From assembly GCA_000388065.2 (NCBI GenBank), contig KB932219.1: DNA of 10,415 nucleotides; one strand, 5' to 3'. Position numbers and translations under genes: made by a program. Below are positions 1 through 10,415 of the stretch, piece by piece. Position 1 is the first letter of the stretch; each line of letters starts with the position of its first letter. Under the pieces are notes generated by a model. The model was not told the origin of the DNA and did not search any database. It saw nothing but the letters and a program-made list of their open reading frames with translations. Source of the DNA: Fonticula alba ATCC 38817 (lineage: Eukaryota; Protista; Nucleariida).

Positions 1-2
1 AG

Positions 3-2692
3 GCGCTGGCCTTCGAGTCGCAGGGCGCCCGGTGGACGGGCAGCGTACAAACGCTGGCCTGGGCCGCGGCCGGCGAGGGCACGGCCGGGTTCGGCATGCT
101 GGCCGAGGGGACGCTGCTGCATGTGGCCGGTACGGGCTGCGAGGGCGGCCGCCCGGTCGAGGACGAGGGCCGAAGGTGGCTGGGGGTCGAGCTGCCGGCC
201 GAGACCGAGACCGATACCGAGACCGGGACCGAGATTGTGATCGAAGCCAAGACCAAGACTGAGATCGAGCCCCCCCTGTGCCTGGAGGTGGTGACCAGTC
301 CGCTGGAGGGCTTCCCCGAGGGCCGGGCCGCCGTGAGCCAGGCCCTGTACCAGACGCTGCGCGCCCGCCTCCCCGACAGCATGGACCTCTTTTTGCAATC
401 TCACGACCAGCCGCTGGTGCTATTGTGCGTGCCTTTTTTCCCTCTCACCAGGCAAGTGCCCAGCGCTGACGCCCCCCCCCCCCCAGCCCCGACCCGAACC
501 CGCGGTCCAGCCTGTCGGATGGGCAGCTGATCGTCGGCCGGGGGGACGTCGGCCGGATCTTCGGCCACCGGCGGGTCCTCTGGGCCGGGGCCCGGGCCTC
601 GCCCACGCATGTGTTCCAGGTGGACCTGCACCTGGCCCTCGCCGGGGGGCCGCCGGTGAGCTGCGTCGTGCAGTCGCTGGCCCTCGGGGCGTTCCTCCAG
701 CTGCTGGATCAGTCGGTGATCTTCCTGGGCCAGGTGCGCGGGGTCCTCCTCCTGGGGGGGGGGGTTCATGGCGGCAGGGCCCGGACTGACTTGCCTGCCG
801 GTGGCGGTGTCCGGCTGCAGGTGTGCCACTTCCCGGCCGGGGGCACGATCCTGCGCGGTCGAGTGGCGCGGCTGCTGGACACGGGCCTGCGCCCGGTGCG
901 CGCCGGGTACCTGGACAATGGGCATGCCCCGGTGTTTGTGCACATGAGTGTCCCGGGCCGGGGGTTCCGCGTGGTGGGCCAGCCGGAGTCGGTGCTGCTG
1001 CCGGTGCCGCGGCTGGCGGAGCCCATCCGCCTGCCGGTGACCACCCGCCAGTTCGCGGTGTACATCGAGGCGGAGTCGGCCCAGGTGCCGGAGGCCACCT
1101 TCCTGGCGCTGCAGCGGCACTTCCTGGTGGCCGGGCCGGCGATCTTCATCAACCAGGACTACCGACTGGTGTGCGTTCTGCCTCGCGGGGCCGGGCCGAC
1201 TCGCGCGCGCGCGCGCGCGCACAGAGCACTGACCCTGCGTGTGGCTGGGCCGGCCGCGTGGCCGGCCGCCAGGCCGAAGCTCAAGTATGGCCTGGACCTG
1301 GAGCCGCATCATGTCCTGGTGGGCGTGGGGTTGCGGCGGGACAAGCGCCGGCCGCTGGTCCTGCGGTACTGCCAGCCGCCGGACCTGCTGCTTGCCAAGT
1401 GCTGCGCCGTGCCGAAGGAGCAGCAGCAGCAGCCCCCGGCGGCGGTCGACCCGGGGGTGCTGACGCGCCTCCTGCACCGGTCCCTCCCCGAGGACCGGGC
1501 CATCATCAAGGGCCGGGTACGTCGGCCGGTGTGCCTGGCGCATGCGGGCCTTTTAGCAGCGCGTGTGCACAGCATGTGTTTTTTTTCCGCTTGCCGGACA
1601 TGTGTCCATGGGCGCATTTGCGTGTGCACGGCTGCCTGCACGGCTGCCTACGCACGTGTCTGCACGGTCGCCTGCACGGCTGCCTGCACGGTCGCCTGCA
1701 CGGTCGCCTGCACGGCTGCCTGCACGGTCGCCTGCACGGTCGCCTGCACGGCTGCCTGCACGGCTGCCTGCACGGCTGCCTGCACGGCTGCCTGCACATG
1801 CACACGCACACGCACACGCACACGCACACGCACACGCACACGCACGCTCGCCCCTCCCCCCACCCCCCCCACACACACATACATACATCGATACATCCAT
1901 TCGCCACACCAAGCACTGTGCTAATGCCCACCGGCCGCCCAGCTGTATGACACGGAGCCGGGATCGCCGGACTTCTTCCTCCTGCCCAACTGGCTGGGAG
2001 CCGAAGGCCACGCGTCGGTGGCGATTGGCACCCTGGTGCCGGGGCTGACGCGGCTCTTTTTCGAAACGACCAACACGCGGCTGGCCCCGAAGCCGCCGCC
2101 GGCCCTGGCCGTGCACTGCGGCCAGCGCCTGCTGCTGCTGGACCTGGCCCTCGTCCGGACCGGGTCTCCCCTGTACCCGGGGCTGATGCTGCCGCGGGAG
2201 GTGTTCCAGTCGGCGGCCGAGTCGCTGGGGGGCGCGGCGCCGCCGGCGTGTCTCTTCTTCGTGTGCCACGGGCGGGCCTTCGTGGCGCGGCTGGCCGAAG
2301 TGCACGATGTGCCCGGGGTGGCGCGGGTGTGCGAGGACCTGCACGAGCACCTCCGGCCCGGGGGGGCCCTGCTGGCGCATGTGTCCCGGCTGCCGGAGCC
2401 CATTGGCCTGGGCACGGTGTACCTGCGCGTGTCGCCGGCGGTCGGCCAGCAGGGGGCCGGCTCGCTGGCGGAGCCGCGCCCAATGCAGGAGGCCCTCCTG
2501 GAGGAGGCCCTAGCCATGGCCTTCCCCGACCGGAGCATGGCCCTGCTGGAGCGACGGCCCTTCGGCCGGTGCATCCTCATGCCGGAGCTGCTGCTGGACA
2601 CCGACGGCCAGGAGGTCGCCTGCGGGCTCTTCCGGCCGGGCGAGACGCGCGTGCACTTCCACTTCGCGGGGGCCGCCCGGGGGGGGCCATGA
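3..2692 (+). CDS. Gene A (5'-partial, spliced): tandem NSF/Cdc48 N-domain-like protein, paralog of gene B; window holds the end of module 3 and modules 4-6
   Basis: Exons 3-424, 487-733, 821-1170, 1273-1516, 1943-2692 (TGA). Introns 425-486 (phase 2), 734-820 (phase 0), 1171-1272 (phase 2), 1517-1942 (phase 0), each GT..AG with a CTRAY branch motif (GCTGAC 465, ACTGAC 785, ACTGAC 1228, GCTAAT 1920). The spliced frame is open and aligns exon-for-exon with gene B exons 7-11; exons of 350 and 750 nt have identical lengths in both genes. Bases 1-2 (AG) correspond to the acceptor of B intron 6. Confidence 0.85.
201..233 (+). repeat. GA(G/T)ACC hexamer repeat encoding the acidic T-E/T-D linker (gene A)
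   Basis: gagacc gagacc gatacc gagacc gggacc gag; counterpart in gene B at 6762-6785. Confidence 0.8.
1202..1220. repeat. (CG)9C alternating dinucleotide tract inside gene A intron 1171-1272
   Basis: cgcgcgcgcgcgcgcgcgc read directly from the sequence. Confidence 0.95.
1625..1792. repeat. 12-bp minisatellite TGCACGG(CT/TC)GCC, 14 units (one degenerate), intronic
   Basis: Unit order CT,CT,degenerate,TC,CT,TC,TC,CT,TC,TC,CT,CT,CT,CT. Confidence 0.95.
1800..1845. repeat. (GCACAC)7+ microsatellite, intronic
   Basis: Seven perfect GCACAC units plus a partial unit directly after the 12-bp array. Confidence 0.95.
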
Positions 2693-2782
2693 GGCGGCCG
2701 CACACGGGGGCGCCCCCGGCCGGCGCCCAAGCCAGCCGCGCCATCTGTCCGGGCCACGCGCACGCACCCCCACACAAACACC

Positions 2783-2788
2783 AATAAA
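2783..2788 (+). promoter_or_regulatory. Putative polyadenylation signal of gene A
   Basis: AATAAA about 90 nt after the stop codon, in an A/C-rich patch (cacacaaacaccaataaag) within very GC-rich DNA. Confidence 0.55.
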
Positions 2789-2968
2789 GACTCCCCCCCC
2801 CCCCCCTGGCGGGAGGGTGAATGCCCATGCGGCGGCGGTTGTCCAATGTGCGCCGGGCTATTTTCAGAGTGCCGGGCCGGCCGGCGGCGCCCGGGCCACG
2901 CACGGTCCCCCCCCGGGGTCAGGCGGCGGCATGTGCACGCGCGCGGGGCTCCGGCCGGCGGGGGGGGG

Positions 2969-3913
2969 NNNNNNNNNNNNNNNNNNNNNNNNNNNNNNNN
3001 NNNNNNNNNNNNNNNNNNNNNNNNNNNNNNNNNNNNNNNNNNNNNNNNNNNNNNNNNNNNNNNNNNNNNNNNNNNNNNNNNNNNNNNNNNNNNNNNNNNN
3101 NNNNNNNNNNNNNNNNNNNNNNNNNNNNNNNNNNNNNNNNNNNNNNNNNNNNNNNNNNNNNNNNNNNNNNNNNNNNNNNNNNNNNNNNNNNNNNNNNNNN
3201 NNNNNNNNNNNNNNNNNNNNNNNNNNNNNNNNNNNNNNNNNNNNNNNNNNNNNNNNNNNNNNNNNNNNNNNNNNNNNNNNNNNNNNNNNNNNNNNNNNNN
3301 NNNNNNNNNNNNNNNNNNNNNNNNNNNNNNNNNNNNNNNNNNNNNNNNNNNNNNNNNNNNNNNNNNNNNNNNNNNNNNNNNNNNNNNNNNNNNNNNNNNN
3401 NNNNNNNNNNNNNNNNNNNNNNNNNNNNNNNNNNNNNNNNNNNNNNNNNNNNNNNNNNNNNNNNNNNNNNNNNNNNNNNNNNNNNNNNNNNNNNNNNNNN
3501 NNNNNNNNNNNNNNNNNNNNNNNNNNNNNNNNNNNNNNNNNNNNNNNNNNNNNNNNNNNNNNNNNNNNNNNNNNNNNNNNNNNNNNNNNNNNNNNNNNNN
3601 NNNNNNNNNNNNNNNNNNNNNNNNNNNNNNNNNNNNNNNNNNNNNNNNNNNNNNNNNNNNNNNNNNNNNNNNNNNNNNNNNNNNNNNNNNNNNNNNNNNN
3701 NNNNNNNNNNNNNNNNNNNNNNNNNNNNNNNNNNNNNNNNNNNNNNNNNNNNNNNNNNNNNNNNNNNNNNNNNNNNNNNNNNNNNNNNNNNNNNNNNNNN
3801 NNNNNNNNNNNNNNNNNNNNNNNNNNNNNNNNNNNNNNNNNNNNNNNNNNNNNNNNNNNNNNNNNNNNNNNNNNNNNNNNNNNNNNNNNNNNNNNNNNNN
3901 NNNNNNNNNNNNN
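2969..3913. other. Assembly gap (945 N) between gene A and gene B
   Basis: Run of N flanked by a G homopolymer on the left and a C homopolymer on the right. Confidence 0.99.
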
Positions 3914-4254
3914 CCCCCCCCCGCCCTCCGCCGAGGGCATGGCCGGGCACGGCTGCCGCCAGCACCACGGCCGGGGTCCGGTGCACGGCGCCCGGACCAA
4001 ACAGCGGGCCCCGCGCATCGAGCCCCCGCGCCAGGCGGCGGGGCTCCCGGCCTCGGCGGCTCCGTTGGCACATCGGCCCGGCCCAGGGGTCTCGATCATC
4101 CCCCCCCCCAGGGCGGGCGCAGACGCGCGGGGGCGGTTTTTCGGCCGGGGCCGCCGCAGGATCCCCGCCGGAGGAACAACACTCAAGCCCCTTACCCCCC
4201 CCTTCCGCGCACTTCTCGCCCTTTTTCGCCCTTTTTCACCCACGCGCTCCCGAC

Positions 4255-7200
4255 ATGGCCGGCATCCACCGGGCGTCGCCGGCGGCGGCGGCGGCCGCCG
4301 CCGCCGCCGCGGCCACCCCTCCCATCCCCTGCCGCATGTTCAGCTTCAATGGCACCCAGGTGCGGGTGGTGGCGGGCACACGGCCGGGCCTGCAGCCCGA
4401 CGCCCCGGGCGACGGGGCCTGGCCGTGGCAGCTGCTCATGGCGCCGGGGCTCTTCGCCAGGCTGGCGGCCGGGGCGCCGGGCCCGCTTTTCCTGGCCGTC
4501 GGCGGGTTGGTTCTCTGGGCACGGTGCGTCCTTTGCTTTGCTTTGGTGGCCTGCCGCGGCGGTGCCTTTGCCGGTGGCCTGCGCGAAGCGCGTCCCTCAC
4601 CCTTTGCAACCTGCTGCGGGCAGGCCCGACCCGCGGACCACGGGCGGCTCGGTCCTGCTGGGCCACGATGTGGCTGCCCTCGGCCCCGGCGAGGGGCCCG
4701 TGCTGGAGGCGCGGCGCTTCGAGCCGGTCGAGCTGCTGGCCGCCTGTCTGACGGTGTCCATGCCGCGGGGCGCGGAGCCGCGGCGGATCCCCCTGGCGGC
4801 GCTGGATGCCCAGCGGCTCCTGGTTGGGCGCACGCAGGGGCTGGCCATTTCCGAGGTGCGCACCCCGGCCAGCGGGCTCTTTGCCGCCGGCGCACCCCCC
4901 CCCCCCCCCCCTCCTCTAACGGTCCACATGCAGATCCTCCGGCTGGCCATCGAGGGGCGCAGCGCGGTGGAGCTGGCCGCGGTCGAACTCCGGGCGGCCG
5001 ATGGCCGCGCCGTGCCCACCGGCATGGTGACCCCGGCCACGACGGTGACGCTGGTTGCCGGCCCGGGCGTCCAGCTGCCGGGCGCGCCGGTGACCGTGGC
5101 CCTCTCGGTCGGGCGCCCCCGGCCGGGCGACGCCGACTCGGCCCCATACCCGCGGCATGTGACCCTCACGAGCATGTACCAGGCCCCTCACGACCTAGAT
5201 GTGCTGCTGGCGCCGGCCGGCGAGGCGGTGGCCCGGGCGCTGGCCCGGTCGGCCCCGGCCGGGGGCCCCTTTTACGTTCGGCACCAGGACCGGGTGCTGG
5301 AAGTCCGGTACGCGGGGGATGTGTCTTTGTGCCAGGGGGGGGGGGTATTCGCGCGCACTCGCTGACCGGCCGCCATGCAGGATCTGCCCCCGGCCGACCG
5401 TGCCGGGGATCGCGCTCCGGGCGAGCGTCCGCGTTGCGGCGTCGCTGGGGTCGGGGTCGGATGGGCGGCCGGTGGCGCTGGACGTGTGCGAGGCGCCGCC
5501 GGCGGTGGCGGTTGCCTGGCTCGAAACCGACGTGGCCCTCTGCCCGGCGCGCCGGGCGCACATGGTGGCCGAGCTGATTGGCGCCCCGCTGACGGCGGGC
5601 CAGGTGCGTTGTGAAGCGCCTGCTCAATGCCCGCCCGGGCCTGGGTCCCTGACACCCGCGCGCCGTGGTAGATCTTCCGCTGGGCCCCGTCGGACGCCCT
5701 GGTGCGGGTGGTCCGGCTGATGGACCGGGACTTCCGGGGCATCGGCGCCGGCCAGGCGGGGGCCTTCGCCGCGGAGACCGTGCTCTTCATGCAGACGGCC
5801 TCCGGGCCCGGCGAGCAGCCGCACCACTTGGTGGTGGTGCCGGAGGCCCCGGCCGGGGAGCGGGCCCTCCTGCTGGCCTCGGTGCCCATGGACCGTGCGC
5901 CCGGCACGCTGCTCGTGTCGGAGGCGGCCTTTTCACGGCTGGCCGGGCCGGGCCGGGCGCACCATCGCGCCATCCCCTTCATCTGTCAGGGAGGGCTCCT
6001 GAATGTGCGGTGCGTGTGAATGTCACCTCCTCCGGGCAGGGGGGGCGTGGGCGTGGTTTTCCACTCCGGGCCCCGTGCTCCCGCATGCTGGCGTGCTGAC
6101 GCGACGCCCGAAACAGGCCGAGTGACCAAGTCGGCCGCTTCGACGTCGGCATCCACCCGCAGGACGCCGAGCAGCTGGGCCTGCCGNNNNNNNNNNNNNN
6201 NNNNNNNNNNNNNNNNNNNNNNNNNNNNNNNNNNNNNNNNNNNNNNNNNNNNNNNNNNNNNNNNNNNNNNNNNNNNNNNNNNNNNNNNNNNNNNNNNNNN
6301 NNNNNNNNNNNGCGCCGCGCCGCTGGTGCTGGAGCGGGCGCCGCGCATCCCGCCGGCGAGCAGCGCCACGGTGGCCTTCTGGCCGGCGGAGGGGTGCTCC
6401 CCGGCCGGCGAGGCCGACCAGCTCAAGGCGGACTTCCTGCGCGCGCACCAGGGGGCCCTCGTGCACGTGGACCAGGTATGCCCGCCGTGTGTGTGTGTGG
6501 GGGGGGGGGGGGTGGATTGTCGACCGTGCTCGTGCCCCTGACCGTGTCTTCCTTGGTGAGAAGGCGCTGGCCTTCGAGTCGCAGGGCGCCCGGTGGACGG
6601 GCAGCGTACAAACGCTGGCCTGGGCCGCGGCCGGCGAGGGCACGGCCGGGTTCGGCGTGCTGGCCGAGGGGACGCTGCTGCATGTGGCCGGTACGGGCTG
6701 CGAGGGCGGCCGTCCGGGCGAAGACGAGGGCCGAAGGTGGCTGGGGGTCGAGCTGCCGGCCGATACCGAGACCGATACCGAGACCGATGCTGAGCTCGAT
6801 ACCAGGACCGAGGCTGAGGCGCCCCTGTGCCTGGAGGTGGTGGTCAGTCCGCTGGAGGGCTTCCCGGCGGGGAAGGCCGCCGTCAGCCCGCGGGTGTACA
6901 TGCTGCTGCGCAGCCATTTGCCCGACAGCATGGACATCTTCCTCCGGTGGCACGACCACATCCTGACGCTGTTGTACGAGCCCCCTGGGCACTTGCCCTG
7001 GCGATGATCTTCCTTCTTGCATGCCCGCCCTGGCGGACGGCCGCGCATGTGCTAACGCGCGGAGCCCAGCCCGGATGCCAACCCGCGGAGGCCGCTGCCA
7101 GACGGGCAGGTGCTCGTCGGCCGGCCGGATGCCGAGCGCGCCTTCGCCCGGAGCCGGGTCCTCTGGGCCGAGGCCACGGTGGCCCTGCCGCACGTGTGGC

Positions 7201-9351
7201 AGGTGGAGGTGCACCTGCTGCGTGGGGACACGTCCATCAAGCAGATCCCCCACTCGGATGCCGTGAGCAAGCTGCTCGAGGGGCTGGATGGCTCGGTGCT
7301 GTGGGTGGGACAGGTGCGCCGGCGGCGCCAGGCCATTGATCTGCGTGGGGTTCCCTGTCTGGCGTCCGACTGACGAGCGTGGCTCCCGGCGGCCGGGCGC
7401 AGGAGGTGGGGTTGCGCCTGGCGGGGAGGGCCCTGCGAGCGCGCGTGACCCGGCTGCTGGATGTCAAGCTGGCGCCCCGGCGCTCGGGGCTCCTCTTGAT
7501 GGACCACACGCGGGCCCTTGTGCATGTCAGCTCCCCGGATTTGGCGTATCGGGTGGTGGATCCGCCGCTGACGGTGTCGCTGCAGGTGCCGCGGCTGGCC
7601 GAGCCCATCCGCCTGCCGGCGGTCAACAAGCCCGGCTCGCTGGCGATGGCCAACCGGCAGGTGCTGCTTTCGGAGCGGACCATGAACGGGCTTCGGCCGT
7701 ACTTCCTGCAGGACGAGATGGATGTGCTGTTCAACGGCAAGTTCCAGATGACGTGCGCCCCCTGCGGCCCTCGGCCGGCATGCCTGCACGCGCATTGGCG
7801 GGCTTGGACTGACACGTGGTGACGGGCGGGCCGGCGCGCCCAGCGGGCGCGGCAAGTCCGGGATCCGGCGCAACCAGGCGGTCCTCGGGGAGAGCCTGCG
7901 CTGGCCGGTCATGGACACGATTTTCCTGACGCCCGACCGGACGCCGGACGTGTGGTCGGCCTTCTGCCAGGTCACCTGGGCCGGGGACGGCAAGCCGCCA
8001 GCGCTGGACGTCCAGCAGCTGGAGGACCTCCTCTTCCGGACCCTTCCCCGGTCCCCGTGCTCGGACCAGGTGCGCGAGCGAGGCTGAGGGGCCGGCCACA
8101 GGGGGAGAGGGGGGCGTTGTCTCCTGATTTGCATCTGCGCGCGACCGCATGCTGGCGTGCAGCTGCATGCTGGTGCACGATCGCATGCTGGTGCATGATC
8201 GCATGCTGGTGCATGATCGCATGCTGCTGCACGATCGCATGCTATTGCACGATCGTATGCTGTTGCACGATCGTATGCTGGTGCACGATCGTATGCTGGT
8301 GCACGATCGTATGCTGGCGTACAATCGCATGCTGGCGTACAATCGCATCCAGTTACACAGCCGCATGCTGGCGTACAATCGCATCCAGTTGCACAACCGC
8401 ACCCAGTTGCACAGCCGCATGCTAGTGTACATCCGCACCCAGTTGCACAGCCGCATCCAGCTGCACAGCCGCATCCAGCTGCACAGCCGCACCCGGTTGC
8501 ACAATCCCCCCTACAGCCGCATTCCCACACGCGCACACACACGCATGTGGACCAGCAGGAAGAGCAAGGCCAGACACTAACCACCACTCCGCCCGGGACA
8601 GACGTACCGCGGGGTGCCGGGCTACCCGGAGATGGGCTTCACCCTGACCAACATGCTGACGGCGGATAATGTGAGCATTATGATCGGGACCGTGGCCGCG
8701 GGGCTGACGCGCGTGTCCTTCGACACCTCGGGCAGCGGGATAGCGGTGGCCCTGCCGCCGGCGGCCATGCTGCTTGCCGGCCGGCGGACACTGCTGCTGG
8801 AGCTGGCCTTCGTGCGGTCCAAGTCGCCGCTGTACTCGGGGCTGATGCTGCCGCGGGAGGTTTTCCAGCTGCTGTTCGAGACGCTTGGCGAGGCGGCCCT
8901 GCCGGAGTGCCTGTTCTTCCAGCTCCATGGGCGGACCTTTTTCGCGAGGCCGGCCGACGCGCACGACGCCCCGCGAGCCATACGCCTGTGCGAGGATTTC
9001 CGGCACTTCGTCACGGATGTCTCGGGGCCGGCGCTGCCCTGGGTGCGCCTGCGCACCCCGGTCCGCCTGGGCATGGTGCACTTGCGCGTGGCCCCGGCCG
9101 GCGGCATGGCGCGGCCGGCGACCACCAGCCTCACCGAGGGGGACCTGCATGCGGCCCTGGGCCGGGTGTTCCCGGACTCGGTTGTGGTGCTGCTCGAGGC
9201 CCGGGCCCTGGTGGTCGAGGGGCTGGTCCTCACGCCGGAGCTGCTGCTGGACACCAATGAGCAGGAAATCCCCTGTGGTCTTCTCTGCCCGGAGGCGACG
9301 CGGGTGGTCTTCCACTTGAAGGCCGTGACGCTGGGCCGGGCCGCCGACTGA
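4255..9351 (+). CDS. Gene B (spliced, about 1220 aa plus gap): six tandem NSF/Sec18/Cdc48 N-domain-like modules, no ATPase domain
   Basis: ATG 4255 (alternative in-frame ATG 4336). Exons 4255-4523, 4624-4855, 4934-5307, 5381-5603, 5672-6009, 6117-6475 (spans N-gap), 6564-6973 (or 6561), 7070-7313, 7403-7752, 7844-8069, 8602-9351 (TGA). All ten introns are GT..AG with CTRAC-like branch motifs, and phases alternate 2,0,2,0,2,0,2,0,2,0. Module 3 'EADQLKADFLRAHQGALVHVDQALAFESQG' resembles human NSF '[29 protein letters not shown]' (recalled from memory, compared by eye). Gene structure is better supported than the domain call. Confidence 0.82.
4280..4309. repeat. Perfect 30-bp palindrome (GGC/GCC triplets) in the poly-Ala coding stretch of gene B
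   Basis: C-GGCGGCGGCGGCGG-CCGCCGCCGCCGCC-G, self-complementary. Confidence 0.95.
6187..6311. other. Assembly gap (125 N) inside gene B exon 6
   Basis: Run of N between the codons for ...LGLP and AAPLVLER... Confidence 0.99.
8070..8601 (+). other. Expanded last intron of gene B (532 nt, phase 0)
   Basis: Donor CAG|GTGCGC, branch ACTAAC 8576-8581, acceptor GACAG|ACG. Same position as gene A intron 1517-1942. Confidence 0.85.
8149..8508. repeat. 18-bp minisatellite, about 20 units, grading from ATGCTGGTGCACGATCGC to ATCCAGTTGCACAGCCGC, intronic
   Basis: 18-nt periodicity is readable unit by unit from 8149; ORF 8149..8580 shows the matching hexapeptide periodicity. Confidence 0.95.
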
Positions 9352-9610
9352 GGATGCTGCCCGGGCACATGCCACCGTGTGGCCGGGGGCGCCGGGCTCG
9401 GCCGGCCGGCCGGCCGGCGGGCAGCCCTTCGAGCGCACCCTGGGCGGCGCCGCACATACAACACACCCATGGAAGCAAAGGGGTCCCCGCAAAGGGCAGA
9501 GGCAAGGCCCCCGGGCGCGTCGGGGCCGCGAGGCGAGAGCCGCCCCGGCCAGGAGTGGGGGCCGAGCGCGCGAGCCGGTGCCGGGCCGGGGGGGGGGGGG
9601 GGCCGATGGC

Positions 9611-9626
9611 ACAACAAACATAAAAA
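9611..9626 (+). promoter_or_regulatory. Putative polyadenylation element of gene B
   Basis: acaacaaacataaaaa resembles the gene A 3' patch (acaaacaccaataaa); about 260 nt after the stop; non-canonical CATAAA. Confidence 0.35.
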
Positions 9627-10072
9627 GCCCGACTGTCGGGCGGCGGAGTCTCGCGGGGAGATGCGCCGCGTCAATGAGGACTATTTTATTGCGGAGAATA
9701 TATCGGTGTGAACAACAGCAAGCCGGCCCCAAAAATACCCGGTTCTGCACAAAGAGAACGGGAGCCCGGCACCTGCCGCGTCGTCCTCGTCTGATGGGGG
9801 GGACTGTGGCCCGTGCTGCTGATGCCGTGGGCCTGGCGCGGGGGCGTGTCCTGTGCCCGGGGTGTGGGCGGGCCCCCGGCCGGGAGGGTGCCCCCATAGT
9901 CTTGGTCTCGGCCCGGTGCGCTCTTGCATCGGCCCGGTGCGACGGGTGTGGACAGCAAAGGGTATCCCGGAGCCGGGCGCCTCGTGTCGGCGGCCAGGGC
10001 GACGGGGGCAGCCCGCCGGGCACACCACCGACGCGGGATAAAAGCCCCCACACCGGGCATAAACCCATCACC

Positions 10073-10145
10073 GGGGGCGTAGCTCAAATGGTAGAGCGGC
10101 CGCTTAGCATGCGGCAGGCAGGGGGATCGATACCCTCCGCCTCCA
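10073..10145 (+). tRNA. tRNA-Ala(AGC): tRNA-Ala (anticodon AGC), eukaryotic type, no intron, CCA not encoded
   Basis: 73-nt cloverleaf: acceptor GGGGGCG/CGCCTCC with the G3:U70 alanine identity pair, D-arm GCTC/GAGC, anticodon stem GCCGC/GCGGC with loop TTAGCAT (AGC at 10106-10108), T-arm GGGGG/CCCTC with loop ATCGATA (A54, typical of eukaryotic tRNA-Ala), discriminator A73. Confidence 0.97.
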
Positions 10146-10155
10146 TTTTTCTTTT
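10146..10155 (+). terminator. RNA polymerase III terminator (T-tract)
   Basis: TTTTTCTTTT immediately after the tRNA discriminator base. Confidence 0.9.
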
Positions 10156-10215
10156 GCGCGTGCGATCCTGCCCGGGGGGGGGCGCCAAGCGAAGGGCGCG
10201 CCGGTTGTTACCACA

Positions 10216-10237
10216 AGAGAGAGTGAGAGAGAGAGAG
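10216..10237. repeat. (GA)n microsatellite, one interruption
   Basis: agagagagtgagagagagagag. Confidence 0.8.
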
Positions 10238-10415
10238 GCCCCCAATGGCGGCGCTCGTGTTTTTATTTTCTTCTGCAGAGCGGCGCGCGGCCCCTCCGGG
10301 CCCGGGCCCGGGGGCGCTGCCGGCGGGACCCGAGCGGGCGGGGGGCTCGCCGGTGTTTGGCCGGGGGGACTTCGGCCGCGCGGGGCCGGCGTGCGTGCGT
10401 GCGGGCTCGGGGCCG

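What the first reader, a model, noticed from the sequence alone, without database searches (positions are those of the whole stretch)
4255..9351. Single polypeptide of six tandem NSF/Sec18/Cdc48 N-domain-like modules with no AAA ATPase: possible hexamer-ring mimic
Seen: after splicing, the protein divides into six modules of roughly 190-200 aa (approx. nt 4336-5060, 5080-5795, 5820-6690, 6820-7540, 7600-8725, 8790-9320). Each has (i) a strand-helix motif such as 'PAVNKPGSLAMANRQVLLS' or 'LEVVVSPLEGFPAGKAAVS', (ii) a psi-loop motif such as 'LWARPDPRTTGGSVLL', 'PTVPGIALRASVRVAASLG' or 'VGIHPQDAEQLGL', (iii) a helix ending in 'LTAGQ/HVDQ/WVGQ', and (iv) a terminal 'G-x-hydrophobic...T-x-hydrophobic' strand such as 'GMVTPATTVTL' or 'GLLCPEATRVVF'. 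No Walker A, Walker B or second region of homology is present. Established: NSF/Sec18 and p97/Cdc48 have one N-domain per subunit and work as hexamers, so six N-domains per ring; PEX1/PEX6 have two per chain; UFD1 has one with no ATPase. N-domains bind SNAP-SNARE complexes or UBX/ubiquitin adaptors. Inference: six N-domains in one ATPase-less chain, split 3+3 by a central acidic linker, could act as a decoy, scaffold or regulator presenting a ring-like SNAP/adaptor-binding surface. I know of no described protein with this architecture.
Basis: partly seen in the sequence, partly recalled or inferred. Interest (0 to 1): 0.85.

Follow-up and report, generated by a model that had tools for sequence, protein, structure and literature searches.

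The report
Six NSF-type N-domains, no motor
The slime mould Fonticula alba transcribes one 1216-residue protein made of six very diverged tandem copies of the two-lobed "N-domain" that normally sits in front of NSF/Cdc48-type ATPase motors, with no motor attached; I found no description of this layout, and its job is unknown.

Summary
The ring-mimic or decoy idea could not be tested.

- **Gene:** 4255-9351 (+) is one 11-exon gene of Fonticula alba. GenBank splits it into H696_06123 and H696_06124.
- **Gap:** RNA and DNA contigs cross 6187-6311 with exactly one letter between. The frame is kept and the protein has 1216 residues.
- **Modules:** there are six modules of 188-198 aa. Both introns of modules 1-5 fall in the same alignment column with the same phase. 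Profile comparisons link all six modules in register.
- **Fold:** AlphaFold2 models of module 6 (pLDDT 88.6) and modules 1-2 (75.4) match NSF, Sec18, p97 and PEX1 N-domains across both lobes (Z 10-12).
- **What is missing:** no Pfam model is reached. There is no Walker A motif and no AAA domain, and RNA contigs run through the stop codon.
- **Spread:** relatives were found only as at least seven further F. alba genes. Modules group by position, so the six-domain plan predates the gene expansion.
- **Function (inferred):** an ATP-independent multivalent binding scaffold.
- **Earlier notes:** this scan already found the same architecture in paralogues on other DNA of this genome (s1-065350, -065346, -065347, -065332 and others).

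The parts
4255..9351 (+). Whole coding gene, 11 exons, 1216 codons plus stop. Exons: 4255-4523, 4624-4855, 4934-5307, 5381-5603, 5672-6009, 6117-6475 (holds the assembly gap), 6564-6973, 7070-7313, 7403-7752, 7844-8069, 8602-9351.
   Evidence: All introns are GT..AG. RNA-contig joints are listed for introns 1, 2, 4, 5, 7, 8, 9 and 10; intron 6 is bridged by contig pieces ending at 6473 and resuming at 6562. Introns 1-4 also match annotated protein P0010, and introns 9-10 match P0008. One 2660-nt RNA contig spans exons 5-11.
6187..6311 (.). Assembly gap written as 125 N. The real content is one nucleotide: C in the RNA runs of the source organism (codon CGC, Arg), A in an independent DNA run (AGC, Ser).
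   Evidence: tables 5 and 5c. The paralogue alignment shows one residue at the gap.
4330..5071 (+). Module 1 (residues 26-213), N-domain-like. Introns a (4524-4623, phase 2) and b (4856-4933, phase 0).
   Evidence: In the AF2 model of modules 1-2 it shows the same order of strands and helices as module 6. hhalign to M3 and M4 gives E about 1e-4 in register. Intron columns are shared. No separate structure match for this module appeared in the list.
5072..5803 (+). Module 2 (residues 214-410), N-domain fold. Introns a 5308-5380 and b 5604-5671.
   Evidence: Against model residues about 200-385, VIA-align gives Z 12.4 for p97-N, 12.0 for PEX1-N and 11.9 for NSF-N.
5804..6716 (+). Module 3 (residues 411-608), which holds the one-letter gap. 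Introns a 6010-6116 and b 6476-6563.
   Evidence: hhalign to M6 gives 89% probability and to M4 87%, in register. Intron columns are shared.
6717..6785 (+). Acidic Thr/Glu/Asp linker between modules 3 and 4 (residues 609-631, net charge -6). It is encoded partly by a 12-nt tandem repeat.
   Evidence: One DNA run shows a 6-nt length difference at 6760.
6786..7552 (+). Module 4 (residues 632-825). Introns a 6974-7069 and b 7314-7402.
   Evidence: hhalign to M5 gives 92%, to M3 87% and to M2 88%.
7553..8754 (+). Module 5 (residues 826-1018). Introns a 7753-7843 and b 8070-8601.
   Evidence: hhalign to M4 gives 92% and to M6 88%.
8755..9348 (+). Module 6 (residues 1019-1216), intronless, N-domain fold.
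   Evidence: AF2 pLDDT 88.6 and pTM 0.81. Foldseek against PDB is led by NSF/Sec18 N-domains, E 6e-7. VIA-align gives Z 10-11 over 161-169 residues.
8165..8504 (+). 18-nt tandem repeat array inside the long intron 10.
   Evidence: RNA depth is zero there and the RNA joint skips it.
45..2692 (+). 3' part of the neighbouring paralogue H696_06122 (P0002 residues 335-990), head to tail with the gene studied.
   Evidence: tblastn at 81-99.6% identity. Gene table of the contig.

Best explanation
Shown: this is one transcribed 1216-residue protein of Fonticula alba. It consists of six tandem, very diverged copies of the two-lobed N-domain (double-psi beta-barrel followed by an alpha/beta lobe) known from NSF/Sec18, p97/Cdc48 and PEX1/PEX6. 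An acidic linker lies after the third copy, and there is no AAA ATPase. It arose by tandem duplication of a two-intron unit. The six-module plan is older than the expansion into at least eight F. alba genes (this one plus seven relatives), and each position has since evolved as its own lineage.

Inferred: the protein works without ATP as a multivalent binding scaffold. In every characterised N-domain the inter-lobe region binds an adaptor, a substrate or ubiquitin. On that basis, each of the six position-specialised modules would bind its own partner or part of a partner, so the chain would bring several ligands, or one large repeated ligand, together.
For: - Gene model and continuity.
- Fold of module 6: AF2 pLDDT 88.6; Foldseek E 6e-7 against PDB and 1.8e-8 against Swiss-Prot models, led by NSF/Sec18, then VAT, PEX1/6, DEPDC5/Iml1 and Cdc48; Z 10-11 over both lobes.
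- Fold of module 2: Z 11.9-12.4. Module 1 has the same order of secondary-structure elements.
- Homology of all six modules.
- Identical intron columns and phases.
- No Walker A motif.
- The transcript runs through the stop codon.
- Modules group by position, with support 0.67-0.999. Identity is 27-47% within a position and 16% between positions. This points to selection on each position.
- Binding role of N-domains: established knowledge for NSF-SNAP, p97-UBX/VIM/SHP, Pex6-Pex15 and Ufd1-ubiquitin (titles and abstracts listed; tandem N-domains in peroxins in PMC5070193).
Against: - There are no binding data of any kind.
- No known ligand-contact residue could be compared, because no residue-level structural alignment or coordinates were available.
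- Sequence profiles (Pfam, PDB) do not recognise the modules.
- Modules 3-5 were not modelled directly, and no separate structure match for module 1 appeared in the list.
- The AF2 alignments consist only of paralogous modules from one species.
- The family was found in a single species, so function cannot be read from conservation across taxa.
Confidence: 0.55

Rival explanations
1. Decoy or regulator of the canonical machines. The six N-domains would compete with NSF or p97/Cdc48 for their cofactors (alpha-SNAP/Sec17, UBX, SHP or VIM proteins, Ufd1-Npl4) and so tune SNARE recycling or segregase activity.
For: The fold matches NSF-N best for module 6 and p97-N best for module 2. Six copies equal the number of N-domains in one hexamer.
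Against: Identity to real N-domains is only 9-17%, and no Pfam CDC48_N or CDC48_2 match exists, so conservation of cofactor contact sites is doubtful. The six positions have diverged from each other to 16% identity. That divergence is not expected if all bind the same cofactor. At least eight genes would be an odd number for a simple decoy. Whether F. alba has a canonical NSF was not checked here.
Confidence: 0.12
2. Single-chain pseudo-hexamer. The six modules would pack into a closed ring (3+3 around the acidic linker) that imitates the N-tier of an AAA hexamer as a structural platform.
For: Six modules in a fixed order are kept in the paralogues. pTM 0.66 for the two-module model suggests some defined contact between modules 1 and 2.
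Against: In the known hexamers the ATPase ring holds the N-domains in place; they do not form a ring by themselves (established knowledge). No coordinates or error maps were available, so no ring packing was seen. Some annotated paralogues have five or fewer modules, though those gene models may be truncated.
Confidence: 0.08
3. A fast-evolving lineage-specific family whose job is not cleft-mediated adaptor binding. Examples would be chaperone-like holding of unfolded proteins, as reported for the isolated archaeal VAT N-domain, or a role in recognition or development peculiar to this slime mould.
For: The family was found only in F. alba among 1.84 billion representative proteins. There are many paralogues, two of them adjacent. 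Paralogues differ strongly.
Against: Nothing positive supports it. Position-specific conservation fits specific partners at least as well.
Confidence: 0.2
4. Annotation or assembly artefact, or a decaying pseudogene. On this view the long reading frame is an accident of about 74% G+C and of joining two genes across a gap.
For: GenBank annotates two separate genes. The written gap breaks the frame. High G+C gives long open frames on all strands.
Against: Spliced RNA contigs from three runs cross the gap with one letter and cover exons 5-11 in one piece. All eleven exons stay open. The adjacent paralogue is collinear across the gap. The modules fold confidently.
Confidence: 0.03

Closest known systems
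N-terminal domain of NSF/Sec18 (PDB 1qcs, 1qdn, 1cr5; 20S complexes)
   Same: Same two-lobed fold in the same order and of the same size (about 190 residues). It is the best structural match of module 6 (Foldseek E 6e-7, Z 10-11, 161-169 aligned residues) and a strong match of module 2 (Z 11.9, rmsd 3.1).
   Different: Identity is only 9-13%. One copy per chain is followed by D1 and D2 ATPase domains in NSF, against six copies and no ATPase here. SNAP-binding residues were not compared.
N-domain of p97/VCP/Cdc48 and archaeal VAT
   Same: Same fold. It is the top match of module 2 (Z 12.4, rmsd 3.4) and matches module 6 at Z about 8.
   Different: No Pfam CDC48_N or CDC48_2 membership; one module of 28 reaches E 0.18. 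There is no ATPase. Adaptor cleft residues were not compared.
PEX1/PEX6 (two consecutive N-domains per chain)
   Same: The only well-known case of N-domains repeated in tandem in one chain (PMC5070193). PEX1-N matches module 2 at Z 12.0 and Pex6 N1 matches module 6 at Z 8.0.
   Different: Two copies followed by two AAA domains, against six copies and none here.
UFD1 (UT3 domain) and DEPDC5/Iml1 N-terminal domain
   Same: N-domain folds in proteins that have no ATPase of their own. DEPDC5 matches at Z 9.0 and 11.9, and Ufd1-type entries appear among the AlphaFold DB matches.
   Different: A single copy joined to other domains, and both are widespread in eukaryotes. Here the whole protein is a six-fold array found in one species.

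Membership tests
Cdc48/NSF-type N-domain fold (double-psi barrel plus alpha/beta lobe) | Two-lobed fold, both lobes present in the canonical order, about 170-200 residues | tested here: met
   Module 6: Foldseek E 6e-7, TM 0.51/0.53 with 1qdn_A, Z 10-11 covering model residues 8-196 against chain residues 1-198. Module 2: Z 11.9-12.4. Module 1: same element order. Modules 3-5: by profile homology only.
Pfam CDC48_N (PF02359) / CDC48_2 (PF02933) | Sequence score above the curated threshold | tested here: not met
   No hit for exon pieces, for six full-length paralogues or for 28 separate modules. The best is one module at E 0.18 to CDC48_2. A profile of the modules finds nothing in PDB sequences.
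Cdc48-family type II AAA ATPases (NSF, p97, PEX1/6, AFG2/SPATA5) | N-domain followed by D1 and D2 AAA domains with Walker A and B motifs | tested here: not met
   No [AG]xxxxGK[ST] motif in the 1216 residues. No AAA family in Pfam scans. RNA contigs run through the stop codon at 9349-9351.
NSF/Sec18 N-domain specifically | Basic groove residues that bind alpha-SNAP/Sec17 (for example R67 and K68 of mammalian NSF, from my own knowledge) | not testable with these tools
   No residue-level structural alignment or model coordinates are returned. Net charge of the modules runs from -5 to +2, which shows no strongly basic module.
PEX1/PEX6-like tandem N-domains | Two consecutive N-domains in front of AAA domains | tested here: not met
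   Six N-domains and no AAA domain.
UFD1 / DEPDC5-type ATPase-less N-domain proteins | A single N-domain joined to the family's other parts (Ufd1 C-terminal Npl4/p97-binding region; DEPDC5 SABA, DEP and GAP parts) | tested here: not met
   No UFD1, IML1 or DEP family in Pfam scans. The whole chain is accounted for by six modules plus a linker.

The most novel reading that the evidence does not exclude
The protein is a one-chain, position-specialised imitation of the six-fold N-domain tier of an NSF/p97-type hexamer. It would dock the same cofactors (Sec17/alpha-SNAP-SNARE bundles or UBX/SHP adaptors) without unfolding them. That would make it an ATP-free holder or inhibitor of SNARE or segregase substrates, diversified into a gene family in Fonticula.
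Probability: 0.08. Interest if true: 0.85.

Novelty: new variant of a known kind. Interest (0 to 1): 0.6.

Why it matters
N-domains are known as the substrate- and adaptor-selecting front ends of essential AAA unfoldases, one or two per chain, or as single copies in Ufd1 and DEPDC5. A protein that is nothing but six of them, kept in fixed order through a gene-family expansion, shows that the domain can work as a free-standing repeat module. It gives a natural system for asking what N-domains do without a motor.

It also corrects the public annotation. Two hypothetical genes, H696_06123 and H696_06124, are one gene, and the 125-N gap is a single base.

The limits are that only one little-studied species has the family and that no function is known.

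Tried and rejected
- **Pfam:** nothing on exon pieces, on paralogues or on separate modules.
- **PDB sequence searches:** nothing with one piece or with a module profile.
- **ESM Atlas features for exon 11:** only high-GC actinobacterial look-alikes below the useful score.
- **Plain BLAST and Smith-Waterman with shuffles between modules:** not significant. Profiles were needed.
- **Word-index homologue searches:** they returned only family members, because the candidate list filled with low-complexity matches. They did give P0009 and P0010.
- **Alignment A2 of overlapping two-module pieces:** MAFFT laid them out end to end instead of in register, so it was discarded. A3 replaced it, using non-overlapping pairs M1M2, M3M4 and M5M6.
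- **Strain differences of run X2:** I classed them as synonymous or not. The cluster at 6639-6722 has partial depth and probably comes from the near-identical paralogue, so no selection estimate is given.
- **UniRef name of P0002** ([quoted passage not shown]): a beta-propeller reading is rejected. No Pfam support exists at E <= 1, and the models have the N-domain fold.
- **Upstream exon hidden before 4255:** the frame is open back to the 945-N gap, but RNA depth is zero at 3914-4225 and the sequence there looks non-coding.
- **Literature:** no paper in the searched library describes this architecture, and none holds Fonticula alba together with NSF and 'N-terminal domain'.


Full report
**1. 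Source and gene model**

The window is about 74% G+C. It comes from Fonticula alba, assembly GCA_000388065.2, contig KB932219.1.

Reading GT..AG introns by eye and checking them by script gives 11 exons between 4255 and 9351 on the + strand. The public annotation splits this gene in two:
- H696_06123 (P0010, 481 aa) equals my exons 1-5 for 479 residues and then reads into intron 5.
- H696_06124 (P0008, 409 aa) starts at an internal Met in exon 9 and equals my exons 9-11.

Contigs from three RNA runs of the organism list the joints of introns 1, 2, 4, 5, 7, 8, 9 and 10. Intron 6 is bridged by contig pieces that end at 6473 and resume at 6562. Intron 3 rests on P0010 and on zero RNA depth inside it. 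One 2660-nt RNA contig runs from exon 5 through the stop codon into the 3' untranslated region. RNA depth is zero at 3914-4225, so nothing points to an upstream exon.

**2. The assembly gap**

With 125 N the frame breaks. All three RNA runs and an independent DNA run join 6186 directly to 6312 with one letter between. The letter is C in the RNA runs (codon CGC, Arg) and A in the other DNA run (AGC, Ser). The neighbouring paralogue P0002 reads DAEQLGLP-S-AAPLVLERAPRI across the site, identical on both sides with one residue in between. The gap is therefore a single base, the two sides are one exon, and the protein has 1216 residues.

**3. Are there six repeats?**

Direct sequence comparison of the modules is not significant. 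Three other lines of evidence are decisive.
- In an alignment of all modules made without intron information, the phase-2 intron of modules 1-5 falls in one column (108) and the phase-0 intron in one column (210). Module 6 has no introns.
- Profiles built from the orthologous modules of the paralogues match each other. Eight of the 15 pairs have E <= 3e-4, and seven of these are in register along most of the module. All 15 pairs score above the best reversed-profile control (16.2-48.4 against at most 15.8), the weakest only just. The significant pairs connect all six modules.
- The AlphaFold2 models of modules 1, 2 and 6 show the same order of strands and helices.

The linker after module 3 (residues 609-631) is acidic, with net charge -6. 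It is partly encoded by a 12-nt repeat.

**4. The fold**

Module 6 was modelled with an alignment of 28 modules. It gave pLDDT 88.6 and pTM 0.81.
- Foldseek against the PDB returns N-domains of NSF and Sec18 in almost all of the first 50 places (best E 6e-7; TM 0.51/0.53 with 1qdn_A).
- Against Swiss-Prot models the order is NSF/Sec18, VAT, DEPDC5/Iml1, PEX6/PEX1, AFG2 and Cdc48.
- VIA-align gives Z 10-11 over 161-169 residues, covering model residues 8-196 and NSF residues 1-198. DEPDC5 scores 9.0, PEX1 8.2 and p97 8.1.

Modules 1 and 2 were modelled together (pLDDT 75.4, pTM 0.66). Module 2 matches p97-N (Z 12.4), PEX1-N (12.0) and NSF-N (11.9, rmsd 3.1). The ESM Atlas search by shape again returns only N-domain-bearing ATPases and Iml1.

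So the fold is the Cdc48/NSF-type N-domain. A special kinship to NSF is not established.

No Pfam model is reached, and identity to real N-domains is 9-17%.

**5. No motor**

The protein has no Walker A motif and no AAA family in any scan. The transcript ends shortly after the stop codon.

**6. Family and history**

A search of 1.84 billion representative proteins with exon 11 found seven hits: one is the window's own product and six are F. alba paralogues.

The paralogue H696_06122 lies directly upstream, head to tail, and its 3' part occupies window 45-2692. H696_06118 lies about 38 kb upstream.

In a tree of all modules, each position M2-M6 forms its own clade (support 0.67-0.999). Identity is 27-47% within a position and 16% between positions. 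The six-fold duplication is therefore older than the gene expansion, and each position has been kept as a distinct entity.

This scan noted the same architecture several times on other DNA of this genome. Four of those notes were followed up with the same conclusion.

**7. Mechanism**

Shown: the architecture, expression, fold, absence of an ATPase and position-specific conservation.

Inferred: in all characterised cases the N-domain is a binding module, so the most economical reading is an ATP-independent scaffold with up to six different binding sites. The decoy and ring readings remain possible but have no direct support. The strong divergence between positions argues against six equivalent sites for one cofactor.

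**8. Limits**
- Modules 3-5 were not modelled.
- No separate structure match for module 1 was obtained.
- No coordinates were available to judge inter-module packing or ligand sites.
- The presence of a canonical NSF in this genome was not checked.
- The taxonomic restriction rests on single-sequence sensitivity.

Noticed in passing
window 45-2692 (+): The 3' two thirds of the paralogue H696_06122 (P0002 residues 335-990) lie directly upstream, head to tail, so the window holds a tandem pair of six-N-domain genes.
   Followed up: partly
window 1625-1845 and 8165-8504: Both adjacent paralogues carry tandem-repeat arrays (12/6-nt and 18-nt units) inside the intron at the same position, the phase-0 intron of module 5. 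That intron is 532 nt here, against 68-107 nt for the others.
   Followed up: no
window 2969-3913: A second assembly gap of 945 N lies between the two paralogues. Given that the 125-N gap is really one base, its true length is doubtful too.
   Followed up: no
window 6186/6312: The single missing base differs between data sets: C (Arg) in the RNA runs of the source organism and A (Ser) in DNA run X2, which is filed under another organism label. The paralogue P0002 also has Ser there.
   Followed up: partly
window 4270-4315 and 6760-6811: The GCC (poly-Ala) run near the start and the Thr/Glu/Asp linker repeat each show a 6-nt length difference in run X2. The GCC run attracts massive cross-mapping from other transcripts.
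   Followed up: no
window 4255-6019 and 7499-9351: The public annotation splits one gene into H696_06123 (which reads into intron 5) and H696_06124 (internal Met start). About 225 residues in between are in no annotated protein.
   Followed up: yes
P0002 (H696_06122): UniRef names it 'Cleavage/polyadenylation specificity factor A subunit C-terminal domain-containing'. No Pfam family supports this at E <= 1.
   Followed up: yes
runs X4, X13, X14: A soil metagenome run holds 80% of the sampled words of this gene, and sediment and gut metagenome runs hold 20%. Near-identical Fonticula DNA seems to occur in environmental samples.
   Followed up: no
AlphaFold DB and ESM Atlas matches: Proteins annotated as cytochrome b5 domain proteins (one labyrinthulid-like entry, one chlorophyte cluster) match the N-domain models over about 225 residues. 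This hints at other ATPase-less N-domain fusions.
   Followed up: no
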